A stretch of 64,000 nucleotides of DNA from Octopus vulgaris (Eukaryota), in the NCBI GenBank assembly GCA_951406725.2, contig OX597823.1:90458001-90522000 (forward strand), given 5' to 3'. The notes under the pieces were generated by a model. It had not been told where the DNA came from. It was given only the letters and a program-made list of their open reading frames with translations, and did not search any database. Shown here piece after piece: positions 1-64,000 of this stretch (position 1 is the stretch's first letter; the number at the start of each line of letters is the position of its first letter). The position numbers were made by a program, and so were the translations under genes.

Positions 1-40
1 TGTGCCACACACGATGTGCCACACACACATATATATATAT

Positions 41-83
<43 letters not shown>

Positions 84-96
84 CACATATATATAT

Positions 97-137
<41 letters not shown>

Positions 138-150
138 CACATATATATAT

Positions 151-193
<43 letters not shown>

Positions 194-235
194 CACATAT
201 ATATATACACACACACATATATATATATATATATA
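1..235. repeat. Compound (TA)n/(CA)n microsatellite, representative of dozens in the window
   Basis: Dinucleotide runs seen directly; the overlapping ORFs are YIYI/HTHT low-complexity artefacts. Confidence 0.95.
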
Positions 236-445
236 CTCTTTTACTCTTTTACTTGTTTCAGTCATTTGACTGCGGCCATGCTGGAGCACCGCCTTTAGTC
301 CTGCAACTCGACTCCGGGACATTCTTTGTAAGCCCAGTACTTATTTTAGCGGTCTCTTTTGCCAAACCGCTAAGTGACGGGGACATAAACACACCAGCAT
401 CGGTTGTCAAGCAATGCTAGGGGGACAAACACAGACACACAGACA
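236..445 (-). mobile_element. SINE family A, 3' half (tail GGTGCTCCAGCATGGCCGCAGTCAAATGACTGAAACAAGTAAAAGA)
   Basis: Similar copies recur at about 7125, 17570, 20010, 29600, 40673 and 60907. Confidence 0.85.
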
Positions 446-580
446 TACACTCACACACACACACATATATATATATATATACACACACATGCATATATAT
501 ATATACACACATATATACACACACACATATATATATATATATATAGATATATATAAATACATACACATATATATACATAC

Positions 581-772
581 AGGGAGAATTCACAAAAAAA
601 CAAAAGACAAAGACAGGTGGTGTAGACAATAAACAGATGTATTAGTATAATGCTTGGGAAGTGAAAAAGTCTTTAACATTTCGAGCCTACACTCTTCCAC
701 AGAAAGGAACACAGAAAGAAACAAGGAGAGAAAATAAAGAATGTGTAGTGGCTAGCGATCTATCATGGTGAA
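581..772 (-). mobile_element. Short non-autonomous element with a degenerate hammerhead motif (671-706)
   Basis: Minus strand CTTT-CTGTGGA-A-GAGT gtag GCTC-GAAA-TG-TT-AAAG; same architecture as 27501-27710 and 57049-57250; sits in a TA repeat. Confidence 0.55.
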
Positions 773-1046
773 TATATATATATACACACATATATACATA
801 CATACATATACATATATATATACACATGCACACATACATAAAAAGTGTATAGTATTTCTTTCCTTTTAATTTTCACACTAAGATTTTCATAATTTCAAAT
901 CTTGGTAAGTAGTTTTAATTCTATCATTTGCTGCTGACCATGTGACTGCACCTGTGCATTTGATTTGAAAACATAAATGTATAAGCATGCAGTACACGTG
1001 GAATTTTGGTGTGTATTTGCTGCATAATTACATATTGTCTTAGGCG

Positions 1047-1116
1047 ATCCCACTGATGAAGTACAGATGACTAATTAATTTATTTGTTCATTAATACAGA
1101 CACTCGAGTTTGGGAT
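1047..1116 (+). ncRNA. Type I hammerhead ribozyme motif with one core mutation
   Basis: ATCCCA-CTGATGA-[stem II]-GACA (for GAAA)-CTCGAG-TT-TGGGAT; perfect 6-bp helix I and palindromic helix III. Confidence 0.65.
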
Positions 1117-1169
1117 TAACTGTAAATAATTATTATTTTCATTCTCTTTGGAGTCACTTCTTTTTCATG

Positions 1170-1712
1170 GTTACTATGGCTGGATGCCCTTTCTAACAAC
1201 AACCACTTAACAAAGTGTACTGGGTCCTTTTTTTACATGTCACCAGCACTTGATTTGGATAGGATCCTATAGAGGAAGTGCCTAAGGATTCAACCCTGCA
1301 TGACCTTCCCAGGAACAGTCAGTGGAGAAGATGGATGGAGAGTCTGAGACTGAAAAGTTTATCAAATTTTTCATGCCAGCTCCTTTCAAACAGTTCAATC
1401 CATGTCAACATGGAAAATGGACATTAAATGATGATCAAGATGATCTATGTGTGTGCGTGTGTGAATGTGTGTGGTGCGAGATGTTAGTATCTCCTTGCCT
1501 TGACACTGCATGATAATCGTAAATGAGTGCCACTGTTTTACAAGCAGTGTTCTTTGTTTCCAATCTGTAGTGAAAACACGTCTGCCCATGGGGAAAATAT
1601 CACCTTGCTTGGAAAGAGCTGAGGTTTGACGACAAGAAGGGCATCTGGCCATAGAAAATCTGCCTCAACAAATTCTCTCCAAGCTTGGAAGAATGGATGT
1701 TAAACAATGATG
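1170..1712. mobile_element. Decayed RTE 3'-tail / V-domain-like SINE fragments
   Basis: GAAGGGCATC(C/T)(A/G)GC motif and ...GGACGTTAAACGATGATG-like tails, as in many other copies here. Confidence 0.55.
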
Positions 1713-2296
1713 GTTGAAGATTAGAGAAAATGGGTTTAAAAATATAAATATACAATCTCATCTTTACTAAATGGAAGTGAATGACCTTCAAATGTCTCTA
1801 GGAAAAACCTAATTTTCTTTTCTCACCAAATTTTTACAATGTTACCATTATCTCTAGTGAATTCACATTGCACTTTTAAGAGTGTGGAAATTGGTTCAAG
1901 AACTTGTTTCTCTGCTGAGGTGTGTGTGTGTGTGTGTGTAGTGGGGGGAACAGTTTATTTTACATTGGGAATTCATTGATGTTATTTATTAAACCAAGAA
2001 ACATTTTATTCTTGCCTGGCAGTTTCAAATTGAGATAATTCAGATAACCGATTATTATCAAATAAAGGAACTCTTTCTTCAGGCAACTCATATTTCTTTT
2101 AGAGAACTATATATGTATTTTTCCATTTCCAAAACCTACTCCAAGCCTGTCCTCCAGAAAGGCAGAGTAACCCACATTAGAAGATAAATTCTAAATTTAA
2201 TCTTTCATAATATTCTCTGAAGTCTTGTCTGTGGAATGTTCTCTCTTTTATTCTTTTAATGGTTTCATTCATACAACTTGTTCTGTTTTAATACAG

Positions 2297-2342
2297 AATT
2301 GCTAACTTGGATTACATTCCTCGAATGCAAGCCAATAATGGA
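2297..2342 (+). other. Candidate small internal exon
   Basis: Pyrimidine tract ending TACAG, 46 nt with two open frames (IANLDYIPRMQANNG or LLTWITFLECKPIM), then a GTGAGT donor; no homology recognised. Confidence 0.25.
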
Positions 2343-2589
2343 GTGAGTATGTGAGCAACTACAATGCAATATATACTCAAAAATGCACGCTGATTAAAAA
2401 AAGAAGCAGAACATAAAGATCCAGGTGCAAATGTATCGTGCCACTTACGAAACAAACCAATATACAAATTAGAAGGCAGTCCAAAGTTCACTTTAAAAGG
2501 ACACGAGTTGAACACACGAAATAAAGCAGAGTCACTAAACTTAGTTCAATACTTAGTCAGAACATAGAATTAAATAAGAGCAATATAAC

Positions 2590-3260
2590 AGGACTACTGC
2601 CATGCTGGAGCACCGCCTTAACTTATTTTCTATCAGTTTTGTTGTCGCTTTATGGCAGGAAGTTGGTCTACGATTGATTTTGTATCAGCTGATCTTCCCT
2701 GGCTGTATCCTCGAATGCTTAGCTGGTCTGGAATTATCGTTAGGAGTTTATCCAATGTTTTTTTAATGTTTCAGTCGAGGTTCCTTTCATATTTCTGGTT
2801 TCTTTAGGTAAGCAGTTGAATAATTGAGGACTTCTAAAACTGGTACAGCAGAGTGTTTTTGTTAACAATTTTGAAGGTGGTATATTTGACAGCTGAGGTC
2901 GACTTTACCATTCATCCTTTCGGGGTCAATAAATTAAGTACCAGTGATGCACTGGGGTCTATGTAATTGACATAATCCGTTTGTCTGTCCTTGTTTGTCC
3001 CCTCTATGTTTAGCCCCTCGTGGATAGTAAAGAAATAGGTATATTTGACAGCTGACATTATCAGTTCATGCATTAAAAATTCTCTCTAATACCAAAGTTT
3101 GGAACATGCCCTTCCAGAGTTTTCCATAAGTATATGATAGTACACTTCTCTTTTTGGCATCCAAGAAAGTAGAGATGCAGAGTTTTCAGACATTCCCAGT
3201 TATTAAAGCTTTCAACCACATTACCGGTGAATGTTCTTCCTAAGCCTTATTTAACACAAC
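2590..3260 (-). pseudogene. Decayed CR1-type LINE 3' fragment, interrupted by a SINE
   Basis: Minus strand reads ...YLWKTLEGHVPNFG...FRSPQLFNCLPKETRN...DKLLTIIPDQ, like the copy at 31020-31530; GGTGCTCCAGCATGGC tail. Confidence 0.7.
2897..3037 (+). mobile_element. 5'-truncated Meta-domain SINE with 18-bp target-site duplication
   Basis: GGTATATTTGACAGCTGA at 2879-2896 and 3038-3055; GTCGACTTT..CATCCTTTCGGGGTC..AAGTACCAG core. Confidence 0.85.
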
Positions 3261-3384
3261 ATTCTGTTGTATATGTAGACATGGTTGTATGTTTGGGAAG
3301 TTTGCTTCCCAGCCATGTGGTTTGGGGTAAGTATCTTCTACATGGGTAACTTTACACCAGTTTTGGGTAAGTATCTTTTACATA

Positions 3385-3620
3385 AGGCGGCGAGCTGGCA
3401 GAAACATTAGCATGCCGGGCAAAATGCTTAGCAGTTTTTCATCTGTCTTTACGTTTTGAGTTCAAATTCCGCCAAGGTCAACTTTGCCTTTCATCCTTTT
3501 GGGGTCGATAAATTAAGTACCAGTTACGCACTGGGTCGATGTAATTGACTTAATCCGTTTGTATGTCCTTGTTTGTCCCCCTCTATGTTTAGCCCCTTGT
3601 GGGCAATAACGAAATAAGAA
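3385..3620 (+). mobile_element. Full Meta-domain SINE nested in a family A SINE head
   Basis: GGCGGCGAGCTGGCAGAAAC head, GAGTTCAAATTCC B-box, Meta-like core; flanked by AAGTAT(C)TTTTACAT-like duplication. Confidence 0.8.
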
Positions 3621-4181
3621 AGTATTTTACATGGCCCTTGGTCAATCAAAACCTTGTGAGTGTGGATTTCATAGATGGAAACTGAAAGAAGCTTGTGATG
3701 CATGCATGTACATGTGTGTCATATTTCTTTTTCTTTTATTCTTTTACTTGTTTCAGGCAATGGCCATGCTGGAGCACTGCTTTCTTCTTAACATTTTTCT
3801 TTTACACATTCACATATTGTGGATGTTATTTCAGTTCACTTTTGAATCAAACCTGTTTTGGGTTCCTTCATAAAGCTGTGTTAGCATAAACTTTTGGATA
3901 AATTCGTTTGGCTGGTATTTTGTACTGCTTTCCTATATCTAAATAAGCTAGCACAATAGAAACAATCATTGGTAATGTATGGTGTAATCATAACACACAT
4001 GATCTGGCAATTGTTCATGTTCAAACATAGAGTACCCTATGCAAGCCAATCCAATTACCGTCTTATCCAAGCATGAAACTTGAAGTAGTTCATGTATAAC
4101 CTGTAGTCATTAAACTGGACTGAATATATTTTTGCTGATCCTATTAACAAACGAACACTATTTTATATGTACACACAATAT

Positions 4182-4237
<56 letters not shown>

Positions 4238-5045
4238 ATATATATATATATATATATCTTTATATATATATATTAAGCTATGTGTGTGTGTATATTTATA
4301 TATATATGTTGTAAGCTGTGTGTGTGTGCATGTATATGTACATACATACATATATATATATTATAATCTGTGTGTGTATATATATATATATATATTTAAA
4401 AAATATATGCACAGACAATGATGTTATGTTGAAGCAGATTAGTTAAATTTCATTTAAGTGGATAAAAATCAAATTATTTTGAAAAATATACTGACATATA
4501 AACATACAAACCGCATTCATATATAAGCACACACACACACACACACACACACAGACATGCACAGAGACACACACACAGAGACACACACACAGAGCGATAT
4601 ACATTTGAATTGAAATTTCATTAAAAAACAAAATAATACCAAGATTAAACTAAAACCCTGCAAACAATACCATAAGAGAAGAATGCAATAAAATACAACA
4701 ACAACAACAATTACAGTATTTTTATGAAGACTGACAACAACAACAACAACAACAACAAGAAACCCATCAGAAATAACCTGCTGTATTAACATCAGTGGTG
4801 GTGGAGGTGGTGGTGGTGGTAATGGTGGTGATGATGATGGTGGTGGTGGTGGTGGTGGTGGAACGCAACAGAGGTGAAATAAAGGAAGTAAAATGGCTGC
4901 TTATTGCATTAGTACATCAGCTGCATTAGTAAATCATATTAGTGTTGCCGCTATATTAATAATGGAGGGTGACAAAGACTAACAGTTAGACACTTTCATA
5001 CATTGATTTATACTCACTGACACACTGACGTATACACACACACAG

Positions 5046-5096
<51 letters not shown>

Positions 5097-5166
5097 CCAG
5101 CACACTTAACAATATGTGCATGTCTGTGTAACATATGTGAGTGTGTCTGTGTGTGCACATATATTC

Positions 5167-5199
<33 letters not shown>

Positions 5200-5547
5200 T
5201 ATATATACATAGATATATTGTATGCATGTGCGATGTGTGTGTGTATATCTATATAAGTATAAGTATGTGTGCATATATGTGTATGTTTGTGCATATCTAT
5301 GTATGTATGTGTGTATATATATGTATGTATATACACACATGCATACGCATATATTCTTCATGAATATTTTATACACACACACATACGCACTACTATATCT
5401 ATCTATCTATCAATTTATCTCACCACCACCACCACCACCACCACCATCATCATCATCAACATGTAGTGCCTGTTTCCCATGCTGGCACAAGTTGGACAGT
5501 TTGACAAGAGCTGGCAAGCCAGTGGTAGGTTGTGCCAAGCTCTGCTA

Positions 5548-5803
5548 CATTAGTTCTCAACAGGGGCCCACAGAACCCTTTGGGGTCTCTGTAAGGTTTT
5601 GTGATTAAAATTTAATTTGCAATAAATTGCTTATACTCCTAAAATGCATAAAATATTCTAACAATTATTTTTTTATACAATTCCTAATATTTAATTATAA
5701 AAATATAACAGGAATTTTTTAAAACATCGACTGGCTATAGGGGTCCCCTTGAATAAAATAGGGCAAAAGAGATTGATGAGTATAAAATGGCTGAGAACCA
5801 CTG
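5548..5803. mobile_element. hAT (Charlie-like) MITE
   Basis: Termini resemble CAGTGGTTCTCAA...TGAGAACCACTG. Confidence 0.55.
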
Positions 5804-6075
5804 CCCTAAGAGCAGGGTTTGGATGGAATTTGTTGAGGCAGATTTGCTTTGGCTGGATGCTCTTTCTGTCACTAACCTTCGTCTGTTTCCAAGCAAAGTA
5901 ATATTCCTCCATACCCTAACATAATTTCCATGGAAGACTAGGAATGAACAACATGGCTTTTAAGATGGTGATGTTCATCACATAATATATATAGACAAGG
6001 GGTCACATGCACTGATCCACATTCATATACATACACACACACACACATCTATCTATCTATATCTATCTATATATA

Positions 6076-6113
<38 letters not shown>

Positions 6114-6119
6114 TATATA

Positions 6120-6512
6120 TCTGTATATATAAGAGGCAGGATGTGTGTGTGTACATGAATGTAATTTATGCACATCCCCAAATTAGCACGCAAGTTGCTT
6201 CAATTTTAGGAGGACATTCGTTATGACACTAGCTGTATGTTCGTCAACTTATTTTTCCCAGAGGCACCAGCGAATAGCAATAAAAATTAATTTTCAACCA
6301 AGACTTTTAACAATTTTCAAGTCGGAGGAATCACCATTGTTTGCTAACAGGAGTTAAGTCTCCTTCTAGCGACGAGTAAGTTTTTGTTAAGACTTTTGTT
6401 GTTTTTTATCATCGAGGAAAAAAGTGTTTTGCAACACACACACACGAACATGTATGCCTACAAAAGACGTATGCAATAGGTGTATAAGTGTATGTACGTA
6501 TGTGTGTGTTGC

Positions 6513-6564
<52 letters not shown>

Positions 6565-6689
6565 AAACCAATTTCAACGGATTACACTCAAATTTGATAT
6601 CGATGTTACTTAGCTTGGTTTGAAATAAAGAACTTGATTAGCTTCAAAATCCTAACTTAAACCCGGGCAAAGCCAGGTTATACTGCTAG
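6120..6689 (+). mobile_element. Non-autonomous Helitron-like element
   Basis: 5' TC-TGTATATATAA start; 3' GC-rich hairpin AACCCGGGCAAAGCCAGGTT followed by CTAG|T at 6686-6690. Confidence 0.6.
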
Positions 6690-6702
6690 TATATAAATAT
6701 AT

Positions 6703-7120
6703 ATGACCTCACAGAGGCAATGACAAGAGACTGAGACCTTTGGAGGTATGCTGTCATTGAGAAGACCCAGCAACTGAAGTGAGATCATAGCCACGCATGT
6801 CCGGCCCAGTTAAGAGTACACCCGATGCATTGGGTGATATGATATGCTTGAGAAGACCTGTTGACCCAAGTAAAACCAATATTGTAGCTGGGGCCAGTGC
6901 TCCCTGACTGGCTCCCATGCTGGAGGCATGTAAAAAGCACCCACTACACTCACGGAGTGGTTGGTGTTAGGAAGGGCATCCAGCTGTAGAAACCTTGCCA
7001 GATCAGATTGGAGCCTGGTGCAGCCTTCTGGCTCTCCAGACCTCAGTCAAACTGTCCAACCCATGCCAGCGTGGAAAATGGATGTTAAACGATGATGATT
7101 ATAATGATGATGATGATGAT
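6703..7120 (+). mobile_element. RTE LINE 3' end (ORF C-terminus, 3' UTR, (GAT)n tail)
   Basis: LTEAMTRD..LWRYAVIEKT motif, then AAAAGCACCCACTACACTC..GGAAGGGCATCCAGCTGTAGAAA UTR. Confidence 0.75.
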
Positions 7121-7124
7121 ATAT

Positions 7125-7545
7125 ATTCTTTTATTCTGTCGTTCTTTTACTTGTATCAGTCATTTGACTGTGGCCATGCTGGAGTACCACCTTTAGTTGA
7201 GCAAATCGATCCCAAGACTTATTCTTCATAAGCCTAGTACTTATTCTATTGGTCTCTTTTGCCAAACTGCTAACTTACAGGGACGTAAACACACCAGCAT
7301 CAGTTGTTAAGCAATGTTGGGGTAACAAACACAGACACACAAACACATACACACATGCATGCATACACACACACACACACAACATGCTTCTTTCAGTTTC
7401 TGTCTACCAAATCCACTCACAAGGCTTTGGTCAGCCTGACGCTATAGTAGAAGACACTTGCCCAAGGTGCCATGCAGTGGAACTGAACCTGGAACCATGT
7501 GGTTGGGAAGCAAACTTCTTACTACATAGCATTGCCAGCACCAGT
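7125..7545 (-). mobile_element. Full SINE family A (tRNA-like head, CORE-like segment, internal microsatellite, CR1-type tail)
   Basis: Head GGTTCCAGGTTCAGTTCCACTG..GGCACCTTGGGCAAGTGTCTTC on the minus strand. Confidence 0.85.
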
Positions 7546-7945
7546 TATATACACACATCATATATATGTGTGTGTGTGTGAGAGAGAGAGAGATAGAGGG
7601 AGAGAGAGAGAAAGAGGGAGAGAGAGAGAGGGTTTTTTTCCAGTTCCTGTCCACCAAATTCTTATTGTAATGTAGTGGACAATCTACAGCTGTTGTCAAT
7701 GATATTAATTGACAGAGTCCAACCAGGGAAATTGAACCTCAAACCCATGTGGTTTTGCAATGACTTTAAGCACACATCAATGCCTGTAATTACACACACA
7801 AACATCCGCACACATATTTGCATACATATATATATATGTGTGTGTGTGTGTGTGTATGCCTGCAGGTATATATTTATGTGTCTATGTGTATGCATGTATA
7901 CATATATCTATATTTCTATATACAATATTGACACCCACACATCCG

Positions 7946-8010
<65 letters not shown>

Positions 8011-10074
8011 GAGATTATGCCTACATTAACACTCTTAAGCACAAATACTCTAAATCCATACATACATATATATTAACATAGACACAATCATACATATATG
8101 CACTCATTCATTTATGCACACATACACACAACTATACACTCGAATATACACTCATAGATAGATAGATACATACATACATACATACATGCATACATACACA
8201 CACACACACATGCACATATATATATAAACATACGTACAAACCTATGACTGTCCTGATATGCAAACAAAATTTCTTCGCTGCAAATGAATAGAAAATTCGA
8301 TTTCGTTGTCAATGTGTTGTAACCAATTCCATGGGGGACAGAATGGTTGTAAATGAATGGCTTGTAAATGTAGCAGGAGGAATCGGTTAATAACAAAAAG
8401 ACTAGCAGACAAATCAGGTTTTCGTCACAGTTTTCATATAAATTTTAATGATGCTACCAAAATCTCATGGGCCGCTCTGAAGTGATCAATTGAAACGCTA
8501 GGTTCCACGAAATCTGTTTAAAGTCTTTATGCGGTGAATTTGAGGGTTGGTTTGGGCTGTGTGTTTATTGGTGTGTTCTGTGACTGTGTGATGTTCTGTT
8601 TTATTTTAGTTTTGTATTTTTTTTTAAATATGTTAGGAGGTATGCATATATGTATGTCTGGGGTTTGTGTGCATAGGTGTGTTTGTGTGTGTCTATGTGT
8701 GTGTGTGTGTGTGTGGAGAGTATTTAAGCAATACACTTGGTTTGACTTCTCTAATTGGCAAACGAGTATGTTTATTTAATTGTGTGTGTATGCATGAGAG
8801 CATGTATGTGTGTGTGTGTGTCTGTATGTGTGTGTGTGTATGTATGTATGACAGCATGTATGTGTGTATATGTATTAATGTGTGCACGTATGAAGGTGTA
8901 TGTGTGAATATGAATGTATGTGTGCATGCATGTATGAGAGTGTATATATGCATGAATGTGTGAATGTGTGTGCATGGGTATATGTATGTGCGTGTGTATG
9001 CAAGTGTGTATATGTGTATATGATTGAATCTGAGCGTGTTTATGTGGGTGTATGTGTGTGTGTATATGCGTTAACGTGCATGTGTATAAGTATGTGTATG
9101 TACATGTGTGTATGAGTGTGCGTTTGTGTGTGTGGGGGGGCGGGTTTGCATATGTGTGTGTCTATGTGTGTGTTGTGGTGTCATATTAGGAACAGTCAGA
9201 CAAATAGACAGAGAGGGAGAAAGATATGAAAGACAAACACAAAGAAATTAATAGCTGGGTAGGTATACAGAAAGAAAGACAGGTACCCGTCCACCTAGGG
9301 AGGTACACAACTAACTAGCGCACCTGATGAATAGGAAGGTTGTTAAGAAGGAAAAAAAAGCCATCTATGGATGTCAGAGTTATGTCCCCTCCCTTTGATA
9401 AAATTTATCATTAGCATTAATGAGTTTCATTTAAATATCAAGTGTATATCCATTTAACTTTGAGTTCACCGTGTTAAGTATGTTAATCCCCACTTAACTA
9501 TGTACTGTCTTTGCAAATGGCATACCTGGGAAAACTTTTGCATGTTATAACTTAAATTCGTTAATCTATGAATGTCTTTTGGTTTTACTGGAATCCTATG
9601 TATTTTGACAATCATGCTAATGTCTTGTAGGTATGAGTAAGATTATGCTGTGCTGAAGAAGTCTAATAAAAAGGGAACATGCCTTGAGTTGTCACTATAT
9701 TTACCAAAGGTTAGGCAGACACCATTCTATTTTCAATCAATTTGAATTTCTGTTTTCTCCATTGCTGTTGATGATCATTTTCATTAATATTAATGATTGA
9801 TTTTTCTCATTACAGTTGTGATTTTAATTAGTCCTTTACTCACTTTTATTTTTTACTTGTTCCAGTAATTTGAATGTGGCCATACTGGGGCCATGCCTAA
9901 AAGAGTTTCAAATGAACATGTCAGTCCAAATGCATATTTGGCACTCACTTTTATTGGTCTCTTTCTGTTGAACCACAAAGTCATAGGGATGTAAACAAAC
10001 CTACAATGGTTGTCAGGCAGTGCACTGGAGAAACACAGAGAGAGACACACACAAACACACAAATATATATATTG

Positions 10075-10268
10075 TAGGTGCAGGTGTGACAGTGTGGTAA
10101 GTAGTTTGCTTTCCAACCACATGGTTCTGGGTTCAGTCCCACTGTCTGGCACCTTGGGCAAGTGTCTTCTACTACAGGATCAGGCCAATCAAAGCCTTGT
10201 GAATGGATTTAGTAAATGGAAACTGAAAGAAGCCTGTTATATATATATATGTGTGGGGGTGCATATTA

Positions 10269-10328
<60 letters not shown>

Positions 10329-10530
10329 ATGTGTGCATTTGTGTTTGCTCCTCCACCCACCATTTGATGTAAACATGCAAACTGTCCCCGTAAATTAGCA
10401 GTTTGGCAAAGGGGCCAGACTTTAAAAAAATAGGTTCTGGAGTTTATTCATTCAACTAAAGACTCTTCAAAGCAGTGCCCCAGCATGGCCACAGTCTAAT
10501 GACTGAAATGAGTAAAAGGAAAAAGATATA
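10075..10530 (+). mobile_element. Full SINE family A
   Basis: GTGTGGTAAGTAG A-box-like and GGTTCAGTCCC B-box-like motifs, (GT)n, CAGCATGGCCACAGTC tail. Confidence 0.85.
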
Positions 10531-10771
10531 CAGAAACACACACACACACATTTCACATACATACATATACATGTGCATACATACGTACATTCATACATAC
10601 ATACATACATACATACATACATACATAACATACATACATACATACATACATACATGCATACATATATACATATAGAGAGAGAGATAAGAAGAGAGAGAAA
10701 ATGATAAATAGAAAAGATAAATAGAGAGAAAGAGAAAGTGGTAACTGAAGCTAATAGATAGGGAGATATAA

Positions 10772-10807
<36 letters not shown>

Positions 10808-11174
10808 CATCATTACAAAAAGAACAAGTGCAATGTGTAAGAAAGTGGGAAAGATGTAGAGAAAGACAGACACACACATACACACACACACACACACAGA
10901 CCTTGTTGCATTGTGAAAGGAAGGGTTTTAGATTCCCCTTATGCCATAAGGCAAGAACATCTGTTCACTGCCCTCCAGGGTTCCTTCAGTTATATTTAAC
11001 ACATTACGGGGCACAAAACAACGTCTGCTGGGGATTCATTTTTCAGTTTTTCCAGAATAGGAAGGAGACCTTAATTTCATTGGTTAAACTAAGACATAAT
11101 CGGGGACATGAAATTTAATGGTGAAGTTCGTTATTGTGGGAAGCCTTTCTTAATATCTACCATATTGGGTCAGA

Positions 11175-12385
11175 CAGGGAACTGGTGGAATCGCTCACAC
11201 ATCAAGCAGAATTTTTGATGGTATTTCTTCCATCTTTACATTCTGAGTTCAAATTCCACTGAGGTTGACTTTGCATTTCATCTTTTTGGGGTTGATAAAA
11301 TAAGTACCATTTGAGAACTGGCGGGGGTCAATCTAATTGATTTAGCCCCTTCTCTAAAATTTCTGGCTTGTGCTAAAATTTGAAACCAAAATATATCATG
11401 GCTGTGAGCTGTTTTCTTTAACCAGGAGCCGAAACTTTTAATTCTTTGAGGAAAGAGGAGAAAGAGAGTGAGAGTGAGTGAGTGAGAGAGAGAAAGAAAG
11501 AAATCAGGGAGAGATTGAAGGGAGAGAGAGAAGGGACCAGGCTCAGCTCAGGTCACAAAGAGCCAAAGACAGAGAGGGAGGAGAGAGAGAGGGGAGAGAG
11601 AGAGAGAGAAATCGGGGAGAAGCAGAGAGAGAATGGAGGGAGAGAGAGAGGGGGACAAGCTCAGTTCAGGTCATAAAGAGCCCAAGAGAGAGACAGAGAG
11701 AAAGAGAAAGAGAGAAATTCGCATAAAACAAATATACACTGGCAGAATCATTAGCATGGTGGGCACAATGCTTGGTGGTATTTTGTCTGTCCTTATGTTC
11801 TGAGTTCAAATTTGGATGAAGTCAACTTTGCCTTTCATCCTTTTTTTTATTATTTCCTTACTACCCACAAGCGGCTAAACACAGAGGGGACAAACAAGGA
11901 CAGACAAAGGGATTAAGTTGATTACATCGACCTCAGTATATAACTGGTACTTATTTAATCAACCCCGAAAGGATGAAAGGCAAAGCCAACCTAGGCGAAA
12001 TTTGAACTCAGAATATAACGGCAGACGAAATACCTATTTCTTTACTACCCACAAGCGGCTAAACACAGAGGGTACAAACAAGGACAGACAAATGGATTAA
12101 GTCGATTACATCGACCCCATTGCATAACTGGTACTTAATTTATCGACCCCGAAAGGATGAAAGGCAAAATCGACCTCAGCGGAATTTGAACTCAGAACGT
12201 AACGGCAGATGAAATACCACTAAGCATTTCATCCAGCATTTCTGCCAGCTCACTGCCTGTCTCCCAGCTTGCTGCCCTTTCATCCTTTTGGGGCCAATAA
12301 AATAAATAGCAGTTTAACATTGAGGTCAATGTACTCGACTTTCCTGCTCCCCCAAAACTGCTGGCCTTGTGCCAAAATTTAAAAG
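11175..12385. mobile_element. Cluster of Meta-domain SINEs, including a tandem pair on the minus strand at 11845-12260
   Basis: Repeated ACCCCGAAAGGATGAAAGGCAAA..GAATTTGAACTCAGAA units. Confidence 0.8.
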
Positions 12386-12399
12386 TAATATATATCATC

Positions 12400-12545
12400 A
12401 TTATTTACATTATTTACGTTTGACGGATATTTGTCCTCATCTTGTTTGTTGCTAACACAATGTTTCGGCTGATATACCCTCCAGCCTTCATCAGGTGTCT
12501 CGGGGAAATTTCGAACCTGGATTCTCATTTCTAAGGTTTTTTTAA

Positions 12546-12584
<39 letters not shown>

Positions 12585-12725
12585 AATCACTGCCTGGAAT
12601 CGAACTCAGAATCTTGGGGTTAGTAGCCTGTGCTCTTAACCACTACACCATGGGCATATGGCATAGTGGCTACCAACAAAGAAGTTGAGGACAAATATCT
12701 GTCAAATGTAAATAATGTACATAAT
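12400..12725 (-). mobile_element. tRNA-headed hammerhead-containing element with a partial inverted second copy
   Basis: Minus strand: A-box TGGTGTAGTGG and B-box GAGTTCGATTCC (12590-12656), (AAT)n, HHR 12455-12498, tail; tail repeated inverted at 12674-12725. Confidence 0.75.
12455..12498 (-). ncRNA. Type I hammerhead ribozyme with minimal, dimer-type helix III
   Basis: ACAC-CTGATGA-A-GGCTG gagggtatat CAGCC-GAAA-CA-TT-GTGT; CA is probably a CpG-decayed CG. Confidence 0.7.
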
Positions 12726-12819
12726 TCCTCATCCCTTAAATATAGGACTGTAATATATATCATGTTGGTGACTGAAAAGACAATTTACTCTAGGAACATT
12801 TATTTGTCTTGGAGAGCAT

Positions 12820-13660
12820 ACTGGAAGAAATGTTTAGCAGCATTTCAGCACTCTTTTATGTTCTGAGCTCAAATTTTGGTAAGGTCAACATTGCCTTGCA
12901 TCCTTTCATTGTCGATAAAATAAAGAACTGGTTGAGTGCTGGGAGTTGATGTAATTGCCTAACCCTCTACCCCTAAATTTCAGGTCTTACACCTAATAGT
13001 TGAAAGGATGGATTTTTTCCCCTGTATTAGGTTTCATATGTATTGTGATAATAAAGTGGAGTTTGGTTTTAAGCAGAGTTCTGATAACTGTTAATGAATA
13101 AATCTCAAAGAATGAAAGGCAAAGTTGACCTCAGTGGAATTTGAACTCAGAATGTAGAGAGTTGGATGAAATGCTGCCAAGCATTTTGCCCAATATGGTC
13201 ATGATTCTGCCTGTCTGCTGCTTTAATAATAATAATTCTTTCTACTATAGGCATTGGGCCTGAAATTTTGTGGAGGTGCACTAGTCGATTACATTGACCC
13301 CAGGACTCAACTGTTATATATTTTCATCAACCCTGAAAGGATGGAAGGAAAAGTCAACCTTGGCAGCATTTTGTCCAAAGCGCTAACAGTTCTGCCAGGA
13401 TGATGATGATGATGATAATGACGACGACGATGATGATGATGATAATAATAATGATAATAATAATGGTTTCAAATTTTGGCACAAGGCCAGCAATCTCAGG
13501 GAAGGCAGTGAGTTAATTATATCAACCCCTTCCCTTCCCACAGTGCTCCACTGGCACTTATTTTATCAACCCCCAACAGGATGAAAGGCAAAGTTAACGG
13601 CGGCATAATTTGAACCCAGAATGTCACTAAGCATTTTGTCCGATGTATTGATGATTCTGG
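12820..13660. mobile_element. Cluster of decayed Meta-domain SINEs separated by (AAT)n/(GAT)n
   Basis: Repeated GGATGAAAGGCAAAGTT/GTCGAC cores. Confidence 0.7.
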
Positions 13661-13665
13661 CAGCC

Positions 13666-13699
<34 letters not shown>

Positions 13700-13796
13700 T
13701 AATAATAATAATAACAAAGAGCAGATTTTAGAAATGTGAGCAAAATTACTTTCATTTCATAAGGATGTATTTCAAATATATACATACATACATACA

Positions 13797-13831
<35 letters not shown>

Positions 13832-14138
13832 GTATATACGAGAGAGAGAATGTCAAGGATTTCCATATGAAATATTGACTTTGATATCTCAAAGTTTTAA
13901 TGAGAAACGCACCTATTCAGAGAAAATAATCAATCAAATGACATATGTATATAGATCTAGAAAGTTCTATTAGGAATATGTAGTGAAAAAAAAAAGTGTA
14001 AAAAAGACGGAGATTGCGGAATGAATCTTAAATATTCTGTTGGAATAGAAGACACGAGGAAAATCAATTAGTTTAAAATATGAATTAGCTTTGTGAATAA
14101 AAATGTTTTTACTGCATTATTTTTATTATTATTATTAA

Positions 14139-14180
<42 letters not shown>

Positions 14181-14566
14181 GTTTATCATTAATAATCTTT
14201 GAACAGAATGAACGTGCTATTTCGTGATGAAGATGATATGTATGTGTACGTGTGTGTGCATGTGTATATATGTGTGTGTGTGTATGTATATATGTAAGGC
14301 ATGTGTGTGTTTATATACATATACACATTCATTCATACATATATGTATGCTTGTATGTAGTGAGTGCACATGTATTTAAATATACGTGTATATACCTGTG
14401 CATGCATGAGTGTGTAGAAATATGTGTATTTATCAGTGTACATGTGTTTTGTGTGTATAAATGTATGTGTATGTATATATATACATATGTATATATACAT
14501 ATACATATATATGTATATATGCATATATATATATATCTATCTTTCTAATTTTCTATTTTTCTCTCA

Positions 14567-14616
<50 letters not shown>

Positions 14617-14721
14617 CACACCTTTCTCCCTATCTTCCTTTACCTTTGCTATATATGTGTATATATCTATATATATATCAGTATGTGTGTGTGTATTTCT
14701 CTGTGCACATATGTATGTGTG

Positions 14722-14767
<46 letters not shown>

Positions 14768-14924
14768 TATGTATCTACTTATGCATAAGCAAGACACTGT
14801 CGTTATGTAGGTTCCCCCTTTGACGTAAGCAGCTATCTACAGGAACTCACAGCTCAGTGCAGCATTCAATATATTTGAAGTGTTAAATACAAGGGAAAAC
14901 AAATACCTACACACATACACACAT

Positions 14925-14970
<46 letters not shown>

Positions 14971-15519
14971 CAGAGAGGTTGAGTGGAAGAGAAAAAATCG
15001 CAATGGAGAGAACATTGAAATGAGAGAGGCCGAGAGAGAGATATAGAGAGATTTTCTTTCTGCTTCGCTATCAGAAAAGGAAATAAAAAAAAAAGAGTTC
15101 TCCATTTTGCACCCTACTTGTCAGTAATATTCAGCTGGCTGCATTATTAACAAAGTGTGTTTGAGTGAACATTTCTATGAAAACACAATGAGAGATTTGG
15201 AAAACATACAGTAACAGCAACAACAACATCACCATAAACACTTGAAGAAACACTTTGATAATAAGTTGCGATGAAACTGTGGGGGGAGAAGGATTCCATT
15301 AGTTGAATCGGAATAAATTCTAGTGTTGCATTGTGAACATTGGAGTATGTATATATAATAGCCATATATGGAAAAGGTCAGGAACTTGGAGGTATTTCTT
15401 GAATACCTAACCATACAGGAATTATAAATTTGACAAGTGTGTGTATATTTGTGGGTGTATAAAGGTTATGTATATAGACGCACAGACAAATATATAAATA
15501 AGTATACCTATCTGTGAAT

Positions 15520-15905
15520 GCACATGGCTAGATGGTTAGTGTATTGCACTCATGGTTGTTCGATTGTGGGTTTAAGTCCTGGGCCGGGTGGTGTGTTGTG
15601 TTCTTGAGCAAAACACTTCATTTCATGTTACCCTAGTGCTGTGTGACTACTGGTAATGTCAAAGAACAGACCCGTTTCCTCTGTATGTTGTTGTAAAGGA
15701 TGACTAAAAGGGGTTGAGGTTAGGGTTTACACTCTGACCTTGTAAAACTGTGACCAGCAACGACTACCCAAACAGACTCATGGGTTAGAAGGTTGCCACC
15801 TGAGTAGTGCAAGGGTGTCATCCACCCAGGTGTCAACCACCCAAGTGTAGGGAATCACCAACTAGTAGTGGATGCAGTGATGTGCTGTTACAGTGCATGT
15901 CCCTC
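15520..15905 (+). mobile_element. SINE with tRNA head, CORE-like segment and Nin/Deu-like domain
   Basis: GTGTTCTTGAGCAAAACAC (CORE-like) followed by GTTGTAAAGGATGACTAAAAGGGG, resembling the Nin-domain motif. Confidence 0.45.
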
Positions 15906-15921
15906 ATACTATTACTACTAT

Positions 15922-15952
<31 letters not shown>

Positions 15953-16011
15953 CCTACTGCAACTACCACCACCACAACCACCACCACCAAACACACACAC
16001 ACACACATATA

Positions 16012-16065
<54 letters not shown>

Positions 16066-16067
16066 TG

Positions 16068-16345
16068 TTGCCAGTGCCGCTGGACTGGCCCCTGTGCAGG
16101 TGGCATGTAAAAAACACCATTTGTGCATGGCCATTGCCAGTACCGCCTGACTGGCCCTCGTGCCGGTGGCGCATAAAAGCACCCACTACACTCACGGAGT
16201 GGTTGGCGTTAGGAAGGGCATCCAGCTGTAGAAACTCTGCCAGATCAAGATTGGAGCCTGGTGCAGCCATCTGGTTCACCAGTCTTCAGTCAAATCGTCT
16301 AACCCATGCTAGCATGGAAAGCAGACGTTAAACGATGATGATGAT
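16068..16345 (+). mobile_element. RTE 3' UTR copy, young
   Basis: AAAAGCACCCACTACACTCACGGAGTGGTTGGCGTTAGGAAGGGCATCCAGCTG..GACGTTAAACGATGATG. Confidence 0.8.
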
Positions 16346-16524
16346 TATATATATATGGGGTACTGGGGACATATAAAAAGCACCCAATCCATTCTGTAAA
16401 GTGGTTAGCATTAGGAAGGGCATCCAGCCTTAAAATTCAAGCCAAAACAGACAGTGGAGCTTAGTAGAGTCCTCTGGCTGGCCAGTTCTTGTTAGAATGT
16501 TAGATGATAAAGATGTATGTGTGT

Positions 16525-16563
<39 letters not shown>

Positions 16564-17569
16564 AATACTATTTTTAAAGAATATTTTGTACTCCAGTAAT
16601 CCTTCAGTTTAATGTTAAATTGTTTTTATTATAACTGAACATAAAAATAAACAGACACAGACACACACACACACACAATTTGTGTGTGTATCAGATTTGC
16701 AAGGCAACAGAGTATTTCTGAGGCATATACACGCTTAAATCAAAGAGCATGTGATTCAGCCGCACACTTGACCTGAGGACGTTCTGATGAGAATCTAAGA
16801 CATGACTGTCCAACTGCAGCTTGTCATGAGCTCATACTTGTTCTCTCATTAACTTCAATTTTAACCTCACCCCTCACTGCCTCCCACTGCAACCCAGCAA
16901 TCGACGCAGCAAGACTTAAGTGTTGTTTTCATTGACAGACGTCGTGGAAGTACTACTAGAAAGTCACTCACCACACACACACACACACATATATATATGC
17001 GTACAAACATGCATATATAAATACATGCATGCATAAAAATGTTTACAGGTCCATTATAGGTTGGATCAACAAAAAAAAAAAAAAATATTCCATCCAGTGA
17101 GAGTTAAATATCATTTAATAGACACAAAAGCAAAAAAGCAACTTATAGTTTCATGCCTTAAGACACATTAAATTGGCAGATTTATATGACAAGCCAATCT
17201 ATCTCCAAGCAATCTTTCGAGTTCATAATGTTAAATGTATTTAAAAAAAAAAACCAGCACACTGGACTATGTGGAAACATGAGAGAAAAAGTGAGAAGAA
17301 AAAAATGCAGAGGAGGTTGATGTAAAAGGTGGAATGAGGAAAAAGAAAAGAAAAGTAAGAAAATCAAGATCTCTTTTTCCTTCTTGTTTTTTCTCCTGTT
17401 TTCTCAGAGTCCAGCATCCTGGTTTTTAAATACATCGAGTGTTATGAACTGAGCCTGAATGATTGCTTGGAGATTCATGGCATGTTGTAGAAATCTGCCA
17501 ATTTAATGTACCTTAAGGCATGAAACTATAAGTAGCTCTTTAGTAATTGTGTGTATTAAATAATATACA

Positions 17570-18029
17570 TATTCTTTTATTTGTTACAGTCATTTGACTG
17601 TGGCCATGCTGGAGCACTGCCTTTAGTCGAGCAAATCGACTCCAGGACTTATTCTTTGTAAGCCTAGTACTTATTCTATCGGTCTGTTTTGCCGAACTGC
17701 TAAGTTATGGGGACGTAAACACACCAGCATCAGTTGTCAAGCGATGGTGGAGGGGGACAAACACAGACACACAAACATATACACACACATACATATATAT
17801 ATATATATAAATAAAATAAATGCATTCTTCTAAAGCCTAGCCAGGCTCATGGGCCCGGTTTAAATGGCGTATGTGTGCCCCAGCTGGATGGGACGCTTGT
17901 CCATTGCAGCGTTACTCATTTTTACCAGCTGAGTGGACTGGAGCAACGTGAATTCCTGGTCCAGGAATTGAAACCACAATCTTATGATCATGATGCTGAT
18001 ACCCTAACCACTAAGCCACGCACCACCAT

Positions 18030-18077
<48 letters not shown>

Positions 18078-18222
18078 CGGGCTCCTTCCAGTTTCCATCT
18101 ACCAAATCCACTCACAAGGCTTTGGTCAGCCAGAAGCTATAGTAGAAGACACTTGCCCAAGATGCCACTCAGTGTGATTGGTCGGTAAGCAAGCTACTTA
18201 CCACACAGCCACTCCTGTACCT
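17570..18222 (-). mobile_element. Family A SINE with a CORE-SINE (17820-18028) nested in its microsatellite
   Basis: Tail 17570-17780, head 18078-18222; insert has CCAGTCCACTCAGCTGGTAAAAATGAG on the minus strand. Confidence 0.75.
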
Positions 18223-19824
18223 ATATATGTATAAAAATGTAAAATCGCAAGCTATAAGAGGTGAATATATATTTATTTAACCACATACCCTCCATTGGGT
18301 TATGGGTGTTTCACCATCTTCTTTATGTAATGTTAATTTCAGGATGCAACAAATTATGCATACAGGTTTTCATTAAAATGTGCACTCTGTATTATTATTC
18401 AATATATTTGTATATTCACAAACCAATGCAAATAAAGAAAGCTAGCTCATCAGATCACTGGAACATTATGTACGATTACATCAACAGTTCAACTCTAAAT
18501 ATACATACAAAAATTCAATATTTATACACAAAGTATGGAAGGAAAGAATTGGACAAAATTACATTGATTTGGTCAGTAAATGGTAAACATCACAGTAAAG
18601 GCATTGAGTTGCTATTATTATAGAATAACCTTTTGTCACTTATGGACATTCTTATATCAATCAAGTTAAAGTGCTAGGTGGAAATTAAGGAAGTCACCGT
18701 CCTTAAGTAAGCTAAATAATGAGAAGGAATAACAAGAGATAAAGTAGAAATAAAATAATAAGAATATATAAAAATAAGGAAATAATACAAAAGGATTTTT
18801 TTATGGAAGATATTACACAAATGGGTAAGTGGTGGTGGTGGTGGGACGAAAGAGCTGGTGACTTGAAGATTGTATGGAATTCATGGATGAATGCACGGAG
18901 AGAAAGAGGTTGAACTGATATCAAGAAATTGTGTTTCTGCTACAATAATCTTGTATATGAAGTCAACAAAGGTCACAAAGACATCAGAGAAAGCATTTGA
19001 ACTTTCAAGAAGTTTACTCTCACATCAATCACACCTCCATATGCCTTTCAGCATATTAATCTGGGGGTAAACAAGGTACATACACACACATACATAGAAA
19101 CACATCTACAGAAGCATATATACAGATACAGATAAGTATAATAGACACATACACACACAGACACATACCTGTGTATGTAGTGTGTCTCAGCGAGAGACTC
19201 CGGCAATGGTTCTGTTTAATTAGAAGAGACTGATGATGAATTTGCAATATTTATATTCAGACAAGGAGATGCAGGGAGGTGTATATAATGGTGTATAATG
19301 TATATTAATGGGTATATGGTGAATGGAAGAACTGGGAAAAGGAAGAAGAAGTGGAGGGAAGAGACAGGTGAGAAGAGAAAAATGGTAACAGGTGAGAAAG
19401 AAAGATTTATTAGAGAAAGAAGGAGGAGGGAGAAGAGGGGAAAAGAAGACAGTGGACAAGAAAAATGAGAGGAGAAGGATAAGAAGGAGGAGTAGGTAAA
19501 AGAGAAGAAAAAAGGAAGAAGTGGAGGGTGAGAAGAAGAAGAAATTTTTAAGATGGTAGGAATGTGATTTGAAGGCTGTTTGACAGCTCGATTACATGGT
19601 TTCAGGTTCAGTCCCACTGTGTGACGCCTTCAGCAAGTGTATTCTGCTATAGCCCTGGGCTGACTAAAACCTTGCGTGTGGATTTGGTAGATGGAAGTTT
19701 CTCTTGTGCATATACGTGTGTGTAAAATTTCATAGTATTTGCGTAAGCATGCATGTCCATACTTACGCGAATACTATGAACCTTTTTACCCCCCTTATTT
19801 TTAGTCCCTACATACACACGCAGT

Positions 19825-20295
19825 GGGCTTCTTTCAGTTTCCATCTACCAAATTCACTCACAAGGCTTTGGTCAGCCTGAGGCTAGAGTAGAAAACACTT
19901 AAACACTTGCCCAAGGTGCCATGCAGTGGGGCTGAACCCAGAACCATGTGGTTGAGAAGCAAACTTCTTACTACACAGCCACACCTGTGCTTTTGTGTGT
20001 GTGTATGTATTCTTTTATTCTTTTACTTGTTTCAGTCACTTGACTGTGACCATGCTGGAGCACTGCCTTTAGTCGATCAAATCAATTCCAGGACTTATTC
20101 TTTATAAGCCTAGTACTTATCCTATCAGTCTCTTTTGCCAAACTACTATGTTATGGGGGACGTAAACACACCAACATCTGTTGTCAAGTGATGGTGGTGG
20201 TGGGGGGGACAAACACAGATACACAAATATATGCACACACACATATATATATGACGGGCTTCTTTCAATTTCCATCTACCAAATCTACTCACAAT
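19825..20295 (-). mobile_element. Family A SINE fragments
   Basis: Head and tail match the other copies. Confidence 0.75.
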
Positions 20296-21301
20296 ATATA
20301 TTTATATAGAGAGAGAGCAAGAGAGAGAGAGAGAGAGGGAGAAAGCGAGAGAGTCTTTGTGATTCAAACATTGGTCAAACATTTCTAGCACTGAGTCAAG
20401 ACAAGGAGACACAACCAGAATGTAAGAAGCTAGCATAGAAATGGTTTTGAGAATAAGAGTGGCTCAGAGAAACAAAGACCATTGTGGCAGTGGCAAAAGA
20501 GACAGGAATTGAACACAGCGTGCTGGTTTGGGAAGGTTTGTTTATCAGTGAGATGGTCATGCTTGAAATGTAGTGTAACATGTCTGTATATGTACCAACT
20601 GATTCACAAACCACCTGGACTAGAATTCTTTACACAACTTCCTGCTGTCTCCTTTTAACAAGCACTTTCATTCACATGGCTTTCTGCTGTTATCTGTTTC
20701 TGGAACTATTCTGTCTCAGAAGTAATCTAGTTTATTACTAACTAATATTACTTTCCTTTTTCTCCGTATCTCATCCTATTTTAACATTTATATCTTCCCA
20801 TCCTTAAGTACGTTTCCATTCAACCATGAACAGTGACACACACATGGCTTCTTAAACTAATTTTTACTTTCCATTGGCTTCACCTCCATCCTTGTTTGCC
20901 ATTCACTTCGTTCACCTCTACCCTTGTCTCTAACCATCTGCCATTCTCCTCTCAAACTCTTGCCGGCTTACCCATCCACCATTCCCCAATCCTCCGGCTG
21001 TATTCTCTCTTGAAGCTCTGTTCTGTCTTGTGAGTGCTCTGACATCTCATCACCACCATCTTCATCATCTTCCCAGCTACTCTTATCCACTCTTTTCAAA
21101 TGCAGGCTAACCATGTATCTCCCCTGCAGAAAGACATCTGTGCCTATATCTCTGTCATACTTTAACCCCTTATCATCTGACCTCTCTGCAACACCCACGC
21201 TCAGCTGAGCAGGGCTTCTTTTTTGTGAGTTACTTAGTGACCTTACTAGTGCTGGTGTCCCCCACCCCCAAGGGAAACAAAAGCACCCAATGCAATCTGT
21301 A

Positions 21302-22260
21302 CAGGGTTGCCAATTCTAAATTTAAAAATCATCTAATAGAAGGGGAAACTGCCAAAAGAAAGAAAAAAAATCACTTTTTTAGGTGTAAAAATCAAAAGAT
21401 TTATATTAAAAAGTTTCAACTCAAAATAATATAAATGTAATTTCATTTTTACTCCATAATATTTTGGAAGATTTCGCAATTAATTCCTTAGCATGTAGAA
21501 TCCATAATTTCACGTGATTGATAAGCATCCATGGATCCAAGTTTCTTTAACAATTTACCTGGGAATTTAGAATCATAAAAATATTTACCAATTTGTTTCA
21601 ATTCATATTTGATGCTCAAGATTTCTCTTAGAGTTTCTCTGCTTGGATGATTATCCTCATTTAATTTCCTTAAAATTCTTGTGGCTAAATACTCTCTCCA
21701 CATCAACATTCGCATGTGATAAATTTGGAAGAGTTAAAGTTAACTTAAGACAAATGCTCAAATGGATTTCTCCCAGGTGAATGCCAATGCACTGTTAGTT
21801 TAACCCAGAAAGGAACTGTGTGACAAATCTGTCCATTGTGTATTTAAAAGAAAAAAAAAATTCTGTTGAAAATCAGTTTTTGTCAGAATCTCTGAATTTT
21901 TATTAAATTGCATTGCAAGGTCAATAATTCTAGGTTGTATTGATTTTAGGCATTCTGTTACACTAAAATAACTCACTGATTGTAAAAGGTGAATATTCTC
22001 TGGAAGACACCGTTTAATTTGCTTCAAGACTTCTCAACAAATTGAATGCATCAGCTTTTTAACTCATTTTCTCCTTGGTCAATAAATTTAAACTCTGAGA
22101 TTCCCTTCTCAAATCGATTACCTGGATATGGCTTTGTATCTAAATAACCCTGCTCTGAATAATTTCCATTTAGCTGCTTTCCTGATTTTATAATTACTGA
22201 ACTGAGCAAATCAAGGAACTGCTGAAGGTCATTCAATAATTTAACGAGGTTTTGTAAATG
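21302..22260 (-). pseudogene. Decayed hAT transposase (C-terminal dimerisation region) with terminal repeat
   Basis: Minus strand LPNLSHANVDVERVFS motif (about 21685-21735), upstream KLLNDLQQFLDLLS..KPY, frameshifts and stops; terminus CAGGGTTGCCA at 21302. Confidence 0.7.
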
Positions 22261-22269
22261 GGATGGTGG

Positions 22270-23000
22270 GATATTCTTTTCTACTCTAGGCACAAGGCCC
22301 CGAAATTTTTGTGGAGGAAGCTAGTCAATTAGATCGACCCTAGTGCTCAACTGGTACTTAATTTATCGACCCCTAAAGGATGAAAGGCAAAGTCGACCTC
22401 AAGTGAATTTGAACTCTGAATGTAAAGACAGATGAAATACTGCTAAGCATTTCACCCGGCGTGCTAACGATTCTGCCAGTTCACCACTTTAAGAGAAATG
22501 GTTGGATATTATCAAAACAATCAGTTTTTCTGCAATAGGCACAAAGTCTTAAATTTTGGGGGAAGGGAGTTAGCCAATTACATCAAGCCCAGTGCATAAC
22601 TGGTACTTATTTTATCGACCCTGAGAGGTTGAAAAGCAAAGCTGGCCTCAACAGAACTTAAGCTTAGAACACAAAGATGGACGAAATGCTGCAAAGCATT
22701 TTACCCTGTCTGCTAACAATTCTGCAGGCACACTGCTGCATTAACAACAACAACAACAACAATAATAATGATAATGATAATTATTTCAAATTTTTGCTAC
22801 AAGGGCAGCTTGTGGGAGGGGATTAAAGCCAATTACATCGAACCCAGTCTGTAACTGGTACTTATTTAATCGACTCCCAAAAGGATGAAGGGCAAAGTCA
22901 ACCTCAGTGGAATTTGAACTCAGAATGTAGTGATGGGTGAAATACCGTTAAGCATTTCACCCAGCATGCTAATGATACTGCCAGCTCACTGCCTTAATAA
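22270..23000 (-). mobile_element. Three consecutive Meta-domain SINEs
   Basis: Repeated ACTGGTACTT..ATCGACCCC..GGATGAAAGGCAAAGTC units. Confidence 0.8.
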
Positions 23001-23057
23001 TAATAATATTAATACTACTACTACTACTACTAATAATAATAATAATGATAATAATAG

Positions 23058-23648
23058 GGTTATATTCACAGACACGACAGAGTTGGGACCTACATACACT
23101 GGAAGCTATGCCGACTCCATGGAATAACAACAGAAAAAAGATGGCATAGGCACACACCAGAAAAGGTCACAGAAAATGAGAAAGCAATAATACTCTGGGA
23201 TATGCCAATACACACAGATAGAGAAATTAAGGCCAATAGGCCAGATATAGTTATCAGAGTTCATCAAGAAAAACTGCTTTCTAATTGATGTATCAATACC
23301 AACAGATGACAACATTTCTCTAAAAGAAATGGAGAAACTTTCAAAATACAAAGACCTGGAAATAGAGGTAACTCGAATGTGGAATTTAAAAACAGAAACA
23401 ATTCCTATCATAGTAGTCGCATTAGGTATGATAAAAAAATATTCAGACAACTAACAAAAATACCAGGACCTACAAGTGTATATAACATACAGAAAATAGC
23501 ACTACTAGGCACTGCACAAATCCTACGTAAAACACTTACAATACAGTAACCATCAGAGCATCACAACAAATCACAGCACATACCCAAGGCTCTCAGAGCT
23601 GTGCTCGGTAGTGAAGTGAAAGCACCTGATAAAAATAAGTCTACTGAA
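23058..23648 (+). pseudogene. Dong/R4-clade non-LTR retrotransposon 3' fragment (restriction-like endonuclease)
   Basis: YIHRHDRVGTYIHWKLC..ILWDMPIHTDREIKANRPDIV..CFLIDVSIP..EKLSKYKDL..IPIIVVALG..QKIALLGTAQILRK; flanked by (TAA)n. Confidence 0.85.
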
Positions 23649-24119
23649 TAATAATAATAATAATGGTTTCAAATATTGCCACAAGGTTAGCAATTTCCAG
23701 GGAGGGGATAAGTTGATTACATCGACCCCAGTGTTTCACTGGTACTTAATTTATCGACACCGAAAGGATGAAAGGCAAAGTCTACCTCGGCAGAATTTGA
23801 ACTCAGAACATAAAGACAGACAAAATACTGCTAAGCATTTAGACCAGGGTGCTAATGACTCTGCCTGCTCACCGCCTTCACTAATAATAATGATGAAGAT
23901 GATATGTAAAACATAATTATTATTTAAAGCTGATGGGTCTTTTCAGGGTTGGTGCTTAGATTTGGTTTAGTGGTGTTAAATAGATGAAGGCCAAACTTTG
24001 TCCCAAGATGCTTAGAAAATCTTAAGAATTGTCCACAAGAGACACCTATCGGTAGAGTACAGGTGTTAGTTTTAAGAGAAAACTTCATTGGTTAAAAGCA
24101 AAGAATTATATACTTAAGG

Positions 24120-24165
<46 letters not shown>

Positions 24166-25084
24166 CCTACCTATCTATCTATTCTATGCCTACTCTGGGG
24201 TTTTATCTTAATTTATGATGGCTCACTGGTGTTATAAAAACAAAGATAAGCAGTGAAAAAAATAGGACAAAAAATAGAAGGAAAAATTGGGAAAATAAAA
24301 ATTACACAAAAAAAGAAAGGAAGGCTAAATAGCGAAAATATATGATGAAAATAATTAAAAAAAGCAAGGATAAGTAGGAAAAAATAATATAAAGAAAAAT
24401 AGTGAAAAAAATAAAAGAGCAAGGGTAAATAAAAAGAAAAATTACAAATAAAATAGTAAAAAAATTAAAATAAAACATGGTAAACAGTAAAAAAAAAAAA
24501 GAGGAAAATATATGAAGAATAGTAAAAAAAACAACTAGTAGAAAAAAAGAAATAAGAAAAAATGAGAAACCAGTAAAAAAAAAATATATAGAAAAATAAA
24601 ATGGAAAGATAAAAAAAATTTGCTTGAAAATAGTATATTTTGTAAGTAGACGTAATCCCTGAGGGAAGTTAGAATTTCAGATGATTTCTCCAGAGGTGAC
24701 CAAAGAGAAAATGAAAAGCTTATTTCAGAATTGAGCTCAATAGAATGATGGAATAATAGAATAACTGTCATGACAGAATATTTTCATACAGACATCAAAC
24801 TAGCAAAAGGGTCATAACATACACACACACGTGTGTGTGTGTTTGTGTATGTATGTGTGTATATATATATGTTGTGTGTGTGTGTGTGTTAATTGTATAA
24901 GTGTGTTTATGTGTGCTGAAATGTATTTGTATGTGTGTGTGTATTTGTAGATATGTGCATGTGTGTGTATGTGTGTGTGTTTATATTTTACTTATATATG
25001 GTTATCTACACATATAGGTTTCATTGCATCATGGTGAGCTTGTGTGTGTGTGTGTGTATATATGTATGTATATATATACATATA

Positions 25085-25122
<38 letters not shown>

Positions 25123-25422
25123 CATCTATGTGTGTGTATATATATATGTATGTATATATATATATACATATGTGTGTGTGTGTGTGTATACATAGGTGTG
25201 TGTGTATATATAGATATATATGTGTGTGCATGTATACATATGTGTGTGTATATATATATATACATCTACGTGTGTGTGTATATATATATATGTGTGTGTA
25301 TGTGTATAGCATTTATTTATCTACCTTCATTCATATCTGTCTATCTCTCTGTCCCTCAGTGTCTTTTTGTACCAGCCTATCTACCTATTTTACTACACAT
25401 CTATCTGTCTACCTATCCATCT

Positions 25423-25492
<70 letters not shown>

Positions 25493-25800
25493 TGTATAGT
25501 TAGAAAGATAGATGTAGGAAAAGAGAGAGATAAGAAGATAAAGACAAATTTGACATATATAGATGTGTATATATAAATATACAAACCCACAAACATACAT
25601 TCATACACACACACACATATATATATGCACAAACACAAATATACAGTGTAAAATTATGCAGATCCTTGCATGCACAGGTTGACATGCGCATATTATATAC
25701 TAGTATGTACATGTGTTCAATAAACTTAATACATGTGTGTACAGGTGTGCATTCATTCATAGGTATACATTTATCTGTCTTTCTGTATATATATATATAT

Positions 25801-26221
25801 ATAAGAAATATTGAATTTCTAAATCTCTCGTAGAGACATGTACGGTGGTGGGGCGATAGAATGGTTGTATACTGTCAATCTAACAAGAAAGTGACAGTAG
25901 GGGGTACACCATCGCTGTATAGCCCTCGGAAGCATCGAACGTCTCCTGATGGCTTTGACACATTTTTCCCTGTGTCCTTATATACATATACGAAGGGGAG
26001 ACAAACACCCCCGGCTGCCGAAACTGCATCTAGGGACACGTGTTTCAGGATCGTTGTCCTTCATCGGCCTAGAGTAGCAGACACCGGTCAACCGGTGATA
26101 TTTGTCTTGACTTCGTAATTGTATATATCTATACTCAGTGAAGTCTATTCACTGATTATCAAAATAAGAAATATTGAATTTCTAAATCTCTCGTAGAGAC
26201 ATGTATGGTGGTGGGGCGATA
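25801..26221 (-). mobile_element. Retrozyme-like unit: 363-bp monomer with 58-bp terminal direct repeat and a hammerhead
   Basis: 25801-25858 repeated at 26164-26221 (1 mismatch); HHR at 26029-26073; flanked by TA repeats. Confidence 0.7.
26029..26073 (-). ncRNA. Type I hammerhead ribozyme, U4C core variant
   Basis: TCTAGG-CCGATGA-AGGA caacga TCCT-GAAA-CACGTG-TC-CCTAGA. Confidence 0.75.
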
Positions 26222-26252
26222 TGTATGTATATATATATATATATATATATAC

Positions 26253-27444
26253 ATGGAAGTAATGGAAGAATTGGTGACGCGCATCCTCGATGATAGTGAT
26301 GCTGTTGACATCGTTTTACTGGACTTTGCCAAAGCTTTTGACTCGGTAAACCACCGCCTATTACTTGTCAAGCTTCAAGCATATAGTTTCCATCCGGATA
26401 TTGTATGATGGGTTGGTGCCTTCCTCTCAGATCGCTCCTTCCAAGTCCAAGTTAATGGTTCGTGGTCCGACGTCTCCTGTGCGAGCAGTGGCGTGCCTCA
26501 AGGTTCAGTGCTTGGGCCCTTGTTGTTCTTAGTCTTCATAAATGACTTGCCCGACGACCTCACGCAACACACCCTTCTATTTGCCGACGATATCAAACTG
26601 GTCGCTCCTCGCGGTAATATAGAGGATCTTCGTTGATGCCTCCACCAAATTTGGAAGTGGTCTAACGATTGGGACCTGTGTCTGAACGTGTCAAAGTGCT
26701 GTCATCTGCCTGTCGGCTCTACTCCTGTAACTCAACTTGATTTCGAGCCGGGTCGTCTGCTGCTGGAGAGGACCGATCAGGTAAAGGACCTAGGTATCTT
26801 GGTGGATTCCTCCTTTTCGCCTTCGGCCCAGTGCGTCCATGCTGCCAACAAAGCATGCGGAATTCTGTTCTTGATTCGACGGTCATTCGGAATGCTCACA
26901 GCAGCCATATTCCTACCACTCTATGTCACGCTGGTGAGACCCATATTGGAGTATGGGATTCAAGCCTCTTCTCCTTATCTCCTCAAAGACATACAGCATC
27001 TCGAAAGAGTCCAGAAGCTGGCTACCCGCATGGTTCATGGTCTCAAAAATTTGTCCTACGAAGAAAGGCTGAGGACGCTCGACCTTTATTCTCTTGAAAA
27101 ACGCCGCCGCCGTAGTGATCTCATTCTCACCCACAACATCATAAGCGGAAAGTGTAACCTCTCGAAACAGCTGTTCTTCACTCCTGCTCCAGAGCGTCGG
27201 CTGCAGGGTCATTCCGAAAAGCTCTACCTGCGACGATTTCATCTCAATCGAAGGAGAGGAGCTTTCTCCATTCGGGTTGCGGATCCGTGGAACAAGCTGC
27301 CAGACGAGATGGTGAAGATGCCGACGACCGCTTTGTTCAAAGCCTCCCTGGACCTCAAGTGGCCTGAACTCTTTACATAAACACCACTCTGTACTTAACT
27401 CCATGTCCCCCTACATGGCCTTGCTATTTGCTTTTGAGCCAAAT

Positions 27445-27457
<13 letters not shown>
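26253..27457 (+). pseudogene. 5'-truncated CR1-type LINE reverse transcriptase
   Basis: LDFAKAFDSVNH, GVPQGSVLGPLLFLVFINDLP, LFADD, LVRPILEYG, LERVQ, WNKLP; two in-frame TGA stops; (TAAC)n tail. Confidence 0.95.
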
Positions 27458-27500
<43 letters not shown>

Positions 27501-27505
<5 letters not shown>

Positions 27506-27710
27506 AATCCCCCCAAAATGAAGAATCCACGGAAAAACAACAATGCAAGGACGAGGTACATGCAAAGTATTAGCAGATGTTCAAGGAAGGAAGGAAAAGT
27601 AGTTTTATGTTTCGAGCAAAGCTCTTTGTCAGAAACAGGAGACGGAAGAAAATCCATGAGAAAAGAAAGACAGAGGACAAAATATCGCCAACGATCCACA
27701 TGTGGTTACA
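27501..27710 (-). mobile_element. Short element with a degenerate hammerhead (27602-27636)
   Basis: GTTT-CTGACAA-A-GAGC ttt GCTC-GAAA-CA-TA-AAAC; homologous to 57049-57250. Confidence 0.6.
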
Positions 27711-28479
27711 TTTTGAAATACAAATATATATATCATCATCATCATCATTATTTAATGTCCAGCATCCATTTTGAGAGGAGCTGGTAAGCTTGAGGACTGT
27801 TCTGAGCTCCATTGTCTGTTTTCACATGATTTCTATGGCTGGATGCTCTTTCTGACACCAACCACTTTACAGAGTGTAATGGGTGCTTTTTGCATAGCAC
27901 CAACACCAGTATTTTTTCTTACTTAATCTTACAGGTGTGTCACTAACAAATGCTGATGTGCTATGTGATGATTATTATGTCAGTGATTATATAATAGTGT
28001 TGAATCATCAAATCTTCAGAGAATATTGTAAATGAATTCAGTACCACATTCAAAATAAGGTTGGTTAATTGTTGGGTAGACATAGCTGTGGCCATGTGGT
28101 TAAGAAGTTTGCTTCCCAAGGATGTGGGTTTGTGTTCAATCCTACCAGTTTGTGTGACAGCCTGGGAAAATGTCTTCTATAGCTCTGAACTGGCCAAAGT
28201 CATGCAGGCAGATCTGGTTGGCAGAACCTGAGGCAAGGTGTCCAACTGCAGCATTTATGGACAAACAGACATTAGAGCTTGATGCAGTCCTCTGGCTCAT
28301 GTGTGTGTGTTGAACCGTCCATTTGGTGTTAGCATGGAAAACAGATGTTTAATGTTGATGATAGTGATGATGATGGTGGTGATGGTGATGATGATGATTA
28401 TGCATATTAATATCTCTTTGCTTTGACATCATACACTGTTGTTTGCTTCTAATATTCTTTCGTGAGTCCACAACTGTAA

Positions 28480-28870
28480 GCTACACCAGTGTTGCATAAC
28501 CAGCCCACTCAAAAGTACCTTGGATCGTAGGGTGACATGCTGTTCTTGAGGAGACCTATTGAGTCAATTACATCAACATCAACAGAAATATCAAAATCAA
28601 ATGAAATAGAAATTGTAGTTCTGCTCCCCGTGCCAGTAGCATGTAAAAAGCACCATCTGATCGTGGTCGATGCTAGCACCTCTGGCCCCTGTGCTGTAAA
28701 AAGCACCCACTACACTCTCAGAGTGGTTGGCATTAGGAAGGGCATCCAGCTGTAAAAACACTGCCAGATAAGACAGGAACCTGGTGCAGCCTCCTGGCTT
28801 CCCAGACCCCGGTCGAACCATCCAACCCATGCTACCATGGAAAACGGACGTTAAATGACGATGATGATAA
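28480..28870 (+). mobile_element. RTE 3' UTR copy
   Basis: Matches 52400-52760 and the inverted copy at 43750-44050. Confidence 0.75.
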
Positions 28871-29116
28871 TCTCTGAAAACATGCTCAGTCATGAGGAAA
28901 TATTACTTTGCTTAGAAACTGAGAAGATTTGTCAATAGGAAGGGCATCCAGCTGTAGAAAATCTTCCTAAGTAGTTTCCATCTGACCCATGCAAGTGTAA
29001 AAAGTGAACATAAAACAATGCTGATCATCATCAGCTCATAACATTCTATTAGCTTATATATATGTATGTATATATGTGTATGTGTGTATGTATGTGTATG
29101 TATGTATGTATGTATG

Positions 29117-29154
<38 letters not shown>

Positions 29155-29373
29155 AACAAACATGCACAAAAGATATATAAACCTCTCAGTTTATATACAT
29201 ATGTGTGTCTATAGATACCTATATATTGACATGTATGTGCGTCTGTGGATGTGTCATAATTCATGTGTTTCTGTATTTGCATATACATTTCTGTATACAG
29301 GTGTGTTTATATAAGTAAATTAGTTATATATGCCTATGTTTATGTTCGGGTCGTGTATGTAAAATATACATAT

Positions 29374-29775
29374 AGGCAAAGGAGTGGCTGTGTGGTAAGT
29401 AGCTTGCTTACCAAACACATGGTTCCGGGTTCAGTCCCACTGTGTGGCATCTTGGGCAAGTGTCTTCTACTATAGCCTCGGACCGACCAAAGTCTTGTTA
29501 GTGGATTTGGTAGGCGGAAACTGAAAGAAGCCCATTGTATATATGTATGTATGTGTGTGTGTGTATGTTTGCTTGCCTGTATTTGTCCCCTGACATTTGA
29601 CAACCGATACTGGTGTGTTTACATCCCCATAACTTAGTGGTTTGGCAAAAGAGACTGATAGAATAAGTACTGGGCTTACAAAGAATAAGTCCTGGGGTCG
29701 ATTTGCTCAACTAAAAGGTAGTGCCCCAGTATGGCTGCAGTCAAATGACTGAAACAAGTAAAAGAATAAAAGAAT
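29374..29775 (+). mobile_element. Full, young family A SINE
   Basis: GGAGTGGCTGTGTGGTAAGTAG..GGTTCCGGGTTCAGTCCC..GACTGAAACAAGTAAAAGAATAAAAGAAT. Confidence 0.9.
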
Positions 29776-29823
29776 ATGTACTCATTTCTGTATCTTGCTA
29801 TCTTTATATACATACATACATAC

Positions 29824-29859
<36 letters not shown>

Positions 29860-30393
29860 ATATAGTGAGAGGGGGGGAGGGAGTGATAGATAAATGCACT
29901 TATAGTACACATCGTTTTTCAGAAAAAAAGTATACAAATAAGAACACAACTATAATTCAATCAGAAGTAAAGTCTAGTGGAGGTAATGTTTCATGGGGAA
30001 AAGTGTTTCTGCTGACAATCTACTTAACTTCCAGGTCACCATTAACATCATCTTCGTAGCCATCATCACTATAAACACCTCCATCAACATCCCCACATGT
30101 CTATAACATCAATACCTGCCACCCTCCAACCATCAGCAACAATAACGTTACCGCTAACACCATTATCATCACCATCATCATCATAGTTATATATTTCATG
30201 AGCTCCTTCGGCTGGAAAACTGTGCCATCTTTTCAGTGTTCACTTATTTGACCTATATATGTATATACACACACATACATAAACACATACAGATACACTC
30301 AAAGGTATACATACATTAAAATATAAAAGCATGCTTATATGTACACACACTTATATACATATGTCTCCTTACATCCACACAGTGATATTTATG

Positions 30394-30434
<41 letters not shown>

Positions 30435-31019
30435 ATATACACGTACATGCATTGTCTCATATATATATGTATATATATACACACATACAGGCATTGTCTC
30501 ATATATATATATATACACACACACATACAAACACACACTCACATGAACTTATGAACACACGTCAGTCTAGCTATATCTATCTATATATGTATATCAAAAT
30601 ACATATGTATACACACATACACATGTGCAGTATACATATGTAATATTTATGCAAAGACCTGAAATATATCAATTCACCATGAAATGGTTTTAGCTTAAAC
30701 AGAGATTTCTCTCCATCTTTACACCCCACCCCACACACCTCTAACAACAACCACCAGTTAAGTTAATTTTCTACTGCAGCAGCAGCAGCAACAGATATCT
30801 CTTAAAACATTACAACTAGAGAACTAGATCCTGTTTCTGCTGAATGGGAAGATCAACTCCACATTTGAGATTAAATATGCATTAAATCATATATATATAT
30901 ATCTGCATATATATACACGTACAAATACAGATATATGCATACATTCACATACATATACACACACTACTTAACTGTATGTATATATGTATATATATATGTA
31001 CATATATATATATTTTTTG

Positions 31020-31530
31020 ATTGATTTGATTTTTGATTTTTCCAGTTTCAGCTCATGAGCTGTGGCCATGCTGGGGCACCGCCATTTGGTTTGCTACATG
31101 ATTTTACCTCACGAATGCTTTTTAGCAACTGCCATTTGGTGCATGAGAGAGTTCGATGCAGCTGCCCTCATCTGCACCTCCTGCCGTGAAGTTGGTTCAT
31201 CCGGGACACCTGACAGGAAGAGATCCAGTCCTACTTTAAAGACATCCGCATCTACACCATGCAGGTCCCTCAGGTTCTTCGGGAGGATATTGAAGAGCTG
31301 TGGGCCTCTGAAGCCCAGGCTATCACAGTATCTTGTCCTACATCTTGATGGCAAATTTGGAGTCCTTGGTACCACGCATTGGTGCCCGGTTCTGGCATTT
31401 GTGTGACTCTCGATGCCAAAGTTTGGGACGAGTCCTTCCAGGATCTTCTAGATATATATTATGGCATATCTTTCTTGCCTACGCTCCAAGGAATAGAGTT
31501 TTAATCTCTTGAGTCTTTCCCAGTAGCTGG
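31020..31530 (-). pseudogene. CR1-type LINE 3' fragment
   Basis: SYWERLKRLKLYSLERRQERY..LEGLVPNFG..FRGPQLFNILPKNLR..FKVGLDLFLSGVPDEP; tail GGTGCCCCAGCATGGCCACAG. Confidence 0.85.
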
Positions 31531-31534
31531 GGCA

Positions 31535-31584
<50 letters not shown>

Positions 31585-31809
31585 TTGTACCTTGGACAGA
31601 CTATAGTTAAGCGCCAGGTTTGGTGATTATACACACACACACACATATATATATATATATGATACATAAATACACATTCATATATTCACACATAAGTATA
31701 TATATACATATATATATATGCATGTATACATATATATATATATATATACATACACATATTTATACTCATTCATATATATATACATTTTTACAGTCACAAC
31801 CCCTATCTC

Positions 31810-31851
<42 letters not shown>

Positions 31852-32499
31852 TAAATACATATATACATAGACATCCATACACACATGCATATATATACAT
31901 ATACGTAAACACACACATGTATATACAGACACACACAAAGAGTCACATAAATGCTGATTGTCCCATCTTGTCTGATGATAGCCATCTCACAGTGAGACAG
32001 GCATGTCATTGGATTTAAGTGAAAAAAGTTTGTATGACACTTTTGTCGTTCTCTTGGACACCATTGCAAAGTTTTGAGTGCACACACTTGCATACATATA
32101 CACATACTTACATACATACACACATGTCTATATATTATTAAAAAAAAATTTTTTGTGGCTGTTGCCAGTACCGCCTGACAGGCCCTCGTGCCAGTGGCAT
32201 GTAAAAGCACCCACTACACTCTTGGAGTGGTTGGCGTTAGGAAGGGCATCCAGCTGTAGAAACTCTGCCAGATTAGACTGGAGCCTGGTGCAGCCATTTG
32301 GTTTGCCAGTCTTCAGTCAAAATCATCCAACCCATGCTAGCATGGAAAGCAGATGTTAAATGATGATGATGATGATTATTATTATTATTATTGTTGTTGA
32401 TATCTATATATATATGTATCCTTAAATCCTTAAAAATGTTTTAGCCCGAAGGCCGCGGCCATGCTGGGGCACCTATATATATATATATATATAAATATA

Positions 32500-32857
32500 T
32501 CATCATCATCATTGTTCGACGGTGGTCGAGACAATGGAATTTACCATGCTACGCCAGACTTCACGGTCCATCATGGCATTATGGAGGTCCTGTTGCTGGA
32601 TGCCTGTATCCCTGGAGATTACATCAGGGTAGGAGAGTGTGCGCCCTCTGGTATTGCGAGTAGATGGCTTCCAGAGGAGAAGAATAGAAATTACCTCTTT
32701 TTCAGCTCTACAACAATGTCCAGCAAACTGGACTCTTCTACCTTTCACAAGAGATGACACAGGTGGTAGTTTCCCATATATTTGCATTTTGGTTGGATGG
32801 TGCTTCCACGAGAGATTTTGAGCTCTCATAAGGAGGCGAGTGTAGGTTCCATCTCAA
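32500..32857 (-). pseudogene. RTE-group LINE C-terminal fragment (second family)
   Basis: DGTYTRLLMRAQNLSWK..RRVQFAGHC..LLLWKP..MMDREVWR; (TGA)n tail. Confidence 0.8.
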
Positions 32858-33225
32858 GCTACCGTGAGGTGTTGGGCCTCATAGAGGCAATGACTAAGAC
32901 CTTTGACATTATTTCGTGCTTGAGAAGACAACCCAATGAGATGAGCAAAATCATAGTCATGGCAGATACTGGTGTCACACAATTGGGACCCATGTTAGTG
33001 GCATGTAAATGCACCCAGGTGTCATGCAACTGGCACATGTGCTGGTGGCATGTAAAAGCACCCATTATACTTTCAGAGTGGTTGGCGTCAGGGAGGGCAC
33101 CTGGCGGTAGAAAACCATGCCAAATTCACTGGATCTTGGTGCAGCCTTCCATCATGCCAGCCTAGTCAAACCATCCAACGCATGCAAGCTTGGTCAATGA
33201 ACGTTAAATGAGGATGATGATGATG
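32858..33225 (+). mobile_element. Decayed RTE 3' end
   Basis: LGLIEAMT motif plus the UTR seen in other copies. Confidence 0.65.
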
Positions 33226-33336
33226 ATATAAACACAGACATATACATACACACACATATATACATTCACATGCATATACATATATAATACATACATAAAC
33301 AAGCATACACACATATATACATTCACAAACGCCTAC

Positions 33337-33367
<31 letters not shown>

Positions 33368-33382
33368 CACATTTACATATAA

Positions 33383-34208
33383 CTGGGGTGGGGCACAATG
33401 AGTAACATTTACTGCATTTTTCTTACAAAAAACTAAATCAGCTGAGCAAATGACTGTCTCTAAATACATTAAAACACGACAACCTTTCAGAACACTATTT
33501 CAGATAATTACCTCAGTTCTCTTAGAGTGTACAAAAGACAGATTTAGGTGGGGAAGAATTACACTTGCAAAAAAAATAATGACTTCCCCTCCCTTCAAAT
33601 ACCTCAGACACATTAACATCTATCCTTAGATGTCAGAAAGATCAGAAATACAACAAAAATATAAAAAAAACAAAAACATATATGTCAAACTGAAAGAGGA
33701 TCATGGAAAAATGGTACAGGATAATCTCAGCATAAAATATTCTTTATAGCATCTTCATAATCTATTGGAGAGGCTCTCTTCTCAATATACTTATGAAGCA
33801 TGCAGTTAAAGAGAATAAATTATTGAAATTAGCCATTATTTATTTGGTTCCACTTTATAGTTTGTTTTTTAAAATTGAAAATTATAAGATTAGACATGGG
33901 TGTGTGAAAAACTTGACTCAGAATCCAACAGAGAAAAGAATTTTGATTCCTAAACACCAAAAATTATCCAGATATTTTATTAGTAACTTCATTTAGAATC
34001 GGGTCAAAGTTGGAAAAAATTTATAGAAAAAAAAAGTACCTGTCACCTGACTGTGTTTCAAACTCTCACAGCTTCAACAACAATGCTGACTAACTTTTAA
34101 TTTTAAAGCACAAAACAACAATGTAATATGTGCAAAATAATAATTCCAAATAAGTAAAAATAAGATAAGGAAAAAAAAAGAAATTACTTATTTTGCCCCA
34201 CCACCCTA
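33383..34208. mobile_element. Non-autonomous DNA transposon with terminal inverted repeats
   Basis: GGTGGGGCACAATGAGTAA (33387-33405) vs TTACTTATTTTGCCCCACC (34184-34202), 17/19 complementary, TA-rich flanks. Confidence 0.55.
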
Positions 34209-34220
34209 TATGTGAGTATG

Positions 34221-34266
<46 letters not shown>

Positions 34267-34269
34267 CTA

Positions 34270-34610
34270 AGACCCCCTTTGGTCATGACTGACCATGGGA
34301 TTGCACCTAGAAAGTTACCCTCCTAGGCACAAGTCCAGGCAAGGTTGTTTATGGAAGACCAGCAGTCATCCATGCATACCAGCCTCCCCACTTCACACCA
34401 CTGATGTTATCCAAGGGAAAGGCAAAGACCGATATGGAATGGCACCATGACGTCGGAACTCATTTCTACAGCTGAGTTAACTGGAGCAAGGTGAAATAAA
34501 GAAATAAAGTGTCTTGCTCAAGAACACAGCACGCAGCCCAGTCCGGGATTTGAACTCACAACCTCATGATCGTAAGCTTGATGCTCTAACCACTGAGCCA
34601 TGTGCTTTCA
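34270..34610 (-). mobile_element. CORE-type tRNA-derived SINE
   Basis: Reverse complement of 46375-46712. Confidence 0.85.
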
Positions 34611-35097
34611 CACACACACACATACACATATTATCATCATCACCATCATTATCGTTTAATGTTCCTCTTCTATGCATGAATGAATAGGATAGTTCACAGG
34701 AATTGGCCTAGTAGAAAAACTACCCTTGGCTACTGTGTCACTTTGGGCAGGGATTTTATGGCTGGATGCCCTTCTTAACACCATCCACCCCACAGAGTGG
34801 ACTCTGTGCTTTTTATGTGGCACTAGCACAGGTGAGGTTAGTTTTGGCATGGTTTTTACAGCTGGATGCCCTACCAAATGCCAACCACAATCCTGTGTGG
34901 ACTCGATGCTTTTAACATGGCACCAGCACTGCAAGGGTCACCATGTAACTTGCAAAACAAGGACTTATGAGAGGGGCAGGGGCATTTGAGGAGGGGAACT
35001 TGTGCCAGAGGATGAAAGATTAGAGGGTGGCAAAGAGACAGAGTGACAAAAGCAAGTGTTTTGCCACTACAGAAGGGGCATTAGAGGAGGTTATTCA

Positions 35098-35138
<41 letters not shown>

Positions 35139-35167
35139 TACACACACACACACAAACATATGTATAC

Positions 35168-35464
35168 ATATATAATTGTTAAAAAGGACAACAAACATTA
35201 AGGCAAGGCAAACATCTCAAGTCATATACATTATTATTATAGGAAATAATTCAGTCTTACCGTTGTTTTGGGGATATTTCATCATCAGAGACAAATGGAG
35301 AAAATGAGAAGAATATGATGTCTCTGATGACTGAATATCCCATACTCTGGGATATCCCAGAAACAGCTGTAAAACTTTGGATTTTTTTCCAATAACAATA
35401 ATATATACAACTTGAGATGTTTGCTTTGCCTTAATGTTTGTTGTCCTCTTTAATAATTATATAT
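35168..35464. mobile_element. Fold-back element with a hammerhead in each arm
   Basis: Inverted arms; plus-strand HHR 35320-35375 GTCT-CTGATGA-[ATATCCCA/TGGGATAT]-GAAA-CAGCTG-TA-AAAC; minus-strand remnant 35254-35292. Confidence 0.75.
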
Positions 35465-35669
35465 CAGAAATCTACAATGGCTCCATAACTACCATCTCGG
35501 TTATAACCTTGGGGCCCTAGTAATCCGTTACTGCACTTACCTAACGTACCTAATTGTTTAGATCACCTGAGAACTAAACCCCCATATTTTGTATACATAT
35601 ATTCACATACATATAGACAAACGTGTGTGTATATGTATACATTCATACACACATATACCTGTATGTGTG

Positions 35670-35724
<55 letters not shown>

Positions 35725-36220
35725 AAGATGAAAGGATGCTTGTGCTATTCAGAATTTTGCTTCGTAACATCAAGGTTTGTGGTTCAATCCCACCTTGGGT
35801 AATTATCTTCTACCAGAACTGTGGACCAAACAATCCTTTTGAATGGATTTGTTTGATGGAAAATGAAAGAAACTTTATGTACGTACACCCACCCATACAC
35901 GTTTGTGTGTGTGGGTGGCTGCATTGCTCTGCATTTCTAAAAGACCTATGGAATAGAGAAATCCTTTGAAAATGGTTAAGAATTGGTAAGAAGAGTATCT
36001 GACCATAAAACCTTTCTGTCCAAAGACATGCTAACAGGGGGAAAATGGACTTTAAGACAAAGGAATGTAGGATATCTATATCTATATGCATATCTACTTT
36101 TATCTATCTCTCTATATATATATACATATCTATCAACCTGTCTATATACATATCTATTTTTATATATACATATCTATGTATGTATGTATGTATGTATGTA
36201 TGTATGTATGTATGTATCTA

Positions 36221-36264
<44 letters not shown>

Positions 36265-37366
36265 CCTACATATATATACATATACACATGCATATCTCTA
36301 TCAATTTCTTCTGCCTTCTCTATCTCTACACACACATATATTTACATACTAACATATCTCTGTGAGTATATATACGCATGTCATGTATATGTATGCCTGA
36401 GAGAATATATGCACATATGTGTTGTGTATACATACATCTCTCCCTCAACTCACTATCTGTCTATCTCCCCGCATTATGTATATAAATAAATATATATATA
36501 TATATATATATACATACACACACACACACACATGCTATCACACACACACACACACGCGCTATCACCTCTATCATCATTAAATTTTATATCTGCTTTTCTC
36601 CGCATCTTTATGTATGGTAAGTATGGCAGGCATAGTGCAACATATCACTTAACAACATCTCATGGAACAGGCTTAAAAACCTCACAATATCATCAATAAC
36701 TGCTTCATTCATGACCTCCAGTAATCAAACCACTTTATTTTATATACACTCACTCTCACCATTCACTGTCAAACATCACTATCCATAACACTTCACTAAA
36801 TTGCCTCAACACTTTCATATCGCCTCAATCTCTGCATTTGACACATATCTGTCTGCCATTTTCTATCATGGTACAATGAAGATTTGTTCTCAGTCAATCA
36901 TTAATTCCACACTTCATGGTTAATATATGATATGCAAGGCAATTCATTTCTCTGTCATTGTTGGAAACCCTTGGAGTTTATTGCCAACTTCTCATTCTCA
37001 TACATATAATATACAAGCTGTGTCTTCCATGGCTGAGGGAAAACTAACTTAACTTCCCCCTGTTTTGTGAGTTGTGGATTTGATAGAGGAAAAGAGGATG
37101 GATCTGAAAATTTTAATAACTTCTTTGAAATTATTTATCAATACTGTTTTTTTCTTTATTTTTTTTTAGTGTGTGTCTTGATAGTATACCAAAATATGTC
37201 TAAGTTTATGTGCAATAAGGGTAGAGCACTTGCAGAAAACAGCGCTGCTTGGAACCACTCGAATACTCTAGAAGATGCTCGAAAAATAAGAGGTGTTACC
37301 TTAGTTCACTGGTAGTGAACAGCTGACACTGTAGTACATCTCCAGCGTTAGAAGCTATGCAAAGGC

Positions 37367-37413
<47 letters not shown>

Positions 37414-37609
37414 TAAGAATAATCCTTTTTACTAAAGGTACATGGCCTGAAATATGTGGGAGGGTGGGGGATAAGTCAATTATATTGACCCCAGTGCATA
37501 AATGACAAAGTTGACCTTGGTGAGATTTGAACTCAGGACCTAAAGACGGACGAAATTTCACTAAGTATTTTGCCCAGTGTGCTAACGATTCTGCCAACTC
37601 ACCACCTTA

Positions 37610-37611
37610 TA

Positions 37612-37646
<35 letters not shown>

Positions 37647-38175
37647 AGATGATGTTGATGATGATGATCATGATGTCAATGACAAGGACTAGGATGATGA
37701 TGATGAGGTGACAGAAAGTTGTGATGGCTATGGTGGTGTGACAATGATGACGATGATGTCAATGACAAAGATTATGATGATGATGGTGATGATGATGAAG
37801 ATAGTGGTGATGATTGTGATCACCAGGAAAATAATGATGTTGACGGTGGCATCAATGATGACAATGATGGTTATGACAGCAATAATGGTGATTGGTGGCA
37901 ATGACAACAATAGCGATGACAATGATAATGATGACGATGATGATGATCATGACGATGTTGGCAATGACGATCATTGTGGTATGCAGAGATTCTACTACAA
38001 CCTACTACTACTACTACTACTATGATGATGATGTAATGATGAAGATGACAATTCTGATGATGATCACGATGATGATGGCAACGACGATCGTTTTGGTATG
38101 CAGAGATGCTGCTACTACTACTACCACTACTACTACTACTACTTCAGCTACGATGATGATGATGATGATGATATT
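37610..38175. repeat. Degenerate (ATG)n/(AAT)n/(CTA)n trinucleotide array
   Basis: Seen directly; includes an internal duplication GGCAA(T/C)GACGATC..GGTATGCAGAGAT. Confidence 0.9.
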
Positions 38176-38773
38176 TATTAAGATGCAATATTGAAGTCTT
38201 CAGCAGTTTTATATACCATACAATATAGTTTTTTTCATCATTTTTCTTTGGGGAATGGGGAAAGAGCTTTCATTAAATCTTTCTTATATCTTTAATATTA
38301 TATTATTATTATTATTATTATGTTTTTTTCTTTGGTATATCTTTATATTTCTCAGGTATTTATTATTATTTTTTGCGTTATTTCTGTTTTTTTTCTTTTT
38401 TAAATTTTGCTATTTTCATTTCTTTCTTTATTTTTCTGGTGGGTGTAAGGTGTCTTGGAGATATAATGCGATGCGGAAGTTAGTTAAAAGGTGCATATAG
38501 ATTTACAAGAAAATGGGTGGGGGTTGGAAGGTTGGGAGGGGGTTGGGGGTAGGCAGTTGTGGGACAGGAGGAGTGCCGATGATGATGATGATGACGACGA
38601 CGACGACGATGATGGTGGTGGTGATGACTTTAAGGAAGGTTGGTGTATGGAGACGAGAGAGAAGAGGCAAGAAAACCTGAGAAAAAGGTAAAAAAAAAGA
38701 AACAACAACAATAATAACGTGTGTGTATGCATATGTACAGGTGTGTGTGTGTTTATATCAATACATATATATA

Positions 38774-38818
<45 letters not shown>

Positions 38819-38865
38819 CAATATATATACATACACAAATATAACAAATATAAATGATAGATAAG

Positions 38866-38901
<36 letters not shown>

Positions 38902-39020
38902 TAATACTGAAAAATATAAAAATTAAAAAAAAGCACATGCACCATGCATACACAGACACATGTTCAAATATATGCACACACACACACACACAGAGGAAAA
39001 CAAATAACAAGAAGTAAAAA

Positions 39021-39120
39021 NNNNNNNNNNNNNNNNNNNNNNNNNNNNNNNNNNNNNNNNNNNNNNNNNNNNNNNNNNNNNNNNNNNNNNNNNNNNNNNN
39101 NNNNNNNNNNNNNNNNNNNN
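39021..39120. other. Assembly gap (100 N)
   Basis: Run of N. Confidence 1.
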
Positions 39121-40332
39121 GAAAAATGAATTTTGTTTTTATGAGTGTGTGTATGTGTGTGCATGTGGAGTATATGTGTCTGTGTAAAGTTTATACACAT
39201 GTGCCTACGTGAGCTTTTGTTCTCGTGTTAAACTGCATGTAATGTATATGCTTTTATGTGCATGTGTGAGTTTGTATGTGTGGGTTTGCATACACATATA
39301 CACATATGTATTCATACACACACACACACATATAGACATACATACACACATACAAATGTGTGTGTGTGTGTGAGTTAAGTACACATCTGTACAACTAGGA
39401 ATATTTATCAGTGTAGCATTAAACATGACGGCAATATAAATTCTGCAGATCTCATTTTGACCAAGGTGTAATATTTTCAGACTGTTCAGGGATTTGTTCT
39501 AAGTATAAAGTTCCTGATAAGGACCTCACCTTTGCATGAATCACTCAAATAAAATCCAAAATCCTTTACATACCATTTTTTTTTTTATCTTTCTCTCTTT
39601 TCTCTTTCTGTGCTAAAATATTCTCTGTTGGGGGGTTTTATGGCTAAGATAAAAAAAAAACCCCAAAAGCTTGTGAATTCCTGCTTGTTCTTAATGAGCC
39701 CTTTCAATGCATTTGAAGTGAATTTCAAATTTGAATTTAGCTTGAAGAATATCACTTACCCTACAATGAAATCTAGAATCTCTTCAAGAAACCGATTCCA
39801 AAAATAGTCTTTCTTTTATATTTGGGAAATAGTGCCAAGAAATTATTCTATGTGGAGGAATTAGTTACCTGAGGAGATAGCCAAGTTGAAGGCAACTAAT
39901 TCTTATGAATTTACCATGAAGATTTTTACTGTAAAATGCTATAAAACATTAGAACCACCAAATGGAGAGAAAAAAGAGAAACAAGTCTACGAGTTGGTCT
40001 TTTAATCATATCTGTCTATGATTAATGCTTGATATATGATTAATCCTATATCGATGAGTAAGGGGAAGTGGGTTAGTGTACAGGGTGTTGTGGGTTCGAT
40101 TCTTGCACCAGGCAAAGGTGTCACTTTCACACCTTTTAATTTCAATTGTCATTGATAAACAACACAGGATCGTCACAGAATTCCCAATACTTAATTTACC
40201 AACCACAACATTATTGTCATTATGTGTGTATGTGTGTGTGTATATATTATATATTTTTTTATTTTGCTTATGACAATTTTTTTATTCTTTTGTTATTCTA
40301 ATTTCTTATGCCTTGTGTGTGCGTGTGTATGT

Positions 40333-40367
<35 letters not shown>

Positions 40368-40541
40368 TTTAATAATAGAAGGGTAAAATTTATTAATTAA
40401 ATCAATTAATTAATCAATTAATTAACAATTTTACCAAGTAGATCAGTACGTTAAAATAACCTTTATAGGTAAAATTATCCACATAATTGTAATTAGGGCT
40501 AACTGCAGTTAGCTGAAACCTAATTATAATTATGTATGTAT

Positions 40542-40578
<37 letters not shown>

Positions 40579-40585
40579 AATATAT

Positions 40586-40625
<40 letters not shown>

Positions 40626-40672
40626 ATAGATAAATAAATAGATAAACAGATAGATACACATTATACATACAT

Positions 40673-41070
40673 ATTCTTTTACTTGTTTCAGTCATTTGAT
40701 TGCAGCCATGCTGGAGCACAGCCTTTAGTTGAACAAATCGACCCCGGGACTTATTCTTTGTAAGGACTTAGTTACTTTTGCTGAACTGCTAAGTTATGGG
40801 GATGTAAACATACCAACATTAGTTGTCAAGCAATGCTGAGGGGGACAAACACAGACACACTCACAAATATATACATACATACAAACATATATATATGCAT
40901 ATACATATATACGACGGGCTTCTTTCAGTTTCTGACTACCAAATCCACTCACAAAGCTTTGGTTGGCCTGACACTATAGTAGAAACACTTGTCCAAGGTG
41001 CTACACAGTGGGACTGAACCTGGAACTATGTCGTTGGGAAGCAAGCTTCTTACCACAGAGCCACTCCACA
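40673..41070 (-). mobile_element. Full family A SINE
   Basis: Matches the other copies. Confidence 0.85.
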
Positions 41071-41925
41071 CACACACACAGATACATATAGACATATTCA
41101 CAATTAAGACCATACTTTTATACACACACACATATTCATATAAGTACATATACACGTGTAGTACATATACATGCACACATGCTTACACATACTTTGGCAA
41201 TAATTTATTAGTTCTGTTTCTTTGTAGTTTGTGAAAATGCTCTTTCTACATTCTCATTCATTTCATTCATCCATTTCATTTATTCGTTTCTTCCCTAATT
41301 CATTCAGGTATTCATTTCTTCTTTTCACTCTCTTTCTCTTTTTCCAACTTCATTCACTCTCTCTCACGCATTTTTATTTCATTTACATCTTTACAATAGA
41401 AACAAGGAAATATTGGTGAACATGTATATATATATATAAATATGTATAAATCAACATGTACACATCAACATGTATATGTAAACATGTATATATACATATA
41501 AACATGTATATATAAACAATATTGTTTGAGAAGGCCCAGTCACAGATGCTGTCTTTTGTGTGGTGTCAGATCTTTCTGACAGCTCATCACATCATAATTG
41601 TGAAAATGAAATTGAATAATCCTATAAAAGAAGATTAAAGATTAAAAAAAAAAAATGGTAAGCTAAAAAAAAAATCAAATAATAAAACTAATCAATTTTA
41701 GTTAAATATTGGTTCTTAATTTAGTTGCATCTTGCTTTTTATGATGGAATTTATGATGGAATTGGTCCTGTCATGTAAAAGTATGTTCTGTATAAGACTA
41801 ACATCCAATTTTTCACAAGCTAACGAGAGATCCTTTATACTGTAACTTTGCCTGCTAGAAATAGTAGCTAAAGTGTCCTTCAACTTGCACAATATACCAG
41901 CTTCATGCTATTGTTACATTATTGG

Positions 41926-42316
41926 AGTAAAGATTGTTTGTCAACATAACATGGCAGTCCTGGTTTAGGACGAATGCTGCTGTAATTTAGCCCCAGGTGA
42001 CATCGTCTCCAGCTTGTTATACAACATGATCTGCGTCTTTATATTTTCGAACAAGGGCATTTAGCACCCCCACTCAGCTCAAAACAATATCTGTGTATCG
42101 TGATTTCTGGGTTATTTCTCTTCATCAGCACAGAATAATTGCGATACACAGATATTGTTTTGAGCTGAGTGGGGGTGCTAGATTCCCTTGTTCGAAAATA
42201 TAAGGACACAGATCGTGTCGTATAACCAGTTGGAAATGATGTCTTCTGGGGCTAAATTACAGAAACATTCGTCCTAAACCAGGACTGCCATGTTATGTTG
42301 ATAAACAATCTTTACT
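41926..42316. mobile_element. Fold-back element: 175-bp inverted arms around a hammerhead
   Basis: Arms 41926-42100 and 42142-42316, about 15 mismatches; minus-strand HHR 42090-42134 TCTGTG-CTGATGA-agagaaataaccca-GAAA-TCACGA-TA-CACAGA. Confidence 0.8.
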
Positions 42317-42589
42317 ACAAAGTACTGTTGCTGAATATCTCTCGTTGTGAGATTTAAAAATACTAATTTTCTAATGTTACCATATTGTTTATAAATTTAG
42401 GAACAAGGCCAGCAAGTATGTCTGTTGATTACCTCAGCCCCAGTATTCAACTGGTACTTCTTTTATCGACCCTGGAAGGATGAAAGGCAAAGCTAACTTT
42501 GATGGGATTTGAACTCAGAATGTAAAAATGGATGAAATGCTTCTAAGCATTTTACTTGGAGTGTTATTGACTTTGCCAGCTTGCCCCTC

Positions 42590-43060
42590 TGCTCTTCTTA
42601 CAATATTGCTATTGAAATTCACTGCCCTTGTTTTAATTAATTTTGAAAATAGGAAAAAATTTAGTAAAACAGCTTTATTATTATTATTACTAAGCTGGTG
42701 TTTGGAATATGAATTAGCAGAAAATTTAAACAGGTTTTAATTTAAATCACTTAATTTAAATCAGTTTGTATCATAGAACCAGGGGTGGTCTCAGGTTGAG
42801 ATTGGGATTTAAAGGGTTAAATCACACCCTACTCTTATTGGTTGATGTTGTTCAGGATTCAATGAGATTGAACAAAAAAATGACTGGATGGGCATAGTTG
42901 GGATGCCTTTGAACATAGGCTAACCCTTTTGTGACCATATTTCTGTTGAAATAGATTGCCCATTTTACAATTAATTTTGAAATTAACGAAAAAGTATTTA
43001 TTGAAATAACATTTATTGTTTTCAAGATGGTGTTTGGAATATAAATCAACTTGAAATTTC
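42590..43060. mobile_element. piggyBac-like MITE fragments
   Basis: AAAGGG-TTAA end at about 42820 and TAACCCTTTT start at about 42921; two similar internal segments. Confidence 0.5.
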
Positions 43061-43605
43061 AATGCAATTGGAGCTTTGTATCTTTCTTAGTCAACATAAG
43101 CTCTTTTCTTCCAGGTAAAATAAACATCAGGGATGCTTTGCCTCATGCAGGAGCTACCCAGGGATTTACAAGTTGTTCTGAATCAATTGCAATGTTGGAA
43201 AACCTTCCCTGTCAACAGCAAGTGTCTCAAAGTCACAAGCGTTTCATGCCTTAGTGGAACAGCACTTCACTTGAGTGGGACAGTAAGGACTTTTGTTCTC
43301 TTTCCAACCGTAGCCATCTTCAGCTAGTTTCAGCTGCTGTGCCTATTTCCTACATGACTTTCTTCAGTTGTATGGGTTCCAGTCATATCTTCTGCAGGAA
43401 ACAGCACAACGATCTAGCTGGAAAGATGCAACAGATGGCTTCACTGGAGAATGAAACTGTATGCCATTCCTTCACAATTTAAAATAAAAGAGAACAAACA
43501 TATACATATATATATATATATCATCGTATATATATATGTAGGTCCCGGGTTGAGTCGGGGTTAACCACAGTAAATAAGGTACTCAATACATAGCAGAGTA
43601 AATTA

Positions 43606-43737
43606 ATTTATTATATAGAAGGAGCTTCTACAGGACTAGAACTGTTTCATTCAAATGAAATCATCAGGAAGCTTCCTGATGATTTCATTTGAATGAAACA
43701 GTTCTAGTCCTGTAGAAGCTCCTTCTATATAATAAAT
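43606..43737. ncRNA. Perfect 132-bp palindrome encoding a type I hammerhead on each strand
   Basis: Centre AAG|CTT at 43671/43672; plus-strand HHR 43670-43720 AGCTTC-CTGATGA-TTTCATTTGAAT-GAAA-CAG ttctagtc CTG-TA-GAAGCT. Confidence 0.8.
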
Positions 43738-43749
43738 ATATATATATCA

Positions 43750-44050
43750 TCGTCATCATTTAATGCCCGTTTTCCATGCTGGCATGAGTTGGATGGTTCG
43801 ACTGAGGTCTGGGAAGCCAGGGGGCTGCACCAGGCCTCAATCTGATCTGGCAGTGCATCTACAGCTGGATGCCCTTCCTAACACCAACCACTCTGAGAGT
43901 GTAGTTGGTGCTTTTTATGTGCCACCGGCACAGGGGCCAGAGGAGCTGGCATCGACCATGATCAGATGGTGCTTTTTATGTGCTACTAGCAAGGGTATCA
44001 CAACTACAATTTCCATTTGATTTGATGTTGACATTGCTGTTGCTGTTGAT
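43750..44050 (-). mobile_element. RTE 3' UTR copy
   Basis: Reverse complement of 28560-28870. Confidence 0.75.
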
Positions 44051-44053
44051 ATA

Positions 44054-44101
<48 letters not shown>

Positions 44102-44179
44102 AATAAAAGAACATATGCATATATATAAACATATATGTATGTACCTACCTCTACATGTACATATACACGCATATATGTG

Positions 44180-44850
44180 TACAGGACACCAAAAAGACGT
44201 CGAACACATAGAGAGACGAAAAACAAGACACAAACCAAGGAACAGAACAAGAAAAAAAGGGGAGTACAGGACAATGAGCACAACGAAAAAACCCCTTCTT
44301 CAGTCGCTAAGATTTCATCTACTCTACGTTTCGAAGGATAAAAGCGAGACGTATCTTCGAAGAAACTTCCTTCCTGCGAAAAGCAAATCAATTAAAATTC
44401 TGAGATCTTTTCGCAGAGGGGTAAAAAATGGTAAAAAACGCAAGACGGTAACGACAGTACAAACATATAAACAGTAAAAAAATATATATAAACAGTGGAA
44501 AAATAAATATATAACAGTAAGAGACAGGACAAGGAGAACAAGATAAGAAGGGCTGTTTACGCCAGACGAAAAAAGTATTGCAAACGCTGGATTATAGTGG
44601 ACGACGAGAGAGCAGGAATGTCGACCAGTAGCCTTAGAAGGCGGGCGAGAAAAGACAGGATAGCAGTTACGACGGAAGTATCGTCGCAGATGGACGACGG
44701 GAATGGGGGAGGAGGAGCAAGAGGAAGGGAGAGAAGAAGGGGAATGGTGCGAGGAGACCATGAAGAAAGGTGAGGGGGAGAGAGAGAATGAAGAATGAGA
44801 GAGAGAGGAAGAGACAAGTTAAGTGAGGGAAAAAAGACGAAAAAGGGAAT
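44180..44850 (-). mobile_element. Unclassified CpG-rich insertion in a TA microsatellite, possibly a Penelope-type terminal repeat
   Basis: Many intact CpGs; minus strand has TCCTTC-GAAA-CG-TA and a hairpin at 44374-44416; end resembles the 581/27501/57049 elements. Confidence 0.35.
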
Positions 44851-45364
44851 GGAATATACATATATATATTTATATATATACATATATACATACATATATA
44901 CAAACATACATACAAGTACACGTACATACATATACATATATATATGTATATACATACATATATATACACACATACATATATACATACATATACATATACA
45001 TATACACACACACATATATGTATATATATATATTACACATACATATATACATACATACATATATGTATAAAAACACACACACACATGATAGGTTTCCTCC
45101 AACCACCAGCTTCATTCACAAAGTACTGGTCAGCTGCAGGCCACAGTATTATACACCCACCCACAATGAGACCCTGAACTGAAAACCACATGACTGTATA
45201 TAAAGTATTGGTAATATTCTGTGTTTTCATTAGTCACTTATAAAACCTTCCTTATATAGTTGTAGCTGTTTACTGATCTAAGTAATCATTTTGGTGGCAC
45301 AAGACATTCAAGACAACATTTATATCTTACAGTGACATGTCTGCATACAATTTCTATACACATT

Positions 45365-45577
45365 AAGGCAACGAGCTGGAAGAAACGTTAGCACACCGGG
45401 TGAAATGCTTAGCTGTATTTCATCTGTCTTTACGTTCTGAGTTCAAATTCCGCCAAAGTATATTCGCCTTTCATCCTTTCAGAGTCGATAAATCAAGTAC
45501 CAGTTGTGTACTGGGGTGGACCTAATAGCTGGCCCCTCCCCACAAATTTCGGGCCTTGTGCCTAGAGTGGAAAATAT
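45365..45577 (+). mobile_element. Full Meta-domain SINE
   Basis: GGCAACGAGCTGG..GAGTTCAAATTCCGCC..CATCCTTTC..GGGCCTTGTGCCTAGAGTGGAAAA. Confidence 0.85.
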
Positions 45578-46097
45578 TAATGGGATTGCAAACGGAGACA
45601 AAAGGATTTTCACAAAGCTAAATAACTGATTGACTGACAGAATGATTAATCAAACAATTAATCAATTAATTGGTTAGCCAAATAATTAACTGGTTAACCA
45701 AACAACAAATAAATATAGAACCAGTGTGTGTGTGTGGTTATTATTGGCACTGTGATCTTCCCAACATACAACAGAATATCTTTGTTATTGTCATAAAGCA
45801 ATGATAGATCAGCCTTGCAGGAGTTATTAGTAAACAGAAAAGGAATGGCAGCTCCGTGTAATATATTGGAAATTATAATAAGACCTGCATGAAGAAAATG
45901 GTTGCTATTTGAAGCACATTTATTCCTTTGCATGAAACTTTTCCTTGGGGCAGTAGAAGTTTTGATCTTGTTCAGGATTTTCCTCTGTGTTTCAATGCTT
46001 TAATAATATATTCATTATTTCCGTAGGACAATGTCCAAAGTTATCCAGAAAAGATCAATGAAACTACTACTACTACTACTACTTCTTCTTCTTCCTC

Positions 46098-46138
<41 letters not shown>

Positions 46139-46374
46139 GGTATTGAACAGACAGAACCATTATTACATCGGACAAAATGTTTAGTGGCATGTCTTCCAGC
46201 TCTCTGCACTCTAAGTTCAAAAACTATTAAAGTCAACTTTCCCTTTCATCCTTTTGGGAGTCAATAAAATGAGTTCCTGGTTGAGCACTTGGGGTGATTG
46301 CAGTCAACTTGCTGCCCTCCTCTAAAATTACAGGCTTTTTGCCAAAATTTGAAATCATTATTATTATTAAGGTG

Positions 46375-46712
46375 GTGCAAGGCACATGGCTCAGTGGTTA
46401 GAGCGTCGAGCTTACGATTACAAGGTTGTGAGTTCGAATCCTGGACTGGGCTGCATGTTGTGTTCTTGAGCAAGACACTTTATTTCACGTTGCTCCTGTT
46501 CACTCAGCTGTAGAAATGAGTTGCGACATCACTGGTGCCAAGCTGTATCAGCCCCTTTGCCTTTCCCTTGGATAACATCAGTGGTGTGGAGAGGGGAGGC
46601 TGGTATGCATGGGTGACTGCTGGTCTTCCATAAACAACCTTGCCTGGACTTGTACCTTGGAGGGTAACTTTCTAGGTGCAATCCCAGGGTCAGTCATGAC
46701 TGGAGGAGATCT
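46375..46712 (+). mobile_element. CORE-type tRNA(Arg)-like SINE
   Basis: A-box TGGCTCAGTGG, ACG anticodon-like loop, B-box GAGTTCGAATCC, then GTGTTCTTGAGCAAGACACTT..CACTCAGCTGTAGAAATGAG. Confidence 0.85.
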
Positions 46713-46721
46713 CAGCTCAGA

Positions 46722-47371
46722 AAGGCAGCAAGCTGGTAGAATTGTTAGTATACTAGGTGAAATGCTTAGCAGCATTTTGTCTGTCATCATGTTCTGAGTT
46801 CAAATACCACCAGGGTTTGCCTTTCATCCTTTTAGGGTCGATAAAATAAGTACCAGTTGAACACTGGGGTCGATGTAATTGAATGGTCCCTTCTCCAAAA
46901 ATGTCAGGCCTTGTGCCTATAGCAGAAAGGATTATTAAGGTAGTGGGCTGGTAGAGTTGCTTAGCAGCATTTCTTCCCAGTTTTTTTACATTCTGTGTTC
47001 AAATACTACTGAAGTTGACTTTGCCTTTCAGGATTTCAGGGGTCATTAAAATAAGTACAAGCTGAGAACTGGCATGATGTAATCAACTTCCCCCTCCCCT
47101 CAAAATGGGTTCACCTTGTAGTAAAATCAAAAAAAGCTGGCAGAATCATTAGCATGCTGGGCAAAATGTCCAACAGCATTTCTTTTGGGTTTATGTGGAG
47201 TTCAGATGCCACAGAGATCGACTTTACCTTTCATCTTTTTGGGGGTCAATGACATAAGTACCAGTTGAGCACTGGGGTTGATACTGTTGGCAAATCCCCT
47301 CCTCTAAAAATTTCCGACCTTGTGCTTGTAGTAGAAAGGACTATCATTGCTACAACTACTACTACTACTAT

Positions 47372-47435
<64 letters not shown>

Positions 47436-47665
47436 TGCAGCAGCAGCAGTAGTATTAAGGTGGGAAACTGGCTGTATCAGGGCATATAAATATAATGATA
47501 ATAATAATGGTTTCAAATTTTGGCACAAGGCCAGCAATTTGAGGGGCAGAGGTAAGTTGATTAAATCGACCCCTGCACTCAGCTGGTACTGATTTTATTG
47601 ACCCCCGAATGGATGAAAGTTGAAGTTGACGTCGGCAAAATTTGATTCTGCCTGCTCACCACCTT
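46722..47665. mobile_element. Cluster of Meta-domain SINEs
   Basis: Three plus-strand copies and one minus-strand copy of the GCCTTTCATCCTTT..AAGTACCAG core. Confidence 0.75.
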
Positions 47666-47674
47666 ATTAATAAT

Positions 47675-47708
<34 letters not shown>

Positions 47709-47917
47709 ATGATCTTTTTTCCAGAGGGAACTGTGACTAACAAAATAACAGCAACAGAAAAAAACTAATGGAAACGTTGCTTCTTTGGCTCAATAAGAAG
47801 ATTAGCTGCCATGTGACGTGACACACACATACACACACACACATTACAATTACACACAAACATGTGTATATGTGTGTGTGTGTATGTAGTCTCAAATATA
47901 TATATAAATATTCACAA

Positions 47918-47966
<49 letters not shown>

Positions 47967-48294
47967 TATATGCATATATATATATATATATATATGGATA
48001 TATATATGTATATACACAGATGTATGTATATATATATATACACACACATACATATATATATGTATATATATATTCACTTATATATGTATCTACATATGTA
48101 TGTACATGAGTGTTTGTGTAAACGTATAAACATACATCATACGTTTATACACATGTATGTGTGTGTGTGTGTGTATATATATATCAGTATAATTTTTTTC
48201 ATTTAATTCATTTATTTATAAAAATGCTAATACTAATAATCAGTAATAATTTATTTATCATCATCATCCTCATTGAGATCATCATTACTATCAC

Positions 48295-48342
<48 letters not shown>

Positions 48343-48481
48343 TGTATTTAGTTTATGAATTTTTCAGGTTTTTTCTTTCAATTCCTAACCTATTCATTGA
48401 GTTGTCTATCTTTCTATTTGTATTTATTTAATTCACTGTATCGGTTTCAGAATCTGTTTATTTATCACCATCTTGATGGTG

Positions 48482-48526
<45 letters not shown>

Positions 48527-48747
48527 TTCATTATTTCTTTGATTTGAAATTGTATTATGCATTGCTGTTTTTTTTCTTTTTGGGGTTTCCTGTTTTCAAA
48601 TTTTCAATCATTTAAATTTTATTTTATTTCATTTATTTTTTTGCATTTCATACATTTGCATCGTATTTTATTTATTCATATATTTATTCATTTATTTATT
48701 TTTCTTTCTTTAGCATCGTTTTCTTTTTTTTTTTTTTAAATATACAG

Positions 48748-48846
48748 CGGAATGTCTTAACTTTGTACGAGGAGATTGATAACGGATTATATTTAGTGAA
48801 TAACGAGGTGGAAGATGAGAACGATTTTAATGATATTTCCAACTAA
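48748..48846 (+). other. Candidate terminal coding exon
   Basis: Long T-tract plus TACAG acceptor, then RNVLTLYEEIDNGLYLVNNEVEDENDFNDISN-stop; no homology recognised. Confidence 0.25.
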
Positions 48847-49932
48847 TTTATATTCATAGAATTTAGTTGAGATTATTTCATAGAGAAAAATATGAACTAT
48901 CTCCGAAAATGTCATTCTTATCAGCTTTCATTGCAAAGGTTACATTTATGAATGTGTGTGTATATTTATATATATGTATGTGTGTATATATTTATATTTA
49001 TATATATATATATATATATACACACTCACATATATATATATACACATATATATATACACACACATATATTTGTAATTATACATGTATGTATGAATGTATA
49101 TGAGACTTCATAATCATCCTCACCATTTTCATTTATACATCCGCTTTTCCAGGTGGGCATGGTTAGGGTGTGTCTTTTCTTTAGCACAGTTTTCCTTCCC
49201 ATTCACTGCAATCGTTTACAATTTCCTTTCTGAGCATCCACCTCATGGAATCATTTGTCAACACTTCTCTTTATGTCAGGTCACTTGTGAGGTGTTTTTC
49301 ATGAGTGCTATTGGCAACTTGGGATCCAGTACAACCTGTTGCATGGCCAGGTCGTTGGTGACTAAACCTGCACTCCCACTAGGACAGCTTGGTGAGGGAG
49401 GGTTGCTGGAAACCCAGCAGGACTGAAAATAAGACCTGACCAAAAGACAGATGAACCTAGTGTATGTTTAACAATATCTAGCAACAGCACAATCTTAGTC
49501 TGACTACTAAACCCTTCCCCTCTGACACTCATAAATACATAAAAACCAAAAACAATATATGCTTCATTATGTTTTATTATGCATGTGTACACTTGCACAT
49601 ACATATTTATGTACACACACACACATACACACATAGATATGTTCATATATCTATATATCTTAGAAATTCCAAGTTGGTGTCTGGTGTGCAGGAAACCATC
49701 TTAGCTTTTGTTCACCATCTTAGCTTTTTGTTAATTGCTGATCCTCTGTTTAAATGGACCCTTAATTTATAAGGGTATAAAACAAATATTTGACACAAAT
49801 ATTGATTTCTGTATGATCTGTATCAAACAATGAAGCTTGTTCTTAACGCGTATGCAGTCTGCATGAAACGAATTTAAATGATGCCCTTCCTAACACCAAC
49901 CACTCAGCACCACCACCATGTCTGTGCATATA

Positions 49933-49980
<48 letters not shown>

Positions 49981-50040
49981 CACACATGAATGAATGGACA
50001 AATGAAAAAAGGGCACTCAACAAATTTATTGGGAGTTACA

Positions 50041-50219
50041 TGTATGGATCAAAACAGTTTTATTCAAATTCGTTGGTACTCTTGAGTTTCAAGAATGATG
50101 ATAGTCATGAGCCATTTCGAATTTGAATTTGAATCAAATTCAAAATGGCTGATGACTAGCATCATGCTTGAAACTCAAGAGTACCAACAAATTTGAATAA
50201 AACTGTTTTGATCCATACA
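50041..50219. mobile_element. Fold-back element with an intact hammerhead core in the right arm
   Basis: Arms 50041-50126 and 50134-50219; HHR 50146-50186 TGG-CTGATGA-ctAGCAtcaTGCTt-GAAA-CTC aa GAG-TA-CCA. Confidence 0.8.
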
Positions 50220-52204
50220 CATACATACATACAAACATACATACATATATACATACATATATACATGTGTGTGTGTGTGTGCGTGTGTATACAAACACAT
50301 ACATACACACAGAGATTCAGACAGTCACACATATGCTTATGTGCATATATATTTCTGCTCAACCTTCACATCTTTCTTCCTTCCTTCCTTCTTTCTTTCC
50401 TTCCATTCCTGTAGATGTATCTATTTGGTCTTTCATCTTTAATGACAAGAATCCATTTTGCTAATTGCTTAATAGTGGTGATGGTGGTGGTAGTGGGGAT
50501 GGTTGTAGTGGTAGTGTTAGTGATAGAAGTGATGATGGTGGTGGTGGTGGGAAGACAAAAACAAGAAAAAGTAGAAAGATGAAAAAGCAGATGCAATAAA
50601 ACAACAAAACAACAGCAGCAGCAGCAAATGATAGGAATTAAATTGCTGTTATGTGACACCTGTAGAAGTGAAACCTTGATTTAAAGTGCTTCAAAATGTG
50701 TAAAGGTGAGTATTTATGTGTGTGGGGGTGTGAGTACATGTATACATGTATGTGTGTGAGTGTTTGTGTGCATGTATGTGTATGCATGTGTAAAAGTGTG
50801 TGAGTGCGTGTGTTTATGTGTGTGTGTATATATGAGCGCATGTGTGTTTGTGTGTGGGTGTATATATATATATATACATACATATGCACAAGAGTGCATG
50901 CACATTTGCATGCATCTGTGCATGTGTGTGAGTACATGTATATATGTTTGTTAGTATGTGTGTGTGTATGAGTGCATGTATGTGTGTGAGTGCAATATGC
51001 ACATGTGTCTGTATATGTGTATATAATTAATCAGTCACAGAAGAACGATGGTGTCATGACCTTTGCATCTTCCTCCTCGACTCAGTGCTTCATGTGCAGT
51101 TCTCACTTCTCATAGTTTGATGCCTTCAGCAAAAGAGACTCTGTGTAGGAAGTAGGGTGGAGTACCAAAAGGTCGTAATGAAACTGTTATGCAGAAAAAT
51201 TGGGATAAAATTGTAAAAGGGTTTCGTAGGGAGCATACGAGATGTCACAGAGATGGTGATAGTGTTGTTTAGATGATCAAGGACTGTCCAGCCATGCCCA
51301 GCTATCTTATATTAAGATATTGCATTCAAGACTACATTATCAAATGTGTCCGTCATTGCTTAAGATGGCAGAGATTGTAGTGAGGTGGGGTGGCCTAGTG
51401 GTTTAGGGTGTTGCACTCAGGATTGCAAGGTCCTTGTTTCAATTCCTGGGCCAGGCTGTGCATAACGTTCTTGAGCAAAATCTCCCCATTTCACATTGCT
51501 CCAGTTTACTCAGCTGTAAATGAGTTCCTGCAAAATCTAGGGAGTTAACCCTGTGATGGACTAGCATTCTATTCTGGGGGAAGTGTTATAATCTCAATCA
51601 CTTATATCATGCAAACCAGTTTAAGCCCTGGATTTATCATTCCTAGGGTGCATGATGTACTTATGTTTAAGTGATTTGTTAGAGATTTTACTTCTATTAC
51701 AATCAGAAGCTACAACCAGATTTCCACTATACCAAAGCTGCTCATTAATTAGTTGGAATTATGTAAATTTTACTAAAAGAAAGCTATTGTTAAAGTCTAC
51801 AACTGTACAAATAGTTCTTTAAAATTTTAATTTTAATATATTTTTATCAAAATGTGATTTTTTTAGTTTCTGTATTATTGAAGATTTCAATCACAAAAAA
51901 CTAATTTTAATTCATTGTGAAGTTCTGTTCTTTACACTGCAAAATAGCTTTCCCTCTTTGTCCACTATTTCTCTCTCTCTCACTCTTATAGTTAGGATGA
52001 TAACATGAAATCTGTTATAAGTCTCAGATAGTTAATTTCTCCAATGAGATTGCTGTTACTGTTATTGTAGTTCATATGATGAACAAGAATAAAAAATATT
52101 ATTTCCCATCTCTGTACATATGTAATTGCGTGTTTATAGAAGGTTCTTAATATTAAAATGTACAAATGTGTGTGTGTGTATGTATATATGTATATATACA
52201 TACA

Positions 52205-52760
52205 CACGGATGTACTATGGATGGATGAGGAGAGCTACGTGAAGAAGTGCCACTCTCAAACAGGAGACCCAGGAAGACATAGGATGATGTGGTGAAGCAT
52301 GAACTTCGAATGTTGGGCCTCACAGAGGCAATGACAAAAGACAGACTTCTGGAGGTATGCTGTGATTGAGAAGACTCAGCAAATAAAGTGAGTCCACAGC
52401 TGTAACCTACACCAGTGTCGCATAACCAGCCCACTCAAAAGTACCTTGGATCATAGGGTGACATGCTGTGCTTGAGGAGACCTATCAAGTCAAGTACCTC
52501 AACATCAATATCAAAAGCAAATCAGATGGAAATTGTAGTTGTGACCCCTGTGCCAGTAGCATGTAAAACACACCATCCAAACATGGCTGATGCCAGTGCC
52601 GTCTTGACTGGTTTGTGTGTCAGTGGCACGTAAAAAGCACCATCTGATCATGGTTGATGCCAGCCTCCTCTAGCCTGGTGCAGCCCCAGGCTTCCCAGAC
52701 CCCAGTCGAACCCTCCAACCCATGCCAGCATGGGAAATGGACGTTAAACAATGATGATGG
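52205..52760 (+). mobile_element. RTE LINE 3' end
   Basis: MDEESYVKKC..RPRKT.DDVVKHELRMLGLTEAMT plus UTR and (GAT)n. Confidence 0.8.
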
Positions 52761-52909
52761 TATATATATATATATATATATATATGTACATATGGAAAAG
52801 TAGTGCTGAGGGAATAAATAAATGTTTGAACACGCAGTAAGCTTTTCAATATAATTTTCCAGTACTAGGTGCACAATCAAACACACTATCGTGCAAGGTT
52901 ATAAAATCT

Positions 52910-52961
<52 letters not shown>

Positions 52962-53080
52962 GAATGTATGTATATATGTATATATATATATATTTATCAG
53001 AAGATTTTATTACCTATATATATATATATATATATTTATCAGAAGATTTTATTACCTATATATATATATATATATTATCA

Positions 53081-53131
<51 letters not shown>

Positions 53132-54194
53132 TACATACATATATACAATATATGGAGGACTTTTATGTGGCTAAGTCAAGTTAACATAATATCTGATTTC
53201 TTCATAAGTTCTCCCTCCTCAGATTGTCTTTGAGTGCTTGCTATTCTTCTTAATTTATTTATCAAGGGAGTGAGTACCATTAGAGGAATAAAGGAAATAA
53301 AGGGAAATTAGATGAAACATCTCAAAAAAGTTACACGAACTGGGAATTAGATGTGTAAATATTATTAAGGACTCCATTCAGAGAGCAGTCAGTGTATATG
53401 TGTGTGTGTTAAATAGAGAGACAAAATGTAAAGTAGAAAGCAAGGAAAAAAGACAGAGAGTAGAGGGGAGAGATCTAGAGTGTGTTTGTATTTGTTCCCC
53501 ACCACCATCACCACCACTTCACAACATGTGTTGGTTTGTCTATGTCCCCATAACTTAGTGGTTCAGTAAAAGAGACTGGTAGAATAAGTACCAGATGTTT
53601 TAAAAGAAAAAAAACAAACTACTAGACTCAATGTGTTCAACTAAAACCAATCATGGTATTGCCCCAGCATAGGCTGCAATCCAATGACTGGAACAAGTAA
53701 AAGATAAAAGATAGCTCTGAGCTAAAATATCTGGCACCATTTAATTCCATTCTTTTATTCAGTTGGAGTTCAAATCCTAGGGGGATTTGCTTTGCTTTCC
53801 CTCATTCCTTCACCTCTGGGTTAAGTGGAATTAAAATAAGTGCTGATAATGTATCAGGGTTGGTTTAATCGAACGTATGTAGAGCTTCTTTAAAATAACG
53901 AGTTTGTATGGGCCCCATGCCAACTGGGAATCAATAATATTTCTGAGGTCAAATATATTGATTTATGTATATAAAATGTATTGATTTCAAAATGAGATAA
54001 AAAGAAAAATATACAAATTCATAAAAATTAAGCAAAAAAAAAAAAAAATGAAGTAGAGAACAAGATTTTTGGTTTAAATTGTTGGAGAAAAGAAGTGTTG
54101 CACTTGAATGTTATGGGGTCATCTAAGCTGGAGGCCCTGTATTTTTGTTATTGGTTCCACTTGGCTGGCTGTGGTCAGCCTGGAGAACTACCGA

Positions 54195-54237
<43 letters not shown>

Positions 54238-54597
54238 AAGAAAGTTGGTTTGTGAAAGCACGTGGGTGAATATATAGAAAAAGTAAAGAGTGAAAAAACT
54301 ACAGAAGGCTTAAATGTTAAAAAATATATATATTTGCGTCAATATGTCTGAAGAATATTAGAAAATTAAATTTTTCTCTTATAATGACATAATTTAAAAG
54401 AAATAGAAAATTTAAAAATTTTTTTTTCTCTTATAATGACATAATTTAAAAGAAAGAGTGGTTTCGCGTGTAGCTTTTCAAATTTCTTGTGACGTTATGT
54501 TTATGTTGAATAGAGTTATCGTTATGTTTATGTTCAGGAGAGTTCTAAATAAGGGAAGGTAGCGAGTGATTTCTTCCGGTGTAAGGGAGATAATCGC

Positions 54598-55480
54598 TTA
54601 AAAATTTTTTCCTTTCCCTTGGTGTGAATTTCTCTGTATCAGTATGTTCGGATGGTTGAGTCTGGGCTTGTACTTTTCAATGAAGAATGTTTCCTTGTTT
54701 AGTCTAATTTGTGTTGATGATCCGAAAGCACATTGGTAAAATGGAAAGATTAAAAATTGTGGTAGTAGTTGCTTTGCGCATTTCTCAATGTGCTCACTAA
54801 AAGGTATCATTCTATATTCTGGGAATGCAATCTGTTGTTGATGCAGTGTGCATCTACGTCTGAGTGATAGTCCCGTGGAACCCACGTAGTCTTGGTGGTA
54901 GCCCGATCATTTTATGACATAAATTATGTTTTCAGAGGCACAAGTAAAGTTAGATTTGATCTTGAATTTCTGTCCCTCTTTAAAGAGGAATTCTGATCCT
55001 TCTAGCAGGTTAGGACATGTTGCACAGTTCGATCTACCACATTTTTTTACTTTTGCATCCGTAATTTCAGAAGACAATTTTGCCTTTGTGAGAATCTTTT
55101 TAAGTGATTTAGGCTGTTTGTAGCTTTTAATGATTTGGTGTATGTTTAGAATTTCCTTTAATTTGGGGTCTTTATGAAGTATTGGTAAATTCTGGGTGAT
55201 GATGGTGAAGGCTTCTTTGTTTCTGGGGTTGTATGTAGATATGTAAGGTAGTATTTTCGGGGAAGGTGTGTTGTTGTGTTGAACTTTTCTTAAAGTTTCT
55301 ATGTTGATTTCTGTTGCACGTCTGATCCCATCCTCTATGAGTTGAGCTGGGTAATGTCTGTCAATTAGGGTGTTTTTGAGTTCTTGCAGTCTAAAGTTCC
55401 TGGTATTTGTTCTGATACTATTGTGCATATCCTTCTTGCAAGGTTGAAGGGGATGTTTGTTTTAGTGTGTCTTGGGTGGC
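54598..55480 (-). pseudogene. Penelope ORF C-terminus: thumb/linker plus GIY-YIG endonuclease
   Basis: HPRHTK.NIP..LARRIC, YP, LPY, CGRSNCATC, FTCASENIIYVIK*..YVGST..LRRR..H..HI..RLNKETFFI..P.LN; one frameshift and one stop. Confidence 0.9.
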
Positions 55481-55721
55481 GTGCTTTCGGATCATCAACA
55501 CAAATTAGACTAAACAAGGAAACATTCTTCATTGAAAAGTACAAGCCCAGACTCAACCATCCGAACATACTGATACAGAGAAATTCACACCAAGGGAAAG
55601 GAAAAATTTTAAGCGATTATCTCCCTTACACCGGAAGAAATCACTCACTACCTTCCCTTATTTAGAACTCTCCTGAACATAAACATAACGATAACTCTAT
55701 TCAACATAAACATAACGTCAC

Positions 55722-55760
55722 AAGAAATTTGAAAAGCTACACACGAAACCGGTCTTTCTT
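55722..55760 (+). ncRNA. Variant hammerhead (U3-A8 core) in the Penelope terminal repeat; mirror copy at 54450-54488 (-)
   Basis: AAGAAA-T-TTGAAAA-GC tacac (G/A)C-GAAA-CCGG-TC-TTTCTT. Confidence 0.55.
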
Positions 55761-55883
55761 TTAAATTGTCATTATAAGAGAAAAAATTTTTTTTTAATTT
55801 TCTAATATTCTTCAGACATATTGACGCAAATATATATATTTTTTAACATTTAAGCCTTCTGTAGTTTTTTCACTCTTTACTTT

Positions 55884-55927
<44 letters not shown>

Positions 55928-55999
55928 TCTTTTACTTGTTTCCGTCATTTGACTGCGGCCATTTCTGGAGCACTGTCTCTAGTCGAGCAAATCAACCCC

Positions 56000-56766
56000 T
56001 GTGAGAAAAAGCAGCACCGTGATGCAAGTCACTCTGCCAGAAATTTGGAAACGACATACTTTAGTGTTTTGCTTTCATGCTGGAAGCTCCAATACAAACA
56101 TTATAGAGTGTTTGAATGTCAATCTGAACACAGTACATGTAATGGGAGTGTTAGAAATCAAACATCCAGTCAACATGAAGGTGTTTGGAGTGATCACTAG
56201 TGATGGTGATGTTATGTCTCCATTCATCTTCCCACATGGCCTCACACTCAACACAGAGACCTACATCAAGTACCTGGAGGAGGTAGTACTTCCCTAGGTC
56301 AAGAGGTTGGCTGTTGGAAGACCCTATATCTGGCAACAGGACTCTGCACCATGCCACACAAGCAGGAGAACCCAGTCATGGCTGTCAGACAATTTCTGAA
56401 ACCACATCACCCCTAACATCTGGTCACTTAACTCCCCAGACAGCAAACCCCTTGATTATTATGTGTGGGGCACAGTTGAGTGAGAGACCAACAAAACTCC
56501 TTGTAACACCAAAAATGAACTGAAGGTAAGGGTTATGGCAGCATTCACCAACTTGATCAAGGAGACCATCCAGAAGAATAGCAGGAGATTCTGAAGTTGT
56601 CTGAAGACCATGTTTGAAGCCAATGGCGATTTTATTGAATATATTTACTCTTTAGTATTTCAAGATATTTTTATGTAATTTTGTTAAATATATCTGTTAA
56701 AATGAGATGTTAGTGTTATTTTCAGTTTTGCATAATTTAGACAATAGTTTATTCAAAGCACCCTGT
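56000..56766 (+). pseudogene. Tc1/mariner DD37D (maT-type) transposase remnant with 3' terminus
   Basis: KHPVNMKVFGVITSDG..WQQDSAPCH..NSPDSKPLDYYVWG; 37 residues between second and third D; several stops; ends CACCCTG. Confidence 0.85.
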
Positions 56767-56799
56767 GTGTATATACATATACATATATATATATATATA

Positions 56800-56977
56800 C
56801 TGTTGTGTCTGGGGAGAGTCATTTTCTTTTTGTGCCTTATAATGTAACACTCACTTATTTCTTATTTCTTATTTTTATTTTCCTAAAAATAAAAATAAGA
56901 AATAAGTGGAAATTTTACCGGTGAGTGTGTTACATTATAAGGCACAAAAAGAAAATGACTCTCCCCAGACACAACAG
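56800..56977. repeat. Fold-back (inverted repeat) element
   Basis: CTGTTGTGTCTGGGGAGAGTCATTTTC.. mirrored at 56920-56977; inner CACTTATTTCTT/AAGAAATAAGTG hairpin. Confidence 0.85.
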
Positions 56978-57048
56978 AATATGCTTCAACACACAAACTC
57001 ATATAAAGAATCTTGCAAACCAAATCCCAAAACGAAATATATATATAT

Positions 57049-57249
57049 AGTTACTCCAAACATAAATAAAGAGAAAACAAAACAACGCAAGGACGTGGAC
57101 CAAGTATAGTGTTATTGGACGCTCATGAAAGGAAAGAAAGAAGGAGGATTTAACATTTCAAGCAGAGCTCTTCGTCAGAAACATAGAAAAAGGAAAGGTC
57201 CAAGGAAGGGAAGATGGAGAAAGAAAATTGCCAACGATACACACACGGT

Positions 57250-57250
<1 letters not shown>
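57049..57250 (-). mobile_element. Short element with hammerhead motif (57148-57182)
   Basis: GTTT-CTGACGA-A-GAGC tct GCTT-GAAA-TG-TT-AAAT. Confidence 0.65.
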
Positions 57251-57331
<81 letters not shown>

Positions 57332-57337
<6 letters not shown>

Positions 57338-57541
57338 GGGATACTGCAAAGTTTGTGACTTTGGGTAAAAGAAAATACAAGAGGATCAGTTAATTATGAT
57401 TTCATTCCAAATATTTCCCTGTCAGATTCACACAATTATTGCAGGGATCCTCCTTCAGTTCTAAGAGAAGTAGGAAGATTGGGCTTCTAACCAGGCCTTT
57501 CACAATACCCTTAAAGCCAGGAACCTTCTGGCACCCTCTCG
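57332..57541. mobile_element. mariner-type MITE
   Basis: TA-TGAGGGGATACTGCAAAGTTTGTGACTTT vs AAAGCCAGGAACCTTCTGGCACCCTCTCG imperfect TIRs. Confidence 0.7.
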
Positions 57542-59929
57542 GATGTGATGGGCTTCCATACAGTTTCCATCAATCAAATCAATTCATAAGGCATTGGTTG
57601 GCCCAGGGCTATAGTAGAAGACATTTATCCAAATTAGATACGTTGCTTAAATGAATTTCAAAACTAGCATGAAAAGTTGGAAGCATTACAGTTTGATCTC
57701 CTTCCATCACAGATCAGCAATAACAAAGTTGATCTGGGTTTTAAACAAAGAACAGCAATATCGTATGGAGATGGAGGTTTATAAGAAATTACAAAAAAAT
57801 TGGATACGCACATATACTAAAAAAAAAAGATCTTGAAGGGATGAGAAGAATAAAACCAAAGCAAATAAGACATGCAAGGATTTGACTAGGTTCTTTGTCA
57901 AGAATATGGTACAAATGAATCTAAAGCAGTGGGCTCTTTACCATTTTTTTTATCCCAAAAATAAAGGTAAAAAAGGTACACTCAACTGTAAACAGATAAA
58001 GTATATATGTATATATACACGTGTATATGTGTGTGTATATATATATGTATAATGGATAATAAAATGAATGGTTTACACCTGGTAGCTTACTGGTAAAGCA
58101 TAATCACTTTCACAGTGATCGTTATGTATCAATGCTAAATGTGTCGAAACAATTGTCTTGATTCATAATAAATTCTCATATATTCCATCTTCCGTCTTTC
58201 ATTTGCCACACACACACACACATACATACACACACACACATATATATCATGATTGACTGTTAAGAGACACAATATTTCGTTTTGTGACATTAATATACTA
58301 CCATGTATATTAAAGGTTTGTAAATCAATAGTGTGTTACAATGCTTTGTATACAAATACATCTATGTAAAGAATGTGATTGAAGAGAGAAAAATAAATAA
58401 TGTGTGTATATACATATTTCAAGAATTATTGCCCTTTCATCAGCACCACATCCAACCCATTAACCATCCACAAACGCATTGCTTTATTAGCCAGTAAATT
58501 TAGAATTATGACACTAAACTTTATTACGTGTTTTATTCACTTGTTACTAGTTTTAGAAGAAGAAAAACCCCAAATTAAATAGATCCCCATTGCAGGTTTT
58601 TTCTATAGCCTTCATAGCCAAGAGGTATACACCACAGTTCAGGAAAATACCACCTGAAGTTTCTGGGTTCAAACCCTACTAAAGGCAGCATTTCAAAAAC
58701 AGCAGGAGAACACCTAAGAATCATGACTTAGGTGAGCCCAGCACCCTTAGAGTGTCAAGAACCATCAAGCAATAATACTTAAATGGCAGAAATCATTCCC
58801 CCAAAGAGGTTTCTCTGTTGTTCACTCACTCTGTAGTGAGCTTCCATTTACAAATGCCTTGTTCTGAAGTAAACCAAGTCCACAACAAAGCAATCATCCC
58901 CACATTGGTGGAGCTTATACTCCACTTTCAGAGGCACAGAATTAAAGTGTTGGTAAGTATTTCTATCAAAGAATTTAATTGAGTTAAAAAAACAAAGTTG
59001 TCAACGTACCTTTTGGTGTAGACTATAAGTTGATATCAGATTGTAGTTTTATTAATCCTTTTTGCGTAAAAGTTTTTATTATTTGTCTGCAAATTTAAAT
59101 AATCCTTAGCTTTTTGTTATCTTTGTTTTTTTTGGTTTGATTGCAAATGATCTGTTAAGGAAAAGAAAAAGAAAAAAATGGAATAATGAGATATAAGTTA
59201 AATGAGATACGAAAAGCATGACATTAGATAAAATATATAAACATACGACAGAGAAAAGAGACAAAGATATTGGAAGATATGAAAATTCTGATATCTTTTA
59301 GGAAGAGAGATAGGAAAAAAAATCTGATTATGTTGGAGGACAAAAATGGTTTTGTTCTTTAAATGATATATGAAAAGATATGAAAAATATGATATCAATT
59401 ATTGTTGATATGACATATCTATGATATCGTCTGGAGAAAATTTGAAAGATATGATATTTTTAATAGTATGTAATGTAATGAATTTTAGTCTTGTCTAAAG
59501 TTTGAGAAAGTTTTAACTGGTCAAGGTAGCAGAGTGCAGACTTGTTGGCAGAATGGCCAGAGAGTTGGACACTACATTGTCGATTTATTTTTAGTTTTAT
59601 TTTGTCTTTTACTTGTGAAGCTGCATAGCCTAGTGGGTATAAAGTGCACTCATGATCTTACAGTCAGGGTTTCGATTCCTGGGTCAAGTAGTGCATTACT
59701 GAAACACTTCATTTCTCATTGCTCCAGTCCACTCAGCTGTAAATGGGATCCAGCAACAGGTGGGAAATTAACACTGCAATAGACTAGTATCAAGTTCAAG
59801 GAGAAGTGTTGGAACTTTGGTCACTGATGAGGGTGCATGACCTGGTAGTTAGAGTATTATAATCATGACTGAAAGATCATGGTTTCAATTCCCAGAACAG
59901 GCAATTCATTGTGTTCTTATGCAAAACAT

Positions 59930-60215
59930 CATCATCATCATCGTTTAACGTCCGCTTTCCATGCTAGCATGGGTTGGACGATTTTGACTGAGGGCTGGTG
60001 AACCAGATGGCTGCACCAGGCTCCAATCTTGATCTGGCAGAGTTTCTACAGCTGGATGCCATTCCTAACTCCAACCATTCCGAGAGTGTAGTGGGTGCCT
60101 TTTACGTGCCACCGGCATGGGGGCCAGTCAGGCGGTACTGGCAACGACCTCGCTCAAATCTTTTTACACATGCCACCAGCACAGGTGCCAGTAAGGCGAT
60201 GCTGGTAACGATCAC
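59930..60215 (-). mobile_element. RTE 3' UTR copy, young
   Basis: Reverse complement of 16068-16345. Confidence 0.8.
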
Positions 60216-60906
60216 GCTCATGATCCACATGGTTGTAAACATGTAAACCAAGTCCACTTGGTTGTAAACGTGTTCCAACAATAACGGTGATGTTAACTCT
60301 GCAATAAACTGACATCCTGTTCAGGGTTGGGGCTATTAAAGCTTCAGTCATTTATGAAGATGTGTAGCTGAATGGTCAGGGTGTGGAGATTCATGTTTGT
60401 AACATTGTAGGTTCCATTCCTAGACTGAGCAGTGCATTCATTTAGCTGTAAATGAGTTCAAGCAATGGGTGGGAAGTTAACCCTGTGATGGACCAGCGCC
60501 CCATCCAGGGGACACTGCTGTAATCTCAATCACTCATGTATCATGGAAACGGGTTAAGGATCAGACTTATGAGACTTATGCTCACGAAAGCCCTAGGTCC
60601 CTTTCTTTTAATCAAGAGAGAAGAGAGAACTTATGGCCCTTCACTAAGTCTCAAAGATTAGTGGGGAGAAGGGAGGACGTAAGACAAAAGATATCCTCAA
60701 ACCAGAGGTTTGATTGCTTGCAACAGAATGGATTTTGCCAGAATCACTCACAGCTCAAGGTGGTGGTATTAAAATGGTTAAATCTACCATACAAATAAGC
60801 TGTCATGGGATTTAAATTCAGAACACAAAGAGGCAAAACCAATACCACAAGGTACCCAGTCTGGTGCTTTTACAGTCCCATCATTCCACCACTCTGGATT
60901 GGTGTA

Positions 60907-61258
60907 TCTTTTACTTGTTTCAGTCATTAGGCTGTGGCCATGCTGGGGCACCGGCTCAAAGAACTTTTCAGTCAAATGAATCTACCCCAGTACATTTTAA
61001 GCCTGGTCCTTTTTGCTGAACTGCTAAGTTATGGGGACATAAACAAACCAACACCAGTTATCAAGTGGTAGTGAACGACAAACACATACACACACACAGA
61101 ATAAGCTTCTCTCAGTTTCCACCTACTAAATCCACTCACAAGGCTTTGGTCAGCCTTAGGCTATAGTAGAAGACACCCAAGGCATCACACAGTGGGACTG
61201 AACCTGGAACCATGTGGTTGTGAAGCAAGCTTCTTACCACACAGCCACACCTACACCT
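60907..61258 (-). mobile_element. Full family A SINE
   Basis: Matches the other copies. Confidence 0.8.
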
Positions 61259-61340
61259 ATATGTAGTTAATGTGTCATAATATGGATCCTTGTCCACTTG
61301 TATGTTGTCGGCACTGTAATTTTCTCATCACAAACTATTA

Positions 61341-61600
61341 TGTTGTGGCGGTATTCTGCATCTTATTATCTTTAACTCGTCTGCCATGCTATCATTGAAA
61401 GATTTACACGACAATGACTTTGTGACGTCTACCCTGACGATAACTTGAACTCGTATATATCACGTAACTGACACTGACTCCAACTCATACAATGACTCCA
61501 CTGCTACTGACCTCTAACAATGACTGACTGATTGACTTTATAGTGGCTGGTTCATATCACTTTGTCATGTGGGAAGGAGTGTATCATTTTCACTCCAACA
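61341..61600 (-). mobile_element. Possible solo LTR
   Basis: TGTTG...CAACA ends; TATAAA and CAGT-rich tract on the minus strand; no clear TSD. Confidence 0.4.
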
Positions 61601-61735
61601 TAACGTTTACCCCTTTCACTACCAACCAGTCCATGACTACCCTCTAGTTCTACGATACAATCTTCCTGTTTCAAAGTGATCTAAATTAATTTCTTCCATT
61701 AAAATTTCACATTAATTTATGTTACAAACACCAGA

Positions 61736-61958
61736 TTAACTATTTAGCATTTAGATTACTCTGTCAAATGCGATGCATATTTATTCATGTTGTTTTGAAT
61801 TAACCATGCATTATTTTGTGACTTTGAGATTCCGATGCTCTGATTATTTTTTAGAATGACATTATATAAACTATGTGTGAGAGGCTGGATCTGGCCTATT
61901 TGAATATAAAACAGGGTATTTGGGTTGGATATGGTCTGTGTAAATGTTAAAGGGTTAA
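61736..61958. mobile_element. piggyBac-like MITE
   Basis: TTAA-CTATTTAGCATTT ... AAATGTTAAAGGG-TTAA. Confidence 0.55.
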
Positions 61959-62554
61959 TTATTATAGCAAATAAATCTTTCATAATGTTCAAAATTAATT
62001 GAAAGGAAAACAATGCAAAGACAGACATAGAAACACATACACACGTTTACACACTCACACACACACTCACAAACTCTCACATATACATCACAAACACACA
62101 TGTACTGTCACGGATATGCAGACACACATTAACACATAGACATACAAATCCACACACCCAATACACATACACAGTTGTACGTCTGGCAGGACCTATCAGT
62201 TACGAAGTAAACTCGTTAGCCATTTGGTTGTGTGGTGCCTCCTGGTTATTATCTCAAGACCCAACCTTAAAACATAACCCCAGGATTCCTGTGGTGACAT
62301 TAGTTACCAAAACACAATATTCCTGCATCTGTATTTGGTTTAAACTGTTGACTGAGACGTTCCCATTTCAAGGAATTTGAGTCCTTAATGAACAAAACAC
62401 CATGTGTTAATGAAACACAGTGTAGGGAATATTATTACAATCAGGTTTTGTATTCAAATGACACAGCATCATACATATAAATAGTGAGGCTTATTTAGAA
62501 TAGAGAGAGAGAGAGATGTTCACAATATGTTGGCTGGTGATATATATATGTGTA

Positions 62555-63170
62555 GGGGTAGACATGGATGTGTGGTTGAGAAGTTTGCTTCCCAACAACA
62601 TAGTTTCAAGTTCAGTTCCACTCCATGGCACCTTGGGCAAATGTCTTCTATTATAGCCCAAGGCTGACCAAAGCTTTGTTAGTGGATCTGGTAGATCGAA
62701 ATTGTGTGGAAGCTTCTTGTATATGTATGTATGTATGTGTATATATATATGTATATATATATAGCTGAAGAATCAAAATTAATTTTAATCCTCCAGCTAT
62801 TTAATGCTGTTGTGGTGGGGGCTGCAATTACCTATATTAGTGATTCTGTTATTATCATTTTTAAACTGTTACACTAGATAATAATAGTGTCAATAATATC
62901 TTTGCAAATATTTTCTCCTGAATTATTTGCTCCATATTGAAATATATATATATATATATGGGTGTATGTGTGCTTGTGTTTTCGCTTGTCATTGTCACTC
63001 TCACTTGACAACCAGTGTTGGTTTGTTTGCATGTAACTAAGCACTTTAGCAAAAGAGACCAATAAATTCAGTACCAAACATAAAAGATAAGTAGTGGGGT
63101 TGATTTACTTGACTAAGGCCTTTCAAGGTGGTGCTCCAGTATGGTCACAATTCAGTTATTGAAACAATTA
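62555..63170 (+). mobile_element. Decayed family A SINE with expanded interior
   Basis: Head 62555-62720, tail 62960-63170. Confidence 0.7.
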
Positions 63171-63439
63171 AAAAGCATCCACTGTTTCCTTCATCAAACA
63201 TTTGACATCCATTTTCCCATGTTGGCATAAGTCAGATGATTTGATAGGATCCAATGGGCCCAAGGACAGCATCATACACCAACATCTACTTTGCCATGGT
63301 TTCTAGGGCTGAATGTCCTTCCAAATGCTGACCACTTTACAGCATGTATTGGGTGCATTTTCATGCCATCAACACTTGTCAGGCCACCATCCACTTTGCA
63401 CAACTATGAAACCCAAGAGAAGCAGATTTATGTTAGATG

Positions 63440-63880
63440 ATGAATGCCAATCTCTAACTGCAGAGGGACCCTGTGACAGAGGTAGACCCAGGAAGACATG
63501 GGATGAGGTGGTGAAGCATGATCTTTGGATGTTGGGCCTCATGGTGACCAATACCTTTGGCGATTTGCTGTGATTGAGGACTCATCAAGTCAAGTGAAGT
63601 CATAGTTATGGCTGATTCTGGTGTCACTACCTGGCATCCATGCAGGTGGCACATAAAAGAACCCATGCCAGTGGCACATAGAAGCACCAATACCAGTGGC
63701 ACATAAAAAGCACCCATTACACACTTGAAGTGGTTGGTATCAGGAAGGGCATCCAGCTGTAGAAACTAAGCCAAAACAGACTATGGAACAGACATGGTGT
63801 GGCTCTCCAGCCTTGCCAGCTCCTGTCAAACCATCCAACCCATGCCAGCAAGGAAAGCAGACGTTAAATGATGATGATGA
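63440..63880 (+). mobile_element. RTE LINE 3' end
   Basis: EGPCDRGRPRKTWDEVVKHDLWMLGL plus UTR and (GAT)n. Confidence 0.8.
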
Positions 63881-64000
63881 GATAAACTATGAGAGAAGGG
63901 TTCAGAGAAGAACAGGTTTCTTGCTAAGGCAGGGCTACACGAACCCTGAAATTTTAGAAGAGAGGGTGTGAAGGCATGTGGCTAAAAGGTTAAAGCTTTT

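What the first reader, a model, noticed from the sequence alone, without database searches (positions are those of the whole stretch)
43606..43737. Perfect spacerless 132-bp palindrome that is a bidirectional hammerhead
There are no mismatches over 66+66 bp. The symmetry centre AAGCTT supplies the 5' strand of helix I for both the plus- and minus-strand ribozymes. CTGATGA, GAAA, a 4-bp helix III and a GUA site are intact, though helix II opens with a U-U pair. A transcript could switch between a full hairpin and the ribozyme fold. Perfect palindromes are unstable, so this is either very recent or an assembly artefact.
Basis: partly seen in the sequence, partly recalled or inferred. Interest (0 to 1): 0.75.

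Follow-up and report, generated by a model that had tools for sequence, protein, structure and literature searches.

The report
Head-to-head stub of octopus Penelope retroelement
This mirror-image stretch is one of hundreds of short stubs of a Penelope-like jumping gene, two copies of the gene's ribozyme-bearing end joined head to head, likely made in one insertion and predicted to fold as a plain hairpin rather than act as an RNA switch.

Summary
The palindrome is exact (66+66 bp), with a type I hammerhead motif on each strand. It is not unique: the genome holds 359 exact copies of its 22-bp centre and 2,092 of the adjoining tail end. The unit is 201 bp (43537-43737): a 137-bp arm and a 68-bp arm of a Penelope-like element's pseudo-LTR, head to head, overlapping at AGCT, inside a 16-bp target-site duplication. 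Longer copies run into an RT + GIY-YIG-type frame with Hydra-clade motifs. The U-U pair is fixed in the family (169 of 169 arms) and common in published Hydra-clade hammerheads. Inverted pLTRs with a one-sided tail are published. A switch is unlikely: the hairpin is computed to beat the ribozyme fold by 75 kcal/mol, and the antisense arm is transcribed first in both directions. Likely mechanism (inferred): both cut target ends prime copies inside one RNA, both run off its 5' end and join. A TATA-like box at -29 and piled-up 5' ends point to +1 as the transcription start. Reads tying the centre to this locus were not found; cleavage is untested. The scan reported this kind before, here and in other genomes.

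The parts
43606..43737 (.). Perfect spacerless palindrome, 66+66 bp; axis between 43671 and 43672
43537..43673 (-). Long arm: pLTR positions +1 to +137 (hammerhead motif plus tail)
   Evidence: 98.5% over 135 nt to the pLTR of ORF-bearing copies L091, L092, L093, L095
43670..43737 (+). Short arm: pLTR positions +1 to +68, ends in AT-rich sequence
   Evidence: 98.5% over 68 nt to the 3' pLTR of L093; 38 of 43 short arms end at +65 to +72
43537..43605 (-). One-sided tail, 69 bp (+69 to +137); in longer copies it runs on into the RT frame
   Evidence: 2,092 exact matches to its last 19 bases
43670..43720 (+). Type I hammerhead motif, predicted cut after 43714, U-U at 10.1/11.1
   Evidence: family variation; cleavage untested
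43623..43673 (-). Type I hammerhead motif, mirror copy, predicted cut after 43629
   Evidence: cleavage untested
43670..43673 (.). AGCT overlap of the two arms (+1 to +4 of the pLTR); inferred annealing point and inferred RNA 5' end
43512..43527 (+). Target-site duplication, left copy (16 bp: TA run plus 6 non-repeat bases); 9 further AT bases lie between it and the tail
43738..43753 (+). Target-site duplication, right copy, directly after the short arm
43745..43940 (.). Unrelated dispersed repeat at whose TA-rich head the element sits (SINE-like by recall, not tested)
   Evidence: 84-87% inverted matches at 6908-7103 and 28697-28869

Best explanation
The palindrome is a 201-bp stub of a Penelope-like retrotransposon with Hydra-clade motifs: two copies of the hammerhead-bearing pseudo-LTR joined head to head, likely made together in one insertion and likely inert since. 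Shown: family membership, arm and tail anatomy, target duplication, variable junctions among copies, agreement of the two arms at subfamily sites. Inferred: the endonuclease nicks both strands of a TA-rich target about 16 bp apart. Each free end primes reverse transcription inside the element RNA, one at +137 and one near +68. Both copies run off the RNA 5' end at +1, a likely transcription start with a TATA-like box at -29. The two new ends anneal through the self-complementary AGCT and are filled in. A read-through transcript would fold into a 64-bp hairpin; the stub lacks the upstream TATA-like box.
For: Parent: the tail continues into an RT frame, and the upstream flank of ORF-bearing copies is not palindromic; 258 matches to that native flank at up to 1 mismatch, many as divergent pairs 26 bp to 7 kb apart. 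Architecture: of 60 tail-bearing copies taken in order on contig C1, 43 show an inverted arm (6 perfect, 31 abutting with other junctions, 6 with a spacer), 11 show none, 6 run off the fetched stretch. Fixed outer ends: 38 of 43 short arms end at +65 to +72. Inner ends: 22 of 60 long arms start at +1 to +3 after removing 2 that continue into another subfamily's flank. Same template: arms agree at two subfamily sites in 40 of 42 and 54 of 55 informative copies of 117 examined. Against simple fold-back: in 11 of 43 the short arm reaches over 5 nt further 5' than the long arm, in 4 the arms share nothing. TATA-like box at -29 in 40 of 43 upstream stretches. Target duplications of 15-17 bp visible in 4 of 43 copies, this one included. 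Published: inverted pLTR with one-sided tail (PMC3846280; PMC8557442); both strands cut and extended, internal initiation at two sites, uncleaved RNA as main substrate (PMC11167929).
Against: No read evidence for the start site; all runs were contigs. The extra-G (cap) signal is only suggestive: 63 junction matches with G at -1 against 66 without, of which by hand count 22 are an AG-microhomology junction and about 21 native-like flanks; 5 of 9 in the in-order sample. G is also expected from short inserts templated on CTGATGA. Unequal arms can come from later deletion at the palindrome centre, so they do not exclude fold-back. Arm agreement can come from gene conversion or one dominant source copy; 3 copies have discordant arms. 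The AG at +1/+2 follows a pyrimidine-rich run and could be a 3' splice site. Pfam support is weak: RVT_1 E 0.0033, below cut-off, and no GIY-YIG hit. No listed contig ties the centre to this locus's own flanks.
Confidence: 0.85

Rival explanations
1. Same element, but the mirror arm comes from fold-back self-priming: one cDNA is made, its end folds back at the centre and is copied, as proposed for rotifer Penelopes (there on an antisense template).
For: Arm agreement 40 of 42 and 54 of 55; proposal in PMC3846280 discussion; native AGCT or AAGCTT at the axis.
Against: A 4-6 bp palindrome without a loop cannot prime on itself (inference). 11 of 43 short arms hold sequence missing from the long arm. 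Some junctions have both arms complete to +1 with 1-4 extra bases between. The fixed AT-rich outer end of the short arm fits target priming.
Confidence: 0.2
2. The 200-bp palindrome is itself a non-autonomous element copied as one unit (MITE- or retrozyme-like).
For: 359 identical centres; 13 of 25 stored exact-centre loci have perfect arms of exactly 66 bp.
Against: Only 6 of 43 inverted copies in the in-order sample have the perfect centre, and most other junctions differ from each other. The perfect centre occurs in more than one subfamily. The stub has no TATA-like box. No tandem units as in retrozymes.
Confidence: 0.08
3. A functional RNA switch between hairpin and bidirectional ribozyme, kept at this locus.
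For: Core and helices intact on both strands; subfamily changes fall at N7 and in loop II, which fits selection on the fold in the parent element.
Against: Hairpin -106.9 against catalytic fold -31.9 kcal/mol; even one arm alone has a computed catalytic share of 3-4e-4 because of two competing hairpins. The antisense arm comes first in either direction (sequence). No locus-specific feature. Metazoan PLE hammerheads cleave weakly or need protein (PMC4209133; PMC11167929).
Confidence: 0.04
4. Fold-back chimera or assembly artefact at this locus.
For: No listed contig spans the centre together with this locus's unique flanks.
Against: Unequal arms, different flanks, a 16-bp target duplication with 6 non-repeat bases, hundreds of paralogues with the same layout, and an 89-nt contig of run X5 bridging such a centre with 36 and 54 letters on the two sides.
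Confidence: 0.03

Closest known systems
Hydra-clade Penelope-like elements (Craig et al. 2021, PMC8557442; read: outline, passages, section 11, supplement parts 1-2 and search hits)
   Same: RT then C-terminal endonuclease; RWR (RWK-like), DKT, CxCx5C linker, CxxC and CxH, no CCHH; (TA)n targets; type I hammerhead in the pLTR; U-U opening of helix II in 14 of 25 listed Hydra families by my count of File S2.
   Different: Not Hydra-1_Obim: other hammerhead sequence, and two family motifs had no hit in the Hydra files. Repeat unit about 4.3-4.8 kb with a long microsatellite-rich 3' region, against 'generally under 3 kb'. Helix III loop of 8 nt against 1-3 nt in the listed Hydra families.
Inverted pLTR with one-sided tail in EN+ PLE insertions (Arkhipova et al. 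2013, PMC3846280; read: passages and discussion; PMC8557442 Fig. 2 legend)
   Same: Head-to-head pLTRs, overlap or palindrome at the junction, tail on one side only, short target duplication.
   Different: Here the tail is 69 bp, not 30-40; most sampled copies are ORF-less stubs; inner ends pile up at one base.
Poseidon element of Anolis, in vitro (Frangieh et al. 2024, PMC11167929; read: parts 1-2 of 4 of the text)
   Same: AT-rich target, two internal start sites bounding the tail, both strands cut and extended, hammerhead cleavage not needed for insertion.
   Different: Another clade; the parts read do not describe head-to-head products or run-off at the RNA 5' end.
LINE-1 twin priming and untemplated G from the cap (review PMC4859970; read: 4 passages)
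   Same: Two target ends priming on one RNA give an inversion; extra G at full-length 5' ends.
   Different: In LINE-1 the two pieces are adjacent parts of the RNA (recalled); here +1 to +68 is usually copied twice.
Animal non-LTR retrozymes (bioRxiv 10.64898/2026.07.22.740005; read: part 1 of 5)
   Same: Type I hammerhead, pLTR-related, non-coding.
   Different: Retrozymes are head-to-tail tandem units; this is one head-to-head pair with a coding parent.

Membership tests
EN+ Penelope-like element | One frame with RT followed by GIY-YIG endonuclease in longer copies | tested here: met
   Frames in L091-L093, L095, L097 with YRDD and VY..YIG motifs; 802 relatives at E <= 1e-20, mostly about 700 aa; Pfam only RVT_1 below cut-off, no GIY-YIG hit; all seven fetched copies are broken or partial
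EN+ Penelope-like element | pLTRs direct or inverted, with a tail on one side | tested here: met
   L093 has an inverted tailed pLTR, the ORF and a tail-less 3' pLTR; 43 of 60 copies inverted
EN+ Penelope-like element | Hammerhead motif in the pLTR | tested here: met
Hydra clade | RWK motif and DKT in place of DKG | tested here: met
   RWR and DKT in the frames; RWK in two close relatives (criteria)
Hydra clade | CxCX5C linker; CxxC and CxH near the end; CCHH absent | tested here: met
   All three motifs present in L093; one unconserved Cys inside the GIY-YIG core
Hydra clade | N-terminal GxKF/Y not conserved | tested here: inconclusive
   GFKS stands after RWR; no GxKF/Y seen by eye
Hydra clade | Insertion into (TA)n | tested here: met
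Hydra clade | Generally short, under 3 kb (a tendency, not a strict criterion) | tested here: not met
   pLTR-to-pLTR 4.3 kb in L092 and 4.8 kb in L093, with a frame of about 2.1 kb
Hydra clade | Placement in the RT tree with published Hydra sequences | not tested
   Only a by-eye look at Hydra-1_Obim rows in the supplement
Type I hammerhead ribozyme | Core CUGANGA, GAAA, NUH with helices I, II, III | tested here: met
   N7 and loop II vary between subfamilies while stems hold
Type I hammerhead ribozyme | G10.1-C11.1 pair of canonical hammerheads | tested here: not met
   U-U in 169 of 169 arms; so a Hydra-type variant, not a canonical motif
Type I hammerhead ribozyme | Self-cleavage | not testable with these tools
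   Computed catalytic share 4e-3 for the 51-nt core, 3-4e-4 with flanks
Non-LTR retrozyme | Head-to-tail tandem units, each with a hammerhead | tested here: not met
   One head-to-head pair
MITE or fold-back DNA transposon | Terminal inverted repeats at both ends of a fixed unit | tested here: not met
   One end is a 69-bp unpaired tail; centres vary; the parent is an RT element

The most novel reading that the evidence does not exclude
This family shows how Penelope inversions form: the mRNA starts, capped, at the first base of the hammerhead; the two cut target ends prime at +137 and +68 on one sense RNA, the upstream copy is displaced, both run off the cap, and they join through AGCT. That would replace the antisense self-priming proposal and explain why most copies are 200-bp stubs.
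Probability: 0.5. Interest if true: 0.45.

Novelty: new member of a known kind. Interest (0 to 1): 0.22.

Why it matters
The locus itself is ordinary retrotransposon debris. The family has some use: how Penelope-like elements make tandem and inverted structures is named as open in PMC8557442, and here two fixed outer ends, one favoured inner end, a TATA-like box at -29 and concordant arms give a model that 5' RACE and an in vitro assay can test. Hundreds of perfect 60-bp hairpins could also feed small-RNA silencing or RNA editing if transcribed (inference, untested).

Tried and rejected
Rfam: no hammerhead family matched; the sub-threshold microRNA hits reflect the hairpin only. Pfam gave no hit above cut-off for the three parent frames. 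Sequencing runs: no RNA holder listed on record; all runs were contigs. Laying four runs on the locus and three guessed-RNA runs plus one DNA run on the promoter-pLTR-ORF stretch of L092 could show no start site, and no splice joint in the pLTR was listed; neither is evidence on expression. The cap-G test is confounded by templated inserts and is kept as suggestive only. A 3' splice site at the axis was considered (AG at +1/+2 in all subfamilies; a precedent in D. virilis, PMC4209133) and ranked below a start site because of the box at -29; it is not excluded. tblastn hits of the parent frame in the window came only from the non-element end of that frame. Look-up of earlier findings by sequence found nothing. 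Paper searches listed no paper on this family or on a run-off, double-primed model; the library lacks most subscription papers, and only parts 1-2 of 59 of the one supplement opened were read in full. One page of that supplement's figures holds no text, and the bioRxiv supplements are closed. No structure or complex job was sent; none was needed.

Full report
Observation. The stretch 43606-43737 equals its reverse complement, with arms of exactly 66 bp and no spacer. A script scan finds a type I hammerhead motif on each strand: helix I of 6 bp, CTGATGA, helix II opening with U-U, GAAA, helix III of 4 bp and GTA, with predicted cuts after 43714 (+) and 43629 (-). It folds at -106.9 kcal/mol, z -25.5. 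Rfam has no match at gathering score and no hammerhead family among its weak matches.

It is a repeat. The window lies in a 2.8-Gb genome. A search with one arm scored 40 of 448 candidates, and all 40 loci had an arm on the opposite strand (the query crossed the centre by 6 bases, which favours palindromes). Exact counts: 359 copies of the 22-bp centre, 388 arm matches with other junctions under a filtering pattern, 2,092 tail ends; reversed-pattern controls gave 0. A database protein 94% identical to the parent frame is labelled Octopus vulgaris, so the host is likely an octopus.

Anatomy. The unit is 201 bp, 43537-43737: a 137-bp long arm on the minus strand and a 68-bp short arm on the plus strand, overlapping at AGCT. 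The long arm has a 69-bp unpaired tail. A 16-bp direct repeat with 6 non-repeat bases brackets it (43512-43527 and 43738-43753), with 9 further AT bases between the left copy and the tail. Such duplications of 15-17 bp were visible in 4 of 43 copies, three of them from a search that selected short TA flanks; elsewhere they would be hidden in pure (TA)n. A fold-back chimera would not give unequal arms and a target duplication. In public runs, one 89-nt contig bridges such a centre with 36 and 54 letters on the two sides, and two 61-nt contigs cross it by fewer than 31. These may be paralogues, and no listed piece ties the centre to this locus's flanks.

Parent. In a minority of copies the tail runs on into a reading frame. 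[quoted passage not shown] L093 has the textbook layout: inverted tailed pLTR, ORF, tail-less 3' pLTR, TA runs at both ends. Pfam support is weak. The frame has 802 relatives at E <= 1e-20 among 7,112 candidates, mostly about 700 aa. The motifs match the Hydra clade as defined in PMC8557442 section 11: RWR for RWK, DKT, CxCx5C, CxxC and CxH, no CCHH, (TA)n targets. The unit is longer than that clade's usual size (4.3-4.8 kb), and no tree was built. It is not the published Hydra-1_Obim: the hammerhead differs and two family motifs had no hit in the Hydra files.

The hammerhead. U-U at 10.1/11.1 is present in 169 of 169 arms matched in the stored loci, while subfamily changes fall at N7 and in loop II. 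By my count 14 of 25 Hydra families in File S2 of PMC8557442 have the same U-U opening, so it is a clade trait and not decay. Activity is untested. Computed, the catalytic fold holds 4e-3 of the ensemble for the 51-nt core and 3-4e-4 with flanks, because one hairpin takes the GAAA and another takes the cut site; in the whole palindrome it holds 6e-53. In either direction of transcription the antisense arm is made first, so the hairpin should also win during synthesis (inference). A switch is therefore unlikely. Published PLE hammerheads of animals cleave weakly or need protein (PMC4209133, parts 1-2 of 4 read; PMC11167929).

How the palindrome arises. I took the first 60 of the 100 listed tail ends, in order on contig C1 (two of them share flanks and look like one duplicated locus). 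43 have an inverted arm: 6 perfect, 31 abutting with other junctions, 6 with a spacer; 11 show none; 6 run off the fetched stretch. Outer ends are nearly fixed: the long arm at +137 by selection, the short arm at +65 to +72 in 38 of 43. Inner ends vary, but 22 of 60 long arms start at +1 to +3 after removing 2 that continue into another subfamily's flank. Copies with longer arms also come as divergent pairs at many distances. So the mirror arm is likely built anew at each insertion. The arms agree at two subfamily sites in 40 of 42 and 54 of 55 informative copies of 117 examined, with 3 discordant copies, which points to one template but also fits conversion or one dominant source. In 11 of 43 the short arm reaches more than 5 nt further 5' than the long arm, and in 4 they share nothing; this is hard for fold-back unless later central deletions did it. 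A TATA-like box lies at -29 in 40 of 43 upstream stretches, across subfamilies. Junctions at +1 often carry a G that the native flank lacks: 63 matches against 66 (22 explained by AG microhomology and about 21 native-like, by hand count; matches, not loci), and 5 of 9 in the in-order sample. An extra G is the known cap signature in LINE-1 (PMC4859970), but here templated inserts could give it too, so it is only suggestive.

Model (inferred). Staggered nicks about 16 bp apart in a TA-rich target; each 3' end primes inside the element RNA, as shown in vitro for an Anolis PLE with two internal start sites and both strands extended (PMC11167929); priming in the 5' pLTR gives cDNAs of 137 and 68 nt that run off at +1; their ends anneal through AGCT and are filled in. 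I put about 0.95 on the PLE stub identity, 0.6 on double priming over fold-back, and 0.6 on +1 as the start site.

Known and new. Inverted pLTRs with a one-sided tail and a junction palindrome are published (PMC3846280; PMC8557442). The family was not listed in the supplement parts seen or in five paper searches, within the limits of that library. The scan's index holds 138 findings with these words in at least 28 genomes and 239 fitting notes in this genome; several reach the same double-priming reading. My reading was written down before those look-ups, and they are not independent evidence. Verdict: real, a new member of a known kind, interest 0.22.

Noticed in passing
window 54424-55786: Inverted repeat of 185 nt (92%) flanking a 184-aa frame at 54907-55461 (-) that looks by eye like the C-terminal part of another Penelope-like protein.
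   Followed up: no
window 41922-42320: Inverted repeat, arms 184 nt, 90% complementary, 31-nt spacer; perhaps another fold-back stub.
   Followed up: no
window 44100-44800 (-): Piece with hammerhead-like boxes that looks like the end of an unrelated Penelope-like family; the motif scans did not score it.
   Followed up: partly
window 26637-27380 (+): 247-aa stop-free frame resembling by eye the C-terminal part of a LINE reverse transcriptase.
   Followed up: no
window 39021-39120: 100-base N gap.
   Followed up: no
L019 (G000:C5:114625958-114629029): Three-armed copy with two AGCT centres 72 bp apart.
   Followed up: no
L061 and L078: Short direct partial tandems in which the ORF start breaks off and jumps back to pLTR +1 or +2, with a G at the joint; fits a template jump at the RNA 5' end.
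   Followed up: partly
G000:C10:90533291-90533310: A longer copy of the same family with native upstream flank lies about 11 kb beyond the window's right end.
   Followed up: no
L096 192-998 (+): 268-aa frame that looks caspase-like by eye.
   Followed up: no

Follow-up and report, generated by a model that had tools for sequence, protein, structure and literature searches.

A fold-back with hammerhead motifs in Octopus vulgaris is probably a decayed inverted insertion of Hydra-clade Penelope-like element ends

The fold-back described here lies in a 64,000-nt stretch of Octopus vulgaris DNA that was analysed as a whole (the window). It consists of two inverted arms, 50041-50126 and 50134-50219, each 86 nt long, which are 94% complementary with 5 differences and are separated by 7 nt. 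A sequence-only reading had set its extent at 50041..50219; the arms are indeed there, but the insertion really runs from about 49987 to 50217, with a 55-nt tail beyond 50041 that the left arm has and the right arm lacks. The long, tailed arm (49987..50128, minus strand) is a pLTR fragment covering element positions -1 to about 140, with position 1 at 50126; it comprises the tail (49988..50042, minus strand; positions 85-139) and a hammerhead (50062..50128, minus strand). The short, tail-less arm (50134..50217, plus strand) covers positions 1 to about 84, with position 1 at 50134, and holds a type I hammerhead motif at 50134..50196 with a predicted cut after 50183. The 5′ end of the left arm falls at -1 and that of the right arm at +1, and the two are joined by TTGAA (50129..50133), a short local duplication. 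Both target flanks are, by their sequence, microsatellite, (TG)n/(TA)n/(CA)n at 49929..49986 and (CATA)n/(TA)n/(TG)n at 50218..50290, and nucleotides 50218-50219 can be assigned to either arm or microsatellite. A rare non-CpG change, C66A, is common to both arms.

All of the motifs that had been read in the right arm (CTGATGA, GAAA, AGCA/TGCT, CTC/GAG and GUA) are in place. On the plus strand, distal helix I is formed by 50134-40 and 50190-96 (TCAAATT/AATTTGA) and helix I by 50146-48 and 50184-86 (TGG/CCA), followed by the core CTGATGA (50149-55), an extra C (50156), a U·U opposition (50157/50169), helix II (50158-61 AGCA with 50165-68 TGCT), GAAA (50170-73), helix III (50174-76 CTC with 50179-81 GAG, closed by a 2-nt loop, AA) and the GUA site (50181-83). 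A hammerhead would cut after A50183, the position that had been predicted. The proposed extension of helix I is also borne out, since a divergent subfamily keeps the distal helix through a two-sided change, as judged by inspection. The right arm has the CUGAnGA core, GAAA and a UH site, whereas the left arm, as the earlier reading had recognised, carries G5C (at 50109) and a helix II broken at 50101 and 50094. The better preservation of the right arm is likewise confirmed by 1 non-CpG change from the family majority versus 4 in the left arm. In addition to that one change, three CpG sites of the right arm depart from the majority (T50153, T50165 and A50189), of which T50165 creates the fourth pair of helix II and A50189, a G>A change, removes a C-G pair from distal helix I. 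The description of the motif as a canonical type I hammerhead stands as to type, but not as to canonical form, in that the U·U and the extra C replace G10.1-C11.1 and loop III has only 2 nt. Because C50156 and T50157 face the single T50169, no 10.1-11.1 pair closes helix II.

The window contains several other hammerhead cores. A structure descriptor found 5 perfect-core sites in it, versus 0 in each of 20 shuffles, while Rfam gave no match at the gathering score anywhere in the 64-kb window. These sites, the complementarity of the arms and the genome-wide repetition of the sequence described below establish that a fold-back with hammerhead motifs is real. That it has the most canonical core in the window does not hold, since other sites have features that the right arm lacks: at 12494(-), G10.1 and C11.1 are truly paired and helix II has 5 bp, with a 15.2/16.2 mismatch, 57178(-) has a G·U at 10.1-11.1, and a second fold-back at about 43606-43737 has identical arms, 43676(+) and 43667(-), both with intact CTGATGA/GAAA cores. 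The latter has T opposite T at the base of helix II, a 6-bp helix I, a GUA site and a 3-bp helix III with an 8-nt loop III; it belongs to a different family and is arguably the better monomer candidate. Since the other cores pair or wobble at 10.1-11.1 or leave more room in loop III, while all being defective in some other respect, which of them counts as most canonical depends on the criterion preferred. Other families are represented by additional hammerhead-like cores at 57178-57152, 12494-12454, 26067-26035, 702-675 and 58443-58415, all on the minus strand; the one at 26067(-) has a CCGATGA variant, a 6-bp helix I and a GUC site. Among other features of the window, a 184-codon frame with a CxxC motif at 54907-55461(-) resembles what we take to be the thumb-linker region of another Penelope-like element, and frames at 26637-27380(+), 31109-31447(-) and 32509-32853(-) resemble C-terminal fragments of LINE ORF2. 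A Pfam search of 4 window ORFs returned nothing relevant, one sub-threshold SIR2 hit being taken as chance, and a run of N at about 39,000-39,120, visible in an ORF translation, marks an assembly gap.

A search of the 2.8-Gb genome with the arm gave 1340 first-look candidates, 40 of which were scored; a 35-letter core pattern has 57 exact matches and a downstream 23-mer has 362. On its sequence, the window insertion is assigned to one Hydra-clade Penelope-like family with more than a thousand pLTR copies, a parent element that the sequence-only reading had not named. Longer copies extend upstream via a low-complexity 3′ UTR into a decayed ORF, the majority translation of which, over 30 ORF-selected loci, contains a reverse transcriptase with FDIVDFYPS and YRDD, a thumb with RxIIWYNPPF, a Cys linker and an endonuclease that lacks CCHH and in which E is preceded by CxxC and N is followed by CxH (CQLC..E, N..CCH). 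The RWK and DKT motifs are found in the longest copies (L037, L238 and others), and the CxCX5C linker reads CNCRNPTIC in L238, although its second C is a Phe codon in 15 of the 30 copies and a Cys codon in 8. In L238, (TA)n leads into an inverted short arm and a pLTR, after which come the ORF and, about 3.17 kb from the first, another pLTR; direct repeats at 2095-2660 and 5264-5840 flank a single, frameshifted ORF in which the reverse transcriptase precedes a C-terminal GIY-YIG-type endonuclease, recognised by its motifs. The window arms are 84-91% identical to L238, the long arm matching its 3′ pLTR at 85.7% over 140 nt and the short arm its pLTR at 90.7%. In tandem units (L157, L152, L159 and L163) the tail continues into the 5′ UTR, with about 60 nt to the ORF ATG. 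A Pfam search with 3 frameshifted ORF fragments of the family had no hits, and no ORF was intact among the loci translated. The near-complete unit of L238 spans 1956-5947, and its 3′ end is repeated locally over 109 nt at 99% identity. Two groups of near-identical copies, L056/L058 about 32 kb apart and L158/L162/L164 about 18.5 kb apart, are probably segmental tandem duplications.

Placement of the family in the Hydra clade relies on motifs and on by-eye comparison with published proteins rather than on a tree. RWK, DKT, a CxCX5C linker and the lack of CCHH are the diagnostics given for this clade by Craig et al. (2021, PMC8557442), who also report that Hydra elements insert in (TA)n. The octopus family has these motifs, with CxxC and CxH beside the E and N of the endonuclease, and it shows insertion in (TA)n, an inverted 5′-truncated copy and a tail on one end.

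The inequality of the two arms in the window is a property of the family. Arm 3′ ends fall in two groups, at about 81-91 and about 127-141, after which TA-rich microsatellite begins. One short and one tailed arm were found in 20 of 24 inverted pairs in a first set, the exceptions being 3 pairs with a truncated arm and a sole tail/tail case that is a tandem continuation, and in 22 of 24 pairs in a set picked by the exact 23-mer, with two loci common to both sets (binomial p 2e-5 and 6e-6, truncated pairs set aside). The window insertion obeys this rule, and the layout is the tail and inverted-copy signature already known. Within 24 pairs, 6 non-CpG changes are shared versus a null mean of 2.0, a weak signal (p 0.007) that fits either one template or later gene conversion. 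In vitro, the Penelope element of the anole initiates at two internal sites that bound the tail, both DNA strands are cut and uncut RNA serves as the template (PMC11167929).

An alignment of 166 arms has T opposite T at the base of helix II in 157, from which U·U at 10.1-11.1 is taken as ancestral. This is also the commonest published form in the clade, being present in 14 of 25 Hydra families listed in PMC8557442, and for that reason the ancestral ribozyme likely worked as a dimer or with a protein. Subfamilies vary at N7 (C, A, G), at the extra base (C, T) and in loop III (AA, A, G), and one has CCGAAGA (U4C) with the other core bases kept; this variation around a kept core and distal helix I suggests that the parent elements were selected for the fold. 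The genomic copies behave differently. In 43 arms not chosen for ribozyme likeness, two of which are duplicates, core positions have 20 substitutions in 359 (5.6%), compared with 48 in 774 (6.2%) in the 3′ flank and 66 in 213 (31%) at CpG sites. Intact cores were found in 15 of 35 arms, again not chosen for ribozyme likeness. No selection on the cores is seen in these genomic copies, where core positions decay as fast as the flanks, and the ribozyme decays neutrally after insertion.

The 5′ ends of the arms were examined in a set of 96 picked only by sequence downstream of the ribozyme, so as to avoid selection on the ribozyme itself. The set comprises 67 arms from 97 of the first 100 listed 23-mer matches, with 31 re-amplified copies collapsed to one, and 29 other loci. 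The collapsed copies, at 31 of the 97 loci including L122 and L124-L129, carry a fragment of positions 47-87 whose recurrence across chromosomes with the same upstream flank indicates one old insertion re-amplified inside another repeat. Arms start at -3..+2 in 16 of the 96, which corresponds to 0.068 per nt at risk versus 0.0042 upstream and 0.011 at 3..56 (Poisson p about 1e-8 against the 3..56 rate), with alignment ends that wobble by about 2 nt in AT-rich flanks. Around the cut site (49..53) only 2 of 96 arms start, which is no excess. Other templates must also exist, as 29 of the 96 arms run upstream of -3. A spliced template behind the pile-up was considered and rejected, as neither an AG acceptor nor any upstream sequence common to the copies was seen. 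At -3..+2 the family reads TCATTC, which we take to fit the initiator consensus TCAKTY. The pLTRs of Penelope hold an internal promoter with an initiator (PMC2377424). These DNA ends and the 6-nt consensus make -1 a possible transcript start; what they provide is a sharp 5′ boundary without a signal at the cut site and a precise candidate start.

The same pile-up is explained equally well by a stall of new DNA folding back on itself or on its partner, since the base of distal helix I falls on -1 too. Under this explanation the element is the same, and the stub would come from a longer transcript, of which it represents the 3′ pLTR. Complementarity exists between -1..8 and 56..65, in some pairs (L150, L197 and L062) a start at -3..6 is joined to one at 56..59, and junctions often overlap at AATT. 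However, such a junction occurs in only 2 of the 24 pairs of the 23-mer set, the tail in L062 is on the arm starting at 59 while the other arm has none, which self-priming of one copy cannot give, and the initiator-like TCATTC lies exactly at -3..+2. We regard the stall as a serious minority possibility. A very different origin, as a free-standing non-autonomous unit (a retrozyme or MITE-like palindrome), a local inverted duplication or an assembly artefact, might be thought of because most copies are short and ORF-less, because an inverted partner accompanies 24 of 66 independent arms, with a total length of 73-275 nt, and because none of the listed contigs, which are dominated by other family copies, bridges the exact junction. 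Such a unit should have a fixed internal junction and, if a retrozyme, tandem non-coding monomers each with a hammerhead, but neither is seen, and the arms are inverted, unequal by exactly the tail and collinear with the pLTR of a coding element, so that L238 largely refutes it; an assembly mirror would not differ at 5 sites between its arms. We consider any origin of this kind extremely improbable.

It had further been proposed that the right arm is tertiary-stabilised and the best candidate for activity as it stands. A working monomeric hammerhead at this locus has in its favour all invariant core bases, the GUA site, a 4-bp helix II, a 7-bp distal helix I and closeness to the family majority. 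It is opposed by the missing 10.1-11.1 pair, by the distal helix weakened at 50189 and by a 3-bp helix III whose 2-nt loop leaves it a pair probability of 0.18, short of what a stable monomer needs. In the predicted fold of the right arm, UGAUG of the core pairs with CAUCA, including helix II bases, in a stem that competes with the ribozyme; this fold is no more stable than chance (shuffle z -0.76 and -1.24). Forcing the ribozyme fold costs 5.4 kcal/mol in the isolated right arm and 61 kcal/mol in a read-through RNA (-59.4 versus -120.4 kcal/mol), although these energies ignore tertiary contacts and are uncalibrated against a known active hammerhead. In the read-through RNA the motif is predicted to be buried in an 86-bp hairpin, and on the plus strand the antisense arm is transcribed first and would capture the right arm. 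The two arms are on opposite strands, so the window copy can form no cis dimer. Single minimal hammerheads of metazoans showed no cleavage and their dimers weak cleavage (PMC4209133), and the hammerhead of the anole Penelope-like element cleaved only with protein (PMC11167929), so that published single metazoan Penelope hammerheads have low or no activity. Together with the lack of selection on cores in the copies, these points make a working monomer here quite improbable, if slightly less so than a non-autonomous or artefactual origin. The window copy is probably inactive on these models, and an isolated right-arm transcript may cleave weakly, because every invariant core base is kept.

The locus holds an old, unselected insertion in a microsatellite, pLTR-derived and inverted with one short and one tailed arm. 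The best explanation, which we judge very likely, including its mechanism and the inactivity of the window copy, is that one insertion event, since decayed, placed two end fragments of a Hydra-clade Penelope-like element head to head in a TA-rich microsatellite. According to this explanation, the endonuclease of the element would nick both target strands, one nick would prime reverse transcription at about 84 and the other at about 139, both cDNAs would run through the ribozyme on RNA uncut by the hammerhead, often stopping at -1, most likely the RNA 5′ end, and the two copies would be joined head to head at short AT-rich microhomologies. The ribozyme of the parent element would likely have worked when the hammerheads of two tandem pLTRs dimerised or when a protein assisted. 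A more specific version is tentative, and we think it somewhat less likely than the stall: the mini fold-backs of the family would be relics of twin reverse transcription on an uncut, capped RNA that begins with the hammerhead, which makes up its first 65 nt, and the two internal initiation sites would lie just 85 and 140 nt from that 5′ end. If this were true, the ribozyme, lying right where the transcript begins, would be a slow switch gated by a protein or by dimerisation, and the Hydra-type U·U core, with its extra bulge and distal helix I, would represent a variant that is active without G10.1-C11.1. The locus alone, a decayed stub in a family of more than a thousand copies, is of little weight. 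The family, in contrast, lends genome-scale support to a picture of two start sites and an uncut template that has so far been shown in vitro for one Penelope element, and it offers a natural hammerhead class with U·U at 10.1-11.1. We found no biochemical test of this class in the literature, although the dimeric variants of Penelope-like elements of Lunse et al. (2017) could bear on it, and the informative substrate for an assay would be a tandem pLTR pair rather than the window copy.

The insertion adds a new family to an established clade, and its layout is of a kind already described. Besides PMC8557442, our literature search found nothing joining octopus, hammerhead ribozyme and Penelope. 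In the portions of that paper bearing on the Hydra clade, published proteins have the same stretches as the octopus family, as judged by eye, and the elements likewise have a hammerhead near the 3′ end, a (TA)n target and an inverted 5′-truncated copy with a tail. The shape of the octopus hammerhead matches that of Penelope-3_HM (atgg ctgatga t ... t gaa actc a gagt), whereas the listed Hydra-1_Obim has a different hammerhead and is not this family. The unit of about 3.17 kb (L238) and the tail of 55 nt exceed the sizes typical of the clade (under 3 kb and 30-40 nt), and the hammerhead differs by carrying one further unpaired nucleotide ahead of helix II, by a helix II of 3 bp and, in the window subfamily, by a 2-nt loop III. 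As in the pLTR hammerheads of metazoan Penelope-like elements described by Cervera and de la Pena (2014, PMC4209133, in the sections on these motifs), the octopus motif is type I with short helices I and III and an extra base after A9, occurs mostly solo or in opposite-strand pairs and would need a dimer; it lacks their conserved G10.1-C11.1 pair and has a distal extension of helix I, and its dimer would have central A·A mismatches, as loop III (AA) is not palindromic. The animal non-LTR retrozymes of Li, Clavereau and Pollet (2026, 10.64898/2026.07.22.740005), as outlined there, are similarly non-coding, type I and derived from Penelope-like pLTRs, but the octopus insertion is a truncated piece of a coding element without a tandem monomer. 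A further parallel is PAc, the Anolis Poseidon element of Frangieh et al. (2024, PMC11167929), in which two fixed ends also bound a tail 3′ of the hammerhead, the target is AT-rich and copies run through the cut site, although PAc belongs to a different clade and its ORF starts inside the hammerhead rather than about 60 nt after the tail.
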